Positions 1-64,000 of a stretch of DNA of 64,000 bases are shown piece by piece (the first letter of the stretch is position 1; each line of letters starts with the position of its first letter). Both the position numbers and the translations under genes were made by a program. Source of the stretch: a virus. A model generated the notes under the pieces. The model saw nothing but the letters and a program-made list of their open reading frames with translations, had not been told where the DNA came from and did not search any database. The stretch lies in the IMG/VR virus record IMGVR_UViG_3300029793_000467. One strand, given 5' to 3'.

Positions 1-312
1 TCACGGAAGAATCCTCAGATTTTTAGAAAAAGTTCCTTCGGGGGGGGGGTCTATGCCAGCTTGCTCATACGTGACATCCCCTGCAAGGAACTCAAACAGA
101 AAATCCAAAGCCGCCAGCAGGGCCTCGATAATCACCACGACGGACGGAATGGCCAGAAGCCCGACCGCATACGTTCCAAATACGAGATGAAGCAACACAA
201 TCGCCAGCAACGTGAACACGAACACCGCCAGCAACAGGCTGAAACCCCGATGGAAGGCTTTCAACAATTCGGCTTCGATTCTACGAAACCTTAATCTCGT
301 TTTCTTCGACAT
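1..312 (-). CDS. small hydrophobic membrane protein (103 aa)
   Basis: Complete ORF. The rc TGA stop lies at positions 1-3. Two predicted TM helices. Overlaps the next gene by 32 nt. Confidence 0.4.
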   Translation of the reverse strand: MSKKTRLRFRRIEAELLKAFHRGFSLLLAVFVFTLLAIVLLHLVFGTYAVGLLAIPSVVVIIEALLAALDFLFEFLAGDVTYEQAGIDPPPEGTFSKNLRILP

Positions 313-550
313 GCTTTTCTTGCCTCCAATCGTCCACCGACAGGAGAAACAACGCCAGTGGAAACACGACTAGAAACAGTATGCCGCATACGACGAAAGG
401 CAAACCCCAATACCAAGAAAATCGTTTCAGCAAAAAAGAGCCGACAAGCCCCAACAGGGACACCATTCCGGACAGCAAGTACAAACCCAGACCATACCGG
501 AACATAGCATAGGACACTCGCTCAAGGAACGTTTCGTTCTCCTCCTTCAT
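281..550 (-). CDS. small membrane protein (start at internal Met MKEENETF)
   Basis: ORF 281..613, with the start moved to the Met that precedes the hydrophobic segments. 2-3 TM helices. Confidence 0.4.
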   Translation of the reverse strand: MKEENETFLERVSYAMFRYGLGLYLLSGMVSLLGLVGSFLLKRFSWYWGLPFVVCGILFLVVFPLALFLLSVDDWRQEKHVEENEIKVS

Positions 551-551
551 G

Positions 552-1124
552 TCAGCGCTCCTTTCCGGTCGGGTTCCACACGCCATCGGACTTGTCCAGT
601 TTCGCAAGACCACGGGCTTGCAGACGGTAGGCGATTCGATTCTGCGATTCGGTCAGCTCCTTGTCCTGCCAGATGGCGGACAGGACGGTCTGCTCCTCGT
701 CGGTCAGCATGGATTCCAGCAGTCGGATTCGACGCTCCAACGTCTTCTTGGCGCGGGTGTAGCCGGACTTGTGGTCGCAAGCGAGTTCGGCCATGCCTTT
801 CCAGAATCCTCGCATGTTCTGCCAGTTGAGTCGGGCGAGTTTCCTCAGCATATGCACTGATTCGTCGTCCATGTGGAAGTAACAGTAGGGTGGAACAAAC
901 GAGTCGAGCGGATAGAGTCCAAGAGGCTCGTAGGGGCTTTCCTCTTTCGCTCGGTTCAGATACCAGAGGGCTTTCCTTAAGTCTTCCAGACCGTTCTTGC
1001 CCTGCCAGCGGTACACGTATTTGATTGCGTTGCCTCCTAGGAACGGGTATCGTGATGTCAGTTCGATGCATTCGAAGGGGCCTGACGTGTAGTGGTTGGG
1101 GTGGTTGACGTTATCGTTGTGCAA
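552..1124 (-). CDS. DUF3310-like N-terminal domain fused to C-terminal HTH (sigma region-4/LuxR-like) protein
   Basis: N-terminal motif NHPNHY..FECIE..AIKYVYR, as in phage DUF3310 proteins. The C-terminal segment EEQTVLSAIWQDKELTESQNRIAYRLQARGLAKL looks like an HTH. TTG start with an AGGAG RBS. Confidence 0.5.
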   Translation of the reverse strand: MHNDNVNHPNHYTSGPFECIELTSRYPFLGGNAIKYVYRWQGKNGLEDLRKALWYLNRAKEESPYEPLGLYPLDSFVPPYCYFHMDDESVHMLRKLARLNWQNMRGFWKGMAELACDHKSGYTRAKKTLERRIRLLESMLTDEEQTVLSAIWQDKELTESQNRIAYRLQARGLAKLDKSDGVWNPTGKER

Positions 1125-1680
1125 GTTTTTCTCCTAAACGATAGGCTGTATGTGAACGTTTCCAGTATAGCATACCATTTCTAATGGGGGTAAGAGCCTT
1201 GCGATACTCCTTCGAAAGCTCATCATACGAACGTTTCAAAGACCTAGCCCTCCGATTGTCGCCATCCAAATCCGTGGAGCAATGCAGATTCTCATATTCC
1301 TTCGGTTTCTTATCCTGCAAAGCGGCCAACGTGTCCAAATCATATGATTCGTCCAATTCGTTGAACTTGGAAGACACCTGAGCATACAGTCGGAGCGACT
1401 TATTATACGATTCCGTCATCCTGCTGACTTGTTGGAAACAGGCGTCCTCAGCTTCGGCATGGGCACGCTTCGCCTTGCCTTGGGTATCCCACCAATAGTA
1501 TCCGCCGCCACAACACAAGGACAGGGCGACAAGAACGGACAGTACGGCGGCTATCCTTTTCTGCACACGCTGTCTCGCCCATTCCTCACCATCCCTCACC
1601 CCGGCGGCGATAAGACTATCAAAAGAAGGCGTCTCGCCTATCGTTGTCGGTCGGGCTTGTCTGTTTGAATGCCTTCCCAA
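1111..1680 (-). CDS. membrane-anchored coiled-coil hypothetical protein
   Basis: 189-aa ORF with one TM helix (AAVLSVLVALSLCC). Charged coiled-coil-like C-terminus. Confidence 0.45.
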   Translation of the reverse strand: MGRHSNRQARPTTIGETPSFDSLIAAGVRDGEEWARQRVQKRIAAVLSVLVALSLCCGGGYYWWDTQGKAKRAHAEAEDACFQQVSRMTESYNKSLRLYAQVSSKFNELDESYDLDTLAALQDKKPKEYENLHCSTDLDGDNRRARSLKRSYDELSKEYRKALTPIRNGMLYWKRSHTAYRLGEKLAQR

Positions 1681-1686
1681 TTATGG

Positions 1687-2076
1687 TCAGTCCTTGAAAC
1701 TCGGGAAAGATAAGTCCAGCCTCGGCTCAAACTCCGAACAATACACGGGAGAGCCTTCACAGAGGGCACGGTTGAGGTTTTCAGCGAACTTGTATGCCTG
1801 TAGTCTCCGTTCAGGCTCACTGCCCCGCAAGCATTTGCTGGCGGGAGTGTCTTGGAACCCGTGGGCGTCCTTCTGTGCCTTGGTGAGAAGGTTCTGCAAC
1901 TGTCCGACGGTCAGCGAAGTGGCCTTCCCCGCTTCCAGTCTTCCGGTCTCACGCAGTTTTTGGATGGCATACTCGTTGTGGGACAAGTCCAAGCATGTAT
2001 GCCATTGAGTTTTTCCTTCCGGATTGTCTCCCAGTAGAAGCGTTACCCTTCTGGTGTCCTCTGCGAGTTCCGACAT
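1687..2076 (-). CDS. hypothetical protein (~130 aa)
   Basis: ORF 1687..2298. The N-terminal 74 codons are Arg/His-rich junk-like, so the start was placed at Met MSELAED, which has an AAGGAAAC RBS. Confidence 0.4.
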   Translation of the reverse strand: MSELAEDTRRVTLLLGDNPEGKTQWHTCLDLSHNEYAIQKLRETGRLEAGKATSLTVGQLQNLLTKAQKDAHGFQDTPASKCLRGSEPERRLQAYKFAENLNRALCEGSPVYCSEFEPRLDLSFPSFKD

Positions 2077-2093
2077 TATGTTTTTGTTTCCTT

Positions 2094-2363
2094 TCAGTTT
2101 TTCAGGCCGTAGTAGACGACCCCGTTTGTTTCTTTTGTGCGGTCGAACAGTTCGTGGCCGCGTTGTGTGGTTTCGATGCTTCTGATTACGACTTCCGGCG
2201 CGTCGAAAATGGTCATGGGTTCCTGTCCTGCAAGTTTCGCCCACTGGTTTTGGATGACGGTGAGCGTGACCCGGCTGTTGGAGTCGAGTTGTCGGCATTG
2301 TCGCTCGTGCTGGTGTTTGCGCACGTAGTCGGATGCGACATCGGCCAGTGTGGTTCTAGGCAT
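2094..2363 (-). CDS. hypothetical protein (~89 aa)
   Basis: Start at MPRTTLADV. A weak promoter element lies upstream at 2388-2410. Confidence 0.4.
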   Translation of the reverse strand: MPRTTLADVASDYVRKHQHERQCRQLDSNSRVTLTVIQNQWAKLAGQEPMTIFDAPEVVIRSIETTQRGHELFDRTKETNGVVYYGLKN

Positions 2364-2387
2364 GTGTTTTCCTTGCTTTTGCTTGAA

Positions 2388-2410
2388 TGTGGTTGATTCC
2401 AGTATAACAA
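2388..2410 (-). promoter_or_regulatory. conserved promoter element (weak variant)
   Basis: TTATACTGGAATCAA in gene orientation. Confidence 0.35.
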
Positions 2411-2419
2411 GGAAATGTT

Positions 2420-2824
2420 TCAAATTTGGCTTTTACATAAATTCCGACGCCAACGGGCGAAATATATCCAAGCCGGAATGTCGGCGGAAACCGCCGCCAC
2501 ACCAATCAAGCCAGTCAGAATAGGTCGGACAATCATATCCTCTGGTTCCGAAACCGGCATGAACCAGAGAAGCGGCACCGTTCCAGCCAAGAAAACAATA
2601 CTTACGGCGAGCATGACGAATAGCATGACCTGTTCTATGGGATGTTTGGGTTTATCTGTTTTAGTCCGCGACCTTTTGATTTTTGGCGGCTTACCGTCAT
2701 GCTTGCCATGTCTGCCATACATGGTGGTCTCCCTGTTGTCTGGATGGCTGGACGCCATGCGTGTGATGGACGCGGGGTCGATGACGGTGGTGAGTTCCCC
2801 GGTGTCTTCTGATTGTGGTTTCAA
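2420..2824 (-). CDS. hypothetical membrane protein (TTG start)
   Basis: The conserved promoter element (2841-2863) lies inside the long ORF. An AGGGAG RBS sits 5 nt before TTG 2824. Two TM helices. Confidence 0.45.
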   Translation of the reverse strand: MKPQSEDTGELTTVIDPASITRMASSHPDNRETTMYGRHGKHDGKPPKIKRSRTKTDKPKHPIEQVMLFVMLAVSIVFLAGTVPLLWFMPVSEPEDMIVRPILTGLIGVAAVSADIPAWIYFARWRRNLCKSQI

Positions 2825-2840
2825 AAATACTCCCTCTCTA

Positions 2841-2863
2841 TGTAGATAATCCCAGTATAGTAC
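2841..2863 (-). promoter_or_regulatory. conserved promoter element
   Basis: rc TACTATACTGGGATTATCTACA. Confidence 0.45.
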
Positions 2864-2970
2864 GTGATAGTACATAGTTTTTTCTCGCGCATCACAAAAC
2901 GGATAGTCAAAGTCGATAACAGAAAGGAGCGTGTCCAAAAACGCGCTCCTTAAAAACAAGCCAACAGACA

Positions 2971-3471
2971 CTACCAGTCGATGAGCATGTCGCCGTGGAC
3001 GATTTCTCTCGCATACTTAATCAGGTCGGCGTCCGATTCGACACTGGGGTCGTCCACCAGCCTTTTCAGAGTGTGTAACACCGCTTGCTCGTATCCTTCC
3101 CAAAACTCTTTCGGAAGATATTTGCTCCAAAAATATTCCCCCATGAAAGCCACGCAGGGTTTGCACATTCGGACTATTGGAATATGCTCTTTCGGAGCGT
3201 TCTCGTCTCCCATGGTGAGGAATTCCAGATAAACGTACTTTTTATCCGCTTTGAAGAACAGAATGTTCTCTTTTGCTGGATTAGGGTCGCCTTCCAGTAC
3301 GAAGTCCGGGTCTCCGAAATGCATCCCGAATACGATTCCAGCATCGTAATTGTTGAGCCGATTGACGCAATCGCGGAGTGCTGAACTGTTGCATCGACAC
3401 CAGTTCGGATAATCCGATAACGACACCTCGCATCTGGTACATGCGGGGCATTCTTTTTCTTCGTTTTCCAA
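2971..3471 (-). CDS. Cys-rich hypothetical protein (CPACTRC..C.C, CKPC)
   Basis: ORF 2971..3504. TTG 3471 with an AGAGGA RBS avoids overlap with the upstream gene. Multiple CxxC pairs suggest a zinc-binding protein. Confidence 0.4.
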   Translation of the reverse strand: MENEEKECPACTRCEVSLSDYPNWCRCNSSALRDCVNRLNNYDAGIVFGMHFGDPDFVLEGDPNPAKENILFFKADKKYVYLEFLTMGDENAPKEHIPIVRMCKPCVAFMGEYFWSKYLPKEFWEGYEQAVLHTLKRLVDDPSVESDADLIKYAREIVHGDMLIDW

Positions 3472-3487
3472 TATTATTCCTCTCTTT

Positions 3488-4486
3488 TTAGATAGCCGTT
3501 TCAAGCAGAACCGGGGGAAGGCACTGTTTCCAATTGACTCGCAACGCGCTCGTCAAATCGTTCATGTTCAATGCGAACAGTCCGGAATTCATCAAACCGT
3601 TCAATTCCACGATTGACACTTCACCGTTGATAAGACACAGGTCGAGCGTGTACGCGCCGTAACCGCAGTGGGCGAACATGCGTCCGGCTCGCGTGGCGAA
3701 CTCACGGTATCGTTCCGCCAATTCCGGTCTGAGTTCAACATTCTTAACGGTGGTGTCGTCACGATGCTTCTGCATTTGAGGGTCGAATCTCGTATGCATG
3801 TTGTCGATTGGTGTTTTCAATCCGATATTGCCAGCGCCGCAGACAGGCTGGTTGCCGACCATGAACATGCGATACTCGTATTGGATATCGACATTCTCCT
3901 GAATAAGCAGAGCATTCGGGTCATCATCCGCACGAACAAACGCCCAACCTCCCCACTCCTGCACCTGCTGTTCAAGCTCGTCAAGATTAGTTCCGGAGAT
4001 TTTCAAATTCGGTAGCATTTTGGCTTGGTTCATGAATTTGATGAAGAACGACGAGACACCGTCCTTAATAAGAGAAGCGAACGCATGTTTGATGTCATCC
4101 TCGTAGATGGAACTGAGTTTCGTCTTCCGATGCATGAGCATGCGCACGTTGGGATTGATGGCGTAACGGTCGGCATGAGATGGGTCTGCATACTGGTCGA
4201 TTGGCGGCATGTTCAACACTTGTCCGAAGTGCGGTAATCCGATTAGCCTCTTCGAGTCGAGGTCGGTTTTCCCATGCACTCGGACTATGGCGTCCTCACC
4301 TAGATTGCGGACGCCCCAGTAGAGTCGGGAACAGGTTTCAATCCAATCCTCACGGTCTCCACCTTCCGGCTTGACCTTGCCGACGTACTTTTCCCATATT
4401 TGAATGTAATAGTTAGGGATGCCGGTCATGTCATCGGGGCATTTGACGGGTGGAATGGAAATGACCCACGGTTTCCTATCGGTCAA
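3488..4486 (-). CDS. ATP-grasp-like protein
   Basis: 332 aa. The C-terminal region (CGYGAYTLDLCLINGEVSIVELNGLMNSGLF) resembles an ATP-grasp catalytic tail. TTG start with an AAGGAG RBS. Confidence 0.4.
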   Translation of the reverse strand: MTDRKPWVISIPPVKCPDDMTGIPNYYIQIWEKYVGKVKPEGGDREDWIETCSRLYWGVRNLGEDAIVRVHGKTDLDSKRLIGLPHFGQVLNMPPIDQYADPSHADRYAINPNVRMLMHRKTKLSSIYEDDIKHAFASLIKDGVSSFFIKFMNQAKMLPNLKISGTNLDELEQQVQEWGGWAFVRADDDPNALLIQENVDIQYEYRMFMVGNQPVCGAGNIGLKTPIDNMHTRFDPQMQKHRDDTTVKNVELRPELAERYREFATRAGRMFAHCGYGAYTLDLCLINGEVSIVELNGLMNSGLFALNMNDLTSALRVNWKQCLPPVLLETAI

Positions 4487-4680
4487 TCTATAGCTCCTTT
4501 TCGAGTATTGTTGGCGTATTCGATTCCAGCCTTGAAAGCTTCCACCGCGTAGTCGTGGAGTATTTCAAGCTGTCTGAGACTGAACCCATCCTCCAAATGC
4601 GGGGACAGGTCGGGTAGGTTTTCTTCTATCGTCTCTTCCGACATGTTGGAGATATTCAATTCGCCACTTCTTTGTTTCAT
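4483..4680 (-). CDS. small acidic hypothetical protein
   Basis: The start is uncertain (ATG 4680 or 4644). The promoter element at 4690-4710 lies inside the longer ORF. Confidence 0.3.
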   Translation of the reverse strand: MKQRSGELNISNMSEETIEENLPDLSPHLEDGFSLRQLEILHDYAVEAFKAGIEYANNTRKGAID

Positions 4681-4689
4681 CCGGCGTTT

Positions 4690-4710
4690 GTAAACATCCC
4701 CAGTATAACA
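4690..4710 (-). promoter_or_regulatory. conserved promoter element
   Basis: rc TGTTATACTGGGGATGTTTACA. Confidence 0.45.
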
Positions 4711-4779
4711 AGACATGAATGATATGAAAGACGAAACAGGGGTCTGCACACAAAAGTAAGCCCAGACCCCTATTCGACA

Positions 4780-5835
4780 TCAAAGACCGTGCTTGGTCAG
4801 ATACTTGTTGTTGATGATTTTAAAGCAACGGTTGCTGCCAAGCTCGTTGTACAGGTCGTCGCTCAACCGTTCGCCCGCTTTCGCATGCCAGACGATTCCT
4901 TCGTCCAACAAGTCGCGGGTCACGTTGCCTCTCAGACCATCCACTTTGGCAATCATGTCCATCACATCGCCGGTCGGCTTCCACTCGGTCTCGTCTAACA
5001 GTGGGACGGCGTTGTCAAGCATGGCTTTCGGCCAATCCCTACGGTCGAGTTTCATGTTGTCACGCCATACGGCGAACACGAATGGACGATAGGACGCCAG
5101 CTTCAACCTGTTGCCGTTGACACTTGGGCCGCACAGCTCGAACTGGCAGACCATGCCTTTCTCCAACGCGTCAACCAATCCGGTTTTCACCGCCACCTGC
5201 ATGTTCGTGCATTCCGGCTTCAACTCCCAATTGCGAGAGTAGACGTGAACCGTATCATCCATATCACGGTAGATTGTGGTGCTGGTGCCGTCCACCTTCA
5301 CGGTCGGAGTCCACGCAATCCGCCTGATTTCATCCCAATACGCGGTGAGATTCTGCACTCGTGTGGCGTCGGACTTGGAGCATGGCGCGTTGAAAGCGCC
5401 AATCATGTCACCGCCTTTCAATGGTGGCAGTTCTTCATACTTCCACACGTCCGCCTGTAAGGTGATATCAGTGCCGATGGGAGTGTCCTCCGGTACGCCA
5501 ATCGTTGAAAGCGGCATGACTAGTCCTTGACTGTACACTCCGCGCAGTCGCGCGGTACGTAGCACGTGTCCGGTGATTTCCTTCTCTTCGCCGGTAATCG
5601 TGTTGGACACGGGAACGGTACGCTGACCACGCTTCTGCAAGTCCGTATAGCGTGGGTCGTTGGCTGGAAGCATGGAATCGATTTCGAAATATGCCACATG
5701 GTCGCCGGGCTTTAATCCCATGTCCTTGCCTACTACGACAATCCATCCGCCAATGCGAACCTTCTCGATACGGTCTGCGTTCTCAATGGGATACACTCCC
5801 TCAATCTTTTGAACGCTCACCATTTTTCTAACCAT
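4780..5835 (-). CDS. ATP-dependent RNA ligase-like (nucleotidyltransferase KxDG motif)
   Basis: 351 aa. KVDG (ligase motif I) is embedded in TPTVKVDGTS. The overall architecture resembles the Rnl/DRB0094 RNA-ligase family. AAGGAAAAC RBS. Confidence 0.5.
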   Translation of the reverse strand: MVRKMVSVQKIEGVYPIENADRIEKVRIGGWIVVVGKDMGLKPGDHVAYFEIDSMLPANDPRYTDLQKRGQRTVPVSNTITGEEKEITGHVLRTARLRGVYSQGLVMPLSTIGVPEDTPIGTDITLQADVWKYEELPPLKGGDMIGAFNAPCSKSDATRVQNLTAYWDEIRRIAWTPTVKVDGTSTTIYRDMDDTVHVYSRNWELKPECTNMQVAVKTGLVDALEKGMVCQFELCGPSVNGNRLKLASYRPFVFAVWRDNMKLDRRDWPKAMLDNAVPLLDETEWKPTGDVMDMIAKVDGLRGNVTRDLLDEGIVWHAKAGERLSDDLYNELGSNRCFKIINNKYLTKHGL

Positions 5836-5897
5836 CAGGTTTTCCTTTCTAACAGTAAGAGGAGGGAAGCCGGTATCGGCTCCTCCCCGAAAAAATG

Positions 5898-6785
5898 TCA
5901 GTCCTTGTCAGACAGTGGGGTCAACCGCAACGGGAACTGTTCCTCCAGTTCGAGGGCGATAAGAACCCTTTCGTCCACCGGAACATCATGTGAGGCCAGC
6001 TTGTCCAGCAAAGCCGACAGGCTGGAATGACCTCCCAGATGATACTGTTTGCCACGATACTGTTCCGGCAATGCCACGGGAGTGCGATGCTCCTTGCTCC
6101 ACGGTTCGCTACGCAGAACATCCAACGTGATGGGAGTGTTGGATTCTTCCATCTTGCGACGCGCGTTCCAATACGTTTCGTCGCACTGGTAGCGGCATTC
6201 CGGAACATCCACCTCATACTTTCCATCCTTGTAACGGATGACCGTCACATAGCCGTAAATGTGGGAGTCCTCCTCCCATGGTGTGTAGATGAGCGTCTGA
6301 TAATCCAATTCGTCGTACATCTGGTCGAGACTGACGTTCAAGTAGACGGACAGAAGCCTGACGGTGCCGAAGGAAGCGTGTTCGAGCGCACGCTGGTCGT
6401 GGCTCCAACGGTTGATATCCTCGACAATCTCGTCCACCGGCTTCAACTGTTCCGGGTCAAGGTCGCGGATTTCGTCAACGGAATACGAATCGTATTCGTC
6501 GCATGCGATTTCCTCGGCAAGCTCACGGACGGTCATGCCGCTGGTTGCGAGAATGGTTTTCAGCCCAGACTGCGTGTCGTGGCAGAGCGGACAGCCACAG
6601 TATTGGATGTTGCGCAGATTGCGCATCAACTCCGTGTAATCCTTGCCGGTCGCATAATGGGTGCCGTCCGGCATGGCGTATCCGGGCTTCAAATGGGCGC
6701 GAAGCCCATCCTTGGTCTCCTGCGGGATGGTGTCGGAAACGTATTTGGCGTTCTCTCCGATAATCTGCTTTTCACTGGTGTCCAT
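5898..6785 (-). CDS. hypothetical protein (295 aa)
   Basis: Long ORF with a GAAAGG RBS and the same codon bias as its neighbours. Confidence 0.5.
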   Translation of the reverse strand: MDTSEKQIIGENAKYVSDTIPQETKDGLRAHLKPGYAMPDGTHYATGKDYTELMRNLRNIQYCGCPLCHDTQSGLKTILATSGMTVRELAEEIACDEYDSYSVDEIRDLDPEQLKPVDEIVEDINRWSHDQRALEHASFGTVRLLSVYLNVSLDQMYDELDYQTLIYTPWEEDSHIYGYVTVIRYKDGKYEVDVPECRYQCDETYWNARRKMEESNTPITLDVLRSEPWSKEHRTPVALPEQYRGKQYHLGGHSSLSALLDKLASHDVPVDERVLIALELEEQFPLRLTPLSDKD

Positions 6786-6793
6786 AAAACGGT

Positions 6794-7066
6794 TCAGCCT
6801 TTCTTCTCGCCGGTTTTCTTGGTGGACGTTTTTCGGGTTTTCGGTGGCCTGTGGAATTCAAGAACGTTTTCCTCATTCAAGGATTTGCGTTGCAAGGTCA
6901 TGACGGTTTTATGCGTGCGCATGCAATGCTGGCAGATGACCAATGTTCGAGCGTATGAGCATCGACCGTGACCGCCTGTTTGGACGACGGAGATGATGTA
7001 CTTGTAGCCGGTGTCCAAGTCGGTGACTCTTCCGCACAACATGCACGTGTATTTGGAACAAATCAC
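6794..7066 (-). CDS. small zinc-ribbon protein (CxxC..CxxC)
   Basis: Motifs CMLCGR..CQHC. The start codon is uncertain (GTG, ATT or ATG). Confidence 0.35.
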   Translation of the reverse strand: MICSKYTCMLCGRVTDLDTGYKYIISVVQTGGHGRCSYARTLVICQHCMRTHKTVMTLQRKSLNEENVLEFHRPPKTRKTSTKKTGEKKG

Positions 7067-7290
7067 GATTCGTTCTCGCCATCTTTATCGAGTTCATTGC
7101 GAACGATTTCCAAAGCCATGTCGATAGCCTCGTCCCAGCCTTTCCGCCATCCGATGACAAACGCTTCCGCCGGGGCGACTTTACCAAGCTTCGATTGGAG
7201 CAATGAGTGGACGGCCCTTTCTTTCAGTTCGTTTTCGTTCAAACTTTCTGCTCCTTTCCCTTGTCGGCCATCAGTGCGACGGCCAACCAT
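7063..7290 (-). CDS. hypothetical protein (75 aa)
   Basis: ORF. Overlaps the upstream gene by ~50 nt, so the start is uncertain. Confidence 0.3.
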   Translation of the reverse strand: MVGRRTDGRQGKGAESLNENELKERAVHSLLQSKLGKVAPAEAFVIGWRKGWDEAIDMALEIVRNELDKDGENES

Positions 7291-7865
7291 GCCGGTAGTG
7301 GTGTATTCTGTAATTTTTGTGCTTCCTTCCGGGTTTCAGCCACGCGAAGGAACGGCTCCTTGTCTTCGGTGAGCATGTCGCCCGCCATTTTGACCGTTTT
7401 CTTCGAAGTGGATAGAAGCTGTTCGGCCTTCTGGTCTCCGCCCCTCCACATGATTTGGAATCTAAGAGTTGCCCACAACCATGGATTGTCCCAAGAGTCA
7501 TTCGGAATATCGTTGGCTGCGAACAGGTGGAGCAAATGTCGGACACGTCGGGTCAGGCTGGCTTTGCTTGCGGAATATTTGCCGCGTTTGGAACCAGAGA
7601 GGAACGCTTTCATTCCTGTGTCGAACGCGTCTGGATTGGTGTGTTGGAGCACGCTCCCGGACAGGACTGTATCGTTCACGGTTTCGGCGCTGGTCAGATG
7701 CCATCCGTTGCAGATAGGGCAATGGTATGCGCGTTTCTCAGTGTGTTTCGGATTTCCTCGTCCTTTGATGACAGCCAATGCGAGTTGGGCTTCCCTTTTG
7801 TTGGGGTAGCGGACTTTGCTTCGGTTCAGAGTGCATTTACCTGCGGTCTTGTATAAGCTGTGCAT
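7239..7865 (-). CDS. hypothetical protein with CPICNGWH zinc-finger-like motif
   Basis: 208 aa. Preceded by the 40-bp conserved element and a mini-ORF. Confidence 0.45.
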   Translation of the reverse strand: MHSLYKTAGKCTLNRSKVRYPNKREAQLALAVIKGRGNPKHTEKRAYHCPICNGWHLTSAETVNDTVLSGSVLQHTNPDAFDTGMKAFLSGSKRGKYSASKASLTRRVRHLLHLFAANDIPNDSWDNPWLWATLRFQIMWRGGDQKAEQLLSTSKKTVKMAGDMLTEDKEPFLRVAETRKEAQKLQNTPLPAWLAVALMADKGKEQKV

Positions 7866-7896
7866 GATGTCCGTCTCCTCTTACTGTTCAGCAAAA

Positions 7897-7931
7897 GGAA
7901 GTAGTAATACGGCAGTATTCCAATCCCAATC
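7897..7931 (-). repeat. second conserved ~40-bp intergenic element, copy 1
   Basis: rc ATTGGGATTGGAATACTGCCGTATTACTACTTCCTT. Confidence 0.5.
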
Positions 7932-7993
7932 GTGCATGAGTTCGTATGGGTCGATGTTTTTTCATGGTGTTCTCCTTTTTTGGAATGGTTTTT

Positions 7994-8020
7994 TATGTGA
8001 ACACCCCCAGTATAACATAA
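7994..8020 (-). promoter_or_regulatory. conserved promoter element
   Basis: rc TGTTATACTGGGGGTGTTCACATA. Confidence 0.5.
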
Positions 8021-8037
8021 ACCATTAAAGAGGGCAA

Positions 8038-8298
8038 CTACCCCCTCTTCACAACCTTCGCACCATACTTATCGGCCCACTGACGAGCCAACGTCTTCGC
8101 CTGTTCCCTACAAGCACGACGACTGAAAGCCGCACTGAACGTATGAGAACGCTTCATATCCCAAACCTTCCCATTCTCACTATCATGCCGACGATACAAT
8201 ACAACCTTCAAAGCGATGACGGAACCATACTTGTCCCGCACCTTCTCAATGACCACGACCTTCTTGTTCTTGTGGCTTTTGTCGCTATGCTGGGACAT
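8038..8298 (-). CDS. hypothetical basic protein (start MSQHSDK, AGGAGG RBS)
   Basis: A strong AGGAGG sits 6 nt upstream of the internal ATG 8298. Confidence 0.45.
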   Translation of the reverse strand: MSQHSDKSHKNKKVVVIEKVRDKYGSVIALKVVLYRRHDSENGKVWDMKRSHTFSAAFSRRACREQAKTLARQWADKYGAKVVKRG

Positions 8299-8398
8299 TC
8301 CGGCTCCTCCTAAAAAAGAAAAACAGCGAGCACAATATTGTGCCCACTGTTCCACATAAGGAACATAGCCGCTTCCTGATTGTTTTCGTCAATCTCCG

Positions 8399-8968
8399 CT
8401 AAGCGTCCACGATGGTACGCGTCGCAGAGGAGCCTTTCGGCTTTTTTATCCAATGCATTCGCCTTTCGATATAATACGAGAACATGTACTTCCGACGCTC
8501 CCAGACCGGCGAATAAATCACATACTTGATGGTGTCCGTATCCCGCAGGATGACGCTGATTTCGCCAACACTGTCCCGTTGGATGAACTGCACGATACCT
8601 CGAACGGTTAGAGAACGCCGACTCAATAATATCCGGTCGCCAAGCTGAATTCGCTGCCCAACGAAACAATCATCTAATTCGGTCAGCAGTTCCGCACCGG
8701 TCTCGATGGACGAGTGGAAACTGTTCAGCGGGTTACGGAGAAAACTTCCAACCTTACAGTTCCAGTCGCGCTGTGCGTCGTGCAAGGTTTGGAAGCCGAC
8801 TCCGCCAGATGTTTGCAAACCATTATCCACTGGACAAAAGTGGGAGTATCCCCAACCTTTCGACAGAAAATATTGCTCGTCGTCCCAAGTGCAGTGGAGT
8901 TCAGATTTAGCCCGATACTTAAATTCGGGAATGCTGTTACAGCATGGGCATGTAAGAAGGTTTCTCAC
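8399..8968 (-). CDS. hypothetical protein, Cys-rich N-terminus (CPCCNS..C..C)
   Basis: 189 aa. ATGA overlap with the upstream gene. Confidence 0.45.
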   Translation of the reverse strand: MRNLLTCPCCNSIPEFKYRAKSELHCTWDDEQYFLSKGWGYSHFCPVDNGLQTSGGVGFQTLHDAQRDWNCKVGSFLRNPLNSFHSSIETGAELLTELDDCFVGQRIQLGDRILLSRRSLTVRGIVQFIQRDSVGEISVILRDTDTIKYVIYSPVWERRKYMFSYYIERRMHWIKKPKGSSATRTIVDA

Positions 8969-9222
8969 CCCAGTCCTTTCTGAGTCCTTAAGAGTTCGTC
9001 CAGTTTTTCCTCGATGCTTTCCAACCTCAAGCGCAACGCCTTCTGGCTTTCGTAGATGGCCGCAACCTCTCCTGAGACTTCGTAGAGGGTTTTGTTGCCA
9101 TACATGTCATGCTTCTTGTCGGCCTGTTTCTCAAGCTTCGCTATCTCCTGCTCCCGTTGCGACGGTTTGCGTGATTTCAGATAGTCCCTGCATTCGGGAC
9201 TGAACATGTCCTCGTATCCCAT
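8965..9222 (-). CDS. coiled-coil hypothetical protein
   Basis: 85 aa, charged, and translationally coupled to the neighbouring genes. Confidence 0.4.
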   Translation of the reverse strand: MGYEDMFSPECRDYLKSRKPSQREQEIAKLEKQADKKHDMYGNKTLYEVSGEVAAIYESQKALRLRLESIEEKLDELLRTQKGLG

Positions 9223-9807
9223 TTAGCGGCCAAATTCCTCTCTGCGCATGGCTTCATACAGCATGTTCTCCTGAGTTGCGTCGGACAAGGCACGATGCTC
9301 TTCCACGTCACCGATACCATAGTCGCGGATAAGCACGGCAACCTTATGGCTTGGCTTTTCGGGATGGATTTTCCGGCTCATTTCCAACGTGTCCACGAAC
9401 CGGTGTGGAAAGAAGAACATTCCACCGTTCACGGTTTTCATGGCCGCGTCCAAGAAACTCAAATCGAATGACGCGTTATGCGCCATGATGATGGTTCGCG
9501 GGCCAAGCCACTTGTCGAATCGGATGATGGCTTGGCTTACGTCGGGTTGTCCGATGACCATGCTGTCGTTGATTCCGGTGAGCGAGGTGATGTATTCGGG
9601 GATTGGCTGGTGTGGGTCAATCAGTTGCTCGTATCTGTCCACGAGTTTCCCGCCATGGATTTTCACAGCTCCGATTTCAATGAGTTTGGCCCCGTTTTCA
9701 GGTTTGAAACCGGTGGTTTCGGTATCCAAGACCACGTAATCGTAGAGTGGTGTCTTCATTGGGTCGATTCTTCTGGGGTCTCGACTTTGGTATCTGTCCC
9801 AGCTCAT
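9223..9807 (-). CDS. DnaQ-like 3'-5' exonuclease (DEDDh, Pol III epsilon family)
   Basis: Exo I motif YVVLDTETTG, Exo II motif HNASFDLSFL and Exo III motif HRALSDA are all present. GAGGAG RBS. Confidence 0.8.
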   Translation of the reverse strand: MSWDRYQSRDPRRIDPMKTPLYDYVVLDTETTGFKPENGAKLIEIGAVKIHGGKLVDRYEQLIDPHQPIPEYITSLTGINDSMVIGQPDVSQAIIRFDKWLGPRTIIMAHNASFDLSFLDAAMKTVNGGMFFFPHRFVDTLEMSRKIHPEKPSHKVAVLIRDYGIGDVEEHRALSDATQENMLYEAMRREEFGR

Positions 9808-9833
9808 AGTGTGGTCTCCTCGGGTAAGTGAAT

Positions 9834-9856
9834 GTGTGGACGTTTCTAGTATAACG
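9834..9856 (-). promoter_or_regulatory. conserved promoter element
   Basis: rc CGTTATACTAGAAACGTCCACACA. Confidence 0.5.
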
Positions 9857-9857
9857 C

Positions 9858-10127
9858 CTATTTGGTGATGGTCTTGACGCGACCGTCCAGAACCGTTCTC
9901 ACGACATCCTCGAAGTCCGTGCCGTCAGGCAATAGGTGGGAGTCTTGGAGGGTTCCGACAATCTCCAACAGTTCCATATGCCCGTGCGGAGTACGCTTAT
10001 AGTCGCGGGTCGCACCAGCCTTGTATGCTCGGCGCAACTGCAAGGCGAGCTGTTCGCGCGTGAGCGTGATGCAGTCGCCTTCCTCGATGGGATACCGTTC
10101 TTCCAGTTCTTCGTTGAGAATGCTCAT
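9858..10127 (-). CDS. hypothetical protein (89 aa)
   Basis: ORF with no recognisable motif. Confidence 0.4.
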   Translation of the reverse strand: MSILNEELEERYPIEEGDCITLTREQLALQLRRAYKAGATRDYKRTPHGHMELLEIVGTLQDSHLLPDGTDFEDVVRTVLDGRVKTITK

Positions 10128-10155
10128 TTTTCTTGTTTTCCCTTTCTAAATTTGT

Positions 10156-10551
10156 TCAGACGTACATTCCCTCATGCCAGCCGTGTAGTAAACCCCATTC
10201 GGATAGTTTCCGGAACCATTTCTCGCATTCGTCCGCCACCTTGTTGGGATAATCCAACGTCGGGTTCACGTTGAGTAAATACTGGTAGTCGTAGGGTTGG
10301 CAGAAGTTCTCGTCCAACACGTCTATCTGCCAGTCGCTACCGTCCTTGGCAATCTCGACATTCAATGTCATGTCATGGTCGGGGGAGACTGAACAGCAGA
10401 GGTACCAATACCCCTCACGGTGGTCGGTGAACCCCAGTCGGCGCATGGTCGAATCTTCGGCGGGACTCATGCTAAGCGCCGCATTGTTCTGATGCTTCGT
10501 GTAGGTGACGCCTATGGTCGAGAATCGGGACGTGTTCTGAGTGTCGGACAT
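10156..10551 (-). CDS. hypothetical protein (131 aa)
   Basis: ORF with no recognisable motif. Confidence 0.4.
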   Translation of the reverse strand: MSDTQNTSRFSTIGVTYTKHQNNAALSMSPAEDSTMRRLGFTDHREGYWYLCCSVSPDHDMTLNVEIAKDGSDWQIDVLDENFCQPYDYQYLLNVNPTLDYPNKVADECEKWFRKLSEWGLLHGWHEGMYV

Positions 10552-10559
10552 GTTCTCTC

Positions 10560-10931
10560 CTATTCTTCGCTTTCGCGCAGGTCGATTATCGGAATGTGGG
10601 TATCGGTTGAATAGTGGACGAAATAGGGGTCGATTGTCCTATGCCGCCAGCTGACGCCACCTTCCACCGGCCAAGCCAGCCAGCTTATGCCGTCCAAATA
10701 GTTCAGAATGCTGACGTGAGCAATCCAACGGCACCATCTTGCAGGGCATATCACGTCGAACATGGGAGTATCCTCGGTTCCCGGTCGGCAGGAATGCCGT
10801 TGCCAAGAACGCAGATACACGCGATAAAGCGCATAGGAATCATCTGTTGGCAGTTCCTCAGTGTCGAACACCGCGCGAGTTGGGTGGTCATCGAAGAGGA
10901 TTCGTTTGCCGAATTTAGTTGCTTGATTCAA
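10560..10931 (-). CDS. hypothetical protein (TTG start, AAGGAGG RBS)
   Basis: The promoter element 10965-10993 lies inside the long ORF. AAGGAGG sits 5 nt before TTG 10931. Confidence 0.4.
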   Translation of the reverse strand: MNQATKFGKRILFDDHPTRAVFDTEELPTDDSYALYRVYLRSWQRHSCRPGTEDTPMFDVICPARWCRWIAHVSILNYLDGISWLAWPVEGGVSWRHRTIDPYFVHYSTDTHIPIIDLRESEE

Positions 10932-10964
10932 TGCGTCCTCCTTTTTGGTTTTTGTCTTTGTTTT

Positions 10965-10993
10965 TGTGAACAATCCCACTATAACACAAGGGG
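10965..10993 (-). promoter_or_regulatory. conserved promoter element
   Basis: rc TGTGTTATAGTGGGATTGTTCACA. Confidence 0.5.
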
Positions 10994-11016
10994 GTAGAAA
11001 AACGCAACACACGAAC

Positions 11017-11472
11017 CTAAGCCAGCGTCCCGTTAAAAAAGAACTCCCTCTTCCCAACCCGATACAAACCCACATACGAACCGGACAGACGAAAACCAAA
11101 AAGACGGAAGAAACCCTCATACACCGGTAATAATTCCTCCGGCACTGTCACCAGAGGGAACCGTTCATCCAGCAATCCCAGTGAATATTCGACCAGTGCG
11201 GAACCGACCCCTCGATTTCGGAAAGCCTTGGAAACATACAAGGTGCAAATCTTCCGTTCAGACGGATTTCTCTTGAGAACGCAAAACCCCGTCAACTCAC
11301 CGTTTATGCGGGCTAAAAGAATCGCGCGGCCTTTCCCCAATGAGGGGAGAACCGTGCGGTCGAACCAAATATCGAAGCCGGGATAATACGTTCGGATTAT
11401 CCTCGGAATAGGAATAGAAACCGCAGTTTGAGCGTCCCGGACTAAGTCAATCCTTAAAGAACTCAAACACAT
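11017..11472 (-). CDS. GNAT family N-acetyltransferase
   Basis: Acetyl-CoA binding motif in VSKAFRNRGVGSALVEY (R-x-x-G-x-G/A). Confidence 0.65.
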   Translation of the reverse strand: MCLSSLRIDLVRDAQTAVSIPIPRIIRTYYPGFDIWFDRTVLPSLGKGRAILLARINGELTGFCVLKRNPSERKICTLYVSKAFRNRGVGSALVEYSLGLLDERFPLVTVPEELLPVYEGFFRLFGFRLSGSYVGLYRVGKREFFFNGTLA

Positions 11473-11692
11473 GGAAATCCGTCACGCACTTGACATTGAC
11501 ATGAGTCGTATTATCCGGCCAAACATACAAGACCGGCATGTAACCGGGCAGTTCCCGAACAACGAGATTACTGAAACCGTCCAAGTAGAGGGTTCCGGCC
11601 ATGGGTTTGCCGTTCCAGTTGAAAATTGCGGGCTTGCCTTCGAGTTCCGTCCAGTTGATTCCGTCTTGGTAGGGGAGTTCTTTTAAGGTCAT
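11447..11692 (-). CDS. hypothetical protein (81 aa)
   Basis: AAGGAAAAC RBS, with a degenerate promoter element upstream. Confidence 0.4.
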   Translation of the reverse strand: MTLKELPYQDGINWTELEGKPAIFNWNGKPMAGTLYLDGFSNLVVRELPGYMPVLYVWPDNTTHVNVKCVTDFHVFEFFKD

Positions 11693-11708
11693 CGGTTTTC
11701 CTTCTTTG

Positions 11709-11736
11709 GTGTGGACTATCTCACTCTAACACAACC
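11709..11736 (-). promoter_or_regulatory. conserved promoter element (degenerate)
   Basis: rc TGTGTTAGAGTGAGATAGTCCACAC. Lies directly next to the IS insertion. Confidence 0.3.
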
Positions 11737-11739
11737 GGA

Positions 11740-13380
11740 GTGGCGTGAAGAAGAAAAATCCCCTTCCCCACCGTTTTGCCGTGAGGGTGCCCCCGCCTTT
11801 AGGCGCGGGGAGGAATCACAGCTTTCTTTTTTCCATATTACGCGTAATGTGGTATTATTAGAAATATGAGCCAGAAAGTCGTGTTGGAGCGTGTGACGTT
11901 GGACGGTGCCAAACCGTTCATCGGTTATACCGGCCAGCATGACCCATGTTCCGAAAAGCTTTACGCGAATACCGGCAGTCAGGCGATGGAATGGCTTTGT
12001 GACGCTTGGCGTTACCGGTTCAACCAGTTAAGGTCGAACCGTTGCAAATACGGTAAGGACAAGACTCTCATCCCCATTGGCGGCACACCCGACACTCGTA
12101 GCGTCAGCCAGTCCCGAAGCGAATGTTCTTGGCTAACCGCAGTGCCTTCCCTTATCTTGGAATCCCCGACCAGAATCGAACGGGTCGAATGGTTCACCTC
12201 CGTGAAACGACGCAAGACCCTATTAAGCAAACGGTTGAAACCGGGGAGAATGCCCCGTTTCAAATCGTATAAGCGTGACGGGCAACGTTTCGTCTGCTGG
12301 TACAACGGGGGACGCAACGCCGTATACCGTCGAGTCAACCGCAACCACGGCATCATAACCATCACCGGACAGAACCCCAAAGGCATGTCATTGCCGGGCG
12401 AACCGTTACGCTACCGTATCCTCCTGCACGTGCGCGTCAGCCAGCCGATACGCGAATACACGGCCATCCAAGTGGATTGGACGAACCGTACCGTCGTGTT
12501 CAACAACATTCCAACGCCCATCAGTCATGAGCCGACCGGCAGGGCGGTCGGCATCGACCGTGGATGCGTGCATGCCGCCGCCGACTCCGACGGACGGTTC
12601 ATGGACCTGCCGAAAGACAGGTTGAAGGCCATCGACCGTGAAATCCGGAAGCGTCAGAAAAGCCAAGCCCGTAGGGTCAAGACAGCCGGATATTCCAGTG
12701 AGAAAGAATACGCGAATAGTGGCAGAACCAGCCGCGCATATTGGAAGACCCGGCTGGAAATCACAAAACTGCATTCGAAATCCGAACGTATATTGGATGA
12801 CGTGTACCAAAAATACACGACCCAACTCGTGTGTGACAATGATTTGATTGTGTTGGAGAACCTACGATTAGCGAACATGAGCCGACGCAACAAGCCTGTT
12901 CCCGACCCGTTGCATGAAGGCAGGTATCTTCACAATGGTCAGGTGGCGAAACGTGGACTCAACCGTAGCCTCCGACAGGCGAGCATGGGAAGACTGTCCT
13001 CCATGCTCGCATACAAGACCAAGCTTGCCGACGGCGTGGGCATGATACTCGTCAACCCGGCCTACACAAGCCAGACATGCAGTCAATGCGGGTATGTGGC
13101 GAAAGAAAACCGCGAGAGCCAAGCGGTGTTCATTTGCAAAAAATGCTCGTACAAGACGAACGCTGACGTGAACGCGGCGAAAAACATTCTCAAACGAGGA
13201 TTGGACACGCTCGCCGTCACGTCGGAAAACCTGTGGGGCGCGGACGGCACCCCGGTCGAACAGGGACGTAAGACCAACGGAAACGCTACACGCGAATCCG
13301 TGGCAGTCTCTTAGAAACCAGAACCTCTCCTACCGCAAAACGATAGGAGGAATCCCCCGGTTTAAACCGTGGGGAGGACG
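11740..13380 (+). mobile_element. IS200/IS605-family TnpB-only (IS1341-like) insertion sequence
   Basis: A single tnpB gene is flanked by subterminal hairpins (11789-11810 and 13354-13375). A GGAGGAATC word sits next to both hairpins. No TnpA gene is present. The insertion breaks the minus-strand gene array. Confidence 0.65.
11866..13314 (+). CDS. tnpB: TnpB (OrfB_IS605) RNA-guided nuclease-like transposon protein
   Basis: 482 aa. C-terminal RuvC-like region with a zinc finger (TSQTCSQCG...CKKC) and NADVNAAKNILKRG. Confidence 0.85.
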   Translation: MSQKVVLERVTLDGAKPFIGYTGQHDPCSEKLYANTGSQAMEWLCDAWRYRFNQLRSNRCKYGKDKTLIPIGGTPDTRSVSQSRSECSWLTAVPSLILESPTRIERVEWFTSVKRRKTLLSKRLKPGRMPRFKSYKRDGQRFVCWYNGGRNAVYRRVNRNHGIITITGQNPKGMSLPGEPLRYRILLHVRVSQPIREYTAIQVDWTNRTVVFNNIPTPISHEPTGRAVGIDRGCVHAAADSDGRFMDLPKDRLKAIDREIRKRQKSQARRVKTAGYSSEKEYANSGRTSRAYWKTRLEITKLHSKSERILDDVYQKYTTQLVCDNDLIVLENLRLANMSRRNKPVPDPLHEGRYLHNGQVAKRGLNRSLRQASMGRLSSMLAYKTKLADGVGMILVNPAYTSQTCSQCGYVAKENRESQAVFICKKCSYKTNADVNAAKNILKRGLDTLAVTSENLWGADGTPVEQGRKTNGNATRESVAVS

Positions 13381-13623
13381 TCAACATTCGTCCAACAGTT
13401 GCGTAGCGCTCATGTCGAGCTTCTTAAGGGTTTCGGTTGTAATGTCAGCGTATTCCAAGGATTCTTCATTCAAGTATGCGATTGTTCTTGGGGCTACCGC
13501 ATACTTGTCGGGGTTGGTGTCGAGTCTTTTCAGAAACGCCAGTACGGTCTCTTTGTCGTGCTCGTTCAGTTCAGGGTCGTTTTTGGCTGAGGTGGTCAGA
13601 TACTCATAGTAGCCGCTGTCCAT
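13381..13623 (-). CDS. hypothetical protein (80 aa)
   Basis: Acidic ORF. Confidence 0.4.
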   Translation of the reverse strand: MDSGYYEYLTTSAKNDPELNEHDKETVLAFLKRLDTNPDKYAVAPRTIAYLNEESLEYADITTETLKKLDMSATQLLDEC

Positions 13624-13837
13624 TTTTCTCCTTTTGGTCTAACGTTTTTTGACGTGGGGGGCTAGTCGTTGCTCCAGTCGGTATTGCGTATGCCGAATTC
13701 GTTTCGTTTCTTGGATTGCGGGTTCCAAGCGCTACCGGCGTCCCATCCGTTATGAGTGGAACGGTTGTTCTTGTGAGTGTTGTTTTTATTGGGACTGTTG
13801 GTTGCTACCCAGTCGTGGTTACTCATTCGTGGACCTT

Positions 13838-14092
13838 TCAGGAGAACACTTTCACGGACTGGAATTCTTCGCCCATTTCGTTGCCGGATTCGCATTGGTT
13901 GACAATAACCCATGGTTTGACGCCGGGGAGGTGGAGGCTATCGATTCTCACGTACATGTCGGGTTGTGCCGTGCGATATTCCAGTATGCCTTCGATGGTC
14001 TCGCCGGTTTTGGTGACTGCGATGCACTTGTGGCCTTCCAAGTTTTGGGGGAGGGTGTTGTGCCAGTTGATTTCTGTGGTGGTGTTGCTCAT
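13838..14092 (-). CDS. hypothetical protein (84 aa)
   Basis: AAGGAG RBS. Promoter element at 14125-14150. Confidence 0.45.
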   Translation of the reverse strand: MSNTTTEINWHNTLPQNLEGHKCIAVTKTGETIEGILEYRTAQPDMYVRIDSLHLPGVKPWVIVNQCESGNEMGEEFQSVKVFS

Positions 14093-14124
14093 TTTTCTCC
14101 TTAGTAGGATACTAACTTCTTTAC

Positions 14125-14150
14125 TGTGTGAACAATTCCAGTATATATGA
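14125..14150 (-). promoter_or_regulatory. conserved promoter element
   Basis: rc TATATACTGGAATTGTTCACACAG. Confidence 0.55.
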
Positions 14151-14195
14151 TATTAGCGCAAAACACAATCCGATAGAACAATAAGGAGGCATAGA

Positions 14196-14214
14196 AACGG
14201 CAGTCTTCCAATCC
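14196..14214 (-). repeat. second conserved element, partial copy (ACGGCAGTCTTCCAAT core)
   Basis: Core 16-mer only. Confidence 0.35.
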
Positions 14215-14220
14215 ACTTTC

Positions 14221-14595
14221 TCAATAGCAGTTATCACACCAGCCGGTATCGCCGCAAAGGTTCTCGTTCTCCTCGCTGAGAAGGCAACCGCAACCGCTGC
14301 AATACATGTTGGCTGGATTGTCGGACGAAGCGAAAGAACCTTCCCTGACAATGTTTCCAGTCAAGTCGGTGATGGTGTAGATTGCCCGAGTGTCGGCTTC
14401 CGGTGCGGGATAGCCGGACATGCCTAGAATCCTGTTGTACACGTTCGTCAGTAGAGTGCGAACGTTTCCGGCCTGACGAGTCCCATTTAGAATGGGATTC
14501 GTCAAATGGTCGAAGAATCCTACCGTCGTATCCCAAGAATGCTGGCCTTCGTGGATTTCAATTTCCAGCTTTTCCTTGCCGTCGGTGAATCGCAT
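14221..14595 (-). CDS. hypothetical protein, C-terminal Cys-rich (CSGCGC..C..C..C)
   Basis: 124-aa ORF. Confidence 0.45.
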   Translation of the reverse strand: MRFTDGKEKLEIEIHEGQHSWDTTVGFFDHLTNPILNGTRQAGNVRTLLTNVYNRILGMSGYPAPEADTRAIYTITDLTGNIVREGSFASSDNPANMYCSGCGCLLSEENENLCGDTGWCDNCY

Positions 14596-14605
14596 TTTCG
14601 TTTTC

Positions 14606-14968
14606 CTACAATTCCCTCATGGCCTTGTCTAAATCGGACACAATCGCGTCATACAGTCCGTCAACGTTCAACGATTCCAGCTTGTGCGACGGCAAATCCA
14701 CGGGAGTGTATTCCCCGTCGTCGAAAGTCCAATGCTCGACCGAAACCGTGTATACTCCTCCACTCCAACGGTAGGAATGTTTGCCGTTATGTTGCGAGTC
14801 TGCCACAAGGTAGTATTCGAACATCTTGCCCATGTATGGGCATTGGAATGCGACTTCGATTCCGTCTCCGAAGATGGCGTGGGTGGCGTGTGCGCCGGTC
14901 ACGTATGGGATTTTGACGAGCTTGTCAATGAGTTTCCGGTAGGTGTCTTCGCTGATTTTCGAGTACAT
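14606..14968 (-). CDS. hypothetical protein (120 aa)
   Basis: Promoter element at 15006-15032. Confidence 0.45.
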   Translation of the reverse strand: MYSKISEDTYRKLIDKLVKIPYVTGAHATHAIFGDGIEVAFQCPYMGKMFEYYLVADSQHNGKHSYRWSGGVYTVSVEHWTFDDGEYTPVDLPSHKLESLNVDGLYDAIVSDLDKAMREL

Positions 14969-15005
14969 TCTGTTTTCCTTTTTCTGTATGGGTCAAACCC
15001 TTGTT

Positions 15006-15032
15006 TGTGTGGACAATCCCAGTATATCATAT
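15006..15032 (-). promoter_or_regulatory. conserved promoter element
   Basis: rc TGATATACTGGGATTGTCCACACA. Confidence 0.55.
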
Positions 15033-15154
15033 AAATGACAAAAACCTAAAAAAACAGCACACGCCTACCTGAATTTTATTGGAAGATGCTTTGCGGCGGG
15101 GTTCGCCAAAGGACAGCTCCCCTTGGCGAACCCGCGAGGTGCCGGTGGACGGTC

Positions 15155-16009
15155 TTAGCCGTGCAACGCGGTGATGATTTCGTCAGCGGCCTTACGGACA
15201 TGCTCGGCAGTGGAGCGTACAAGCTTGGGGTCAGCATCGCTCCACCCCGCCACGTAGCGGATGGAATACTCGCCGGTGTCCATTCCCATGTATCTAGCCA
15301 CCACATAGGCGACGCTTTCTGCCTCGGTCTCGTAGATGCCGCGATGCCGACCGTATTCACCTTCCGGCAACCCCTGATGGAGGAGCATGTGGGCCGTTTC
15401 GTGCAGGATGGTCTTGGCGTCCTGCCTCGGACTGTTCTTCGCGTTGAGTATGATTCGTCTGCTTCCATCCATCGTGGTGTAGCCTTTGACGTCCCTTCCC
15501 ATCGACTCATGGCCCACCCGCCAATGTTTGGATTCGAGCCAAGCGGTCATACGTCCGACGAGGCCGAGTACGTCTGCGCCTTCAAGCTCGGACGGCTTCA
15601 TCTGTTCGATGGGGTCGGTCTCCTTGTCGATGGGGTCGGTCTGGGACACGTCGAACACCGTCAAGATGGGATACCAGACTTTTTGGATAGGGTCGCCGTT
15701 CTCGTCTAGCTGTGGGTTGCCGTCTTCGTCCTTGACGGTTCTGGCGCTGAATCCGAAGATTTTCATACCGTGTTCGCCTTTGCGCACGACGCGCCCGCGC
15801 GTCTGCCATTGGCGGAATCCGGCGACCAGCGACGAGTTGCCGTTCGATTGAATGAGCATCAGCAGGATGTTGTTCCAGCTGTATTGGTGGAAACGTCCCA
15901 TGAAATCGAGGTAGCGCTGCCAAGTGCCGGAGTCCCGTAGTTCCTTCACGCCGGTTTCGATGTCCTTGCGCAGTTCCTCGATTCGTTCCCTGTGTTGCTT
16001 GTCTGCCAT
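15155..16009 (-). CDS. ardC: ArdC-like anti-restriction protein (N-terminal ssDNA-binding domain + C-terminal zincin-like metalloprotease)
   Basis: N-terminal motif WQRYLDFMGRFHQYSWNNILL (DUF1738-like). C-terminal HExxH motif LHETAHMLLH. This architecture is typical of plasmid leading-region ArdC. Confidence 0.7.
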   Translation of the reverse strand: MADKQHRERIEELRKDIETGVKELRDSGTWQRYLDFMGRFHQYSWNNILLMLIQSNGNSSLVAGFRQWQTRGRVVRKGEHGMKIFGFSARTVKDEDGNPQLDENGDPIQKVWYPILTVFDVSQTDPIDKETDPIEQMKPSELEGADVLGLVGRMTAWLESKHWRVGHESMGRDVKGYTTMDGSRRIILNAKNSPRQDAKTILHETAHMLLHQGLPEGEYGRHRGIYETEAESVAYVVARYMGMDTGEYSIRYVAGWSDADPKLVRSTAEHVRKAADEIITALHG

Positions 16010-16051
16010 TTCATTGTTTCTTTCGGTCGCATACGGGAGGTGCCAGCGCGG

Positions 16052-16309
16052 TCAGCAGCAGTATTCGTTGACTGTGTTGACCAGTTCACTCATGCTCATG
16101 CCGTACACGTCGCTGTGGCGGTGGAAGATGCTTTTGGTGAAGAGCCTTTTTTGCATGATGTCGCGGGCTTCGGCGCTTTGTGCGAGTTTCACGCTTTCGG
16201 GGAATGCGCCTGTGGGGTTATCGTTGATTTGTTTTGCGTATTCGACTGCTTGGGCTTTGGGCATTTTCTTGACGTTCATTGCGCCGCCGATGTAGTGGAT
16301 TGCGTACAT
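16052..16309 (-). CDS. hypothetical protein (85 aa)
   Basis: Start at internal ATG 16309 with an AAGGAG RBS. The promoter element 16341-16366 lies inside the longer ORF. Confidence 0.45.
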   Translation of the reverse strand: MYAIHYIGGAMNVKKMPKAQAVEYAKQINDNPTGAFPESVKLAQSAEARDIMQKRLFTKSIFHRHSDVYGMSMSELVNTVNEYCC

Positions 16310-16340
16310 GTTGTGTGCTCCTTGGTTTTTCGACCTTGTG

Positions 16341-16366
16341 TGTGTGAACAATTCCAGTATAGCATA
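16341..16366 (-). promoter_or_regulatory. conserved promoter element
   Basis: rc TGCTATACTGGAATTGTTCACACA. Confidence 0.55.
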
Positions 16367-16454
16367 TTTGAGAGAAAGCGCAAAAACACAAAAAACAAAA
16401 AGCCGTGCAAACGCAAAAGCATCCACACGACTCGGGAATTTTCCCCACTATTAG

Positions 16455-16751
16455 TTAGTCAAAGTCCGACGGTTCACCATTGACATAGTTCCAAAACTGG
16501 TCGAAGGCATATTGCGCGGTATCCTTATAACGGCACGGCTTCGGCTGTGCGTTCTTTTCTTTCTCTTCCTGCTCTATCAACTGGTCTATTTGGCTTTGCT
16601 CATTGCGGTGTTGCCACGCGAGAGGCTCGTTGCCTTGGGCTAGGTTCTCATACGCCGTATATTCATGCCCGCGATAGCTATAGACAAGATAAACCATATA
16701 GGCGTCATATCCGTGCCCGTGGTATTTTCTAACGAACGTCGCTTTTCGCAT
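16455..16751 (-). CDS. hypothetical protein (98 aa)
   Basis: ORF. Confidence 0.4.
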   Translation of the reverse strand: MRKATFVRKYHGHGYDAYMVYLVYSYRGHEYTAYENLAQGNEPLAWQHRNEQSQIDQLIEQEEKEKNAQPKPCRYKDTAQYAFDQFWNYVNGEPSDFD

Positions 16752-16842
16752 TGCTGCCCCTCTTGTGAATGGTGGGGCGTGTCTGTCATGGCACGCCCCT
16801 TTGCGTTTTGACGGGTATTGCGCCGTGGGAAACCGTATGTTT

Positions 16843-17166
16843 TTAAGCTTCTACCAGCTCCCACCGGTCTCCAGCCTCTTCGTCGAATTCGCCTAATCGG
16901 AAACCATATGCGGCAAGCCTCCTGTCCGCCGTGGCCTCCCATTCGTCCTCGTCATCGCCGTATACATCTTCGACCCTCTCGGCATCGGAGTAGGAGTCGG
17001 CGCGTCCCAAGTTGATAAGCCATTGGGAGGAGTCAGCCCCCATCCAGATGCCATTGCCGGTGATGGCATCGACGATAAGAAGCGTGTCGAATGCATCGCT
17101 CCCGTAGATGGCTATCGGCTGAACAGTGACGGTCTCGTTGGTGTTGATGTCAAGTGCGGTAAACAT
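16843..17166 (-). CDS. hypothetical acidic protein
   Basis: Start at MFTALD. The promoter element 17194-17217 lies inside the long ORF. Confidence 0.4.
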   Translation of the reverse strand: MFTALDINTNETVTVQPIAIYGSDAFDTLLIVDAITGNGIWMGADSSQWLINLGRADSYSDAERVEDVYGDDEDEWEATADRRLAAYGFRLGEFDEEAGDRWELVEA

Positions 17167-17193
17167 TTCGGTTTTGTCTTTTCTTGTGTTTTT

Positions 17194-17217
17194 GTGTGAA
17201 CAATTCCAGTATACCAC
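17194..17217 (-). promoter_or_regulatory. conserved promoter element
   Basis: rc TGGTATACTGGAATTGTTCACACA. Confidence 0.55.
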
Positions 17218-17257
17218 ATGAATGGAGACATCCCCAAATAGCACACACTCCACTTGG

Positions 17258-18181
17258 TTAAATCTCGCGCTCCGCACGCTCCCAAATCTTCCGGCGAATC
17301 TCACTGTCCTCAGAGAACATCGCACCCAACTTCAACACTTGACGAACCGCCTTGCGATAATCCTCCATACGCACACGTAGAGTCCATCGAGCGTCGCCCT
17401 TGAACGCCTGATTGATGAACGAATCCGGCACGTCTCTCATATTCCGAGCCAGCCCGCAACGCTCCAGCCTGTCAGCCTCCTCCCACGCTTTCATAACGAT
17501 TTCACGGGTCGCCCACTGAGGTTTAACGTCCAGCACACTGGCCACGTCTTGCGGTTCGAGTCGTTTGAGCACTTCGTCCACCTCGCTGCCATCGGACGAG
17601 AGGGCCGCTTGGACGCGAATCCCGCTGTAAGGGCTTTCCAGCCAGTGGGACAAGCACTCCTTATCGACGTCATGGTTGCGGATGACATTGTAGACCACGC
17701 GCTCATTCTCCTCATTGAAGAAGTTGCAGACGTCGGCTTTCTTCGCCGCGATATAACGAACCTCCCAATCCTTGTCGTGGGATAGGGCGTTCGACGTTTC
17801 CTTGTCGAGCTTGTCGTACTTGTCGAGCAGTTCCACGGCTTTCCTGCGAATCTCCGCGCTCCTGTCCCGCAGGGCCACTTGGGAAAGTGCGTTGACCGGC
17901 AGGTTGTGAATATCGTATTCGCCCCAGTCGAAGTAGTAGTGTCGGAGCGTGAGCGGGAGTTCAGAAAGTTTGCCGGAGTCGAAATGCTGTCTGATGTCGG
18001 CTAGTTCCTTTTCGCCTTTTTGGGTGAGCTTCCACGAGTACCTGTCTTCGTTGCGTTGTATCAGTCCGGCGTTGGCGAGTTTGGTGAGGTTCCTGTTAGC
18101 GTATGCTTGTTGTTCTGGTTCGCTTTCGAAGAGGAGGAATTCGTAGATTGCGGTTTCGTTCCAATTGATGTTGTCGCTCAT
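17258..18181 (-). CDS. hypothetical protein (307 aa, alpha-helical repeat-like)
   Basis: Long ORF. Promoter element 18206-18230 lies 40 nt upstream. Confidence 0.5.
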   Translation of the reverse strand: MSDNINWNETAIYEFLLFESEPEQQAYANRNLTKLANAGLIQRNEDRYSWKLTQKGEKELADIRQHFDSGKLSELPLTLRHYYFDWGEYDIHNLPVNALSQVALRDRSAEIRRKAVELLDKYDKLDKETSNALSHDKDWEVRYIAAKKADVCNFFNEENERVVYNVIRNHDVDKECLSHWLESPYSGIRVQAALSSDGSEVDEVLKRLEPQDVASVLDVKPQWATREIVMKAWEEADRLERCGLARNMRDVPDSFINQAFKGDARWTLRVRMEDYRKAVRQVLKLGAMFSEDSEIRRKIWERAEREI

Positions 18182-18205
18182 TTCTGCTCCTTTTGGTTTC
18201 CTGTT

Positions 18206-18230
18206 TGTGTGAACAGTTCCAGTATAGTAC
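18206..18230 (-). promoter_or_regulatory. conserved promoter element
   Basis: rc TACTATACTGGAACTGTTCACACA. Confidence 0.55.
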
Positions 18231-18513
18231 AGAATAGAGAAATGCTCAACCCCGAACCCATTGACACTCCCGTGGTTTCAACCACGGGAGTGTCAAGTGA
18301 GCAACGGATACAAGTACGGCCCCGCACGGCATCTGGAGTATTTGAGCGCGCTGTTGCACTCCTTCAACCGTTCTATAGATGTCATTGCCGCCGACACGCA
18401 TCGGAAGGTGTGCGATGAGGAGAATCGTAAGTATGACCGTTTGGAGGATGAGCGGGAGAGGGCTTGGAACGCGGCTCGCTGACGTGGGGTGAGCATCCTT
18501 TTACGTCTACCTA

Positions 18514-18539
18514 TGTTATACTGGAATGGTTCACATAAG
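18514..18539 (+). promoter_or_regulatory. conserved promoter element in opposite (plus) orientation, no obvious downstream gene
   Basis: TGTTATACTGGAATGGTTCACATAAG. Points into the antisense strand of the Abi remnant. Confidence 0.45.
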
Positions 18540-18623
18540 TAGATTTGAACAGAGTCAGTTGGTCGTTGAATCCCAAGAGTTCCCAGAGGTTCCATAGGGC
18601 AAAATCGCCTTGCAGGCCGGTTT

Positions 18624-18773
18624 TCATGTCGTCGGTGTAGGGATTGTCGTGCAGAAGAAGTACGAGTTGTTCGAGAGGAACCTTCGGGCTTTCTCTTCGT
18701 CCATCAGGTCGAAGGTGACGCCATGCGAGACGAGGGTGTTTATCTGCTCATCCAACGTCGCTCGTTGCTTCAT
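18624..18773 (-). pseudogene. Abi_2 (AbiD/AbiF-like) abortive-infection gene N-terminal remnant
   Basis: The minus-strand ORF MKQRATLDEQINTLVSHGVTFDLMDEEKARRFLSNNSYFF... matches the characteristic Abi_2 N-terminus, then stops after 49 codons. The continuation is frame-shifted and unrecognisable. Confidence 0.4.
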
Positions 18774-18786
18774 CTTCACCTCTCAG

Positions 18787-18822
18787 AATAAAAAAACGGC
18801 GGCCGATGAATTCGACCGCCGT
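18787..18822 (-). terminator. rho-independent terminator (minus strand)
   Basis: Hairpin AACGGCGG..CCGCCGTT followed on the minus strand by a T8 run. Confidence 0.5.
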
Positions 18823-19185
18823 TCCGAGACGCCTCGGCGAACCAAGGCTTCTCTACGTTGTATGCCATACAATAGCCGCAATCTCCGGACTTTTCAATGA
18901 TAATCAGCCGTGCACCCAAGTCTTTCCGTTGGTTCTACGGCGTGTCGCTGGCATGCGGCGCGATGTGCCTCATCCTCGCCATCGGCGGACGGACCATCGC
19001 CGCCGGGGTCTTCGGAGCCGCCGCCGGGGTCTTCGGCTACTGCTGGCCTGTCAGACGGTGCGGCTTGTCTGTTATCGGGAAACTGACGCATTGGCCTCCA
19101 TGGTGATAGCGGGGTTTGCCATCCTCGTCTGGCTAGTGGTTCTCGCACGGCGGAATGGAGATTTTTGACGGTTCCAACAAACTAA

Positions 19186-19217
19186 GCTATAGTGGAACTG
19201 TTCACACAAATAAAAGG
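19186..19217 (+). promoter_or_regulatory. conserved promoter element with TTGACG -35
   Basis: TTGACG, a 17-nt spacer, then TATAGTGGAACTGTTCACACA. Confidence 0.55.
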
Positions 19218-19225
19218 GGAGAACG

Positions 19226-19489
19226 ATGACCGTAAACGAACTCATCGAACAATTAAAAAACCTACCCGAGGAAGTACGCGAACGCCCCATCATGGACGGC
19301 AATCCGAACGATGAATACTGGTTGGCCGACCTCCGCGCGATTTCAGTCGCCAAGGTCGTTGTATCCGGCGATGGCGCTTGTAACATGTACGACCCGGTAC
19401 TTTCCGACGAGGAAAACATCGAAGAACTGGAAAACAGATACGACATGTCAATGCATGTCGAACATCGGGCATTGGCGTTCTTCAATTGA
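19226..19489 (+). CDS. hypothetical protein (87 aa)
   Basis: A plus-orientated promoter element lies at 19186-19217, with a TTGACG -35 positioned 17 nt upstream. GGGGAG RBS. Confidence 0.5.
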   Translation: MTVNELIEQLKNLPEEVRERPIMDGNPNDEYWLADLRAISVAKVVVSGDGACNMYDPVLSDEENIEELENRYDMSMHVEHRALAFFN

Positions 19490-19505
19490 GATAGGGGTCG
19501 TACAA

Positions 19506-19976
19506 ATGGACGCGAACACTCCCATTAACATTCCCATCCGTCTTGAACAGTGGATACATGACAACTACATGGAAGTCGAAACCATTATCATCGATGCCCG
19601 GACAATCCTAGACGCAACCGATTTCGACAATCTTCCCGAATGGGAGGATTGGGGCGCGGACTTCATCGCGGAGGACGCTCAAAGAATTGGACTGCTGAAA
19701 ATGTGGTCTGGGCCGTTCACAGTCGAACTATTCAACTGTGACGAGTATCCCGACTATCTCGAATGGCGCAAAACTCATAAGACCGTCGAAGGTGCCGCAG
19801 AACACATTCTCGACTTGAGCAAGAAGGAACTACTGTGGCGAATCGAAGAAACCAAGAAGCAACTAGACAAGTATGTTAGCCAAATGACGCTGTTAAATGG
19901 AGGATTTGTTGACGCCGACAGGAGGGAAGACAAACATGGCCGAGGAATACTGGAAACGTCTTTGCCGCTCGTTTAA
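19506..19976 (+). CDS. hypothetical protein (156 aa)
   Basis: Start at MDANTP. Follows the previous gene by 17 nt. Confidence 0.45.
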   Translation: MDANTPINIPIRLEQWIHDNYMEVETIIIDARTILDATDFDNLPEWEDWGADFIAEDAQRIGLLKMWSGPFTVELFNCDEYPDYLEWRKTHKTVEGAAEHILDLSKKELLWRIEETKKQLDKYVSQMTLLNGGFVDADRREDKHGRGILETSLPLV

Positions 19977-20353
19977 CAAGAAATACGTTCATCAACCAAA
20001 CGCCCGAACCCATCAAACGGAACCAACGAATACACCAACCAGCCAACAAGCGCCAGCAATGCAAGCGCCGCAATCGCATACACCAGCGTACCCACGAACA
20101 AGCCAGCCAAAAACACGTTCATCTGCCGTTTGCGTTGCTCCAGCAGCTCATACCATTCGCTTTCGCACCGGTCGAATGCGTCAGCATCCATGCCGGTGCC
20201 TCCATGGGCTTGAAGCCAATCGCGTACGGTCGGCATGGGAGGTAGCGGGTCGGATATGCAAGCGTGCGGTACAAGCGCGGTTTTAAGCCCTTGCCAAACG
20301 CCGTTGAAAAAGAACGCGGGAAAACGTGCGGCCTTCACCGTGCTGGGTATCAT
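19973..20353 (-). CDS. membrane protein (C-terminal TM)
   Basis: Start at MIPSTV. ATGA overlap with the stop of 20350..21069. Confidence 0.4.
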   Translation of the reverse strand: MIPSTVKAARFPAFFFNGVWQGLKTALVPHACISDPLPPMPTVRDWLQAHGGTGMDADAFDRCESEWYELLEQRKRQMNVFLAGLFVGTLVYAIAALALLALVGWLVYSLVPFDGFGRLVDERISC

Positions 20354-21069
20354 TTTTCCACCTGCTGCCTTCGTCCGACAATCTTCTTGCCGCCCACGCT
20401 CCGCAACCATGCCAAGCCATGACCATAGGAGACCATACCGGCTTCGACGGTTGGATTCTGCTGGAACATGTAATGCACTTCCGCGAGTCCATTGCCTCCG
20501 TTTGTTTGCAGAATACGAATCCCGTAATCCTTTTCGACTGCCTTGACCGCCATGTCCCGTTCGAGTTCGTCGAACCAGCCGTAGAGCGGGAGCATGGCGA
20601 ATGCGGTCAATGCGCCTACGGCGATGAACCGCCAACATGTTTTCGCTCCTACCAACAATGCGATTGCCGCCACGAGAATTCCAATGACGGCGATTCCCGT
20701 CAACAGTTGACGCCATTTGCCGTTGCAGTCGTATTCGACGGGCGCGTACGGGTTGGTGGGGGTTGGTGTTGGAGGTGCGGTTTTGTTGGTTTTGCGTGTG
20801 GCGGGCTTGTAGGCTTTCGGAGCGGTTTTGTTTACTGTTGAAGTGGTTTTCTCGCTCGTCTTGCTGGCGGTTTCGTCGGTGTTTTCAATGGACTTGTCCG
20901 CTGTTTTCGGTTCGAATTTCAATGGTGGTGCCGGTGGGTTCAGCATTTTTCGTTCCGTTTTCTTCACGATTTCTTGCAGTTCGATGGTGGTGGACGAGTC
21001 GGGTTCGTCCATTGGTTTCTGACCTAATATCATGAGGTCGTTTTCCAGTGAGATATTCCGTTCTTTCAT
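20350..21069 (-). CDS. membrane-anchored protein with Thr/Pro/Lys-rich linker
   Basis: Start MKERN with an AAAGGAAG RBS. The 40-bp conserved element lies upstream, inside the longer ORF. One TM helix. Confidence 0.45.
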   Translation of the reverse strand: MKERNISLENDLMILGQKPMDEPDSSTTIELQEIVKKTERKMLNPPAPPLKFEPKTADKSIENTDETASKTSEKTTSTVNKTAPKAYKPATRKTNKTAPPTPTPTNPYAPVEYDCNGKWRQLLTGIAVIGILVAAIALLVGAKTCWRFIAVGALTAFAMLPLYGWFDELERDMAVKAVEKDYGIRILQTNGGNGLAEVHYMFQQNPTVEAGMVSYGHGLAWLRSVGGKKIVGRRQQVEK

Positions 21070-21100
21070 GTAATTCTTCCTTTCTTTTTGCTGAATATGA

Positions 21101-21145
21101 GAGAAGTAGAAGGAAGTAGTAATACGGCAGTCTTCCAATTTTGTG
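21101..21145 (-). repeat. second conserved ~40-bp element, copy 2
   Basis: rc ATTGGAAGACTGCCGTATTACTACTTCCTTCTACTTCTC. Confidence 0.55.
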
Positions 21146-21149
21146 TAGG

Positions 21150-21458
21150 TCAGAGGATTCGGGTTCCCTTGCGGGTGACGAGCATGATTCTGTTTTCGTG
21201 ACGGCTTTCGAAAACGTCCCAGTTGCCGCTCAGGACCGCCAAGCATGCGTCGCCCTTGATGAGGTTCCAACGTTCGTCGCAGTTGGATACGACGTGCTTC
21301 CAGTTGGTTGGGTTGGGCTTGCTGTGGGAGGTTTCCACGATAGCTTCGTTCATGGGCTTGTCCGCGTAGGTGTGGTCGTAGGTGTTGTCTCCGGCGACCA
21401 CGCTGATGGTGCCGTTGTCGTGGAGGATTGGCTGGTAGTAGGTTTTAGTGTCGTTCAT
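21150..21458 (-). CDS. hypothetical protein (102 aa)
   Basis: Start MNDTK with an AAGGAG RBS. The promoter element 21488-21515 lies inside the long ORF. Confidence 0.45.
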   Translation of the reverse strand: MNDTKTYYQPILHDNGTISVVAGDNTYDHTYADKPMNEAIVETSHSKPNPTNWKHVVSNCDERWNLIKGDACLAVLSGNWDVFESRHENRIMLVTRKGTRIL

Positions 21459-21487
21459 TCGTTCTCCTTGGTTGGCTTCCGCCTGTT

Positions 21488-21515
21488 TATGTGGACATTT
21501 CCAGTATAGCATACG
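21488..21515 (-). promoter_or_regulatory. conserved promoter element
   Basis: rc TGCTATACTGGAAATGTCCACATA. Confidence 0.55.
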
Positions 21516-21553
21516 TAAAGTTCCGACTTCAAAACAAGCATGGAACATACTGG

Positions 21554-21703
21554 CTACGAGTCTTCGTCCCCATCTTCTCCAAGTGCCTGTTCGACCAACA
21601 ATCTGACCGCATCGTTCCACGAGACTTCATGTCGCTCGGCATACTGCATGGTCAGCCGGTACAGTTCGGCGGGCAACATGACCACACGGTTCACGTTAGG
21701 CAT
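21554..21703 (-). CDS. ribbon-helix-helix (CopG/Arc-like) DNA-binding protein
   Basis: MPNVNRVVMLPAELYRLTMQYAERHEVSWNDAVRLLVEQAL resembles the RHH beta-strand plus two helices. Confidence 0.45.
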   Translation of the reverse strand: MPNVNRVVMLPAELYRLTMQYAERHEVSWNDAVRLLVEQALGEDGDEDS

Positions 21704-21707
21704 CACG

Positions 21708-21887
21708 TCAACTCCAGAACAGGTGGGCGAGCGAATCGGCGTCGATGTACCGGCGTCGTCCGATTTTGTAGGTGCGTATGCGACCGGCATTCAGCAGGTC
21801 GTATATGTGCTGGCGTGAGCAGGAGAGGTAGGCCATCGTGTCGGCGATAGTGAGGATGGCTGGCAGTTCCTTGGCTTTGGTTCTCAT
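21708..21887 (-). CDS. excisionase-family HTH (HTH_17/MerR-like) DNA-binding protein
   Basis: LTIADTMAYLSCSRQHIYDLLNAGRIRTYKIGRRRYI matches the excisionase/AlpA-type HTH. Confidence 0.5.
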   Translation of the reverse strand: MRTKAKELPAILTIADTMAYLSCSRQHIYDLLNAGRIRTYKIGRRRYIDADSLAHLFWS

Positions 21888-21904
21888 CGTCGTGCTTTCC
21901 TTCG

Positions 21905-22294
21905 TTAATACCGGTATTCGCAACCGGAATCCACAAACTCGTGTTCGCCATCGCTCCACAGCACGGACACTATGGTCGAAGGGTCGTTCAGGTCGATGAA
22001 AAACGCGGCAAGCTCGTCCGCTGACAAGCGGGAGAACTCCTCGCCCACAGCTTTATAGAATTCGTCCCAAGCGGCTTGGTCGGCGTCCGATTCCATGAGC
22101 GTGGAGAACCGTTCCGCCAGTTGCGTGGATGGGAGTGTGGCATGAGAGAAGCTTTCGTCCGTAATGTCGAGCCAAGTGTTCAAGCACCTGTCGGCCAGTT
22201 CGCCTACCGGAAAGGTCAGCATTCTCGTGGTAGTGCCCGTCCACTTGGTTTTCTTCAGAAAACTGACTTCGACGGCATTGGTCTTGTGTTCCAT
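21905..22294 (-). CDS. hypothetical protein (129 aa)
   Basis: Complete sigma70-like promoter upstream: TTGACG, a 16-nt spacer, then TATACT plus the conserved downstream element. Confidence 0.45.
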   Translation of the reverse strand: MEHKTNAVEVSFLKKTKWTGTTTRMLTFPVGELADRCLNTWLDITDESFSHATLPSTQLAERFSTLMESDADQAAWDEFYKAVGEEFSRLSADELAAFFIDLNDPSTIVSVLWSDGEHEFVDSGCEYRY

Positions 22295-22326
22295 GGTCTG
22301 CGCTCCTATTCATGGCTTTCTGTTTT

Positions 22327-22351
22327 TGTGTGAACAATTCCAGTATATATG
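22327..22351 (-). promoter_or_regulatory. conserved promoter element with TTGACG -35
   Basis: rc TTGACG, a 16-nt spacer, then TATACTGGAATTGTTCACACA. Confidence 0.6.
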
Positions 22352-22408
22352 AATGTACGCGAACGTCAAACCAGCTTCCCACCAAGCGCTTTTTAAAGCA
22401 TTATGGCG

Positions 22409-22624
22409 TCAAAGCGAACCATGTCCGCGTCTTCTCTCCGAGGCGAACTGATGGGCGACTTCATCCAGCTCTTTGGACTCCAACCCGTCCAGCACGGCGA
22501 GTGCGAACCTCACACGCTCACGGTCATCGACCGGCAACCAGATGTCGTCGGCTCCCGCGACGACGTGAATGCCCATGCCGTCGTTGTCGCTGATGTAGTC
22601 GAATCCGTTGAACTTGACGCTCAT
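22409..22624 (-). CDS. hypothetical protein (71 aa)
   Basis: Start MSVKF with an AAGGAGG RBS. Confidence 0.4.
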   Translation of the reverse strand: MSVKFNGFDYISDNDGMGIHVVAGADDIWLPVDDRERVRFALAVLDGLESKELDEVAHQFASERRRGHGSL

Positions 22625-22640
22625 GCTTCCTCCTTTTTTC

Positions 22641-23129
22641 TCAGTCTTCCCCGTTGCCTGAACGATGCGACGTAATACGGTTCCAATGTTTTGAGTACAC
22701 GTCCCATACGTTTTCGGAATCAACGTTCAGCATTTCCTCGAAAGCGGCTTTGCCGACGTCGCTGAGACGGCTGATGTTGCGCAGAATATCCGCCACCTTG
22801 TCCGCTTCGTACAGTTTGTTCTGGCTGTCCTCCAATTCTTGAGATTGGGTGCTGGTGAGGTGTTGGAGATAGTTTTCGAGCAGTTCCCAGCCTTTGTCCG
22901 AGGATGAGATGTAGGCGGGTTTTGTGAGACGCCAGTCTTCGAGTATGTCTTCCCAAGGGTCGGTTTTGACGTCGTAGATTCCGGCGTCTTCTTCGTGGGG
23001 GAGGTTTTTGATTTGTTTCTGGTTGCCGTCTTCGTCCAAGTAGTCGATGGTGAGGTATTCGATTGTGTCGTTTCGGTCGAAGAGGTTGTGTGATGTGGTG
23101 ATTTTGAGGCTGGTGATGGTCTTAATCAT
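22641..23129 (-). CDS. hypothetical acidic protein (162 aa)
   Basis: Promoter element 23159-23183, with a TTGATG -35 region. Confidence 0.45.
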   Translation of the reverse strand: MIKTITSLKITTSHNLFDRNDTIEYLTIDYLDEDGNQKQIKNLPHEEDAGIYDVKTDPWEDILEDWRLTKPAYISSSDKGWELLENYLQHLTSTQSQELEDSQNKLYEADKVADILRNISRLSDVGKAAFEEMLNVDSENVWDVYSKHWNRITSHRSGNGED

Positions 23130-23158
23130 TTTGGTTCCCTTTGTTTTCCAAGCATGTT

Positions 23159-23183
23159 TTGTGTGAACAATTCCAGTATAACG
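23159..23183 (-). promoter_or_regulatory. conserved promoter element with TTGATG -35
   Basis: rc TTGATG, a 16-nt spacer, then TTATACTGGAATTGTTCACACA. Confidence 0.6.
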
Positions 23184-23233
23184 AGAATGTAGGGGAACAT
23201 CAAATCAGCTTCCAGCCAAGCGCGATTTTAAAG

Positions 23234-23266
23234 CATTATATTTATTATATTTATTATATTTATTAC
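23234..23266. repeat. AT-only 9-bp tandem repeat (ATTTATTAT)x~4
   Basis: attatatttattatatttattatatttattac. Confidence 0.6.
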
Positions 23267-23285
23267 GGCGAGGTCGCGTTCAAAA

Positions 23286-23314
23286 TGCCGTATCTCAATT
23301 GGAAGACTGTCAAG
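23286..23314 (+). repeat. second conserved element, partial/interrupted copy
   Basis: TGCCGTATctcaATTGGAAGACTG. The two half-words are rearranged. Confidence 0.3.
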
Positions 23315-23468
23315 AATTAACAAGAGGGGAGGCCGTGGAATCGCATGTTCCACAGCCTCCCCGTACAGGCGGACACATTTAACGCGCGCGCGGCGGCGCG
23401 TTGGCTCAGACCCGCGTTCAGACGGGCGGCGCTTATGGTCTCAAGGTTCGGTTCGCCCACATCCGCCT

Positions 23469-23619
23469 GTCATGCGTCGCGGAACGCGCTGAAGCCTTTG
23501 CTCAATGCCTTCGAACGTTCCGCGATGCGCCTCAAAGTTTGGTCGGCGGCCTGCCTGAACGTGAGCTTGCCGTCATAAGCCTTGACCAGACGACGGCCCG
23601 ACAGAAAACCTAAGCCCAT
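23469..23619 (-). CDS. small hypothetical protein (~49 aa)
   Basis: ATG 23619 is preceded by a strong AAGGAG RBS. Not in the ORF track because it is under 60 aa. Confidence 0.3.
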
Positions 23620-23642
23620 GGTTTGCTCCTTCCGATACGAAA

Positions 23643-23678
23643 ACAGTCGGGTCGTCTCGCATCCGACGTCCCGACTGT
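23643..23678 (-). terminator. hairpin terminator downstream of the flotillin gene (minus strand)
   Basis: 13/14-bp stem ACAGTCGGG.CGTC / GACG.CCCGACTGT, followed on the minus strand by TTTTCGTAT. Confidence 0.45.
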
Positions 23679-23690
23679 CAGACGGTTGGA

Positions 23691-25070
23691 CTACTCGGCG
23701 TCCTGCATGGATTTTCCGGCGGCATGTCCGGCGACGACGCTGTTCAGCAACGCTTTCAGGTCGATGCCCAAGGATTGCGACAAGCCTTCGCTCAACTGGC
23801 TCACACTGTTCACGGTGTCACCCACGAGCTTCGTGCTGTTTCCGTCGCCGTACATGGTGATGTGGTCAACCTTGGTGAGCGGTTCGGCGGCTGCTCGAAT
23901 CATGTCGGGGAGAATCTGAATGTACTGTTGGGCGAGGATGTACGTGTTGTTCATCGCATTGTAGGCTTGGCCTTGGGCGCGGATTGCCTCGGCTTCGCCG
24001 ACACCCTTCGCCTGTGCGGCGGAACCCTCGGCCTTGCCTTTGACCTCGGTCGCGTGTGCGTCCGCGTCGGCTGTGGATTGGATGGCCTGAGCCTCCTGCT
24101 GGCGTAGGTACAGTTCCGCGTCGGCGTGTTTTTGGGTTGTGTACATTTGCGCGTCGGCCTGCTGTTCGGCGGCGTAACGGTCGGCGTCGGCCTTCTTGCA
24201 GATGGTCGCGTTCAGTTTTTGCTCTTCGATTTCAGCGTTCTTCTGTTCGAGCACGGCCCTCTTCTCGGCGGCGGCGATTTCAGCCTCCTGCTCCTTGACC
24301 TTGAGGGTCTTGGACTGTTCGGCGCTGGTGATGCCCTTCACCGCGTCTGCTTCGGCCTGCGCCTTGTCGGCGATGGACTGGAGTTCCGCACGCTTCAGGT
24401 CAAGCTGGTTCTGGCGGACGGCCACATCCTGTTCCGCGTTGATGGACGCGAGTTTCGCGTTTCGGCTGATTTCCGCCGCCATCTCCGCGCCCATGTTGGC
24501 GATGACGCTTTGCCGGTCGGTGAAGTCCTGAATGTTGAACGTGGTCAATTGCAGTCCGAGCCGTTCCATGTCCACACGCGCGGATTCGGCCACGGTTTCG
24601 GCAAATGTGTCCCTGTTCTCCATCAGTTCCTTCAACTCGGTCTTGCCGATGACCTCGCGAAGCTTACCTAGGAGCACCTGAGTGACGTCCTTCTCCATGC
24701 GCTCCTTGGACTGGTTGAGATAGTTCTTGGCGGCGTTCTCCAACGCTTTGACCTGTTTGCCGTTCTCGTCCACGGTCGTGGTTTCCGACGCTATCTGGAA
24801 GTTCGCCACGGCGTTCACGTCGATGAGGATGGCGTCCTTAGTGGGAATCGCCGTATCGGTTGACAGCAGGGATTGCACCGCACCCAAGCTCAGCCAGTCC
24901 ACGCGCATGATGAACGGGATGATGAACGCGCTTCCGCCTGAGACGAAGCGTCTTCCGCCCGGCCCGGTGATGACCATGACCTTGTTGGCGGGGCAGACCT
25001 TGTAGCTTGCGGTTGCGAGCAGTACGACAAGTACTGCCACTACCGCGCCGATAATGAGTGTTGTCGGCAT
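23691..25070 (-). CDS. SPFH/band-7 (flotillin/YqiK-like) membrane protein
   Basis: N-terminal TM helix, an SPFH domain (VMVITGPGGRRFVSGGSAFIIPF..), then a long Ala/Glu/Gln-rich coiled coil. AGGAAAAAC RBS. Confidence 0.75.
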   Translation of the reverse strand: MPTTLIIGAVVAVLVVLLATASYKVCPANKVMVITGPGGRRFVSGGSAFIIPFIMRVDWLSLGAVQSLLSTDTAIPTKDAILIDVNAVANFQIASETTTVDENGKQVKALENAAKNYLNQSKERMEKDVTQVLLGKLREVIGKTELKELMENRDTFAETVAESARVDMERLGLQLTTFNIQDFTDRQSVIANMGAEMAAEISRNAKLASINAEQDVAVRQNQLDLKRAELQSIADKAQAEADAVKGITSAEQSKTLKVKEQEAEIAAAEKRAVLEQKNAEIEEQKLNATICKKADADRYAAEQQADAQMYTTQKHADAELYLRQQEAQAIQSTADADAHATEVKGKAEGSAAQAKGVGEAEAIRAQGQAYNAMNNTYILAQQYIQILPDMIRAAAEPLTKVDHITMYGDGNSTKLVGDTVNSVSQLSEGLSQSLGIDLKALLNSVVAGHAAGKSMQDAE

Positions 25071-25088
25071 GTTTTTCCTTTCTCTTTT

Positions 25089-25113
25089 GCGGGCAAACCC
25101 ACTATAACAAAAC
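25089..25113 (-). promoter_or_regulatory. conserved promoter element (variant) upstream of flotillin gene
   Basis: rc TGTTATAGTGGGTTTGCCCGC. Confidence 0.4.
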
Positions 25114-25119
25114 TCGTTT

Positions 25120-26460
25120 TCAGACTTCGGTTCCGAAGTCTGCGGCCATGTCCGCGAACTTGGAGCATTCGCCCATGAACGCGAGATTGAACGTGTCGGT
25201 CGGACCGTTGCGATGCTTGGCGAGAATCACGTCGGCTTCGCCCGGACGTTCCTCACGGTCGTAGTATTCGGGACGGTGCACGAGGAACACCATGTCGGCG
25301 TCCTGTTCGATGGAGCCGGATTCACGCAGGTCGGACAGTTCCGGCTTCTTGTCAGCACGCTGTTCCGCATTACGGTTCAACTGGGAGAGCACGACCACGG
25401 GGCATTGCAGTTCCTTGGCGAGCATTTTGCATTGGCGGGAGAAGTTCGACACTTCCTGCTGACGGTTCTCGACGGTTTTACCGGAGGACATGAGTTGCAG
25501 GTAGTCGATGACGATAAGCTTCAACCCGTTGACCTTGCGGCTGAGAGCACGGCATTTCGCACGGATGGTGCTCATGTTGATGATGGCGGAATCATCAACC
25601 CACAATGGTGCCTTCTCGACCTGATGGCAGAGCGCGTTGAGTTTGTTCCAATCATTCGAGTTCAGATTCTCGGGATGTTGGAACGATGCGAGACGGATGC
25701 CTGTTTCGGCTGCGAACATGCGTTGCATGAGTTCGTGACCGCCCATTTCCAGACTGAAAATCACAGTCGGCAGACCCTTGTGCAGTGCGGCGTTACGCGC
25801 GAAATCCATGCCGAGAGTACTCTTGCCCATGCCCGGACGGCCCGCGACTATGACCATTTGTCCGGCTTGCAATCCGTGCGTCAACGCGTCGATGTCACGG
25901 AAGCCGGTGGGTGTTCCGAACTCGTTCGGATTCTGTGACATTTCATCCAACTGTTGGAGCATTTCGTCGGACAGGCGGTATGCGGTCTTCAACTCGTCGT
26001 CTTCGGAACGGCTTGAATCCTCCAACGAGAACGCGGCCTCCAACGATTTGCTGAGCACATCTTCGGCTGACGCGTCGGATACGTTGCTCATCTGTTGCAA
26101 CTGCTGTCCGACCATGTTGATGTGGCGGAGGATGGCCGCGTCACGAATCTGCTTGATGAAATAGTCACTGTTGTTCGACGTGGGCGCGGAGCCGACAAGC
26201 TGGGCGATGTAGTCGATGCCGCCGACCTGTTCCAACTGTCCGTTGTCCATCATGTGCGAGGACAGCATTTGCGCGTCCACACGGTTATTGTCTGCGGCCA
26301 GTTCCTTTATATTATGGAAGATGGTCTGGTTGGTCGGCTGGTAGAAGTCCTCTTCGGAAAGTTGGCTGATGACCTTGTCCAACGTTTCCGCGTCTTGAAG
26401 CATGGCCCCCAACAATACTTGCTCGGCCATGTCCTTGTGGATTGGTGTGGGGACGCTCAC
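25120..26460 (-). CDS. dnaB: replicative DNA helicase DnaB
   Basis: 446 aa. Walker A GRPGMGKST, Walker B LIVIDYLQLM and the characteristic DnaB N-terminal domain. Confidence 0.9.
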   Translation of the reverse strand: MSVPTPIHKDMAEQVLLGAMLQDAETLDKVISQLSEEDFYQPTNQTIFHNIKELAADNNRVDAQMLSSHMMDNGQLEQVGGIDYIAQLVGSAPTSNNSDYFIKQIRDAAILRHINMVGQQLQQMSNVSDASAEDVLSKSLEAAFSLEDSSRSEDDELKTAYRLSDEMLQQLDEMSQNPNEFGTPTGFRDIDALTHGLQAGQMVIVAGRPGMGKSTLGMDFARNAALHKGLPTVIFSLEMGGHELMQRMFAAETGIRLASFQHPENLNSNDWNKLNALCHQVEKAPLWVDDSAIINMSTIRAKCRALSRKVNGLKLIVIDYLQLMSSGKTVENRQQEVSNFSRQCKMLAKELQCPVVVLSQLNRNAEQRADKKPELSDLRESGSIEQDADMVFLVHRPEYYDREERPGEADVILAKHRNGPTDTFNLAFMGECSKFADMAADFGTEV

Positions 26461-26855
26461 TTGTCGTTGTTCTCCTTCTTGCCGGTGTTGGTCTGATTCT
26501 TGTTCAACGTCTCATACAGGCGGTGTTCCGTTTGCCAACGTTTGACACGGGATTTGCTGGGATGGTTGACCCACCGGTATACGCAACGTTCTATGCGCTT
26601 GTATCCGAGGACTTCCGGTCCGAGATTGTGACTGCGGAATATCTCCGAGGGACGTTCCCCTTGCAGATATCGGAGGGTCACTTCGTCTTGGAATTGGGTG
26701 GTGAAGATTACCCACCATCCGTGCTTGTTTTTCAAGACGTTGACGACTTCCGGCCGTCTTCCCAAGGCCAAAGCCTCGTCTGCGGTCAGAAGCTTCGCCG
26801 GGGATGTGTTCGGTTTTTTCGGTTTTTCGACCATGCTTTTGTTCGTCCTTTCCAA
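26457..26855 (-). CDS. hypothetical protein (132 aa)
   Basis: ATGA-coupled to dnaB. Confidence 0.45.
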   Translation of the reverse strand: MERTNKSMVEKPKKPNTSPAKLLTADEALALGRRPEVVNVLKNKHGWWVIFTTQFQDEVTLRYLQGERPSEIFRSHNLGPEVLGYKRIERCVYRWVNHPSKSRVKRWQTEHRLYETLNKNQTNTGKKENNDK

Positions 26856-26857
26856 GG

Positions 26858-28621
26858 TCAGATTGCGTCCGGGAACTGTTCGTTCGGAGAGAATTTGAGG
26901 AGTTTCACAGTCGCTCCCTCACGCCATTTGTTCCACGCTTTGATGGTGATTCCGACGATGCGTCGGCGGGTTGGACGGTCGCTGTGCGCTCCACGCTTAT
27001 TGATATCGAACAGCGTGTTGCGGAGTACGAGAATGGGGCTTCCCTCGTCAAGGTTAGCGCCGGAGGCGAGCATGTCGAAGAACCGTTCGCACGCCTCACC
27101 GTCGATTTCGTTGAACGTCCAGTAGAGGAGCGCGGCCATGCTGGTGGACATGAGATGATTGCTTTTCGTGTAGAACGTGCTGGCCTGTCGTAGCGTATCC
27201 TCCAATTGCGGAGTGCTTTCGATGAACGTCAGCAGTTCATTTCGGGTCGGTGACATGTTGTTGACGCATGCGGCTTCCACACCCAACTGTTCGCTCAGAT
27301 AGATGGAACGGGCCACGGTGGAAAGCTGTTTGGCGTTGTTACGGCCTTTCAGTTCGAGCACGTTAGCCATGGTGCGGACCTTGCCCGCATCCATGGTCTC
27401 CTGCGTGTCTTCGGGCAGTCCGCGAATGACCAGAGTGCGGAACGGAACACCGGATTCGACGCATGCGAGGAGCCTGTGCTGTCCGTCCAACAAGCGTCCC
27501 GTGTTGCTGAATTTGATGGCTTCGCCGTTCATTTTCCAAGCCTTCTGCGCCATGGTTCGGGCGAACAGTTCGACCTGTGTGCGGCTCACGTTGCGGTTGT
27601 TGGTGTTCACGCCGAGCATTTCCTTGGCAACGTCCGGTGTGATGGTTTCGACCCGTCCGGTGATGCTGTCCCAATCGTATTCGTCGGTTTCACTGGCGTA
27701 GGATGGCGTGGCCTTGGGTGCTGGCTCTTCCGGTTTCAAATGGATGAGCAACGTGGTTTTCGGAGCGCCGGAATGCCGTCTGATTTCGGTTTTCGGTGGT
27801 TTCACTTCGACCGTCTCGTACTGTTCGGATTCCTCGACCTGATTCATGGCGAACGCGAACGCGGTCATGGTGAACGCGAGCATGAACCTGTCCACGCTTC
27901 GTTTCGGAGGGAACTGTTTCATTCCGTCGATGATGCGGGTGGCGTCCGAATGGGTGATGTATGGGCAGTGGTTCACAACCGTGTCCAGTCCGCCCTCGTA
28001 TTCCTTATGGGTGAGGAAGACGAATGGTGCGAGGGGAGTACGCGCCTGTGCCATTCCCTTGAAGCATTGGCCGACCTCATTGTAGATTTCACCAACCTGA
28101 CGGTAACGTGAAACAGTGTCGATGCCGTACTCGTCCACGGGGTTCGTGTACTCGTATTCGTTGTTTTTGAAGATGCGTTCGTTGTATCGGCTGGCCTCAC
28201 GCATTCCGGAGCAACGTCCGAAACCGAGCGTGGTTCCGCTGCTTTTCGTACCGTCAGTCCGTTTCAGATTGTCTTTGCTCAGCCAGTAGGCTTCCATATC
28301 CGCGATGAATGTTTTCGCCGCGACTTTCTTGGTGAGGTTCCGTCCGGTCATACGGGCGAAGTATTCTCCTTCGACGCCGGTGAGGACTGGCAGTCCGGTT
28401 CCGACGAACAGATTATCAGGCAGTAGGCCGTACCATTCGGGGTTGATTTCATGGTCGCTCATGTAGGAGAGAATCCGTCCCACGCTGTCACGGTCGATGA
28501 ACACTGTCCGCGCGTTGGCGAATGAGTCAACGTCGAGATTCAACGCCTTGCATGTCGGGAGGAGGTCTTTCTGAATCATGGTCATGAACCGTGGTTCGGT
28601 TTTGATGTCTTTGTTAGGCAT
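26858..28621 (-). CDS. ParB-like nuclease-domain protein (587 aa)
   Basis: The ParB/Srx-type motif DGQHRLLA lies in the C-terminal half, and the protein has a large N-terminal extension. GAAGGAAGG RBS. Confidence 0.5.
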   Translation of the reverse strand: MPNKDIKTEPRFMTMIQKDLLPTCKALNLDVDSFANARTVFIDRDSVGRILSYMSDHEINPEWYGLLPDNLFVGTGLPVLTGVEGEYFARMTGRNLTKKVAAKTFIADMEAYWLSKDNLKRTDGTKSSGTTLGFGRCSGMREASRYNERIFKNNEYEYTNPVDEYGIDTVSRYRQVGEIYNEVGQCFKGMAQARTPLAPFVFLTHKEYEGGLDTVVNHCPYITHSDATRIIDGMKQFPPKRSVDRFMLAFTMTAFAFAMNQVEESEQYETVEVKPPKTEIRRHSGAPKTTLLIHLKPEEPAPKATPSYASETDEYDWDSITGRVETITPDVAKEMLGVNTNNRNVSRTQVELFARTMAQKAWKMNGEAIKFSNTGRLLDGQHRLLACVESGVPFRTLVIRGLPEDTQETMDAGKVRTMANVLELKGRNNAKQLSTVARSIYLSEQLGVEAACVNNMSPTRNELLTFIESTPQLEDTLRQASTFYTKSNHLMSTSMAALLYWTFNEIDGEACERFFDMLASGANLDEGSPILVLRNTLFDINKRGAHSDRPTRRRIVGITIKAWNKWREGATVKLLKFSPNEQFPDAI

Positions 28622-29165
28622 GGTTTCCTTCCTTCAATCGTTTCAGCATCCGGTAGGTTTTGGGGGCGCAACCGGATGGATTGTGTTCCTCTTTCCGATA
28701 CTGTTTTTCGAGTTCGCTCCAATGGTCGATGATGGTTTTCCAATCGTCCGACACGTCGCGCATGAGACTCAGATAGGCACGTGCGACTGGCACCATGTCG
28801 AACATTCCGAGTATCCGACGTAGGTCTCCGGGGTCTTTCGGAGTGTCCTCGCAACCATGTTCGCGCGTGCCGTTCACGGTCATTGTGATTCCGGTGAGCC
28901 GTTGGACGATGGCGAGCGAGCTGAGGCCCACGTCACCGTTGGCGAACCATGCGGCGAACAGTTCCAACGGAAGTCTGGGACTGTCCGTCATGCCGTCGGA
29001 GGCTGGGTTGAGGTTGGCAACGAGCCTGTTCTTCGGAACGTCCGCGATGATGTCCGGCTGGGTTTCGGAGTCTGGTATTCGACCGTAGACGAGATGGTTG
29101 TTGACGAGTATGGACGGTTGTCGGCCACCATATACGCCGATGGTGCAAACGGTGTCTTCGACCAT
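28614..29165 (-). CDS. hypothetical protein (183 aa)
   Basis: ORF coupled to neighbouring genes in the operon. Confidence 0.45.
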   Translation of the reverse strand: MVEDTVCTIGVYGGRQPSILVNNHLVYGRIPDSETQPDIIADVPKNRLVANLNPASDGMTDSPRLPLELFAAWFANGDVGLSSLAIVQRLTGITMTVNGTREHGCEDTPKDPGDLRRILGMFDMVPVARAYLSLMRDVSDDWKTIIDHWSELEKQYRKEEHNPSGCAPKTYRMLKRLKEGNHA

Positions 29166-29168
29166 GGT

Positions 29169-29393
29169 TCACGCTTCCATCCAGTGGATGCTTTCGTTGA
29201 GGAAGTCTCTGATTTTGCGGAGGGTTTCTATATCGTTGACGACGACGCTGGTCGCGGTGTCGCTGTCGGTGATGGTGAACATGAGTTCCTTGCCGAAGCT
29301 GGGGGATTGGAGGATTGTGAGCTTGTTGGTTCCCTCGTTGCCGACGATTTGGAGTGCGGATGTGTTGCCGTTGTCGTATTTGGTTGCGCTCAT
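29169..29393 (-). CDS. hypothetical protein (74 aa)
   Basis: First gene of the minus-strand operon, adjacent to the divergent control region. Confidence 0.4.
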   Translation of the reverse strand: MSATKYDNGNTSALQIVGNEGTNKLTILQSPSFGKELMFTITDSDTATSVVVNDIETLRKIRDFLNESIHWMEA

Positions 29394-29520
29394 TGTTTCT
29401 GTGGTCTTTTCCGTTCCTGTGGAATGTTTTGTGTGGGCGAGGTCAGCTTAACACACTAGGTGGGGGTATGCAAGCGTTCGGGGATTCGCGGTCGGATGAT
29501 TTGCGTTCGACCATACCCTT

Positions 29521-29550
29521 TGTTATACTGGAATCGTCCACAAAAAAGGG
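29521..29550 (+). promoter_or_regulatory. conserved promoter element
   Basis: TTGCGT, an 18-nt spacer, then TGTTATACTGGAATCGTCCACA. Confidence 0.55.
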
Positions 29551-29595
29551 AGTCGCACACCTCCCCAACACGCCAGAACAAAAAGAAGAAACCAT

Positions 29596-29770
29596 GAGCA
29601 AACAGACGGAAAACAACATCAACCTGACACTGACACTCATCACAATCGTCAGCGCATTCCTCATGTGGAGACAGGATTACGGCCACGTGGTAATGGCAAT
29701 CACCAGCATCACATTCCTACTCAGCTCCACCGCACTGTTCGCTCACTTCATCAAGAAACTCGACGCCTAA
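29596..29770 (+). CDS. small membrane protein (58 aa, 2 TM)
   Basis: Promoter element 29521-29550, with a TTGCGT -35 region. Confidence 0.45.
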
Positions 29771-29840
29771 AAACAAAAAAGGAATGCCCCAGCCCGAACG
29801 GACTGGGGCATAGGCATGTTCGCAAGAACGAAGGAAACCA

Positions 29841-30221
29841 ATGGACGATAAAAACAACACCGAACGAGAGCCGAGAACCGAAGTGGAACGACTCCTGTTC
29901 AAGAACGAACGCATGCAGGACGCGCTGCTCGACCTCAAGGACACCATGAGCAGAATGATTGGCGAAGGCCGACTGCCAAACGACGACGAGGTACACCAAT
30001 GGTTTGAGGGAATCGACCGCAAACTCGAACACGAGGCCGCTGATCGTGAGGTGTTGCTGTTCAACCATGGGGCCATGACCACAGTGCTCCCGAAGTCCAC
30101 TGAACGATACCAACCCGACCTTCAAGTCCGATATCAGGAAATTCTCACCACATGCAACAAAGCGTATGCGGACGCCGACTACAAATATTGGATTGGCCGT
30201 TTCCAACAGGCCGGACTCTGA
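29841..30221 (+). CDS. hypothetical protein (126 aa)
   Basis: ORF. Confidence 0.45.
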   Translation: MDDKNNTEREPRTEVERLLFKNERMQDALLDLKDTMSRMIGEGRLPNDDEVHQWFEGIDRKLEHEAADREVLLFNHGAMTTVLPKSTERYQPDLQVRYQEILTTCNKAYADADYKYWIGRFQQAGL

Positions 30222-30280
30222 CCTGAAAAACGCAATCCGAGCACAGTGGACAACACTGAAAGGAGTATTCGGACAGGACA

Positions 30281-30622
30281 ATGCCGGAAACCATACAGAC
30301 ATACCATCCAACGTTCGAGAAGGCCAAGAAGCTCTTCAATCTGCGTAAAAGATTGTGGGAGATAGCCGACGGTAAAAGCGACGGAACAATCTCATATGAG
30401 GAGGCGAACCATCTCGCCGTGGACGCGGTGGCGACCGCCAACGGAGGAATGCCACGCGCCACGAGCGGCCCCATGGTAAGACTCTGCAAGCTTTGCACCA
30501 ACGGTTGGATTCGTGAAGCGGCAAACGAGATGGGCTTGGTTTACCCGGACTTGGACAGCCCGGAACGGTGGGGCAAACATCGAGACCATAGCCGTAAAAA
30601 GGAAAGGAAGGCAACGGTTTGA
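30281..30622 (+). CDS. hypothetical protein, 'C..C.NGWIREA' paralog A
   Basis: Shares LCKLCTNGWIREAANEMGLVYPDLDSPERW with the next gene. Confidence 0.45.
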   Translation: MPETIQTYHPTFEKAKKLFNLRKRLWEIADGKSDGTISYEEANHLAVDAVATANGGMPRATSGPMVRLCKLCTNGWIREAANEMGLVYPDLDSPERWGKHRDHSRKKERKATV

Positions 30623-30960
30623 GCGGCAACGGATTCGGCAAGGAAGACATAAGCAGAACAGCCATTCCGGCACGCCCATACGCCAAGGATATGGCTACCA
30701 TCAACCGTCTGATAGCAAGGTTGCAAACCATTTCGGACGATAAGGCCAAAGGGAAAATCACATTCCAACAGGCGAACAAGAAGGCTGTGGAAGCAATCCA
30801 CAAGGCACGGAACACCAAGTCGAAGTCCCTGCAACGCAAGCCATTAGATTATTTAGAACGTATCTGCGAGAACGGTTGGATTCGGGAAGCTGTGCGAAAG
30901 ATTCCCGAACTGTACCCGTATCTCGACCATCCAGATTTGTGGCTTCGTAAAGGCGCCTGA
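30619..30960 (+). CDS. hypothetical protein, 'NGWIREA' paralog B
   Basis: LERICENGWIREAVRKIPELYPYLDHPDLW. ATGA-coupled to paralog A. Confidence 0.45.
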   Translation: MSGNGFGKEDISRTAIPARPYAKDMATINRLIARLQTISDDKAKGKITFQQANKKAVEAIHKARNTKSKSLQRKPLDYLERICENGWIREAVRKIPELYPYLDHPDLWLRKGA

Positions 30961-31190
30961 TGTATTCCAAAGAGCAGATATGTTGCATGGTTTCTCTCAT
31001 AATATTGTCGGCGTTGAGCTTGACCGCGCTGGTGCATTACGCTCGACTGTCGATAGGAAGAATGAGTCGGATGCCTGACGAGAAATCCCGTTCAGACCTG
31101 TTCAACTATCGGCTGATGACCGTCGTGTCACTGCTGGTGTTGTCGGTTTCGGTGGGTTCCATCATCGTCTACGGTTCCTCTCTCAAATAG
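30960..31190 (+). CDS. small membrane protein (76 aa, 2 TM)
   Basis: Hydrophobic ORF. Confidence 0.4.
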   Translation: MYSKEQICCMVSLIILSALSLTALVHYARLSIGRMSRMPDEKSRSDLFNYRLMTVVSLLVLSVSVGSIIVYGSSLK

Positions 31191-31234
31191 ATTGGATTGG
31201 AAGACTGCCGTATTTATACTTCCTTCTACTTCTC
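31191..31234 (+). repeat. second conserved ~40-bp element, copy 3 (plus orientation, upstream of AAA+ ATPase gene)
   Basis: ATTGGATTGGAAGACTGCCGTATTTATACTTCCTTCTACTTCTC. Confidence 0.55.
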
Positions 31235-31292
31235 AAACATTGACCATAACGTTTATTGACAAGAATCATTTTCAGAAAGCAGGAAGGTCAGT

Positions 31293-32249
31293 ATGTTAAA
31301 CAGCACGGAAATGCTTCGACTGGTCAGAGCCGCATGCAACGGAGACCATTTGAAACTGTCCCAGCAAATCGACTTGCTGGCCGACTCGGTGGAGAAAGCC
31401 AAGCCGACCGCTTACACCACGAATCTACGTCGGCTGGCGGAGTCGGAACGAGAGAAGGGACTGGCTGTCAATGCGAGTCTGGCACCGGTTGACGGGTTGA
31501 CCGAACCGTTGCTCCCACCGGACGGTACTCATAAGCCTGTGTGGGATAAGACCGTGCGGGAACTGTTGGACGGACTGGTTGCCGAGTATAAGAAACTGGA
31601 TGTTCTGACAGCGCATAATCTCGCTCCCCGTAATCGAATCATACTCACTGGAGCGCCCGGCACGGGTAAGACCACCTTTGCTTCCATCCTGTCGAAGAGG
31701 CTTGGACTGGACGGTGTTATTCTTCGTGCAGACCGTGTTATCAGCAGTCAGCTCGGCAAGACGTTAACCAATATCGCCTTGGTGTTCGACCGGCTCCACA
31801 TGGAACGAAAGCTCCTGTTCATAGACGAATGCGACATGCTTCTTGCCCGACGCGACAACTCCCATGACGTTGCCGAAATGCGTCGAGCCACCAATCTCGT
31901 ACTCCAGAAAATCGACACGCTACCAGATGATTGCATTCTCGTCTGCGCCACCAACATGAGCAGTCTTATAGACCGTGCCGCATGGCGTAGGTTCGACGTC
32001 CGGGTTCATATGACACTACCGGACAAGGCGACTTCAAGACTTATCATCATGCACCGACTCAAGGAGTTGAACATCCAAGCCGACGGTCAACCGCTCGACA
32101 TCGACATAGAAGATGTTAGTCCGGCCCTGCTTGTCCAAACCGTGGACAATCTGGCCCGCAAGACTTTGATTTCCGGTTCGGAAACCATTCCGACCGACCT
32201 GTTCGTCAATGCTTTCAACTCTCTGAAGATGGAGGTTCCCAACCAGTGA
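31293..32249 (+). CDS. AAA+ family ATPase
   Basis: Walker A GAPGTGKTT, Walker B LLFIDECD and sensor-1 LVCATN. Confidence 0.75.
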   Translation: MLNSTEMLRLVRAACNGDHLKLSQQIDLLADSVEKAKPTAYTTNLRRLAESEREKGLAVNASLAPVDGLTEPLLPPDGTHKPVWDKTVRELLDGLVAEYKKLDVLTAHNLAPRNRIILTGAPGTGKTTFASILSKRLGLDGVILRADRVISSQLGKTLTNIALVFDRLHMERKLLFIDECDMLLARRDNSHDVAEMRRATNLVLQKIDTLPDDCILVCATNMSSLIDRAAWRRFDVRVHMTLPDKATSRLIIMHRLKELNIQADGQPLDIDIEDVSPALLVQTVDNLARKTLISGSETIPTDLFVNAFNSLKMEVPNQ

Positions 32250-32512
32250 ACCGTGACGGATACAAGTTCGATATCAATGTCCGCAGAAACGGTTTCATGT
32301 CATATCTGTGGAGCGCCGAAGTGGAAGATGAAGGATTCTTCACTCCCATTGCGAACGGTACTGCCCACACTCTCAACGGCGGCAAGAAAGCCGCTATGAA
32401 ACAAGCGAGAAAGTGGGCGCAACACCAGCTCGCCCACCCCAGTGAAAAGGAAAGGTGGGCGGAATGTACGACGATGAGCAACACCAAAACCAGACACCGG
32501 CGAAGTCACTGA
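32246..32512 (+). CDS. hypothetical protein (88 aa)
   Basis: Translationally coupled to the ATPase gene. Confidence 0.4.
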   Translation: MNRDGYKFDINVRRNGFMSYLWSAEVEDEGFFTPIANGTAHTLNGGKKAAMKQARKWAQHQLAHPSEKERWAECTTMSNTKTRHRRSH

Positions 32513-32763
32513 AACGTTCCGGAAGGCAACCGAAACTATCCGACGTCGTCATGCTCGACCGGGGTTGTCAACTGTGGATTCGTGAAGCCCGTAAAGGGAA
32601 CATCACTGACACGTCGAAGACCTTGGAGAAGATTCGATACCAGCTTCGATTGGAACGTCGTGTGGCCGGACAATCCGGCTCTGGACTTCGTAGACCTGTG
32701 GGTAGGGATAAAAAACCCGATACGGATGGGAACGGTTCAAAGCCGGATAGGAAAGACTTATAA
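32455..32763 (+). CDS. hypothetical basic protein with GCQLWIREA motif
   Basis: Overlapping ORF that shares the WIREA word with the 30281/30619 paralogs. Confidence 0.3.
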   Translation: MGGMYDDEQHQNQTPAKSLKRSGRQPKLSDVVMLDRGCQLWIREARKGNITDTSKTLEKIRYQLRLERRVAGQSGSGLRRPVGRDKKPDTDGNGSKPDRKDL

Positions 32764-32770
32764 CCTATAA

Positions 32771-32810
32771 AGGTGCCGGTTGACGATGCTGTCAACCGGC
32801 ACCTTTTGGT
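32771..32810 (+). terminator. rho-independent terminator
   Basis: Perfect 15-bp inverted repeat AGGTGCCGGTTGACA/TGTCAACCGGCACCT followed by TTTTGG. Confidence 0.65.
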
Positions 32811-32887
32811 ATCCGACCTCACAATACTGGGGGTATCATTGTGTTATCGACGGAACCACACGCCCGTCATTTTTATAAGGAGACACA

Positions 32888-33652
32888 ATGAACGAAGGAA
32901 CCTATGGGCTGGAGACCCTGAAAGCCGACTATCATACGATACTCGGCTACGATATCGGCTATCTCACCGCGGAATCCTATCCGCTGTTCGCACCCTATCG
33001 TGCGAAAACCAAGAACAGTTTCTCCGGTAGAGTACCGAGACTGTTAAGCATAATCATCACCACTCTCATCAACACGCCAAGCCGCGAATGGGATGCGGAA
33101 ACCCGCACGCTCACCATCGGTGACGACTTCTTCTTCCTCGCCAACAAATGCGGGTTGAACAGTGGAGGAGACGGACGCACTACCGTCCGGAACCAGCTTC
33201 TCATGCTCTCGTCAATCCAGTTCACCGGAGCAGACGGAGTCAAAGTCACGCCGGTCGAACACACCGAAATCACCGCCGACAGTCTCACTATCGAGCATCG
33301 GAAAATCACGTTCACGGAACCGTTCGTAAAAATGATGACAAGGAACGTCCGGCAGATGCCGTTGAAGTGTCTGTACCCCAACGCGGGTAGCGCCATAGCG
33401 ATAGACCTGCTCGTATTGGCGGCATTGTATTGTCCGAACGACCATAGGCTCATCATCGAACGGGCAGACCTTCCATCACTGCTTCCAGCAAGCAGGCAAA
33501 GCCTCTCCAAGCAGAATCTTCTAAATAGATTCAAGGAGTTAAACGACAGACAGAACGAGTGGACGTATCGTATAACGAAATACAGCGTGACCATCAGCCC
33601 GTTCGGAGTGTACTCGTCCGAAGACGCTTTGAGATTACGTCGCAGACAATAG
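32888..33652 (+). CDS. hypothetical protein, possible winged-helix DNA-binding / replication-initiator-like
   Basis: 254 aa with an AAGGAG RBS. There is only a weak resemblance to plasmid Rep/RepA-type proteins. Confidence 0.35.
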   Translation: MNEGTYGLETLKADYHTILGYDIGYLTAESYPLFAPYRAKTKNSFSGRVPRLLSIIITTLINTPSREWDAETRTLTIGDDFFFLANKCGLNSGGDGRTTVRNQLLMLSSIQFTGADGVKVTPVEHTEITADSLTIEHRKITFTEPFVKMMTRNVRQMPLKCLYPNAGSAIAIDLLVLAALYCPNDHRLIIERADLPSLLPASRQSLSKQNLLNRFKELNDRQNEWTYRITKYSVTISPFGVYSSEDALRLRRRQ

Positions 33653-33718
33653 TTCGAGTATGAACAGAGGGGAGCCGACCGTAAGGACGACTCCCCTCAA
33701 TGATGTCGGAATGGGAAC

Positions 33719-34441
33719 TCAGATTTTCAGCTCATCGATAACGGAAAGGTCAACACCGTCACCCCAATTATCGACAATCTTGCTCAGGTTCTTACGCATT
33801 CCGGCAGGAGACTGGTCGTCAACCGGACGGCCGAAATTCTTCTCCGGCGCGACCGCGTTCAGCACGGAGAACAGCAGGTTGGTCATATCCTTGCCCTGCG
33901 CGAACACCAACGTCACCTCTGCGGCAATCATGCCCGGCTCGGCTGTAGCCAACCCTTCCAACGCGGACGCGAACTCGGAGATTCGACGTTGGTTCTTCGG
34001 CTCGGTCAATGCGTCCAGCACTGCTTCCGGAGTGCTCTTCTTCGTATCGGTCAACGCCTTGGCGAGAGAAACCACACGCTCGTCATCCAACGATTTGACA
34101 AGAGGAATCAGCTTCTTGCCGAACTGTTCCTCGATGTGCGGCATGGTCTTCTCACGCGGTTTGCGGTTGGAACGGCCCTTACCTTTCCCCTTCGGCTTGT
34201 CTTCGGTTTCAGTGGACTCAGCGTCCACGTTCATGTCCTCACCATCAGCCGGTGCGGACACGTCAGCGACAGGCTCCGAACTCTCCTGATTAAGAGAATC
34301 GGATTCCGTCTGCGACTCCTCGACAGAAGACTGCTCCGGTTCAGCATAATTGTCGGAACCGTAACCATTGTCCTGCTCCGACTGCTGGTTGTTGTTGAAT
34401 CCCCAATTGGTGAAGTCTGGCATCATACCTTCTTTCGTCAT
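33719..34441 (-). CDS. hypothetical protein with acidic N-terminus and KGKGKGR basic patch
   Basis: 240 aa, and the only minus-strand gene in this plus-strand block. Confidence 0.45.
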   Translation of the reverse strand: MTKEGMMPDFTNWGFNNNQQSEQDNGYGSDNYAEPEQSSVEESQTESDSLNQESSEPVADVSAPADGEDMNVDAESTETEDKPKGKGKGRSNRKPREKTMPHIEEQFGKKLIPLVKSLDDERVVSLAKALTDTKKSTPEAVLDALTEPKNQRRISEFASALEGLATAEPGMIAAEVTLVFAQGKDMTNLLFSVLNAVAPEKNFGRPVDDQSPAGMRKNLSKIVDNWGDGVDLSVIDELKI

Positions 34442-34594
34442 ATCCAGAGAACACTCCGGTCGTACAGGCTGTTAACAGTCGGAACGAGGTGTTCTGTATT
34501 TTCAATTCACGAGTGTAACGCCCGACGGCATCCCTAAACGAGGAAAACGGGAAAAAACAATTCCCCGCGCCGCCCGCGCCGGTAGGCCAACATG

Positions 34595-35255
34595 AATAGC
34601 GGATTCAAAAAAAGAAAAGAGGACCAAAACCAAAAAGACAAAAAGATAGAAAACACTCCCCACCAAAAATCAGAAAACAAACACCATCACATCAAAAAGA
34701 AGAACCAAGAAAACCAGAAAGAAAAAAGAAAAAGAAGAACATAAGAGAAATAAGAGAAGACATCCTAAGCAAATAGAAGCAACAGAAGAACAGGACAACA
34801 CCCAGCAACATAATCAGGAAAAGAACAACAGAGAAAAGGACAACAGAAGAAGAAACGCCTACCCCTAAATCGGGAATACAACGTATGAAAACAACAGAGG
34901 CAACGCAACCATCCACAAAAGAACAGCACATCAACCCATATGACATACAGAACAGAAGAACGACATCACCAAACACCCTAAGAAACAAGAAAAGCAACAA
35001 GCCACACCATCACAAGACAAACCGAACATCAGTATCAACACGACGGCACACAACAACCACAGCACAAAACGACAACAGCGAAAAGGTCAATAGTCTCACT
35101 AACAAGGTCAACGACAATCAAAACAAGGTAACATCAATACAGGAACAGCCAATGCAATGAAAAAAAGCAACAGCAGAACCAACAAAAAAACTAAATATCA
35201 AAAAACTATAAATGCCAGAACTCGGACAAAACCGTAAACGTTCCGATGAAAACAA
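34595..35255. other. ~660-bp extremely A-rich, T-depleted non-coding tract
   Basis: The plus strand is almost devoid of T (A >> C > G >> T). Both strands yield only low-complexity ORFs. The tract lies between convergent genes. Confidence 0.6.
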
Positions 35256-35261
35256 CGGAAC

Positions 35262-36476
35262 ATGACCCATCAGGAGGCGGTCTTATTGGAAAAACGAACG
35301 ATTTCCCTGATAATCGGCTCCGGAGGGCTTCTCACAACCATCAAAAAGGCCCTTACGAGAGCCGGAAACATGCGTTGGCAGGTGCCCGCCGCAGACAATA
35401 TTCAAGCACAGGCCGACTATCTGATAAGACATCCGGTGCCCTCCGGGTTCAAAGGAATCATCTTCACCGACAGGGCTGGAAACTGGCTTCCGATAGCCAA
35501 CGCCGGATACATGGTCTACTGGTGCAACACCGGTCAGATACCGGTCGGAGCCATGGGCATGAGCGAACAGATGTTACGCATGAGCGTGGCTGATTTCGCA
35601 CGGACTTATTGGGGAATCCAGCTTGCGGACAAGCGTCTCGTAGTCGATATCCTCCAAAACAAAGTGAAGGAGACTGCGGTTCTCCTACCCATCACATCCA
35701 ACACCGGAGGAGTGGGGAAGACCACGTCCAGCCGACAGTTGGCAGACCGTGCGTCGCAAGCCGGATTGCGTGTTCTACTCATCGACGGGAACATCAGACA
35801 GTCCAGCCAACGTAGTTTTTTCGACCCGAGACAGGACAAGCCATTGCATACGATAGCCGACTGGCGACCGGGCATGCAGGTGCAGGTCGGAGCCAATCGA
35901 GGACGTGACCTTGGGGTTCCATACGACATCTGTTTCGCACCTCCAGCAGGCGTCGGAGTGGACTGGCAGATATACCGTCAGTACATCCAAGCGGCACGCC
36001 GACTGTGGGATTTCGTCGTGCTCGACCTTGACCGAATCAGCGCGGACGATTTGGATGATAGGGAGAATATCGCCAACGGTTTACTGCTTCCATACATTCA
36101 ATCGGGAGACCCTTGTCTGGTTATCGTCAAGGCTGGAAGGCAGACGCAGATAGACGCGTTGAATCTGCTGACGGCCTTGGCTGAGCATCATCTTCCGAAG
36201 GAACTCATCGGCATCAAGGACACTGTTCCGGTCGGACTGCAAGGTTACAGACGGCTCGACTATACGAGATATGGGACGTTTCTCGGAACCGAATATCAGA
36301 CGGTCGAGGCAAGCAACCATATCGCCAACGGTGATGTCAGATGGGATGACCCCGGTCTTGCTTTTGCTAGGGAGAACATTCTTAACTGGGCTTTGCCCGA
36401 CCGTGGTTTCAATCCGGAAAGATTCAATCCGAACGCTAAGAACAGTGAAGGAAAGAAAGGTCGTGGGCGTAAGTGA
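35262..36476 (+). CDS. ParA/MinD/CpaE-like P-loop ATPase with N-terminal extension
   Basis: Deviant Walker A LLPITSNTGGVGKTTSS. 404 aa. Confidence 0.55.
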   Translation: MTHQEAVLLEKRTISLIIGSGGLLTTIKKALTRAGNMRWQVPAADNIQAQADYLIRHPVPSGFKGIIFTDRAGNWLPIANAGYMVYWCNTGQIPVGAMGMSEQMLRMSVADFARTYWGIQLADKRLVVDILQNKVKETAVLLPITSNTGGVGKTTSSRQLADRASQAGLRVLLIDGNIRQSSQRSFFDPRQDKPLHTIADWRPGMQVQVGANRGRDLGVPYDICFAPPAGVGVDWQIYRQYIQAARRLWDFVVLDLDRISADDLDDRENIANGLLLPYIQSGDPCLVIVKAGRQTQIDALNLLTALAEHHLPKELIGIKDTVPVGLQGYRRLDYTRYGTFLGTEYQTVEASNHIANGDVRWDDPGLAFARENILNWALPDRGFNPERFNPNAKNSEGKKGRGRK

Positions 36477-37669
36477 CATTCGATGACCGTTTTCTTTTCG
36501 ACCCGAACGACGAGAATCTTTGGAAGACCGGAAGCATTGCCGACTGGTATAAAGGCAACGACATGTTCGAGATGGAGCATCCCGGATTGTTCGCGCAGAC
36601 CCACCCGTGGTTCGTTGCGAACAAACTGTTCGCGGAGACAATGGTGAAAGCGAACAGCGAACTCGTTTCGAGTATCCTCGGAGCATTGTTCACTTGGAAG
36701 ACATGCACGGTTGACCAACTGCGTGCGGGACTTTCCATCAAAGGCGCTCCCGCTTTCGAGCGTGACGAACCGAACCTGTATGGTGCGATGAACCGTTTAG
36801 GAATCATCAACGTCGGTTTCAGTCAGGCGGAACGATTGTACGGTCAGACCGTGAATCATGTTTGGCTTTCACCGTCGAACAGTCCACGTCTTATCAACCG
36901 TGCGATGAAATTGTACGGGATGGAAAAGTGGATGCGTGAGACGATGGCGGTTTCCTATTACGCGGGGAATCGTTTCCATGTTCGGCATAACACTTATGCG
37001 GCGCACGCGGGATTGATGTTGGCACGCGATTCACGTGTGAAATTTTCATCCGGTGATGGTTGGGGGAAATTCCGTAGCGTTGACCCACAGGCTGTTGCCG
37101 AATCGAAAGTCGGCAAGGCTTGCGCTACCGATGTGGTGACGTTGTGCCGGAACAATGTGTTGGCGGGTATCGAAATCCAAACGTCGAACAGCGAATTGGA
37201 TAAGAAGATGCAGAACTGGGCGAAGATGCTCGCCTACTCTCCGATGAAACGTCGCGGACTCATCTGCGTATGGTTGCAGATACCGAAGGCGAACGAAGGT
37301 TACGAATCGTTCAATGCGGTGATACAACGCACGCAAGGCATGACGGAAATGGTCGTGGGCAATCCGACCGTATCGCAACGAATGGGAGTCGCGGTTTGGG
37401 ATGAATGGTTCGAGCATGGAATTCCAACCGACAGGTTCGGTGAATATACGGACATGAGTGGAACACGGCGCAACATTTTCTCCGACGAGTGGGTGCAATA
37501 CACTCCGCAAGTTCGTGACGTTCGCAAAGTCAGCGAATGGGGTTGGGACGTGACGCGGGACATCATCAAAAAGGATTGGGGTTGGGACGTTTCCGGTTGG
37601 ACGATGCCGGAAGCGTACCGTGGCGGTTTCTACGGTTTCATTGGAAAGGATTGCGATGGTCTCCACTGA
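36473..37669 (+). CDS. hypothetical protein (398 aa), possibly replication-relaxation-like
   Basis: Long ORF coupled to the ATPase. His-rich motif FHVRHNTYAAHAG. Family assignment is uncertain. Confidence 0.4.
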   Translation: MTFDDRFLFDPNDENLWKTGSIADWYKGNDMFEMEHPGLFAQTHPWFVANKLFAETMVKANSELVSSILGALFTWKTCTVDQLRAGLSIKGAPAFERDEPNLYGAMNRLGIINVGFSQAERLYGQTVNHVWLSPSNSPRLINRAMKLYGMEKWMRETMAVSYYAGNRFHVRHNTYAAHAGLMLARDSRVKFSSGDGWGKFRSVDPQAVAESKVGKACATDVVTLCRNNVLAGIEIQTSNSELDKKMQNWAKMLAYSPMKRRGLICVWLQIPKANEGYESFNAVIQRTQGMTEMVVGNPTVSQRMGVAVWDEWFEHGIPTDRFGEYTDMSGTRRNIFSDEWVQYTPQVRDVRKVSEWGWDVTRDIIKKDWGWDVSGWTMPEAYRGGFYGFIGKDCDGLH

Positions 37670-38096
37670 GGAATCATTCCAACAGACACAGGACGCGTTG
37701 GATGTAGCAAGATTGGAACGTGCGCGGGCTTTGCAACAGGTTCAGACATTATGTGAGACGGGACGTAGACATTTGGTCATTCCGTTTCTGATGGCGAACA
37801 TGCAACGTGTTCCCGCATTACGGAAGATACGACTCTGGCAGTTGGATTCGATAATGTTCAACACTTCCCGGCGGATTGCGAACAAAACAATCCGCGTCAT
37901 GCGTGAAACCATCAACGATGATTCGAGTGTGAACGATGGTTACGTGACATTGGGTTGGGCGTTGGAGTCGAAGGAGAAAACCGTCCGGATGACGACGTGG
38001 CTTCTCCAATTGTCGTTACGTGAGAGGCTTTCCACTTTCCAGAAGCCGGAAGGTTTCCCATACGCGCAGTTGTATCAGCAGAGCACGGATGATTAA
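37620..38096 (+). CDS. hypothetical protein
   Basis: ORF. The start may be at MVSTEES. Confidence 0.35.
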   Translation: MAVSTVSLERIAMVSTEESFQQTQDALDVARLERARALQQVQTLCETGRRHLVIPFLMANMQRVPALRKIRLWQLDSIMFNTSRRIANKTIRVMRETINDDSSVNDGYVTLGWALESKEKTVRMTTWLLQLSLRERLSTFQKPEGFPYAQLYQQSTDD

Positions 38097-38121
38097 ACAA
38101 AAAAGGAAAGGAAGGTAAAAC

Positions 38122-40782
38122 ATGGGTAATCCGAACTGGTATCAGATAACCAGAACGTTGCAACAGTTAGACCCGGACGAGCAACGTTCGAAAGTGGAGA
38201 GCATTCCCGCCGAACTGGATGGTTGCACCCTTCTCCTCATCAAGAAGGGCGAGGAGCCGGTCAAGGAATATATTTACGGCGACGGCGAGGGAATCGTCAA
38301 CGCCGGACAGTTGGCTGGTTTTGACGCGAGACTGGTCGAAGGTGATGAGGAACCGGTGTTGCCGGATGGCGTGAACAGTGCGGCGCATCCTCTCATCCCG
38401 TTCCGTGCCCGGTTGAACTCGAAAAGCAACATGGAGAAAATGCGGACGAACTATTCCGGCGTTCGTACAAGCATCGAGAAGGTCATGCCGCCGGACAGTT
38501 ATGTGAGCGTCACGCTTCGCAATCAGGGATACTTCGAGCAGATTCGTATTCGTAATTGGATTAGCGACGAATACAATGCGGTCGAGGATTCAAGCGAACT
38601 TGCTTCGACCAACACGATGTGCGCCCGTGTGAGTTTCGGTTGCCGTCAGGTTTCGCGTAACCGACAGCTTGCGCAGAAGATTGGTCAAATCATCTGCCCG
38701 CTCATATCCAACATGTCCAGTCATGCGAGCCGTCCGAAATTCGGTTTGCTGTTCGTCAGCATGCTGTTGGAAGTGTTGTCCGTGATTTGGAGTGTGTGCG
38801 GTCTTGCAAGAGGATACGTGATGGATGGCGTGTTCCCATTGTTCCATTCCGCTTGGGGTTTCGGAATCGCGCTTCCACTGCTTGCGGTGACGTTGGTCGT
38901 GTTCCTGTTCCTCATGCTGTTGTCGTGCATTCCGTTCGTTTACATTCCGCGACCTCAGATTGCTGGTGGAGCGGTGGCGCTCATGCTTTACCTGCTGTTG
39001 GGGTTGCTTCCGCTTCCGACGTTCATTCCGATTCTTTTCGTTCCGCTTCTTGTCTTCGCGTTCATCCGTTGGAAGAATTGGACGTTGTGGGATGATATTT
39101 TCCAAACGCCACGCAGATATTATGCGATTGCGAACGACCGTGGCGCGAACGAGTCCGATAATCAGACCCGTCTTGGCGTGCGCACTCATAAGGAGCGCGT
39201 GTCGGCTTATGGTGCGCAACGTACCACGTTGATTCTTTCCCCGATTATCGTAAGTTCCGTGTTCACTCCGGTCACTCAGGGAGTGGCGATGAAACAGGAG
39301 TTGCATCCGGTTCCGGAAGTATTGTCGCATGATGGCATCTTCCTTGGGAAGGATGATACGGGACGTAACTGTTATCTCGACCCGTCGCAATTGTTCGGCG
39401 GTATCGCCATCAACGGCGAGGCCGGTTCCGGTAAGACCGTGCTCACCCATGGCATCAGCCAGTGGGCCATCAGCGCACGCGAGACCACCAGTCCGAAAAT
39501 CTGGGGACGCGACTCCCGTATCATCCATTTTTGGATGAAGGATGATACCGGTGTTAACGTGTTGGAACGTTATCGCAAACGTCACGGTTTCACCAGTCCG
39601 CAACGCGTCGTCTATTTGGCAGACCCGAACAGTGTGTGCTTGGACATGCTTGGCATGAAGGACGGGAACAATGCGATGGAGACTGCGGCGAGCGTGGCGA
39701 AGACCATGCGTTACTCGTTCGATGACGGTGATATTCTGAACGACTCGCAGAACATCATCACCCAAGCGTTGACCATCGGCGTGGCGGTTGACCGTTACGT
39801 GCAGGAGGAGCGTAAGCATAATCCCGAATCCGCGAACAAGGATTGGGAAAGCGAGATTGTGAAACGTTGCCATCAGCTCGAACAATCGTATCCGGGTGCG
39901 GAACAGTTGCGAATGCAGTTGAGTCCAATCGGATGGGCCGTCGTCGCATTATGCGGTTCCGACGGTCAGGCCGGTTCCGCGAAAGCGTTGGGTCATGTGT
40001 GCCGCGCGTTGAGCATGGAATTGAAGAGTGGCTACATGTTCGAGGAGATGACGTATGCCGCCCGTGCCGCCGAGCAATTATATGGCCGTCCGGACGCGGC
40101 TGGTCATACGGTTCGTTCCGACCGTGACATTCTCGCCAAGACGAACGCCTCGTTGAACAAGGTGAACCAGTTCCTTCCCATCGAACACATGTTCACGGCA
40201 CGTCGCGGCAAGGTGACTTGGACGAACATTCTCGACCATGCTGGCGATTATCACATTGTGCTCGCACCGCATAATGGTTATTCGTTGCCGGAACGTATGG
40301 ATAAGATTCTCGGCGGCTGGCTCATGTACCGTTTCTGGAATACGGTGTTCGCGCATTGCAAGGATTGGGACAAGGCTGGCAAGTGGACGATGCTCGTATG
40401 CGACGAGTTGAGCCTGTTGGCTAACGGCAATGACGGTATCATGCCCGCGTTGCGTGAGCAGGGTCGTTCGTTCGGTCTTCTTCTCGTGTTCGCCACCCAG
40501 TATCCGACCCAGTTGTCCGACGCGATGTTGGATTCGTTCATCGGCTATTCGACGTTCATCACATACAATACGACGATTCCGCGTATTGCCGATATGACGG
40601 CGAAACGTTTGACGAACAATGATGGTGAGGATGGTTGGCGTTCGGGCGCGGTGATGAATCTTCCACGTTATGCGGCGGCTGTTCGCACTCGAACCCAAGA
40701 ACAGTTGCAACCGACGTTCCTTGTTCATGTGAACGATTTCGATAACGGTTATCGCAATGGTGACATGGATGATGATGACTAG
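38122..40782 (+). CDS. membrane-anchored P-loop NTPase, type IV secretion ATPase-like (VirD4/VirB4/FtsK superfamily)
   Basis: 886 aa. 4-5 TM helices at residues ~230-340, then Walker A GEAGSGKT and Walker B MLVCDELS. Confidence 0.55.
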   Translation: MGNPNWYQITRTLQQLDPDEQRSKVESIPAELDGCTLLLIKKGEEPVKEYIYGDGEGIVNAGQLAGFDARLVEGDEEPVLPDGVNSAAHPLIPFRARLNSKSNMEKMRTNYSGVRTSIEKVMPPDSYVSVTLRNQGYFEQIRIRNWISDEYNAVEDSSELASTNTMCARVSFGCRQVSRNRQLAQKIGQIICPLISNMSSHASRPKFGLLFVSMLLEVLSVIWSVCGLARGYVMDGVFPLFHSAWGFGIALPLLAVTLVVFLFLMLLSCIPFVYIPRPQIAGGAVALMLYLLLGLLPLPTFIPILFVPLLVFAFIRWKNWTLWDDIFQTPRRYYAIANDRGANESDNQTRLGVRTHKERVSAYGAQRTTLILSPIIVSSVFTPVTQGVAMKQELHPVPEVLSHDGIFLGKDDTGRNCYLDPSQLFGGIAINGEAGSGKTVLTHGISQWAISARETTSPKIWGRDSRIIHFWMKDDTGVNVLERYRKRHGFTSPQRVVYLADPNSVCLDMLGMKDGNNAMETAASVAKTMRYSFDDGDILNDSQNIITQALTIGVAVDRYVQEERKHNPESANKDWESEIVKRCHQLEQSYPGAEQLRMQLSPIGWAVVALCGSDGQAGSAKALGHVCRALSMELKSGYMFEEMTYAARAAEQLYGRPDAAGHTVRSDRDILAKTNASLNKVNQFLPIEHMFTARRGKVTWTNILDHAGDYHIVLAPHNGYSLPERMDKILGGWLMYRFWNTVFAHCKDWDKAGKWTMLVCDELSLLANGNDGIMPALREQGRSFGLLLVFATQYPTQLSDAMLDSFIGYSTFITYNTTIPRIADMTAKRLTNNDGEDGWRSGAVMNLPRYAAAVRTRTQEQLQPTFLVHVNDFDNGYRNGDMDDDD

Positions 40783-40812
40783 TTTTTAGCGTTCATCATA
40801 TCGCTTTTCAGA

Positions 40813-40851
40813 ATCCGTTCGGAACTTTCAACTTCCGGACGGATTTTTTTA
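40813..40851 (+). terminator. rho-independent terminator
   Basis: ATCCGTTCGGAA..TTCCGGACGGAT stem followed by T7. Confidence 0.65.
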
Positions 40852-40948
40852 ACCTAAAAACCTCGCTATGACTGGAAACAACCGCGTAGGTTGATAGGAT
40901 GAAAAATGCAGGAGAGTTCCGTTTGGAAAACGAAAGGGAACTCAAAAA

Positions 40949-41293
40949 ATGGGTGGAACCATTACCTTGGCTGGAAGCAGCCTTGAGAGCACCTATCATA
41001 AGATGTTCGACACCATTTTGAGCAGTAGCGCGGGAACCGTGTTGACCAACATCGGTCTTGCCGCCGCAGTGCTTCTCGCATTCGGCCTTATCGTCGGTGG
41101 CATTTGCAAGGCGTTGGGACGTCAGAACAAAGTCGTGCAGATGTTCTGCCCGACCATCGGTCGTGTTCTCGTCGTCCTCGCAGTCGGATTCATTCTCGCT
41201 GGCCCGACCGTCACCATTCCGGCAATTCTTAAGTTGATTGACTGGTTCGTTGACGCGTTTGGCAGCAGTGGAAAGACCTATCTGGGAATCTGA
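40949..41293 (+). CDS. small polytopic membrane protein (pilin/VirB2-like candidate)
   Basis: 114 aa with two long hydrophobic helices. Flanked by strong terminators. Confidence 0.4.
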   Translation: MGGTITLAGSSLESTYHKMFDTILSSSAGTVLTNIGLAAAVLLAFGLIVGGICKALGRQNKVVQMFCPTIGRVLVVLAVGFILAGPTVTIPAILKLIDWFVDAFGSSGKTYLGI

Positions 41294-41306
41294 CATCCGC
41301 AGAAGG

Positions 41307-41369
41307 AAAACCGGAGTGGATATGCGAAGAGGACCTTTCCGGTTCTGTTCCCACTCCGGTTTTCTTTTA
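41307..41369 (+). terminator. terminator/attenuator-like hairpin
   Basis: 13-bp stem AAAACCGGAGTGG/CCACTCCGGTTTT followed by CTTTT. Confidence 0.45.
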
Positions 41370-41398
41370 AGAACCTTACGTACGAAAAGAGTTGAATC

Positions 41399-41821
41399 AT
41401 GAGCGATGAGGAAGACGAAGGATACAAAGGTCCCTTGCATCCGAGGTTGACGATGGACGACATCACGGAAGTGTCCGGCCCGGAGGAAATCGAACGGAAG
41501 AACACGTTCCAGATAACCAAGAACACTGAGGCCCGTTCCAAAACCGTGTTCTCCGTTATCGTCGGCGCATTGGCGGGCTTGGCTCTTTGCCTCATATTCG
41601 CCCCGTTGCTCGGATACATGTTCAGCTCGTTCTTCGTACTGTTGGGCGGAATACTGGCTCCGTTCTTCGCAGTCGGCACCATTAGAGACCGCACCCAACA
41701 GACACGGTGGAAGAGAACCTTGCAGGATATGAAGAGCCGCAAGATTGAAGGGCAGGTCTTCTACCCGAATTCCACTCAGCCGGAAAACATTATCGACCTT
41801 CAAGAAATGGAAATCCGTTGA
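41399..41821 (+). CDS. membrane protein (140 aa, 2 TM)
   Basis: ORF with hydrophobic helices. Confidence 0.4.
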   Translation: MSDEEDEGYKGPLHPRLTMDDITEVSGPEEIERKNTFQITKNTEARSKTVFSVIVGALAGLALCLIFAPLLGYMFSSFFVLLGGILAPFFAVGTIRDRTQQTRWKRTLQDMKSRKIEGQVFYPNSTQPENIIDLQEMEIR

Positions 41822-44800
41822 ATACAAAATATCGAGACCCAGTGAAACGGGCGGGTAGAAGGAACCTGCTCGTCATTCTGATGTTGTGCGTGGTCATGAC
41901 ATTGTTCGTCTTGCCGTCCAGCGTGTTCGCCGCACAGGTCAACGATTCGACCACGACGATAACATGCGCCAACGGTGGAACTGACAGTGCTACATCAGAC
42001 ATCTCTAGTTGTCTTCCTTCCGGACGTTGGGGAAACTACGTTGGGGAAATCACTTCGCGTACGGAACCGTACAGTGGCAGCGATGTCGCCGGTTGGTTCT
42101 CGAACGTCAAGCAGACCATCAGCTCGCAGACCCATATCGTCCTTCCCAACATTCTGATGCAGTTGACTCAGGTCTGCTGGTCTTCCGCATTGTCCATCAG
42201 CCAGTTCGCCGCTTCGTTCGAGCCAATGAAACAGGCTGGTGCGAACATCGACTCCGCAGTGTCCACCATGGTGACAAGTCTGATGGACGGCGGCATCCCC
42301 GCCACCATCGCAGTGCTCGGCATCGTGGCTTGGGTTGGCGCGGCTGGATTCCAAATCGGCACCGTCAAAGAGGCGAGCAAACGAATCGTCATCATGGTTC
42401 TCTGCTTCGCTTCAATCACGATGCTTGGAGCTGGAGCGGCCAAGACCGGGAAGAACGCCACAGAACCGGCGACCGGAAGCCCATGGTGGGTCGTGCAGAC
42501 AATCAACAACACCATCAACAAGCTTTCGGTCAACCTCGACCTTGACGGTATGGCCGACAGTGATAAAAACATGATGTCCTACCATCATGCGGCGAACGGT
42601 GCGAAAACCAATTGTCAGGATTACCTGTACTTCATGCATCAGGCATATGACGAACAGGCGAAGTCCAACGGCAATCAGGATACAAGCAACGTCACCAAGG
42701 CCATCAACCGTATTTGGGAGGAGACCTCCCTTCGCTCGTTCGTGACCATGCAGTACGGAAACCCGCAGACCACCGGAACATCCTCGTTCCGTATCGCGGA
42801 AAACGCCCGGCAAGGTTACTGCCACGTGTTGGAGATGAAAGCCAACACGAACACGACCATCCAGAAGGATTTGACCAACAAGGCCATGGCGTTGCACATC
42901 AGCGACCAGCGAGCCAAATGGCTGTTCTCCGTGGACGGTTGGGTAGACCCGCGTAATCCTTACTTCACCGACAAGCCGTTGGAAAGGGAGAACGCGACAT
43001 ATCTCAGCCGTGCGGGCGTGTTCTGGGAAACCTGTGGCACGAAACGCAATCAGGAAATCTACGCGCGAGCCGGATGGGCGACACTCATCAACAATCTCGG
43101 TGACACAGGAACCAAGAACATCAAGAACGGCAGTACGAAAGTACGCGTCAAAATTGACGACTTGGACAATGTGAAACCGGCCAACGGTGGCAAAGGCGTG
43201 ATGGACGCGAAACAGAACGGCAGCGAAGACGAAACCATCCAACAGACCACTTCGGTCTGCCAGACGATTCTCAAACAGGGTTCCGTAATCTTCTCCCGTT
43301 CCACCGATATCAACAAGGAGGATGACGGAACATATAAAGACCAGCAGAACGACACCAACTGGGGCGACTCCGCCACGGTCGGATGGCGTTTCGACGTGCC
43401 GAACGTTTCCGGAACTTGGAGTGAGGCGAATCTTCGTGACGCTCAGGATGATTCCACGGTCACGGGCGGTGCGAAGAAAACCATCGACTACATGTATGGC
43501 AACAACAACGTCGATACGTTGGGTGCTTGCGGAACACTTATCGGAGGCATCGTCAATCTCGTGGTCTGGGGATTGTTGAGCCTTGTTCTAATACTGACGA
43601 AGCTCATGCTGATAATGATGGCGTTGTTCCTCGTGGTCACGTTCCTTGTCCAAGCGTTCCCGATTGGCGAGAAGCCGAAGACGGCGTTGAAGAACTGGGC
43701 GACGTACACCTGCCAGTTGAGTATGGTAGGAGCGTTGTACGGTGCGCTCGGCGCTCTCGCAACATTCATTTGTGGCCTGACGTTGAAGTTCACCTCTGCC
43801 AGCAGTGGTTCGTTCACCTACCAGTTGATTGCGGGATTGAGTCCGGTGTTGGCTCTCGCCGCAATCGGCATGTTCTGTTCGAAAGTGTTGAAGTGTGGTA
43901 ATCCGTTCAGCGTCAACGCTCTCATGGGAATGGCGGGTGGAACCGCAATGGCGTCCGGTCTTCGCAAGGGAATGCACATGATTGGACAGTACCGTATGAT
44001 TCGCGCCATGCGTGGCGGATTCCGTCGTGGCGGCAATGGTGTCGGACGTTTGTCCACGAACGGTACCGGCGCTGGCATGGCCCATAACGGAGCACGTCAA
44101 AGCGCGACCGTCCTGAGCAAGATGAGCCGCGCGCAACAGGATTCGTTGAGTCAGGGCGATAGGAATCTGATGAATCGTAACGCCAAGGAGTTCGAGGCGA
44201 TTCAGACGCGTGGACGCGGAAGCAAGAACTGGGCACGAATGGACAAGAGCACGGTGAGAGGAAGTCTTGCCGGTACGAAACTCCATTTTGAGGATTCCAC
44301 GGGCAAGTTCAAGGGACGGTTGAACGAAGCCGTTTCCAAGTTCCATGGAGAGGACAATACGGAGGCGTTCGCCCATAGTATCGCTCAACGTCACCCGGGC
44401 ATGTCCCTCAACGATGTGCAACGCAAAGCACAAAGGATGAACCATCTGAACAATGCCGGACGCAAACTTCAAGGCGCGGCAAGAGTCGCCGGAGCCGGAG
44501 CCGCAATGGCCGGTGCCGGTCTCGCTTTCGCCGCACGAGCCGCGAAGAGCGCTCCTTTGCGTAACGTAGCCGCACGCGGAGCGAAGGTCGCCGCGAAAGC
44601 CGCTGTCGCAGGAGCTTTGTTCTCCAATCCGATTACCGCACCGTTGGGATTGATTGCCGCAGGAAAGCTAGCTACCGACCGTAACCTCCATCATGGCCTA
44701 GCGGTGGGTGCGGGAGCTGCGATGGACAAAATCCGCGACATCAGGAACGCTGCTCCCGGCAGTATGAGGAAACGCGACCAGTGGCGTCGCGACGTGTTGG

Positions 44801-45849
44801 GCATGGCTAATGGTGACGCTCCGTTGTCGTCTCCGTTCTCCGGCACCGGTGACGGTGGTTCCGCCGATGGTGACAGTCCTATGCCTTCCCCGACGGCTCC
44901 GACTCCGAATGCCCCGACCCAACCCGGTGGTGTCGGTGGCGCGTCTCCGCTTCCGACTGACGGTCAGACCGAGACGATTCCGACTGACGGTCAGACGGAA
45001 ACGATTCCGGTGGACACTCCAACTGAATCGGTTCCAGCCGACGCTCAAGGACAGGCTCCGGTGTTGACTGAACAGTCCGCGTTCAATCAGGTTCGTGAGG
45101 GAATGATGGCCGACTTCGTGGATAACCAGCACATGTCTCAAGAGGATGCGGAACAGGCTTTCCAAGAAGCCGTGGCCTCCGGTGAAGTCGATGATTCTGT
45201 CCAAGCGTATATGAGCCAAAACAATCAATCTCCTATCGAGAATGTGACGGCTCAACCTGAGATGAATGCCAATCAGCCGGTGTACAACACTGAGACAGGT
45301 GAGATTGTTGGTGAGACCCTACCCTCCGGAACGATGGACGCCGCCGTGTCCTCCGCCTCCACTTGGCAGAAGGCAACCGACAATGCGACTCCGATGCCTG
45401 AATCGGTGAACAATTCACTGCAACAGGCGTACATGCGCGAGAATCCGGTACAGCAGTCTCCGGAGGAGCATTTGCGGATGGCGCAGGAGGAGTGGACTAG
45501 GACGACTGGTCTTCCGAGCGATATGATGCCTGCGAGTGCGGAACGTGCCATGAATCCGAATGGAATTCAGCCGAGTAGAAAATTCACGGTTGATTCCGGT
45601 CGGACGCAACAGCAGGGTTCGGTACAGGCGCAAGCTCCGCGACAGCAGTCTCAACCGCAGCCACAAGCTCAGGTGAGGCAGCAGCCGTCGGTTCGAATGC
45701 AACCGCCAACCACACCGTCACCGACCGTCAAACAGCCAGTGGACGCCAACCCGTCAAACCTGACAGGTTTCCCCTCCGTAGGCAATCTTCACATGAAGAA
45801 ACCGCCGACCGGAGGACAGCCGACACCCAAACCGCCGTTCATGAAGTGA
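41818..45849 (+). CDS. giant polytopic membrane protein (1343 aa) with Ala-rich and Pro/Gln-rich C-terminal tail; VirB6/TrbL-like candidate
   Basis: Signal/TM segment at the N-terminus, a cluster of TM helices at ~560-700, and PT/Q-rich low complexity at the C-terminus. Confidence 0.5.
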   Translation: MNTKYRDPVKRAGRRNLLVILMLCVVMTLFVLPSSVFAAQVNDSTTTITCANGGTDSATSDISSCLPSGRWGNYVGEITSRTEPYSGSDVAGWFSNVKQTISSQTHIVLPNILMQLTQVCWSSALSISQFAASFEPMKQAGANIDSAVSTMVTSLMDGGIPATIAVLGIVAWVGAAGFQIGTVKEASKRIVIMVLCFASITMLGAGAAKTGKNATEPATGSPWWVVQTINNTINKLSVNLDLDGMADSDKNMMSYHHAANGAKTNCQDYLYFMHQAYDEQAKSNGNQDTSNVTKAINRIWEETSLRSFVTMQYGNPQTTGTSSFRIAENARQGYCHVLEMKANTNTTIQKDLTNKAMALHISDQRAKWLFSVDGWVDPRNPYFTDKPLERENATYLSRAGVFWETCGTKRNQEIYARAGWATLINNLGDTGTKNIKNGSTKVRVKIDDLDNVKPANGGKGVMDAKQNGSEDETIQQTTSVCQTILKQGSVIFSRSTDINKEDDGTYKDQQNDTNWGDSATVGWRFDVPNVSGTWSEANLRDAQDDSTVTGGAKKTIDYMYGNNNVDTLGACGTLIGGIVNLVVWGLLSLVLILTKLMLIMMALFLVVTFLVQAFPIGEKPKTALKNWATYTCQLSMVGALYGALGALATFICGLTLKFTSASSGSFTYQLIAGLSPVLALAAIGMFCSKVLKCGNPFSVNALMGMAGGTAMASGLRKGMHMIGQYRMIRAMRGGFRRGGNGVGRLSTNGTGAGMAHNGARQSATVLSKMSRAQQDSLSQGDRNLMNRNAKEFEAIQTRGRGSKNWARMDKSTVRGSLAGTKLHFEDSTGKFKGRLNEAVSKFHGEDNTEAFAHSIAQRHPGMSLNDVQRKAQRMNHLNNAGRKLQGAARVAGAGAAMAGAGLAFAARAAKSAPLRNVAARGAKVAAKAAVAGALFSNPITAPLGLIAAGKLATDRNLHHGLAVGAGAAMDKIRDIRNAAPGSMRKRDQWRRDVLGMANGDAPLSSPFSGTGDGGSADGDSPMPSPTAPTPNAPTQPGGVGGASPLPTDGQTETIPTDGQTETIPVDTPTESVPADAQGQAPVLTEQSAFNQVREGMMADFVDNQHMSQEDAEQAFQEAVASGEVDDSVQAYMSQNNQSPIENVTAQPEMNANQPVYNTETGEIVGETLPSGTMDAAVSSASTWQKATDNATPMPESVNNSLQQAYMRENPVQQSPEEHLRMAQEEWTRTTGLPSDMMPASAERAMNPNGIQPSRKFTVDSGRTQQQGSVQAQAPRQQSQPQPQAQVRQQPSVRMQPPTTPSPTVKQPVDANPSNLTGFPSVGNLHMKKPPTGGQPTPKPPFMK

Positions 45850-45864
45850 CGTCGGTTTGACCAT

Positions 45865-45909
45865 CCGGCGTCGAATGTTTTGAGCATCTTCCACAGCATT
45901 CGACGCCGG
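45865..45909 (+). terminator. hairpin terminator
   Basis: Perfect 13-bp stem CCGGCGTCGAATG/CATTCGACGCCGG. Confidence 0.45.
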
Positions 45910-45951
45910 TTCCCCTTTCGAAAAAACTTCCAACGTCAAGGAGATTAGAAA

Positions 45952-46305
45952 ATGGAAGAGGTAGGAAACCAAGCCGCTGACACTGCGGGACGAACGTTGG
46001 GTGACGTGCTCACCGTGTTCTTCTCTTGGGTGTTCACGCCGACGGGCGCAATCCTCACTTTGTTGATGATTATTATTTGCGCCGGTAGTGTCGTGTTCGC
46101 AATCTTGCAGAAAAGCACCCGCGCGTTGATGACCGCGTTGACCATCTGCGCGTTCCTGTTGTTCGTGTGGATTATCACCGGTGTCTTGGAGGTCATGGGT
46201 TTGCCCGTGCGTGAATGGATGAAGGATATCGCGGCCCAGATGCCTGATATCGGTTCACTGTTCATGGAGTTCCTTCGCAAACTGGTGTTCACAGCCACCG
46301 AATGA
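45952..46305 (+). CDS. membrane protein (117 aa)
   Basis: Three hydrophobic helices. Confidence 0.45.
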   Translation: MEEVGNQAADTAGRTLGDVLTVFFSWVFTPTGAILTLLMIIICAGSVVFAILQKSTRALMTALTICAFLLFVWIITGVLEVMGLPVREWMKDIAAQMPDIGSLFMEFLRKLVFTATE

Positions 46306-46542
46306 TTTTTGTTCGGCTATAAAAACGAAAGAAGGCCGTATCCGTTTCATCGCGGACGCGGCTTTCTGTTTTTCTGTTCCGCCTGTAAACTTGTACGCCG
46401 TTCAACTGTTTTACTGGAATGTTTCTCCGAACGGTTTTCTGGTTCGGCGTGCCGACTTTTCGCCGTTGTTATCATCGAAACAAAAAGACATACCCCCACC
46501 ATGATTCCGTCCACACCGGAAACGAAAAAAGGAAACCAGAAC

Positions 46543-47205
46543 ATGAGAGTCAAAAACCATACGGTCATCATCACCGTCGCAATCATCAAAGGCGGTTCAG
46601 GAAAAACAACCACATCAATGGCATTGGCCGAACTATTGCACAAACGCGGGGAACAAGTCACAGTCTTGGACTCCGACAACACGGGCGGCGCGACCATGTG
46701 GGAAATGTACGTCGAACAGGAAAACCGCAGACGCAGACAGGACAATCCGGACGCGGAACCATACACGCTCGGATTCCCTGTAGTGCAAACCAACGAAGCC
46801 GTATTGAACAATCCGGAACTCATCCGCGAAAAATATTCAGGCTGGGTCATCATCGACACCCCACCGTCCGACGCCGGAGTGGTGCAGGCGGCGATAAACG
46901 CGGGCGACGTGGTGATAATCCCATGCCAGCCATCCGTATCCGATTTGACCCACGCGGGACGCACATACGCGGCGGCACGCAACGGCATCGTCCTGTTGAC
47001 ACGCGTGAAGCCGAGAACGAAACTCGCCCGGAACAGCATCAGCGAACTGGATGAGGAAGGCATCGCACGGTTCGAAACCGTCATCACGGAACGTGAAGCC
47101 GTCAAGAACATGTACGGCACGACGGAAATCGACAACAAGGAGTATTCCAGCGTCGTGCAGGAACTCATCGACTATCTGTCTGAAATCAATCTGGTGGAAG
47201 AATAA
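46543..47205 (+). CDS. parA: ParA-family partition ATPase
   Basis: Walker A IKGGSGKTTT. 220 aa. AAGGAAAC RBS. Confidence 0.8.
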   Translation: MRVKNHTVIITVAIIKGGSGKTTTSMALAELLHKRGEQVTVLDSDNTGGATMWEMYVEQENRRRRQDNPDAEPYTLGFPVVQTNEAVLNNPELIREKYSGWVIIDTPPSDAGVVQAAINAGDVVIIPCQPSVSDLTHAGRTYAAARNGIVLLTRVKPRTKLARNSISELDEEGIARFETVITEREAVKNMYGTTEIDNKEYSSVVQELIDYLSEINLVEE

Positions 47206-47235
47206 AAACAGGAGCAGGGGAGTAAGTAGGCAATC

Positions 47236-47691
47236 ATGGTCAAGAACATCAAACGCAACGCTTTCGCAACCGGAATGCAGGACAAGCGTGACATGCGCCC
47301 ATTGGAATCACCGGAAAACATTAGCGAACCGAACACGGAGCAGGAACCGACACAGGCCGTTCCTGAAACGCGGGAACCGTCAGACCAGTCAGTCCAAACG
47401 TCCGCCGACATGCATGCCCAAACGCTCACGGAGGAAGAAGCCGACCGTCGGGCACGGCTCATCACCGACATAACCCATCCTGAAACACCGGCACCATCCG
47501 AAACGCATCAGCCGCCGAAAGAGAAAAGAATCGGCAGCAACGTCACCGTCGAAAACTGGCGTGCGTGGAAGATGAGAAGCATCGAATACGGGACGAAGCA
47601 GGCTGTATTGTTGAATGCCGCGATGGATTACTGCTTCCAGCAGGGGCACTTCGACCAGTCGCTCATCGACAAGTATGAGCAGAAGGATTAG
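47236..47691 (+). CDS. putative centromere-binding partition protein (ParG/RHH-like C-terminus)
   Basis: Lies immediately downstream of parA. The N-terminus is disordered and the C-terminal ~45 aa are RHH-like. Confidence 0.4.
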   Translation: MVKNIKRNAFATGMQDKRDMRPLESPENISEPNTEQEPTQAVPETREPSDQSVQTSADMHAQTLTEEEADRRARLITDITHPETPAPSETHQPPKEKRIGSNVTVENWRAWKMRSIEYGTKQAVLLNAAMDYCFQQGHFDQSLIDKYEQKD

Positions 47692-47714
47692 GCTCCGGTA
47701 TACTAATTTTCGGA

Positions 47715-47745
47715 TGAACAAAAAGACTTCATCGAAGTCTTCCAG
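47715..47745. terminator. bidirectional hairpin (AAGACTTC/GAAGTCTT)
   Basis: 8-bp palindromic stem with a T-run on the minus strand. Sits between the convergent par and rep genes. Confidence 0.4.
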
Positions 47746-47799
47746 ATGGGGCGGCACTCACAACAGAGCGTACGTCCCATTGGTTTTTCTAAAACACAT

Positions 47800-48669
47800 T
47801 CAGGATACGAACGGGTTCATCGGCTCTTCATCATCTGCCCCACCCGCGTCCGTGTCGGCATCATCGTTACCCGACTGGATGGAAGGGAGACTGGGGCGGA
47901 CTATGACGCCGGTTTCCGTGATTTCGACTTTCAATTCCGGCCATGCGAGCTGAATCTTCTCCAACGCTCTTCTGAACTTGCGTCTGAATTCACGCATCGG
48001 ATACCCGTCATACTTGAACTGCATCAACAGAGCTTCCCATGTTACGCGGGTTTCACGTCGGGCACCGTTCGCGCGGAACGCGAGCCACTGGTAGATGTCC
48101 AAGGCGAGGGCGTCACTGCGAAGCCGACGGACGATGTACGGGTTGAGTGGCACGCAGTTCTCGGTCAGCAGCGCCCACATCTGGGGAGAGAATTCTATGA
48201 ACGACTTCTTGTTTTCGTCGGTCCCGTAGTTGAGCGCCACGGTGTTGGCGACAAAGAACGAGTGGGCTATGAATCCGTCTGCTGACCAGTTTTGGAGGAT
48301 GATGGAAGTGGTGGCTAGGTTCTTAACCATTTTCATCACATTATTCTTGTTCGACCCGGAATATTTGATTCCGACGCTATTGCAGAACGAGTTATACGTG
48401 TCGTCCAAGTAGACGGTATGATGCTCCACGTCCACGCAGTCGCTCCCGTTCTTGATAAGAGAGCGAATGTGGAGGAGGAACATTCTGGGGGCCGCACCAT
48501 AAGCCCATTCCCCGTTGGAGGCTGAGACGGTGATTGACGAGTTCCCGTTCGTCTTCCTAACGGATGGCGAGTCCGGTTTCGACTGTGGCAGGAAGCTCAG
48601 CTTTGACATCACGGACGGGGCGTAGCGGTATGCGTTTGACTTGTCGAGGTCTTTGCTATCATAGGTCAT
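47800..48669 (-). CDS. plasmid replication initiator-like protein (Rep)
   Basis: 289 aa. Adjacent to the iteron array. The C-terminal region looks like a winged helix. Confidence 0.5.
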   Translation of the reverse strand: MTYDSKDLDKSNAYRYAPSVMSKLSFLPQSKPDSPSVRKTNGNSSITVSASNGEWAYGAAPRMFLLHIRSLIKNGSDCVDVEHHTVYLDDTYNSFCNSVGIKYSGSNKNNVMKMVKNLATTSIILQNWSADGFIAHSFFVANTVALNYGTDENKKSFIEFSPQMWALLTENCVPLNPYIVRRLRSDALALDIYQWLAFRANGARRETRVTWEALLMQFKYDGYPMREFRRKFRRALEKIQLAWPELKVEITETGVIVRPSLPSIQSGNDDADTDAGGADDEEPMNPFVS

Positions 48670-48849
48670 GTGACCACAGTTCCTTAAGGTTGATGGTTGC
48701 CGTTACCCCGGCTGGTTCCGCAGCGCGGGGTTTTCTTTTCTCTGATTCTAGTTAGAACTTTCGACCTCTCCACTGTTGCAGTCAACCTCTTCGGGCACGC
48801 GTGAGAAGGTGCCGCTATAGGTGGGTTATTCTGGCACGCCCTGCATAAA

Positions 48850-48979
48850 AAGTTGGAACTTCTGACACGGAAAGTTGGAACTTCTGACACGCTAAGTGGG
48901 CACTTCTGACACGGAAGTTGGAACTTTCGACACGGAAAGTTGGAACTTCTGACACGGAAAGTTGGAACTTCTGACACGC
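48850..48979. repeat. iteron array: 6 x ~22-bp direct repeats AAGTTGGAACTTCTGACACGG
   Basis: Four perfect and two degenerate copies at 22-bp phasing, upstream of the rep gene. Confidence 0.8.
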
Positions 48980-48989
48980 TTTCGACCTG

Positions 48990-49190
48990 AAACGCCTACT
49001 CCCATAAGGGATTTCGACACCTGCAAAAGGTATACAAAAGATTACAAAATATTAATAACCCTTGTATTCCCTTCTTTTTTCAAAAAACAAGTTTTTTTAA
49101 AAAGAAGCAAAAAATCAAAAACAGAATAAACCCATTTTTTAGATTTCATGTTTTGAAGAGATTGAACCCTGCTTAAAGGTCATCCTCAAT
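48990..49190. other. AT-rich region (candidate DNA-unwinding element of oriV)
   Basis: Strongly AT-rich (runs of A/T such as TTTTTTCAAAAAACAAGTTTTTTTAAAAAG) in an otherwise GC-rich sequence, adjacent to the iterons. Confidence 0.5.
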
Positions 49191-49402
49191 GCTTTTTTCG
49201 CTTCCCTGATTCGAACGTTTGAACAGGTCTAATCCTTTTGTGGAAGAGAGAAAAAAGAAAAGTTCCGGAAAAAGAAAAACAGAGAAGCCAGTACCACCGG
49301 TGGATGCATGCTGAAAACCCCGAAGCCGATATAGGAAACCTCGGACGGAAGGTAGACTTGAAGACAGTGCATGACAAACGGAAATGAATTCGGAGCGGAA
49401 CT

Positions 49403-50683
49403 GTGTTCGGAAGCAAGAAAGACAAGAACGGCAAACAGCCGATGGGCCAGCAGAAGGCGAAGCAGAACCCGAACAATGAGACCGACCTGTTCGCTGACGA
49501 AAAAGAACGCAAGGACGAGATAGAACTCACCGCGTGGAAGAAGGCGTTGAAGAACACCCAGAAGTGGAAGGTTCTCATCATCCTGTTCATCTGCACCGGT
49601 CTGGTCGCCCCGATGGTTTCCGTCCGTGCAATCAACACGTTGAACGAAATGGGTTCCTACCTGACGGAGAAGTACAAGGAAATCAGCGGCGACAAGCCCG
49701 GCAAGCAGGTCGCGTTGCAAGCCGTGTACAGTTGGCTGGATGATGACAAGGGCGCTTTCCAATACGGGTATGCGAACCTGTGGTGGAATGGCGCCACTGA
49801 AGTCAGCACATCCACGTCGGACGATTCCAGCGGTTCCACCACCCAGTATTGGAGTCATCAGATGTCCCTCACCGACAAGTCGGATGGAAGCACGAGGGAT
49901 ATCACCCAGCTTGTCGCCGTCACCGATGGTGTGGCTACTGCGGTGGGAACGCCGACCGTGCTTCCCAAGACCGTCACTTCGAACAGCAATACGGACACGT
50001 ATCGTCCCGACGGTTACATTCAGCTTGACCAGAACACGAGCCTGACGAACGTGGTCAGCGCTTGGTCTAAAGCATACATCGGCAAAGACTCCAACGCTTT
50101 GACGGTACTTGTCGGAGACCCGAACAGCGACCACATGTATCAACCCGCAAGCTTGGGTTCGTATCTGAACTCGTCCCTAGACTGGCTTGTGCAATGCACC
50201 AAGGACGGCAAGACCGTTGACAAGCAGAACAAGTCCGACAATCCCGAATGGGCGGCGGCGAGCGTCAGCATCTCGTTCAAACCCTACGAGAAGAAGGTTG
50301 ACGCGAGTACGGCCAACGACCCGAACGCGGACACTGGTTCAACGAGCGACGTGGAGACGAGCGTCACCGTCCTCATCCATAATCCGACCCGTGGTAGCGC
50401 GAAAATCGTTGACTGGGGTGCCGAAGGCAGTCTGACCACGTTGAAGGCGTTCAGCAATGCCATTGACCGTTCGCTGATTGGCTCTTCCAGCAGTGATGAC
50501 GATGATGATTCTTCCGATTCCAGTTCATCGGATTCCGATAGCGGTTCCGGTGATGACGGTTCCGACAATGACGATTCCGACTCCTCCGATTCGGATTCGT
50601 CCGACAACAACGGCAGTAGTTCATCCCAGAATTCCGATGACGGTTCCGTAACCGGCGACCCCAATGAGGGGCCGAACGACTAA
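49403..50683 (+). CDS. secreted/membrane-anchored protein with Ser/Asp-rich C-terminal tail
   Basis: GTG start. N-terminal signal-anchor. C-terminal SSSSDDDDDSSDSSSSDSDSGSGDD low complexity. Confidence 0.5.
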   Translation: MFGSKKDKNGKQPMGQQKAKQNPNNETDLFADEKERKDEIELTAWKKALKNTQKWKVLIILFICTGLVAPMVSVRAINTLNEMGSYLTEKYKEISGDKPGKQVALQAVYSWLDDDKGAFQYGYANLWWNGATEVSTSTSDDSSGSTTQYWSHQMSLTDKSDGSTRDITQLVAVTDGVATAVGTPTVLPKTVTSNSNTDTYRPDGYIQLDQNTSLTNVVSAWSKAYIGKDSNALTVLVGDPNSDHMYQPASLGSYLNSSLDWLVQCTKDGKTVDKQNKSDNPEWAAASVSISFKPYEKKVDASTANDPNADTGSTSDVETSVTVLIHNPTRGSAKIVDWGAEGSLTTLKAFSNAIDRSLIGSSSSDDDDDSSDSSSSDSDSGSGDDGSDNDDSDSSDSDSSDNNGSSSSQNSDDGSVTGDPNEGPND

Positions 50684-50858
50684 TCCGAAAGGAAAACTAA
50701 ATTGACAGGACATAACAAGCCTAGTGAGGGTGACAAGTTCGCTGAGTTCATCAACAGCAATGGCCCGTTGACCGGTGCGATTATCGCCATCGCGTTCATC
50801 GTGTGTCTCGTCATCAGCATCATCTTGAACCTGTGATGAGATTTTTTGGAGGTTTCCT

Positions 50859-51884
50859 ATGGCTAAGAAGAAAGGCGGAATGTCCGCCGGTTCCCTGCTT
50901 GGCGGCATTCTGGTCGTGTTGACGGCCATGGTGCTCATCGTGAATCTTGGATTGTGGACTCCCATGTCGAAGATTTTCGGATTGCCGGAAATCAACAGTC
51001 TATCCCAGTTGATGCCGGGTGAGGATTCCAAGGTGAAGCCGGATGTGAAATTAGGGTTGAAGGAGCCTTCCTTGAAGTCGTCCGGCTCCAATTCGCAAAC
51101 CAATACTCCAGAAGCCGCAGAAACGCCCTCAGAAACGACGCAGACACAAAATGGGGACAATTCCTCAAGTCAAGCACAAAAAGCCTCCACAAGCGTTCCT
51201 GAAGGTGCTTTAAGCCCTATCAGCACGAAACAGGCGCTTGACAAACTCGCTGACATCGAAACCGCAACCCCGCACACCAAAGGATACAATCGCAAAACCG
51301 ACTTCGGCACATGGCAGAACAGCAACCAGCTCTGCGGATACGGCACCACCCGCGACTACATCCTCAAACGCGACATGACCGACGTGACCATGGACAAGAA
51401 CTGCAAGGTGCTCACCGGCACCCTCCAAGACCCATATACAGGCAATGCCATCAAATTCCAGCGCGACACCTACGAGACCGTCAACGGCAAACAGAAGAAA
51501 ACAGGCGGAGACAGCATGGCCGTCCAAATCGACCATGTGGTGGCTGTCAACGACGCTTGGGCCAGCGGACTGTGGAAGGACTCGCGCAAGGGCGACCGCA
51601 TCACCTATGCGAACGACCCGGAAGTGCTCGTCGCGTCCGAAGGAGAAGCGAACAACATCAAACAGCAGGGCGTGAACCTTGTTAAGGACGAGGCGTTGAA
51701 CGGTTCCTCGACCAAGTGGAAGGACGCAACGCCCAGCATTTGGCTCCCGTCCAACAAGACGTACCAATGCTCGTATATGGCTAAACGCGTGTACATCAAA
51801 GACAAGTACAAACTGTCCATGAGCAGTTGGGAAAAAGCCGAAACGAAGTCGTTCCTCACGCAATGCGTGGCCGACGGGAACTGA
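50859..51884 (+). CDS. membrane-anchored extracellular DUF1524/HNH-like nuclease candidate
   Basis: N-terminal TM helix, a Ser/Thr-rich linker, then TATPHTKGYNRKTDFGTWQ..CGYGTTRDYILKRDM..IDHVVAVNDAW, which resembles the DUF1524/GmrSD-C His-Me finger. Confidence 0.45.
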   Translation: MAKKKGGMSAGSLLGGILVVLTAMVLIVNLGLWTPMSKIFGLPEINSLSQLMPGEDSKVKPDVKLGLKEPSLKSSGSNSQTNTPEAAETPSETTQTQNGDNSSSQAQKASTSVPEGALSPISTKQALDKLADIETATPHTKGYNRKTDFGTWQNSNQLCGYGTTRDYILKRDMTDVTMDKNCKVLTGTLQDPYTGNAIKFQRDTYETVNGKQKKTGGDSMAVQIDHVVAVNDAWASGLWKDSRKGDRITYANDPEVLVASEGEANNIKQQGVNLVKDEALNGSSTKWKDATPSIWLPSNKTYQCSYMAKRVYIKDKYKLSMSSWEKAETKSFLTQCVADGN

Positions 51885-51904
51885 TAGCCGGTTTCTCCAT
51901 GAGA

Positions 51905-51975
51905 CCCGTCGCCTGTAATCTATGGTTATAGAGATTCCATATGAGGGCGGCGGGTCGTCTTTTTGCGCGAGAGAT
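51905..51975 (+). terminator. hairpin followed by T-run
   Basis: GACCCGTCGCC...GGCGGCGGGTC stem followed by GTCTTTTTG. Confidence 0.35.
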
Positions 51976-52186
51976 AAGGGTTCATCTAGAAGAGAAAAAC
52001 ACCCGTTAAACCCCTTGTTGGGAAAATTTTTCCTGTTTTTCCGGTTTTTCACCAGATGAATGTTCGAGGTCGTTTACTGTAACAGTTGAGACCGGGTTTT
52101 CGTGGTATATCTTCCACCATCTGGTTTCTTTCCCGGTCTCTGTGGAACGCTCCTCACGGGGAGTGTGTTTCGGGTTCCGCCACCCG

Positions 52187-52240
52187 TGTGTGGATTCTTT
52201 TTTTGGGTGGCGGAACCATTTTCTTTTCTAATCGACATTG
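52187..52240 (+). terminator. strong hairpin GGTTCCGCCACCC/GGGTGGCGGAACC followed by T-rich tract
   Basis: Perfect 13-bp stem with ATTTTCTTTTC downstream. There is no upstream CDS, so this is a possible sRNA 3' end. Confidence 0.4.
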
Positions 52241-52263
52241 TGGCGATTTGAGAAGAGAATGAT

Positions 52264-52294
52264 GTTATACTAGAAGCGTTCACACAATAACAGA
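52264..52294 (+). promoter_or_regulatory. conserved promoter element
   Basis: TGTTATACTAGAAGCGTTCACACA. Confidence 0.55.
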
Positions 52295-52317
52295 AAAAGC
52301 CAGCCAAGGAGAAAAAC

Positions 52318-52689
52318 ATGAGCAACTACTTCAACAGCATCGAACATCAAATCAACCTCATGCTCGACAGGGAACAAGACCTCCAAGACGAACAGGAACA
52401 GCGCCTACGGGATATTCACGACGGCATCGGAGACTACGTGCTGTTGCCCGAAGGCGACCCGTGGAACATCGATGACTACGAGCAAGACCCACAGCCCACC
52501 AACGTCAACAACACTTGCAGTCACGGACTCTATGTTGACGAAGGTGTGAAATCTGGAACCATGTATCATCTCAACCCTGACCTCGGACTGTGGGCGGCTT
52601 GTGACGACTACGAGGACATAGAAAAAATGGTCAGGGAAGGCAAAACGTTCACCCAGCCCATCGACGATTACGATTCGAAGCTCGCCTGA
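52318..52689 (+). CDS. hypothetical acidic protein (123 aa)
   Basis: Promoter element at 52264-52294. Confidence 0.45.
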   Translation: MSNYFNSIEHQINLMLDREQDLQDEQEQRLRDIHDGIGDYVLLPEGDPWNIDDYEQDPQPTNVNNTCSHGLYVDEGVKSGTMYHLNPDLGLWAACDDYEDIEKMVREGKTFTQPIDDYDSKLA

Positions 52690-52731
52690 GAAAGAATTTT
52701 TCCTGCAACCTTCCTTGTTTGCGAAAAACTA

Positions 52732-52760
52732 CGTTATAGTGGAACCAGTCACAAACAAGG
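52732..52760 (+). promoter_or_regulatory. conserved promoter element
   Basis: CGTTATAGTGGAACCAGTCACAAA. Confidence 0.5.
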
Positions 52761-52771
52761 AAGGTTCCTTT

Positions 52772-53104
52772 TTGAACACCGAAACGGACATCACGGACAG
52801 TCAAACCCAAGAACGTTCCCGTCCACGCAAAGACCTTGACACCGTAGGAGGGTTCCTTGACTCCTGCAAGGACGAGACGCCAATCCTGCTTTACTTCAAC
52901 ACAAACGACGGAATACAAAGAATCCCCCACATCCTAGGAGACCCGCCCACCGTCGGACAACTCCGACTCAACAAATATCTGCGGCCACTGAAAATCCAAC
53001 GAAGAGTCCGCTACCAGATTGCCGGAACCAGCGACACCGGCTGGGTCATCCGGGTCGATGAACGATTCAAGAAAAAAAAATACGTCAAAGCGTCGAAAGC
53101 CTGA
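52772..53104 (+). CDS. hypothetical protein (TTG start, AAGGAAGG RBS)
   Basis: Promoter element at 52732-52760. Ends in the A9 tract. Confidence 0.4.
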   Translation: MNTETDITDSQTQERSRPRKDLDTVGGFLDSCKDETPILLYFNTNDGIQRIPHILGDPPTVGQLRLNKYLRPLKIQRRVRYQIAGTSDTGWVIRVDERFKKKKYVKASKA

Positions 53105-53858
53105 ATACTTGGAATATCAGAACAACACCGTGAACAAAAACTGCCTATACTCCAACGGAGACCGGGAAGCAGTCTTGCAGACCATCTTCCGTAGGGGAGT
53201 CCTCCCACAGGTCGTGGTGTACACGCTCGGACTACTGGTGGCGGTATGGCTCCTCGCATATTCGAACTCCCTGACGGGAGGATGGAAAATCATCTTCCTG
53301 TTCCTGTCCATCCTGAATTTCGTGGCGGGAATCCGGGGACTCGTCAAGGTAAGCGCCAGCTGGATTACAGTCCGTGACTGCGCGTATCCGAACATCGACG
53401 CGAACGCGGCTGAAACATGGGATTTGGCCGTATGGCTCGCCAACAGTCCACAATTCGGAGGAACCCCCATTCGTGCCATGCGACAGCAGGAACTACGTGA
53501 GGCATTGGATGAGTACGGGCCACTGTTCCTAGCGAACAATCCGGAAGACGTGACCGTCCAACTGAACCGGTTGGAACGGCTCATGCATGACGTGGATTGG
53601 ACAGGCCAATACGTTCATGCGCTCCTTCTATTCCGACAGTTGAAAGACTCACATCTCAAATATTGGAGCCAACTGGACGGAGCCTACTGGCAAACGTTAA
53701 TAAAACTGACGTCAGGCATGCGTTTGGAAAACCTACGCGAAGACGTGCAACTCTCCCCACACCGCATGGTCATCTTGGATGGATTGCAGATTAACTGCGG
53801 ACTGCACGGAACCGTAGGCGAATACACCGTCGGCTACGAGGATGGCGGAGTCCTGTGA
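53019..53858 (+). CDS. membrane protein; overlapping +1 frame ORF (possible frameshifted continuation of previous gene)
   Basis: The ORF is open from 53019 and overlaps the previous gene by 85 nt across an A9 homopolymer. Contains two TM helices. Confidence 0.35.
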   Translation: MPEPATPAGSSGSMNDSRKKNTSKRRKPEYLEYQNNTVNKNCLYSNGDREAVLQTIFRRGVLPQVVVYTLGLLVAVWLLAYSNSLTGGWKIIFLFLSILNFVAGIRGLVKVSASWITVRDCAYPNIDANAAETWDLAVWLANSPQFGGTPIRAMRQQELREALDEYGPLFLANNPEDVTVQLNRLERLMHDVDWTGQYVHALLLFRQLKDSHLKYWSQLDGAYWQTLIKLTSGMRLENLREDVQLSPHRMVILDGLQINCGLHGTVGEYTVGYEDGGVL

Positions 53859-54172
53859 ACTATCAGATGCTACGAGACGTTCGCACCGGACGAATCCACA
53901 TGTTCTCCAACAATTGTTGGATGCTTCGGGATTGGGTGGCGAAAAACATCGGACTGGAAGAGAACGGCGTAGCTCTCATACGCAGACTCGACCTGTTGGA
54001 AATGGAAAAATACTCCACCAAAATGATGGACAATCCCGAATCGTCCAGCGAGGAATACCGGCAAGCGAAAACCATGCATGACGGCGTGGTCAGAACATTC
54101 AAGGAAATGTCGCCGGTGGCGCGACTCGAATACTGGGACTGTCTGAACGACACTCCCGTCAACATCCTCTGA
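53855..54172 (+). CDS. hypothetical protein (105 aa)
   Basis: ATGA-coupled ORF. Confidence 0.4.
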   Translation: MNYQMLRDVRTGRIHMFSNNCWMLRDWVAKNIGLEENGVALIRRLDLLEMEKYSTKMMDNPESSSEEYRQAKTMHDGVVRTFKEMSPVARLEYWDCLNDTPVNIL

Positions 54173-54209
54173 GCTTAGAAAAAACACAAAACCTCTGAAA
54201 GGAGCAGCA

Positions 54210-54653
54210 TTGGACGAACAATCCTCCACCCAACGTTTCCATATCCTCATGGCCGGTATCAGCGAAGGTGAGACCAGAATCCTCTACAACATCGAAAAAG
54301 GAAGGTTGACCGCCGACATCCTCAAAAGCAACATCGGCAGACGACTGCTGGATGCCGGACTCATCCGACGTAACGGACAATCAGCCCCATCCCTCACCAA
54401 GGATGGCATGCGCCTCGTATCCATGCTCGCCCAAGGCGAGGCAGACCGTCCAATCCGACTATACGAGCGCAACAGCGAAACACTGCTCCGCCAAGCCGGA
54501 CAGGGAACGGCCAACGCATACAAGGCCGGTTTCGAAAACGCCGCCGTCGAACTGCTGAACGACAAGCTGGTTCACCTCGACATCGCAACAGGCGCTCTGA
54601 CGCTGCTCCCTGCGGGACGAGAACTATTGGAACGACTGGAGCAGACGTCTTGA
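54210..54653 (+). CDS. hypothetical protein (147 aa)
   Basis: ORF. Confidence 0.4.
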   Translation: MDEQSSTQRFHILMAGISEGETRILYNIEKGRLTADILKSNIGRRLLDAGLIRRNGQSAPSLTKDGMRLVSMLAQGEADRPIRLYERNSETLLRQAGQGTANAYKAGFENAAVELLNDKLVHLDIATGALTLLPAGRELLERLEQTS

Positions 54654-55606
54654 AGCCTTGGTTCCAAGACGACACGCTGACGCTCTATCTAGGCGACGCA
54701 TCGTCCGTGCTTTCCGATTTGCCCGACGGAAGCGTCGATTGTATTGTTACCAGTCCGCCGTACTATGGGTTGCGCCAATACACGGATTCCGAACTGGAAA
54801 TCGGGCGCGAACCCACGCCCGACGGCTATGTGGAAGACCTCAGCAAAGTATTCCGCGAATGCAGACGAATCCTAGCCGATGACGGCACATTCTGGCTGAA
54901 CTTGGGTGACACGTACTCCACGCCGAACCTATGGGACGGCGGCGACGGGTCGGAGAACAGCATCGGATTGCACGGGCATGTGCAGAAGCCGAACGGCAGG
55001 AAACGTCCAGACCGTCCGGCGAAGAACCTGCTCGGCATCCCGTGGAGAGTGGCGTTCGCCTTGCAGGACGAGGGGTGGATACTGCGTTCGGATATTATTT
55101 GGGGGAAAACCAATCCCATGCCGGAAAGCGTTAAAGACCGTCCAAGCAAAAGCTACGAGCATATTTTCCTATTCTCCAAAACCGAAAAATACTATTACGA
55201 CTACCAGTCCGTAAGACAACGGCAGTCGGAGAAAACCATCGAGGATTTAGCCCACCGGCATACGTTCGGCAACAAAAGCACATACGGTGGCGTCCGCGAG
55301 GATTTGGGAAGAGACCGTAGGGAATACGTCTCCCCGGACGGCAGGCGGAACCTACGCGACGTGTGGATGCTGCCGACCCGCCCGTATGCGGGAGCGCATT
55401 TTGCGACTTTCCCGGTGGATATTCCCCTCACATGCATTCAAGCCGGTTGCAAGCCGGGCGGCGTGACGCTCGACCCGTTCAACGGTTCCGGCACCACCGG
55501 TTTGGCGGCTGCGATGCTGGGGCGCAGGTATGTCGGAGTCGATTTAAACGAACAATATTTGAAATTGAGTCTGCAAGACCGTCTGAATCAGCCCGCGTTC
55601 GTATAG
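54650..55606 (+). CDS. DNA methyltransferase (N6-adenine/N4-cytosine, beta class), orphan
   Basis: Motif IV TSPPYY lies upstream of motif I DPFNGSGTTG. No restriction endonuclease partner is present nearby. Confidence 0.85.
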   Translation: MKPWFQDDTLTLYLGDASSVLSDLPDGSVDCIVTSPPYYGLRQYTDSELEIGREPTPDGYVEDLSKVFRECRRILADDGTFWLNLGDTYSTPNLWDGGDGSENSIGLHGHVQKPNGRKRPDRPAKNLLGIPWRVAFALQDEGWILRSDIIWGKTNPMPESVKDRPSKSYEHIFLFSKTEKYYYDYQSVRQRQSEKTIEDLAHRHTFGNKSTYGGVREDLGRDRREYVSPDGRRNLRDVWMLPTRPYAGAHFATFPVDIPLTCIQAGCKPGGVTLDPFNGSGTTGLAAAMLGRRYVGVDLNEQYLKLSLQDRLNQPAFV

Positions 55607-55618
55607 GAGATTGGAAAA

Positions 55619-55822
55619 ATGCTGTCGCTATTATCGCAACAGAATGCGCTTATCGCATTGGCTGTGGGCGCTATCATATTGGCGCTCATGTTCCTCGTGT
55701 CCGCAGTGGAAGACCTGTTGAGTAGTGATACGAGACTAGGGGAGTTGTGCAGTCGCAGGAACCTGAGATGGGCCGTGGTCATTCTGACTGTCGTCGCGGT
55801 TCTCGCGGTTGTGGACATCTGA
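55619..55822 (+). CDS. small membrane protein (67 aa)
   Basis: Two hydrophobic helices. Confidence 0.4.
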   Translation: MLSLLSQQNALIALAVGAIILALMFLVSAVEDLLSSDTRLGELCSRRNLRWAVVILTVVAVLAVVDI

Positions 55823-55838
55823 CGTTTGCTTGGTTTTA

Positions 55839-55869
55839 GGCGGCTTTTTGCCGCCCTTTTTGTTTTTGT
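55839..55869 (+). terminator. rho-independent terminator
   Basis: GGCGGC ttttt GCCGCC followed by a T-run. Confidence 0.65.
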
Positions 55870-55892
55870 GTCGGTGGTTTCCTAAGTTAGGA

Positions 55893-55920
55893 ACTATAAT
55901 GGGATTGTTCACACAAAAAC
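55893..55920 (+). promoter_or_regulatory. conserved promoter element
   Basis: ACTATAATGGGATTGTTCACACA. Confidence 0.55.
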
Positions 55921-55945
55921 AAAAAATGAAAGTCAAGGAGAAAAA

Positions 55946-56668
55946 ATGTCTGGCGAAAAAACCAATCCCAAATCACCGGAATACAAGAAAACCATCGACA
56001 CCACCGGCTTCGGACTCACCTGCGTCACGGAATATGGATTCGACAACGATGGACTGTTCCACCACGAATACGCCTACACTCACGGAAACAGAAAGGCCGT
56101 CGTCCAAGTGACGGGAAGCCGGAAGCCCGCCGACTGGCACACCCGCCAAAGCGCCTACGCATCCTACTATGAGGACGGACGTCAGGTAGGGAAGACCCGC
56201 GCCTACAACATCTACGAAAACGCGCAAATCAAAGCCGTCCGATGGGTCATGGGCTATGGTTCCGACAGCAAGGCCGACGAAGCATGCCGTGCGATGCGAT
56301 TGGCGAAAAGCCGACGAAACCAGCGGACATGCCAGAGAATCCCCGAAGCGCTCCGTATGGAAGTGGACGGATTGGCCAACACTCTCGGGTTGAGGATTCA
56401 CGGCAACGAGGACAACGAAACCGTCGAAACGTTCGTGGACGCCTATATCGCCGCCGCCGAAGACAATGGTCTTGTCGAGCTGAGGGAACGACAGCACGGG
56501 TACGAGACCTCAATCACCGCATGGCTGGATGGGGACGCCGGACGAAAGACGGAGGACGCTCCCGACTGGGAGAAGTTCAAGGCGACCGCCACGGCAATCG
56601 TCCCGCTCTATCAGGAGTGCAGACGCAAGGCTGCGGAAAGCGTCGGACTCGCTGAAAAACTGGATTGA
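55946..56668 (+). CDS. hypothetical protein (240 aa)
   Basis: Promoter element at 55893-55920. Confidence 0.45.
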   Translation: MSGEKTNPKSPEYKKTIDTTGFGLTCVTEYGFDNDGLFHHEYAYTHGNRKAVVQVTGSRKPADWHTRQSAYASYYEDGRQVGKTRAYNIYENAQIKAVRWVMGYGSDSKADEACRAMRLAKSRRNQRTCQRIPEALRMEVDGLANTLGLRIHGNEDNETVETFVDAYIAAAEDNGLVELRERQHGYETSITAWLDGDAGRKTEDAPDWEKFKATATAIVPLYQECRRKAAESVGLAEKLD

Positions 56669-57087
56669 GGACAACCTTTCGGTTCGACCGCCAACGTGGG
56701 AGCATCTTCCAGAATCGACCTGTAGTCCTCCAACACTCCGACCGTCACGTTCAAATCGACGGCCACGAGGAACGCTTCGCCCTCGTATACTCGTTCGGAC
56801 TGTATGTAGTCGAACGGATTGATGAGCAGCGTCGCGGTCTCCTTGCGCACATGCGTTTCGGCCTTGTCGTCGTATTGGCTCTGGCAACGGGCGTCCCCAT
56901 GTGTCCAGTGGAGCAGTTCGTGGGCCAGCGTGCATCGTTTTTGCCGTTCGTTCAGCCGTGGGTCGATGATGATGATGTGCGTCAACTCGTCGTATACGCC
57001 GTTGATGTTTTCAGGCAGTTCCTCTTCGAATATGTGTGGTGCCGGTCGGGTGAGTTCCACGGCGCGTCGCATGCACTCGTAGCTCAT
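56611..57087 (-). CDS. ImmA/IrrE-family metallopeptidase (HEXXH)
   Basis: LAHELLHWTHGD inside a DUF955-like region. The Arg-rich N-terminal part of the long ORF was excluded. Confidence 0.55.
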   Translation of the reverse strand: MSYECMRRAVELTRPAPHIFEEELPENINGVYDELTHIIIIDPRLNERQKRCTLAHELLHWTHGDARCQSQYDDKAETHVRKETATLLINPFDYIQSERVYEGEAFLVAVDLNVTVGVLEDYRSILEDAPTLAVEPKGCPQSSFSASPTLSAALRLHS

Positions 57088-57131
57088 ACGCCTGTCGAGG
57101 GTGACGTTTCTGCCGTCCAATGGGGGATGGT

Positions 57132-57512
57132 TCAGCAATCGTCCTCGCTTTCCGCTTCCGCCTGTTTGTTCGGGTCGTGGTTCGCGGCCAAGGTGAGGTC
57201 TCCCGCGTTGATTCTGCGTAGTACGTCTTGTAGCTGTTGTTCCACGATAGAGGGTTTTGTCTGGTAGCCGTTTTGTCCGGCGATTAGCTCCTCTGGCTCC
57301 ATGTCCCATGCGTGGGCGAGTGTTTCGATGTCGGCGGGGAGCCATTCGACGGTTTCGTTGTATCGTGTGGTGACGTAACTGGGGCTTTTGCCTAGTTGCC
57401 GTGCGATGTCCCGTGCGGAGAGCCGTCGGATTCCGGCTTCCGCTAGGATGCGTTGGTTGATTCTTCTGTTGAATTCGCTGGTTTGGTTTTTTCTTTTTCC
57501 CATGTTTTCCAT
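57132..57512 (-). CDS. XRE-family HTH transcriptional regulator (ImmR-like)
   Basis: LSARDIARQLGKSPSYVTTRYN resembles an HTH_3 motif. Lies upstream of the ImmA-like gene. Confidence 0.55.
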   Translation of the reverse strand: MENMGKRKNQTSEFNRRINQRILAEAGIRRLSARDIARQLGKSPSYVTTRYNETVEWLPADIETLAHAWDMEPEELIAGQNGYQTKPSIVEQQLQDVLRRINAGDLTLAANHDPNKQAEAESEDDC

Positions 57513-57550
57513 GATAACTGATTTTTAACATGAAACGCGTGGTTTTAGAT

Positions 57551-57578
57551 TTGACAGCATACTTTTATATGCTATTGT
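57551..57578 (+). promoter_or_regulatory. sigma70-like promoter TTGACA-16-TATTGT with palindromic operator-like spacer GCATACTTTTATATGC
   Basis: Consensus -35, and the spacer contains the inverted repeat GCATA..TATGC. Lies in the divergent region next to the ImmR-like gene. Confidence 0.45.
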
Positions 57579-57737
57579 CTGTAATTACAAACACTTGTTC
57601 ACCTGAAGAAACAGGAAGGTTAATGTATAACATGAGTCACGACAAGGCACGGGCGCTCTTGTGGATGGTCAGATAGACACCCCAAGAAGCCCGTTCCACA
57701 TACCCCGCCTCAAAATTGGAGGGACACACCCCCAATT

Positions 57738-57762
57738 TTGTGAATACGCCCAGTATGACTAG
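57738..57762 (-). promoter_or_regulatory. conserved promoter element variant, 230 nt upstream of ImmR-like gene
   Basis: rc GTCATACTGGGCGTATTCACAAA, followed by the palindromic hairpin CAAAATTGGGGG/CCTCCAATTTTG at 57711-57740. Confidence 0.4.
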
Positions 57763-57824
57763 AATAAAAAAACGTCCACACAATATAAGCCAGACTCCAC
57801 ACAGGCCAGACCAAAAGGAATGTT

Positions 57825-59396
57825 TTGAGAAAGACAATAGACCAGAAAATCCTCTTGGATAAACACTTCACAAAATTGGACATCCTAGGCCAGCACCTAT
57901 GGATGATGCTCCAACTGCATCCGAAGACCAATGCTCTCGGCGTATGTGATTGGACGTTTGGAAAAATCAACGCTTACACTCACGGAAACACTCCCACCCT
58001 ATTCCAACAGGCGGGCCGGGAACTCGCAAACGAAGGACTACTGGTCATAGACGAGGACACCGAAGAAGCACTCCTCCTCGACCACATCGACCTCACGGCG
58101 GACTCCGGAACCATCGAATCCGCATACCTTGGAACCGCCAGCCCAAGACTGCGCAGAATCCTAGTCAGTGAACTGAACCGAACCCTCCGACAGGGAAAGC
58201 ACTTCCCGTTCGAATGGGAGGAGATTCATGACATCCTCAGTGAATCGAATGCCGACTCCGACGAATATGAGGAGCCGCATCCAAGCGTGGAACCCGTCGA
58301 GGATGATTCCCTAAACACCTCCCAGACAGATAATTCCACCTCCAAAAAGGAAAAAGAACCCGCCAAGCAGGACGATACCGAAACCTCAAGCGTGAAACCC
58401 GTAGAAGCGGAAGACAAGCCCGTCAAGAAGCGTCGCGGTCGCCCACGCAAGAATCCACTCCCTCCGGAAGGAGAAGACAAACCGAAGCGTCGGCGCGGTC
58501 GCCCACGCAAGTACAAACCCGAACCGGTCGAACTGATGGACGGAACCATGGAGCCTCCGTTCGAGGAGCCGATGACCATGGAACAGGTCGAGGTTCTACC
58601 CCAATACGATTCCAACGCTCCAATCGACGTGGATGATGACGGGGAACCCAAGTATTTGCAGTGGGATGAAATCCCGCAACAGCTTTGGTTCTGGCATCCT
58701 CTGCCGGAAGACTGGTCTCCGACCAAGAAAGCCGCCGACTTGTACAAGGAGCTGGGCGGCGGAAGCAAGATGACCATTTTGCAAGCGGCTGACTCGTTCC
58801 GTAAGGTCTACGATTCACGTTTGTACGTGAAACGTGACAATGGTTTCAAGGCCGCTCCGCTTTCGCCTGACCGACTTTTCATCCAACAGTTGCTTCACTG
58901 GCGTAAGGAGAAGGACGAGGAAAACGAACGCAAAGCCAAGGAAAAAGCCGAGGAGGAAGCTCTCCTCAACGAGGAACCGACAATCGACGTAGACCCCATC
59001 TGGGGAAACCCCGAAGACTTGGTTTCCGCCAAAGTGGAACAGGAAAATCCCCAACAGGAGGAAGTGACCCCACTGATTCCAGACGAGGAAGTACCGAAAG
59101 TCCGCCACTACAAGCGGATGGTGCCGAAGGATTGGAAACCGAACCAGAAGCACATCGACCGAGCCAATGAACTGAACATCGACGTGAACACGGAAGCCAA
59201 GAAATTCTACAACTACAGCCATTCCAATGGCAAGAAATACTTGGACTTCGACCGCGCCTTTGACAATTGGCTTCTCAATGCCGACAAGTTTAACAGGAAC
59301 GGTCAGAGCAGACGCAAAACCCGTAGCGAGGAAGGATACGAGCACAACATGAACATGCTGAAAGAATCCCTCGCCCAAGCCGGATGGGATGAATGA
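57825..59396 (+). CDS. AT-hook DNA-binding protein (523 aa)
   Basis: Two KRRGRPRK AT-hook motifs, an acidic linker and a Lys/Glu-rich coiled region. Confidence 0.5.
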   Translation: MRKTIDQKILLDKHFTKLDILGQHLWMMLQLHPKTNALGVCDWTFGKINAYTHGNTPTLFQQAGRELANEGLLVIDEDTEEALLLDHIDLTADSGTIESAYLGTASPRLRRILVSELNRTLRQGKHFPFEWEEIHDILSESNADSDEYEEPHPSVEPVEDDSLNTSQTDNSTSKKEKEPAKQDDTETSSVKPVEAEDKPVKKRRGRPRKNPLPPEGEDKPKRRRGRPRKYKPEPVELMDGTMEPPFEEPMTMEQVEVLPQYDSNAPIDVDDDGEPKYLQWDEIPQQLWFWHPLPEDWSPTKKAADLYKELGGGSKMTILQAADSFRKVYDSRLYVKRDNGFKAAPLSPDRLFIQQLLHWRKEKDEENERKAKEKAEEEALLNEEPTIDVDPIWGNPEDLVSAKVEQENPQQEEVTPLIPDEEVPKVRHYKRMVPKDWKPNQKHIDRANELNIDVNTEAKKFYNYSHSNGKKYLDFDRAFDNWLLNADKFNRNGQSRRKTRSEEGYEHNMNMLKESLAQAGWDE

Positions 59397-60067
59397 TGAC
59401 AGCACAGGCTCCAACACAAGGAACGTTGACCACGGCACAGGCCAGCAATGGCAAACAGCATTACCCACGCGCCTTCGAACGCCCGTGCGCCATCGCGCTG
59501 TTGACCCAAATCAACAGCCATTACGGCAACAAGCCGTTGGATGACGCGCAGGTGGATAACTTCGTCAACGAAATCGACCATACGATTAAAGCCGACGAAG
59601 CCCGTCAAGCCATCATCGAATTCTTCCAGACACATTCGTCACGGGAAGCTTGGATTGCTCCCTACGACATCAATCAGATGGTCAGGAGGAAGCGTTTGAG
59701 CAGAGTGCCATCCAATGCTGAAATCAGCCGCATGCTCGACGGATATGGCATCACCGACGCGAACACCGCATGGGGATTCCGACGAGGACTAACCTACGCC
59801 ATCTCCAAAGGCGCTTCGCCGGAACGCGCTATCGAGTATGCGAAAAGACACTGTGATGACGTGAAGACCATCTCCAACACCCCAGACCAGTATCCACAGC
59901 TCACAGCCGGTGACAACGTGGGCAAGGAAGACGGTGTCACTTCATTTTCAGCGCTATTGAAAGACTTCCGGTCAGGATTGGAACGGCCATCCACACAGGC
60001 CAATCCAATCCCAGCCGAAAACAATCCAATCCAGAAAACCGATAAGAAAGAAGAAAACAAACAATGA
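59393..60067 (+). CDS. hypothetical protein (224 aa)
   Basis: ATGA-coupled ORF. Confidence 0.45.
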   Translation: MMTAQAPTQGTLTTAQASNGKQHYPRAFERPCAIALLTQINSHYGNKPLDDAQVDNFVNEIDHTIKADEARQAIIEFFQTHSSREAWIAPYDINQMVRRKRLSRVPSNAEISRMLDGYGITDANTAWGFRRGLTYAISKGASPERAIEYAKRHCDDVKTISNTPDQYPQLTAGDNVGKEDGVTSFSALLKDFRSGLERPSTQANPIPAENNPIQKTDKKEENKQ

Positions 60068-60465
60068 CCGACGTCACCACCAAGCTCATTCATGACACTT
60101 TCATCCAGAACCGTCCCGATAAGGTAGGCGAACAGGAAGCGGAAGAACTGTTCAACCATTGGCTCGAAGTCCACGGATTCCAGCCGGAGGAACAGCCCAT
60201 CGCACCAGCCGGATTCGAGTATGAGACCGTCAAAACCAAGGAGGATTCCACACCATCCTCCGACGATTTGGACGCCATCGCCCTCGCATCCGACAATGCC
60301 ACCAATTCCGCCGCAATGATTTCCGACGTGATGGATTCTCTTCCTGAAAGCACTCAGGAAGCGCTTGCGTGCGCGTTGAACGACTTCGACTGTGCCGCCG
60401 AGCATCTGCACAGGTTGCTCGACAAGTACAATTACAAGCCTTTGGAAGAAAGGGAGGAAGAGTGA
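60064..60465 (+). CDS. hypothetical acidic protein (133 aa)
   Basis: Coupled ORF. Confidence 0.45.
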   Translation: MTDVTTKLIHDTFIQNRPDKVGEQEAEELFNHWLEVHGFQPEEQPIAPAGFEYETVKTKEDSTPSSDDLDAIALASDNATNSAAMISDVMDSLPESTQEALACALNDFDCAAEHLHRLLDKYNYKPLEEREEE

Positions 60466-60521
60466 AGTAGCGCAAGAACACAAAACCAATCCACACACAG
60501 TAAGAAACCAGAAGGAAAGAT

Positions 60522-62465
60522 TTGAAAAACAAACTCCGAGGGAAAATCCCCTTCATCGCGGCAGTGTCCGCACTATCCATGCTCGCCTCCGCAAACGTGG
60601 CATTGGCCGCAGAGGTCGGCAACCCAATCATCGTGGACAAAACCAACATGTTCACAGCTGATGAAACCGTTGACCTGTTGGGCGGCGACTTGGGCGAGGC
60701 GGCGAACTTCGGTCTCGTCGGCTTCGACTCCGTCCGTCTGAACGCCCACACGAACAGTAATATCGCCACCGAGCACGCCTATATTGGCGCGGCCTTCGGC
60801 AATCATGCCAACGGTGTGGACGAGCCGGAAGTCAGCTACATGGACAAGGTTGACGGCAATATCAACGTCAATCTGCCCGCCGACTCCAAGATTGTCTTCG
60901 GACAGTCAAACATCATCGGACAGACCGACAATGGCAACAGTTGGACGGTGAACGGGAACAAGCTGGAAATGCAGACCAGTGGAAGCCTCCCGAAGTCCGA
61001 ACGAGTGCTCAAGGATTCCAAGACCGTCAAATATCTTGATTTGAAGTCCATGGAAAAGAGCATGACCAGCCTGTCCGCCAAGTGGTCGAAAGCTTCGGAA
61101 TCCAACGCGACCCATGATTTCTCCGACATGAACAAGCGTCACATCGACGCCAACGGTGATGTCGCTCATATCAACATCGACGCGAAAGAACTGCAAGGTA
61201 ATCGTGTGACCGCCACGTTGGGGGAGAAGACCCGTCTCGTCGTGAATGTTGACGCCGAAGGTGCGGACAATATCACTCTGCCCCAATTGGACGTGGACGG
61301 TATCAATCACGCCGAATACGCCAAGTGGACGGACAAGGGTGTTATTTACAATCTGACCGACTCCAAAGCCAAGGACGGGCAGTATCACGGCAACGTCGGC
61401 ACCGCTGGCGCATCCTCTTCCGTGATTCTCGCGCCGGAAGCCAACGTGGACGCGTCGCAGAACGTTGAAGGGCAGATTATCGCCAAGAACGTGACCATCG
61501 GCGGCGAATTCCACCGCAACAGCGTCAACGTTCCCGCCACCCGCCACGTCGAGGTGAAGCTGGACGGTCAGGACAAGACCGAGACCACTCCGTTCGTCGT
61601 GCCCCAGCCCGCTAAAGACCATTACCGTTTCACCGTCTGGACCACCAACCCGGACGGAACCGGCGACTCCTACAAGCCGGGCGAGACCGTGACTTCGATT
61701 CCGGAGAACACCACCCTGTACCCGCAGTGGGAGGCGAAGCATTTGCTTCGCTATGATACGAACGGTGGCAACGGCAAGTATGTGGATTCCGACCTGCCGT
61801 CAGATGTGTCTGACACGGTTCCAACCCGCGACGGTTACGAGTTCGACGGTTGGATGATTGATGGAGTCAAGGTCGATTCCGGCGATAGCGTCGAGGACAA
61901 CGGCTCCGACGTGACTGTGGTCGCGCAGTGGACGCCGGTCAAGCAGGATGTGACCCCGACTAAGCCGGAAACCCCGAAGGACGACAACAAGACCGACAAC
62001 GGTGGCAACGGTTCTGAGATTCCGAAGGATGATAAGACGGATACTTCATCCAAGGATGACAACAAGACCGACGATTTCAAGCCGAACACTCCGAAGGACG
62101 ATATCAATACTGATACTCCTTCCAAGGGTGATGATTCCAAGCCGGAAACCCCGAAGGATGATACGGACAAGAACGATACTCCGTCAAAGGATGATTCCGA
62201 CAAGTCCGACAATGATACGAAGGTTCCATCCGACGATAAGAGCGATGTGAACACTCCGACCAGCGATAAGACCGCCGATACTGGTAAGACCGATACCGGC
62301 AAGAAGACTGTGGGCGCCAAGAACAATACTCAGGCCGTTCAACAGGACGGTCAGGGCTTGGCTACCACCGGCGTGGCTGTTGGCGTCATCGCGGTCGCGG
62401 TCATTGTGCTTGCCGCCGCCGGTGCAATCCTCTCCGTCGCAAAACGACATGAGGGTAACCGCTGA
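60522..62465 (+). CDS. cell-wall-anchored surface protein (LAxTG sortase signal) with T-P-K-D-D repeat stalk
   Basis: TTG start and a signal peptide. C-terminal LATTG motif, a TM helix and a KRHEGNR tail. Tandem (E/N)TPKDD-type repeats. Confidence 0.65.
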   Translation: MKNKLRGKIPFIAAVSALSMLASANVALAAEVGNPIIVDKTNMFTADETVDLLGGDLGEAANFGLVGFDSVRLNAHTNSNIATEHAYIGAAFGNHANGVDEPEVSYMDKVDGNINVNLPADSKIVFGQSNIIGQTDNGNSWTVNGNKLEMQTSGSLPKSERVLKDSKTVKYLDLKSMEKSMTSLSAKWSKASESNATHDFSDMNKRHIDANGDVAHINIDAKELQGNRVTATLGEKTRLVVNVDAEGADNITLPQLDVDGINHAEYAKWTDKGVIYNLTDSKAKDGQYHGNVGTAGASSSVILAPEANVDASQNVEGQIIAKNVTIGGEFHRNSVNVPATRHVEVKLDGQDKTETTPFVVPQPAKDHYRFTVWTTNPDGTGDSYKPGETVTSIPENTTLYPQWEAKHLLRYDTNGGNGKYVDSDLPSDVSDTVPTRDGYEFDGWMIDGVKVDSGDSVEDNGSDVTVVAQWTPVKQDVTPTKPETPKDDNKTDNGGNGSEIPKDDKTDTSSKDDNKTDDFKPNTPKDDINTDTPSKGDDSKPETPKDDTDKNDTPSKDDSDKSDNDTKVPSDDKSDVNTPTSDKTADTGKTDTGKKTVGAKNNTQAVQQDGQGLATTGVAVGVIAVAVIVLAAAGAILSVAKRHEGNR

Positions 62466-62504
62466 CATTACCTCTCTATTCGATAGGGAGATAATGTGAC
62501 TCCA

Positions 62505-62538
62505 ATCCCGCCGTCTTTTTGATGGCGGGATTTTTTTA
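62505..62538 (+). terminator. rho-independent terminator
   Basis: ATCCCGCC..GGCGGGAT followed by T8. Confidence 0.65.
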
Positions 62539-62542
62539 CCTA

Positions 62543-62570
62543 TGTTATACTGGCAGTGTTCACAAAATCG
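62543..62570 (+). promoter_or_regulatory. conserved promoter element
   Basis: TGTTATACTGGCAGTGTTCACAAA. Confidence 0.55.
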
Positions 62571-62584
62571 GTGAAGAGGTAAAA

Positions 62585-63115
62585 CTTTTGAAAGACTACG
62601 ACTGGTGGGTAAAAGCGTGGAACGCCTATAATAATCCACCCACCAAAACGATTCCATTGGACGCGTCCGATGCTCTCCAAGGGAAAATCACGTCCGTGGT
62701 GGTTCTTGTCATAGCCATATTCGCAATCCCGTTAATCATCCGACGGGCCATAGCTGACGCTAAAGAAGACATGATGGGGAAAATCGAACTCGTCGCCGCA
62801 GTCATCGCTTCGGTCTGTCTGTCCGTTATGTGTGTCTGGATGGTTTACGACGCTTTTGCCATGGAACAAACCCAAGGAGTCAAAACCAGTGTCACCCACC
62901 CGCTCGGTTTCGAAGACCAATTGGAAAAAGACTTCAAAGTGTCAAATCTATCTTGTAAGACCGACGCCTACTTAATCCTCCCCGACCATGGTTCCTACGA
63001 TTGCACGTTCACCAGCAAGGACGGGAAATCAGTAACGAAGGGCACACTTGTTGTAACCGAGGGCGAAAAAGTCGGACTATACGACGCCAATGGAAAGCTG
63101 GTTGAAACAAGATGA
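62585..63115 (+). CDS. membrane protein, paralog 1 (W..AW..Y.PP ... GLY..NGK)
   Basis: TTG start. Shares N- and C-terminal motifs with the next gene. Confidence 0.4.
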   Translation, partial: LLKDYDWWVKAWNAYNNPPTKTIPLDASDALQGKITSVVVLVIAIFAIPLIIRRAIADAKEDMMGKIELVAAVIASVCLSVMCVWMVYDAFAMEQTQGVKTSVTHPLGFEDQLEKDFKVSNLSCKTDAYLILPDHGSYDCTFTSKDGKSVTKGTLVVTEGEKVGLYDANGKLVETR

Positions 63116-63585
63116 AAGATTTCAGTAATTGGCTGGAAGCGTGGAAGATTTATCCTCCTGTTCCTGACTGGTTAAACATTTTAGGCACTATTGTTATTGG
63201 TGTTCTCCTAGTATTGATGACCGTCGGAATAATCGTCGGCTTTATCGGGGCTTTTCTCCGCGATAGTCTCTTATTCGTAAGAATTATCGGCATAAGTCTT
63301 GTTAGCGGGTTTATGGGCGTATTCCTCGTAATGTGCGTCAGCGGCCTTATCGACAACTATTACGAACAGCGTTCGACGGCACCTCCCACTATTCGCGAGC
63401 AGATTTCCAAAGTTTGGAACTTGGACGACATCGACTGCGATTTTTCTAGCAAAGACAAACTTCCTACCGAAGATTTGAAATGCGTCGTCTACCGTGGCGA
63501 CAAGAAGACCAAAGTCACACTGCACGCAAGCGAAAACAAACTCGGCCTGTACACACAGGATGGAAAACGTTTCCCAATCAAATAG
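63112..63585 (+). CDS. membrane protein, paralog 2
   Basis: 157 aa with 2-3 TM helices. ATGA-coupled. Confidence 0.45.
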   Translation: MKDFSNWLEAWKIYPPVPDWLNILGTIVIGVLLVLMTVGIIVGFIGAFLRDSLLFVRIIGISLVSGFMGVFLVMCVSGLIDNYYEQRSTAPPTIREQISKVWNLDDIDCDFSSKDKLPTEDLKCVVYRGDKKTKVTLHASENKLGLYTQDGKRFPIK

Positions 63586-63600
63586 GAAGGATTTAAAAAA

Positions 63601-64000
63601 GTGTTAGAGCATGGCGAAGAACTTAACCTGAGAATGTTGCAACCATTGGACACGGACACTACGGCTGGCATACTTCGCGAATCCGGCTATCTGGTTCCAT
63701 TATCCAAGTGGAGCAAGGCCCGGCAAGACTACAAAGGCAATACCGACCGTTGGGCGTTCAATATCATGGCATGTGCTTTCATTGGCCTCATGGTCGCCTG
63801 TTTGGAAATGTGGTCTACCCGAAATATTCCAATCAAACTTCCGAAATATACTCCCGTAGCCGTTTTTCTACTGGGTTTCGCTTTTGGTTGGGTGCAACTG
63901 TTAGGCACGTCCGATAGGCGGAAAAGGGTTTTTCGACCGAAGCCGGATAATCCAGTCCAAGTATTGGAGTCTACTTTCGACGTTCATGTGGCTGGAGACA
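63601..64000 (+). CDS. hypothetical membrane protein (partial, runs off window)
   Basis: Open frame to the end of the window. Confidence 0.3.
   Translation, partial: MLEHGEELNLRMLQPLDTDTTAGILRESGYLVPLSKWSKARQDYKGNTDRWAFNIMACAFIGLMVACLEMWSTRNIPIKLPKYTPVAVFLLGFAFGWVQLLGTSDRRKRVFRPKPDNPVQVLESTFDVHVAGD

Follow-up and report, generated by a model that had tools for sequence, protein, structure and literature searches.

A putative ImmR/ImmA-type repressor and protease module on a large plasmid distantly related to pMP7017

Two genes in the 64-kb stretch of DNA analysed here (the window), one encoding an XRE-fold protein and the other an intact M78 metallopeptidase, form a single leftward unit, and comparison of 28 distinct relatives shows that selection has kept two promoter blocks, together with a pair of tandem dyads, in the adjoining intergenic region. 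These blocks and small palindromes are the conserved parts of that region; a mini-gene, a hairpin and a structured leader are not conserved. Overall, the module is real but ordinary repressor and protease control of the ImmR/ImmA kind. The original prediction had placed it on an ICE or a prophage, a claim we find unsupported: judged by its proteins, which are 45-48% identical to those of pMP7017, the element is a large plasmid, a distant relative of that conjugative Bifidobacterium megaplasmid; such megaplasmids are its nearest cultured relatives, and no integrase or excisionase was seen within the 64-kb window. The predicted ImmR/ImmA architecture itself was borne out, in that the HTH gene is co-oriented with the M78 gene, overlaps it by 7 nt of reading frame and diverges from a conserved, dyad-bearing promoter of the sigma-70 type.

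The repressor-like gene (57132..57503, minus strand) encodes 123 aa. An N-terminal five-helix HTH of the XRE/Cro-C1 type occupies about residues 8-75, and the motif GDhxLAAN.DP.K lies in the C-terminal tail. The gene had been predicted to span 57132-57512; the reading frame is present on the minus strand, but the ATG at 57512 is missing from several relatives, and the second ATG, at 57503, is the conserved one. Against Pfam the protein gave sub-cut-off matches alone (HTH_24, 19.6 bits; BetR, 17.1 bits), and it is predicted to be an XRE/Cro-C1-fold DNA-binding protein solely from its fold and from transitive profile matches. In the AF2 model the N-domain has pLDDT values of 74-86 (whole-model mean 64), and the best Foldseek matches were all XRE-fold proteins (ClgR, NHTF, HigA, C.AhdI, lambda cI, SinR, DdrO and CapH), aligned at an rmsd of 1.6-2.6 Å over 61-74 residues with weak E-values of 0.02-0.1. 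Among 87 remote homologues, Pfam HTH_26, HTH_31 and HTH_3 were matched, HTH_26 in 27 of the 49 tested. The C-terminal motif is common to homologues at 30-39% identity, and Cro-like paralogues lack it. Identity at codon positions 1 and 2 of the gene (0.94) exceeds that at position 3 (0.795), which indicates purifying selection.

The repressor mRNA is probably leaderless. No Shine-Dalgarno sequence precedes the ATG at 57503, and a probable -10 element, TATCAT (57511..57516, minus strand), lies 7 nt upstream of it. TA[TC]CAT is invariant in the 28 distinct sequences, followed by a variable 6-8 nt up to the ATG, and the pattern TAnnnT-N6/7-start recurs at distant homologous loci (TAAGAT, TAGAAT, TACAGT before GTG, and TACAAT in pMP7017), the leaderless signature being found upstream of repressor homologues in five lineages.

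The partner gene (56611..57138, minus strand) encodes an ImmA/IrrE-type M78 metallopeptidase of 175 aa, read from a TTG at 57138. It matches Pfam Peptidase_M78 at 30.2 bits (cut-off 22) and PHROG 87, metallo-protease, at E 1.4e-15, and is 45% identical to the RefSeq 'ImmA/IrrE family metallo-endopeptidase' of pMP7017 and the B. longum megaplasmids. Its HELLH is encoded at 56908-56922, and none of 11 relatives departs from HEL[LF]H or from the E of the downstream '[RK]ETA'. An HEXXH frame ending at 56611 on the minus strand had been foreseen, with its start at 57087; the frame stands, but TTG 57138 is most likely the start, rather than the alternative Met at 57087 (158 aa). Five relatives have ATG in place of this TTG, and in relatives the 17 extra N-terminal codons are constant in number and preserve the motif R-x-[VI]-x-[IL]-D-R-[RH]-M. 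Four lineages carry homologous HTH-M78 pairs, with identities as low as about 30%, and the order HTH then M78 was seen at loci L126 and L128, in pMP7017 and in a Curtobacterium prophage (L130). The pair is annotated in pMP7017 and goes without mention in PMC10832533 and PMC8313286.

The 312 nt between the HTH gene and the divergent 523-aa gene were compared across the 28 relatives, with third-codon identity of the HTH gene (0.795 pairwise) as the yardstick. Two blocks exceed these synonymous sites in conservation, the P1 block (pairwise identity 0.87; 31 of 51 columns invariant) and a second block (0.88; 30/58). A consensus scan of P1 gave 10/12 matches plus TG; as the promoter scan by itself is not significant (2 found vs 0.9 expected), the case for P1 and for the second block comes from conservation. 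P1 (57551..57578, plus strand) comprises TTGACA at 57551-56, a 16-nt spacer and an extended -10, TGc-TATTGT (TG at 57570-71, TATTGT at 57573-78), with a predicted +1 near 57585. Across the 28 sequences its -35 is TTGACA, TTGACT or TTGATA, and TGCTATTGT is invariant.

Two tandem dyads, with centres 20 bp apart, lie in the P1 block, and their symmetry was scored over 17 sequence variants. A palindrome embedded in a TTGACA-16-TATTGT promoter had been predicted correctly: GCATA..TATGC lies inside the spacer of P1. As a candidate operator, this dyad A (57557..57572; GCATAC-TTTT-ATATGC, 6-4-6 geometry) holds up moderately. Its mean symmetry of 4.76/6 is the block maximum (median 1.8), and two lineages have perfect versions that differ by a compensatory change on both arms, GCATGT..ACATGC in L011/L012 and GCATAT..ATATGC in L013; in L006 and L010, however, symmetry falls to 3/6. 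Its geometry and half-site resemble TGCGTAC-ATAA-GTACGCA at the homologous locus L126, and promoter function could suffice to explain the conserved TTTTA and TGC within it. The second candidate operator, dyad B (57576..57593; TGTCTGTAA-TTACAAACA), is centred on the predicted P1 +1. It is symmetric at 8/9 positions in the window, with a mean of 6.94/9 (block median 2.6), is perfect in L104/L120 (TGTTCGTAATTACGAACA) and has no second match in the 64-kb window, even with 3 mismatches allowed (0.07 matches expected). Since the half-sites differ (GCATAY in dyad A, GTYTGT in dyad B) and symmetry drops to about half in some lineages, one or both dyads may not be operators.

Between the blocks lies a hypervariable leader (57596..57725), 130 nt with a pairwise identity of 0.53, 25% gaps and 1 invariant column; about 100 nt of it are absent from five relatives (L003 and L009-L012). 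It holds a 17-codon ORF and the left arm of a hairpin, and no conserved functional element. Both features had been predicted and both are present, the ORF at 57623-57676 behind AGGAAGG (57613-19) and the 12-bp hairpin at 57711-22/57729-40 (11/12 complementary; MFE -15.3 kcal/mol, z -3.4), but neither is conserved. Near-identical variants differ in the mini-ORF by about 8 nonsynonymous changes vs 1 synonymous, other lineages have unrelated ORFs of 3 to 32 codons, and RNAalifold gave 0 consensus pairs for the hairpin. An Rfam search of the leader returned no match. On the minus strand the leader folds with a z of -5.2 to -5.6 in the window, and of +1.0 to -3.2 in relatives. The idea of a complex structured leader is not upheld, with its ORF, hairpin and strong fold all being lineage-specific.

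The second block (57726..57783) is a conserved bidirectional promoter block, made up of a rightward promoter, P2, and a weak leftward copy of a plasmid-wide motif. P2 consists of -35 TTGTGA (57738-43), a 16-nt spacer, -10 TAGAAT (57760-65) and box GTCCACACAA (57774-83), and CAGTAT[GA]ACTA[GA]AAT is invariant in the 28 distinct sequences. The 'conserved promoter family' of the original prediction turns out to be a 34-bp motif that PMC10832533 had described for pMP7017; this motif, TGnTATACTGGAATTGTTCACACAAA, has at least 22 copies in the window and 19 in pMP7017. The leftward copy, on the minus strand (-10 CATACT 57757-52, box ATTCACA 57745-39), scores 19.6 bits, above the best of 20 shuffles (15.9) and below the 27-43 bits of the 22 strong family sites. 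A same-strand start lies 21-64 nt downstream in 20 of those 22, the P2 -10 sits 59 nt before TTG 57825, and no gene start lies within 200 nt of the minus-strand copy. A family variant had been placed at 57738-57762; a family-like motif does occur, at about 57732-57765, but by the orientation rule of the family itself it points leftward, towards the HTH gene, and a family-type promoter in this orientation, ~250 nt upstream, might also contribute to transcription of the HTH-M78 operon. No counterpart of the motif is present in the homologous intergenic region of pMP7017, and therefore the specific link between pair and promoter family that had been proposed is not conserved.

The divergent operon opens with the 523-aa gene (57815..59396, plus strand; SD AAGGA at 57815-19, conserved TTG start at 57825), followed by 224-aa and 133-aa ORFs and a 647-aa adhesin-like ORF with pAdhesive_15 and Flg_new domains. 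The N-domain of the 523-aa protein is replication-initiation-like, and RGRPRK (AT-hook-like) motifs occur twice; the protein matches PHROG 3171 (E 3e-15) and 8064 (E 1e-12), both 'replication initiation protein', and in tblastn finds RepA-like proteins of Arthrobacter and Gordonia phages; we term its gene 'replication initiation-like' at the PHROG level only. Its identity as RepA or RepB of pMP7017 was rejected on comparison with both, the actual initiator of pMP7017 being RepB (PMC8313286). The HTH-M78 pair is syntenic with the 523-aa operon in every relative fetched, and a comparable operon lies beside the pair in L128 and pMP7017. Defence and anti-defence genes in the window encode GmrSD_C, methylases and an ArdC-like protein.

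In ICEBs1 of Bacillus subtilis (ImmR/ImmA) and in TnSmu1 (cI-like/ImmA), an XRE-fold repressor gene is directly followed by a co-transcribed M78 HEXXH peptidase gene, and the pair diverges from the promoter of a transfer or early operon, an arrangement that the window would share; ImmR-type repressors are inactivated by the partner peptidase (PMC8960796, PMC10233336). ICEBs1 ImmR has no detectable sequence similarity to our HTH protein beyond the fold, however, and the window differs from both elements in lacking integrase/xis, in its megaplasmid-like replicon and in its probably leaderless repressor mRNA. The true homologues are those of pMP7017 from Bifidobacterium breve (NZ_KM406416.1; B7017_RS00135/RS00140/RS00145) and of the B. 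longum megaplasmids. The long HTH protein of pMP7017 is 34% identical in the N-domain and has a C-terminal GD.SLAA.KDP.K motif in common with ours, its peptidase is 45% identical, and the TACAAT-N6-ATG leaderless arrangement and the plasmid-wide 34-bp motif are likewise common to both. pMP7017 has a divergent 95-aa Cro-like paralogue, with a 19-bp inverted repeat flanking its promoter, whereas the window lineage has the 312-nt intergenic region, two promoter blocks and another first gene in the divergent operon; no Cro-like gene was found within the 64-kb window.

In DdrO/IrrE (PprI) of Deinococcus (PMC12828697, PMC10904395) and CapH/CapP of CBASS (10.1101/2022.04.27.489752), the M78 partner cuts the C-terminal dimerisation region of the XRE repressor. 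IrrE and CapP, however, have extra sensor domains and are ssDNA-activated, whereas the window peptidase is a minimal 175 aa without a recognised sensor domain, and the genes regulated in those systems are unrelated to those of the window. The layout is also like that of lambda CI/Cro, with back-to-back promoters ~82 bp apart (predicted TSS ~57503 and ~57585), a repressor mRNA that is probably leaderless, as the PRM transcript of cI is, and tandem dyads overlapping the rightward promoter; it differs in having no Cro and two candidate operators only, with dissimilar half-sites. The repressor lacks an S24 domain, so that a dedicated metalloprotease would inactivate it in place of the RecA-stimulated autocleavage seen in lambda.

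Taken in full, the model behind the original prediction would make this locus the master switch of an ICE or prophage, responsive to SOS or another signal, with palindrome, 17-aa peptide, hairpin and family variant acting jointly in an attenuation-like manner. We think this very unlikely. Every element is present in the window, the minus-strand leader is strongly folded here, and a homologous pair adjoins an integrase in the Curtobacterium prophage, whose order HTH-M78-integrase recalls immR-immA-int of ICEBs1; but leader, ORF and hairpin are unconserved, about 100 nt of the leader is absent from the five relatives, peptide changes are nearly all nonsynonymous, the hairpin has no consensus pairs in RNAalifold, the fold z of relatives spans +1 to -3, neither an integrase nor an excisionase turned up in the window, and plasmids are the closest relatives. 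The comparative data largely refute the leader part. It is also highly doubtful that the HTH protein is the trans-acting factor of the 34-bp motif, which would make the pair a global switch over one quarter of the genes on the plasmid, conjugation and defence genes among them. A motif regulon exists, with its regulator not yet named (PMC10832533), trans repression of promoters by a plasmid-encoded factor is documented (PMC8313286), and the weak copy overlapping P2 is kept in all 28 relatives of the window lineage. The motif box, however, is asymmetric and unlike the half-site of either dyad, dyad B occurs once in the window, P1 and the HTH promoter lack a box at the family position, and the pMP7017 region has no copy. 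Dyads are what XRE dimers normally bind.

We consider it unlikely that the pair instead plays no part in maintaining or transferring the element and serves either as a CapH/CapP-like local sensor-regulator for an operon of cargo or defence-like genes, or as an XRE-COG2856 pair resembling a toxin-antitoxin system. The two-gene layout, divergent from a controlled operon, does match CapH/CapP (10.1101/2022.04.27.489752), CapH and DdrO are among the Foldseek matches, the neighbours of the L126 pair are MazEF and YoeB/Phd modules and a Bro-N/ANT gene, and the window carries the defence-type genes named above. Against this, synteny with the 523-, 224- and 133-aa ORFs and the adhesin is kept throughout the lineage, and with the comparable operons in L128 and pMP7017, which suggests a backbone function rather than cargo, and the six ORFs around the pair (523-, 224- and 133-aa included) gave no NCBIfam match, the 523- and 224-aa ORFs also no Pfam match.

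The reading we favour, and consider fairly probable, is a protease-inactivated repressor module of the ImmR/ImmA type on a large pMP7017-like plasmid. The repressor would be made from a leaderless mRNA starting at ATG 57503, with TAYCAT as -10, and its dimers would bind the two 16-18-bp candidate dyads, in the spacer and at the +1 of the strong rightward promoter P1, and switch P1 off. Where pMP7017 and other relatives have a Cro-like partner, the window lineage would have the variable leader in its place. Characterised relatives respond either to DNA damage or ssDNA or to cell-cell signalling (PMC8960796, PMC10233336, PMC12828697, PMC10904395, 10.1101/2022.04.27.489752); on such a signal the M78 peptidase would cut the repressor in or near its C-terminal GDhxLAAN.DP.K motif and derepress P1. 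The P1 transcript would then cross the non-functional, fast-evolving leader into the operon, from the replication-initiation-like gene to the surface adhesin, which would also have a promoter of its own close by, P2, belonging to the plasmid-wide 34-bp-motif type.

An intact M78 peptidase is encoded in the window next to, and coupled with, a protein of predicted XRE fold, and their pairing is conserved, together with two promoter blocks and two dyads in the region upstream. The peptidase gene (56611-57138, minus strand) gives a product that scores 30.2 bits against PF06114 (Peptidase_M78, IrrE N-terminal-like; cut-off 22) and matches PHROG 87, 'metallo-protease', with an E-value of 1.4e-15. 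In tblastn searches of plasmids, it is 45% identical to a RefSeq 'ImmA/IrrE family metallo-endopeptidase'. The zinc-binding and catalytic motif, HELLH (56908-56922, minus strand), is invariant as HEL[LF]H in 11 distinct relatives, and so is the downstream Glu of [RK]ETA (+27; KETA in the window); the homologue in Curtobacterium reads HEYVH. The profile matches and the invariant residues confirm the original prediction of an HEXXH peptidase, and by sequence the protein belongs to the ImmA/IrrE metallopeptidases (Pfam Peptidase_M78, COG2856), with both HEXXH and the Glu ligand intact. The frame stays open for 17 codons 5' of the first Met, and these extra codons have a constant length and encode R-x-[VI]-x-[IL]-D-R-[RH]-M in all relatives. 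The start, TTG in the window and ATG in five relatives, overlaps the stop codon of the preceding gene by 7 nt (TTGCTGA), which suggests translational coupling. At its 3' end, the peptidase gene is overlapped convergently by 58 nt by a rightward 240-aa gene of no family (55946-56668, plus strand). A scan of 56400-58000 found no intrinsic terminator, so rightward transcription may read through antisense to the pair.

The preceding gene (57132-57503, minus strand) encodes a repressor-like helix-turn-helix (HTH) protein of 123 aa. Its conserved start is the second ATG, at 57503, and not the upstream ATG at 57512 that had been predicted, which is lost in several relatives. The protein reaches no Pfam cut-off (HTH_24 19.6 bits, BetR 17.1), and a profile from 20 close homologues matched no solved structure in the PDB by sequence. 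The AlphaFold (AF2) model has a mean pLDDT of 64, with residues 11-75 at 74-86, and contains five helices. Its best Foldseek neighbors (ClgR, NHTF, HigA, C.AhdI, lambda cI, SinR, DdrO and CapH) are all of XRE/lambda-repressor fold, with an rmsd of 1.6-2.6 Å over 61-74 residues and weak E-values of 0.02-0.1. An exhaustive profile search gave 87 remote homologues; Pfam HTH_26 (Cro/C1) is matched by 27 of the 49 tested, some match HTH_31 or HTH_3, and a broader profile reaches the XRE structures 3vk0, 3bs3 and 2b5a at 1e-4 to 2e-3. The model and these remote homologues support the label 'XRE-type' as a statement of fold, but direct Pfam membership did not stand, and assignment to the family rests on transitive evidence. 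Close homologues, at 75% identity or more, came from metagenome assemblies only. Despite linkers of widely differing length, the long HTH proteins that are linked to M78 genes share a C-terminal motif, GD-h-x-LAA-[NH]-x-DP-x-K, that is absent from short, Cro-like paralogues. We propose it as a candidate cleavage motif; both this proposal and the placing of an uncharacterized HTH family in an ImmR/ImmA-type module are new here.

All fetched relatives of the window lineage, which comprise 28 distinct intergenic variants, carry the pair, 23 IMG/VR contigs among them. In three further lineages whose HTH proteins are 30-39% identical to that of the window, the HTH gene is again followed directly by an M78 peptidase gene (the homologous loci L126 and L128, and a Curtobacterium prophage); the gene arrangement of L128 resembles that of pMP7017, a Bifidobacterium breve megaplasmid. 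Adjacent, on one strand, apparently co-transcribed and with their pairing conserved, the two genes appear to form a module, and the overlap and the persistence of the pair across four lineages bear out the regulatory pair that had been proposed. The order in the Curtobacterium prophage, HTH, M78 and then integrase, is the immR-immA-int order of ICEBs1. This locus (Curtobacterium sp. MCBD17_028, L130 4001-5968) is a classic immunity region of a prophage: a tyrosine integrase gene follows the pair, and opposite the pair lie an HTH_17 (excisionase-like) gene and a recombination operon of the YqaJ type. At the 39%-identical locus (L126 5025-6186), two toxin-antitoxin systems, MazE/PemK and Phd/YoeB, flank the pair, as does a Bro-N/ANT gene that resembles antirepressors.

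The relatives at L126, L128/pMP7017 and in Curtobacterium also have, divergently and in the position of Cro, a short paralogue of 84-95 aa from the same HTH family. No Cro-like gene was found anywhere in the 64-kb window, where tblastn with three of these paralogues returned the HTH gene itself only. Its loss from the window lineage is a new observation. The position it occupies in the relatives corresponds to a hypervariable leader in the window lineage; the idea that this leader is a remnant of the Cro-like gene is unsupported by the same searches.

To assess the intergenic region (57504-57824), 28 distinct sequences from related contigs were aligned, with the third-codon identity in the HTH gene, 0.795, as the yardstick. 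Nearest the HTH gene, the sequence TA[TC]CAT (57516-57511, minus strand) is invariant in all 28 and lies 6-8 variable nt 5' of the ATG, which itself lacks a Shine-Dalgarno sequence. The same arrangement, TAnnnT-N6/7-start, is found at the homologous genes of the three more distant lineages and pMP7017 (TAAGAT, TAGAAT, TACAGT-GTG and TACAAT). We read the repressor mRNA as leaderless on the basis of this signature, which is new here. Leaderless mRNAs are common in Actinobacteria and are also known for lambda cI.

Further upstream, the P1 block (57545-57595) has a pairwise identity of 0.87, with 31 of its 51 columns invariant. The rightward promoter in it, P1 (57551-57578, plus strand), reads TTGAC[AT] (TTGATA in one relative), a 16-nt spacer and TGC-TATTGT. 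Two dyads of 6-4-6 geometry lie in the block with their centers 20 bp apart, and over 17 block variants they have its two highest symmetry values. Dyad A (57557-72, GCATAC-TTTT-ATATGC), the palindrome that had been predicted within a TTGACA-16-TATTGT promoter, has a mean symmetry of 4.76/6 (median 1.8), so that this part of the prediction stands up moderately well, in a block conserved above synonymous sites. Dyad B (57576-93), with arms TGTCTGTAA and TTACAAACA, sits on the predicted +1 and has a mean symmetry of 6.94/9 (median 2.6); it is unique in the 64-kb window, with 0.07 matches expected. Both are perfect in some lineages, through changes on both arms, and about half symmetric in others. 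We regard P1 as a conserved promoter of sigma-70 type and its two tandem dyads, with their compensatory changes, as candidate operators; this layout is new here. Dyad B was considered as a LexA/Cheo box and rejected by inspection, the order of its half-sites being the inverse (GTTCG..CGAAC).

The second conserved block (57726-57783, both strands) has an identity of 0.88 and 30 invariant columns of 58. Its plus strand reads TTG[TC][GA][AG]-16-TA[GA]AAT, then GTCCACACA 7-8 nt on, 59 nt ahead of the conserved TTG start (57825) of a 523-aa gene (57825-59396, plus strand). Its sequence suggests a proximal promoter, P2, of the kind that makes up a plasmid-wide promoter family, with a slightly longer gap between -10 and box. 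The minus strand holds a weak copy of that family (19.6 bits vs a shuffle maximum of 15.9) that points towards the HTH gene and is the only family-like site without a gene start within 200 nt. In the spacer, CAGTAT[GA]AC is invariant, which suggests that both orientations are under selection. A variant of the conserved promoter had been placed here by the original prediction; the weak copy and the conserved block agree with that, but the copy is oriented leftward. A box, TCCACACA, occurs twice 3' of P2 in the window (57775-57782 and 57796-57803, 21 nt apart), and the L013 group of loci (L013/L107) has a 22-nt tandem duplication of CCGTCCACACAACATAAG around the block, so the number of boxes after P2 varies between lineages. 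The window also contains a perfect 13-nt inverted repeat, CCAATTTTGTGAA / TTCACAAAATTGG (57732-57744 / 57867-57879, 122 nt between). One arm lies just 5' of, and overlaps, the -35 of P2, and the other falls within the coding sequence of the 523-aa protein. The repeat was rejected as a conserved element, being partly coding and degraded in relatives (10/13 matches in L006 and 4/13 in L003, by eye from the alignment).

The divergent operon consists of the 523-aa gene, 224-aa and 133-aa ORFs and an adhesin. The N-domain of the 523-aa protein matches a PHROG annotated 'replication initiation' at 3e-15, and the protein matches RepA-like proteins of actinophages. Comparison with the RepA and RepB of pMP7017, whose real replication initiator is RepB (PMC8313286), led us to reject it as either, and it had no plasmid match. 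Two RGRPRK motifs (KKRRGRPRKNP and KRRRGRPRKYK, ~58420-58530, plus strand), between the N-domain and the C-terminal part, look like AT-hook DNA-binding motifs.

Between the two blocks lies the leader (57596-57725), with an identity of 0.53 and a single invariant column in 130; ~100 nt of it is absent from five relatives. This stretch is unconstrained. The long, structured and complex leader of the original prediction, with its 17-codon ORF and 12-bp-stem hairpin, therefore did not survive comparison with relatives. Among near-identical variants, the ORF shows ~8 nonsynonymous changes to 1 synonymous, and the leaders of other lineages have unrelated ORFs of 3-32 codons in its place; we rejected it as a leader peptide on both grounds. 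The hairpin is stable in the window, but RNAalifold found 0 consensus pairs over 12 variants, so it was rejected as a conserved RNA structure, and since the terminator scan was empty it is not a canonical terminator either. The minus-strand fold has a z-score of about -5.2 to -5.6 in the window and +1.0 to -3.2 in relatives, which are not consistently negative on either strand, and Rfam gave no matches, whether for the whole window at gathering thresholds or for the intergenic region at E-values up to 1.

The promoter family to which the second block relates is represented in the window by 22 strong copies (27-43 bits) of ATGTTATACTGGAATTGTTCACACAAAA, for example at 16336-16365(-), 17188-17217(-), 23155-23184(-), 29520-29549(+) and 55891-55920(+). 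Each has an ORF start on the same strand 3' of TATACT; the distance is 21-64 nt for 20 copies, and 87 and 143 nt for the remaining two. By its sequence, this motif is the 34-bp motif AWAYATGYTATACTGAATATGTCCACATAAAAWA of pMP7017, which overlaps TATACT. The published motif has 19 copies, drives ~24% of pMP7017 genes and was proposed as the site of a transcription factor (PMC10832533); the family is thus not new. Searched for as an exact 19-mer, the core of the motif appears in 83 stretches of IMG/VR contigs that are 100-217 kb long, and a search of 185,579 species genomes gave one chance match only.

An ICE or prophage had been expected as the host element. Neither finds support: the scanned ORFs of the window gave no integrase, the traits are those of a plasmid and the best matches are to Bifidobacterium megaplasmids. 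The 1343-aa ORF is 48% identical, by tblastn, to proteins of B. breve pMP7017 (NZ_KM406416.1, 190 kb) and of 169-198-kb B. longum megaplasmids, and the 45% match of the peptidase is to the same megaplasmids; blastn of 56000-60000 against phages and plasmids gave no match. With two proteins at 45-48% identity and no match at the nucleotide level, the window is, on sequence grounds, a distant relative of the conjugative pMP7017 family and not a member by its 70% identity criterion (PMC10832533). It encodes DnaB, two ParA-type ATPases, an ArdC-like protein (ArdcN and M78), methylases and a GmrSD_C protein, has tandem repeats and lacks tRNA genes. The ArdC-like protein (15155-16009, minus strand; ArdcN 7e-12, Peptidase_M78 1.6e-8), in which a second M78 domain is fused to the ArdC N-terminal domain, is by its domains an anti-restriction protein of the kind typical of conjugative plasmids. 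An array of ~8 tandem 21-22-nt repeats (GAAAGTTGGAACTTCTGACACG, 48828-49000), 3' of a ParA-type gene (46309-47205) and 5' of a 426-aa ORF with no family match (49403-50683), looks like iterons or a centromere; RepA of pMP7017 has eight direct repeats upstream (PMC8313286). A jumbo phage, suggested by the IMG/VR listing and the actinophage protein matches, was rejected in favor of a megaplasmid on ORF content and the tblastn matches to plasmids. Nineteen large ORFs of IMG/VR relatives (nine compared with Pfam only and ten with PHROGs only) yielded no match to a capsid, portal or terminase protein. Their products include a pilin-like isopeptide adhesin of 2610 aa and RCC1/SdrD proteins, together with a reverse transcriptase, a primase and transposases of IS605/TnpB type. 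The 100-217-kb contigs that are listed as viral and carry module and motif (L019-L125; for example IMGVR_UViG_3300045988_179945, 188 kb, and 3300029338_000174, 217 kb) are probably megaplasmids misfiled as viruses, a new observation. TnpB/IS605-family genes (OrfB_IS605 and Cas12f1-like TNB), often with a Y1 transposase, are present at 11866-13314 (plus strand) in the window and in L010, L013, L128 and L006; their insertion at differing places near the HTH-M78 module in relatives points to active IS200/IS605 turnover in the plasmid family.

By analogy with the characterized ImmR/ImmA (PMC8960796, PMC10233336), DdrO/IrrE (PMC12828697, PMC10904395) and CapH/CapP (10.1101/2022.04.27.489752) systems, we suggest that the HTH protein, made from a leaderless transcript, would bind the tandem dyads on P1 as a dimer and repress transcription that runs rightward into the divergent operon, from the 523-aa gene to the adhesin. 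On a signal, the M78 peptidase would cut it at or near its C-terminal motif, GDLTLAANHDPNK, and relieve repression, and P2 would give family-type expression of the same operon. Control through an attenuator-like leader is contradicted by the comparative data. A CapH/CapP-like role, in which the pair serves a cargo operon, is possible, but strict synteny argues for a backbone function.

The original prediction also raised a link between the pair and the conserved promoter family, and the HTH protein could then be the regulator of the 34-bp regulon. We find little to favor this idea: the motif lacks symmetry and resembles neither dyad, and the fetched pMP7017 locus has a motif copy but none in the intergenic region homologous to that of the pair. 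It is quite improbable, in our estimate, that, with the Cro-like partner lost and replaced by the two-promoter layout and its bidirectional member of the 34-bp regulon, the pair is wired into that regulon or is its regulator. If this were true, the pair would be a master switch that senses damage or a signal and governs a quarter of the genes, transfer genes among them, of a widespread megaplasmid family of the infant gut. Megaplasmids of the pMP7017 type are reported in ~11.5% of B. longum strains; of the gut metagenomes that were screened, ~10%, mostly infant and maternal, had reads that mapped to over 40% of the genes of pMP7017 (PMC10832533).

The type of module is a textbook one, RefSeq already annotates its peptidase homologue, and the locus adds one more case of a well-understood regulatory design. 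The pair is unmentioned in two studies of pMP7017 (PMC10832533, PMC8313286), and the supplements of PMC10832533 have no entry for the homologous genes. Operator candidates, a leaderless start and a putative cleavage motif are now defined for this HTH-M78 module, and the locus and its homologue in pMP7017 (B7017_RS00135-RS00145) are obvious and tractable candidates for the control of transfer and of the 34-bp regulon.
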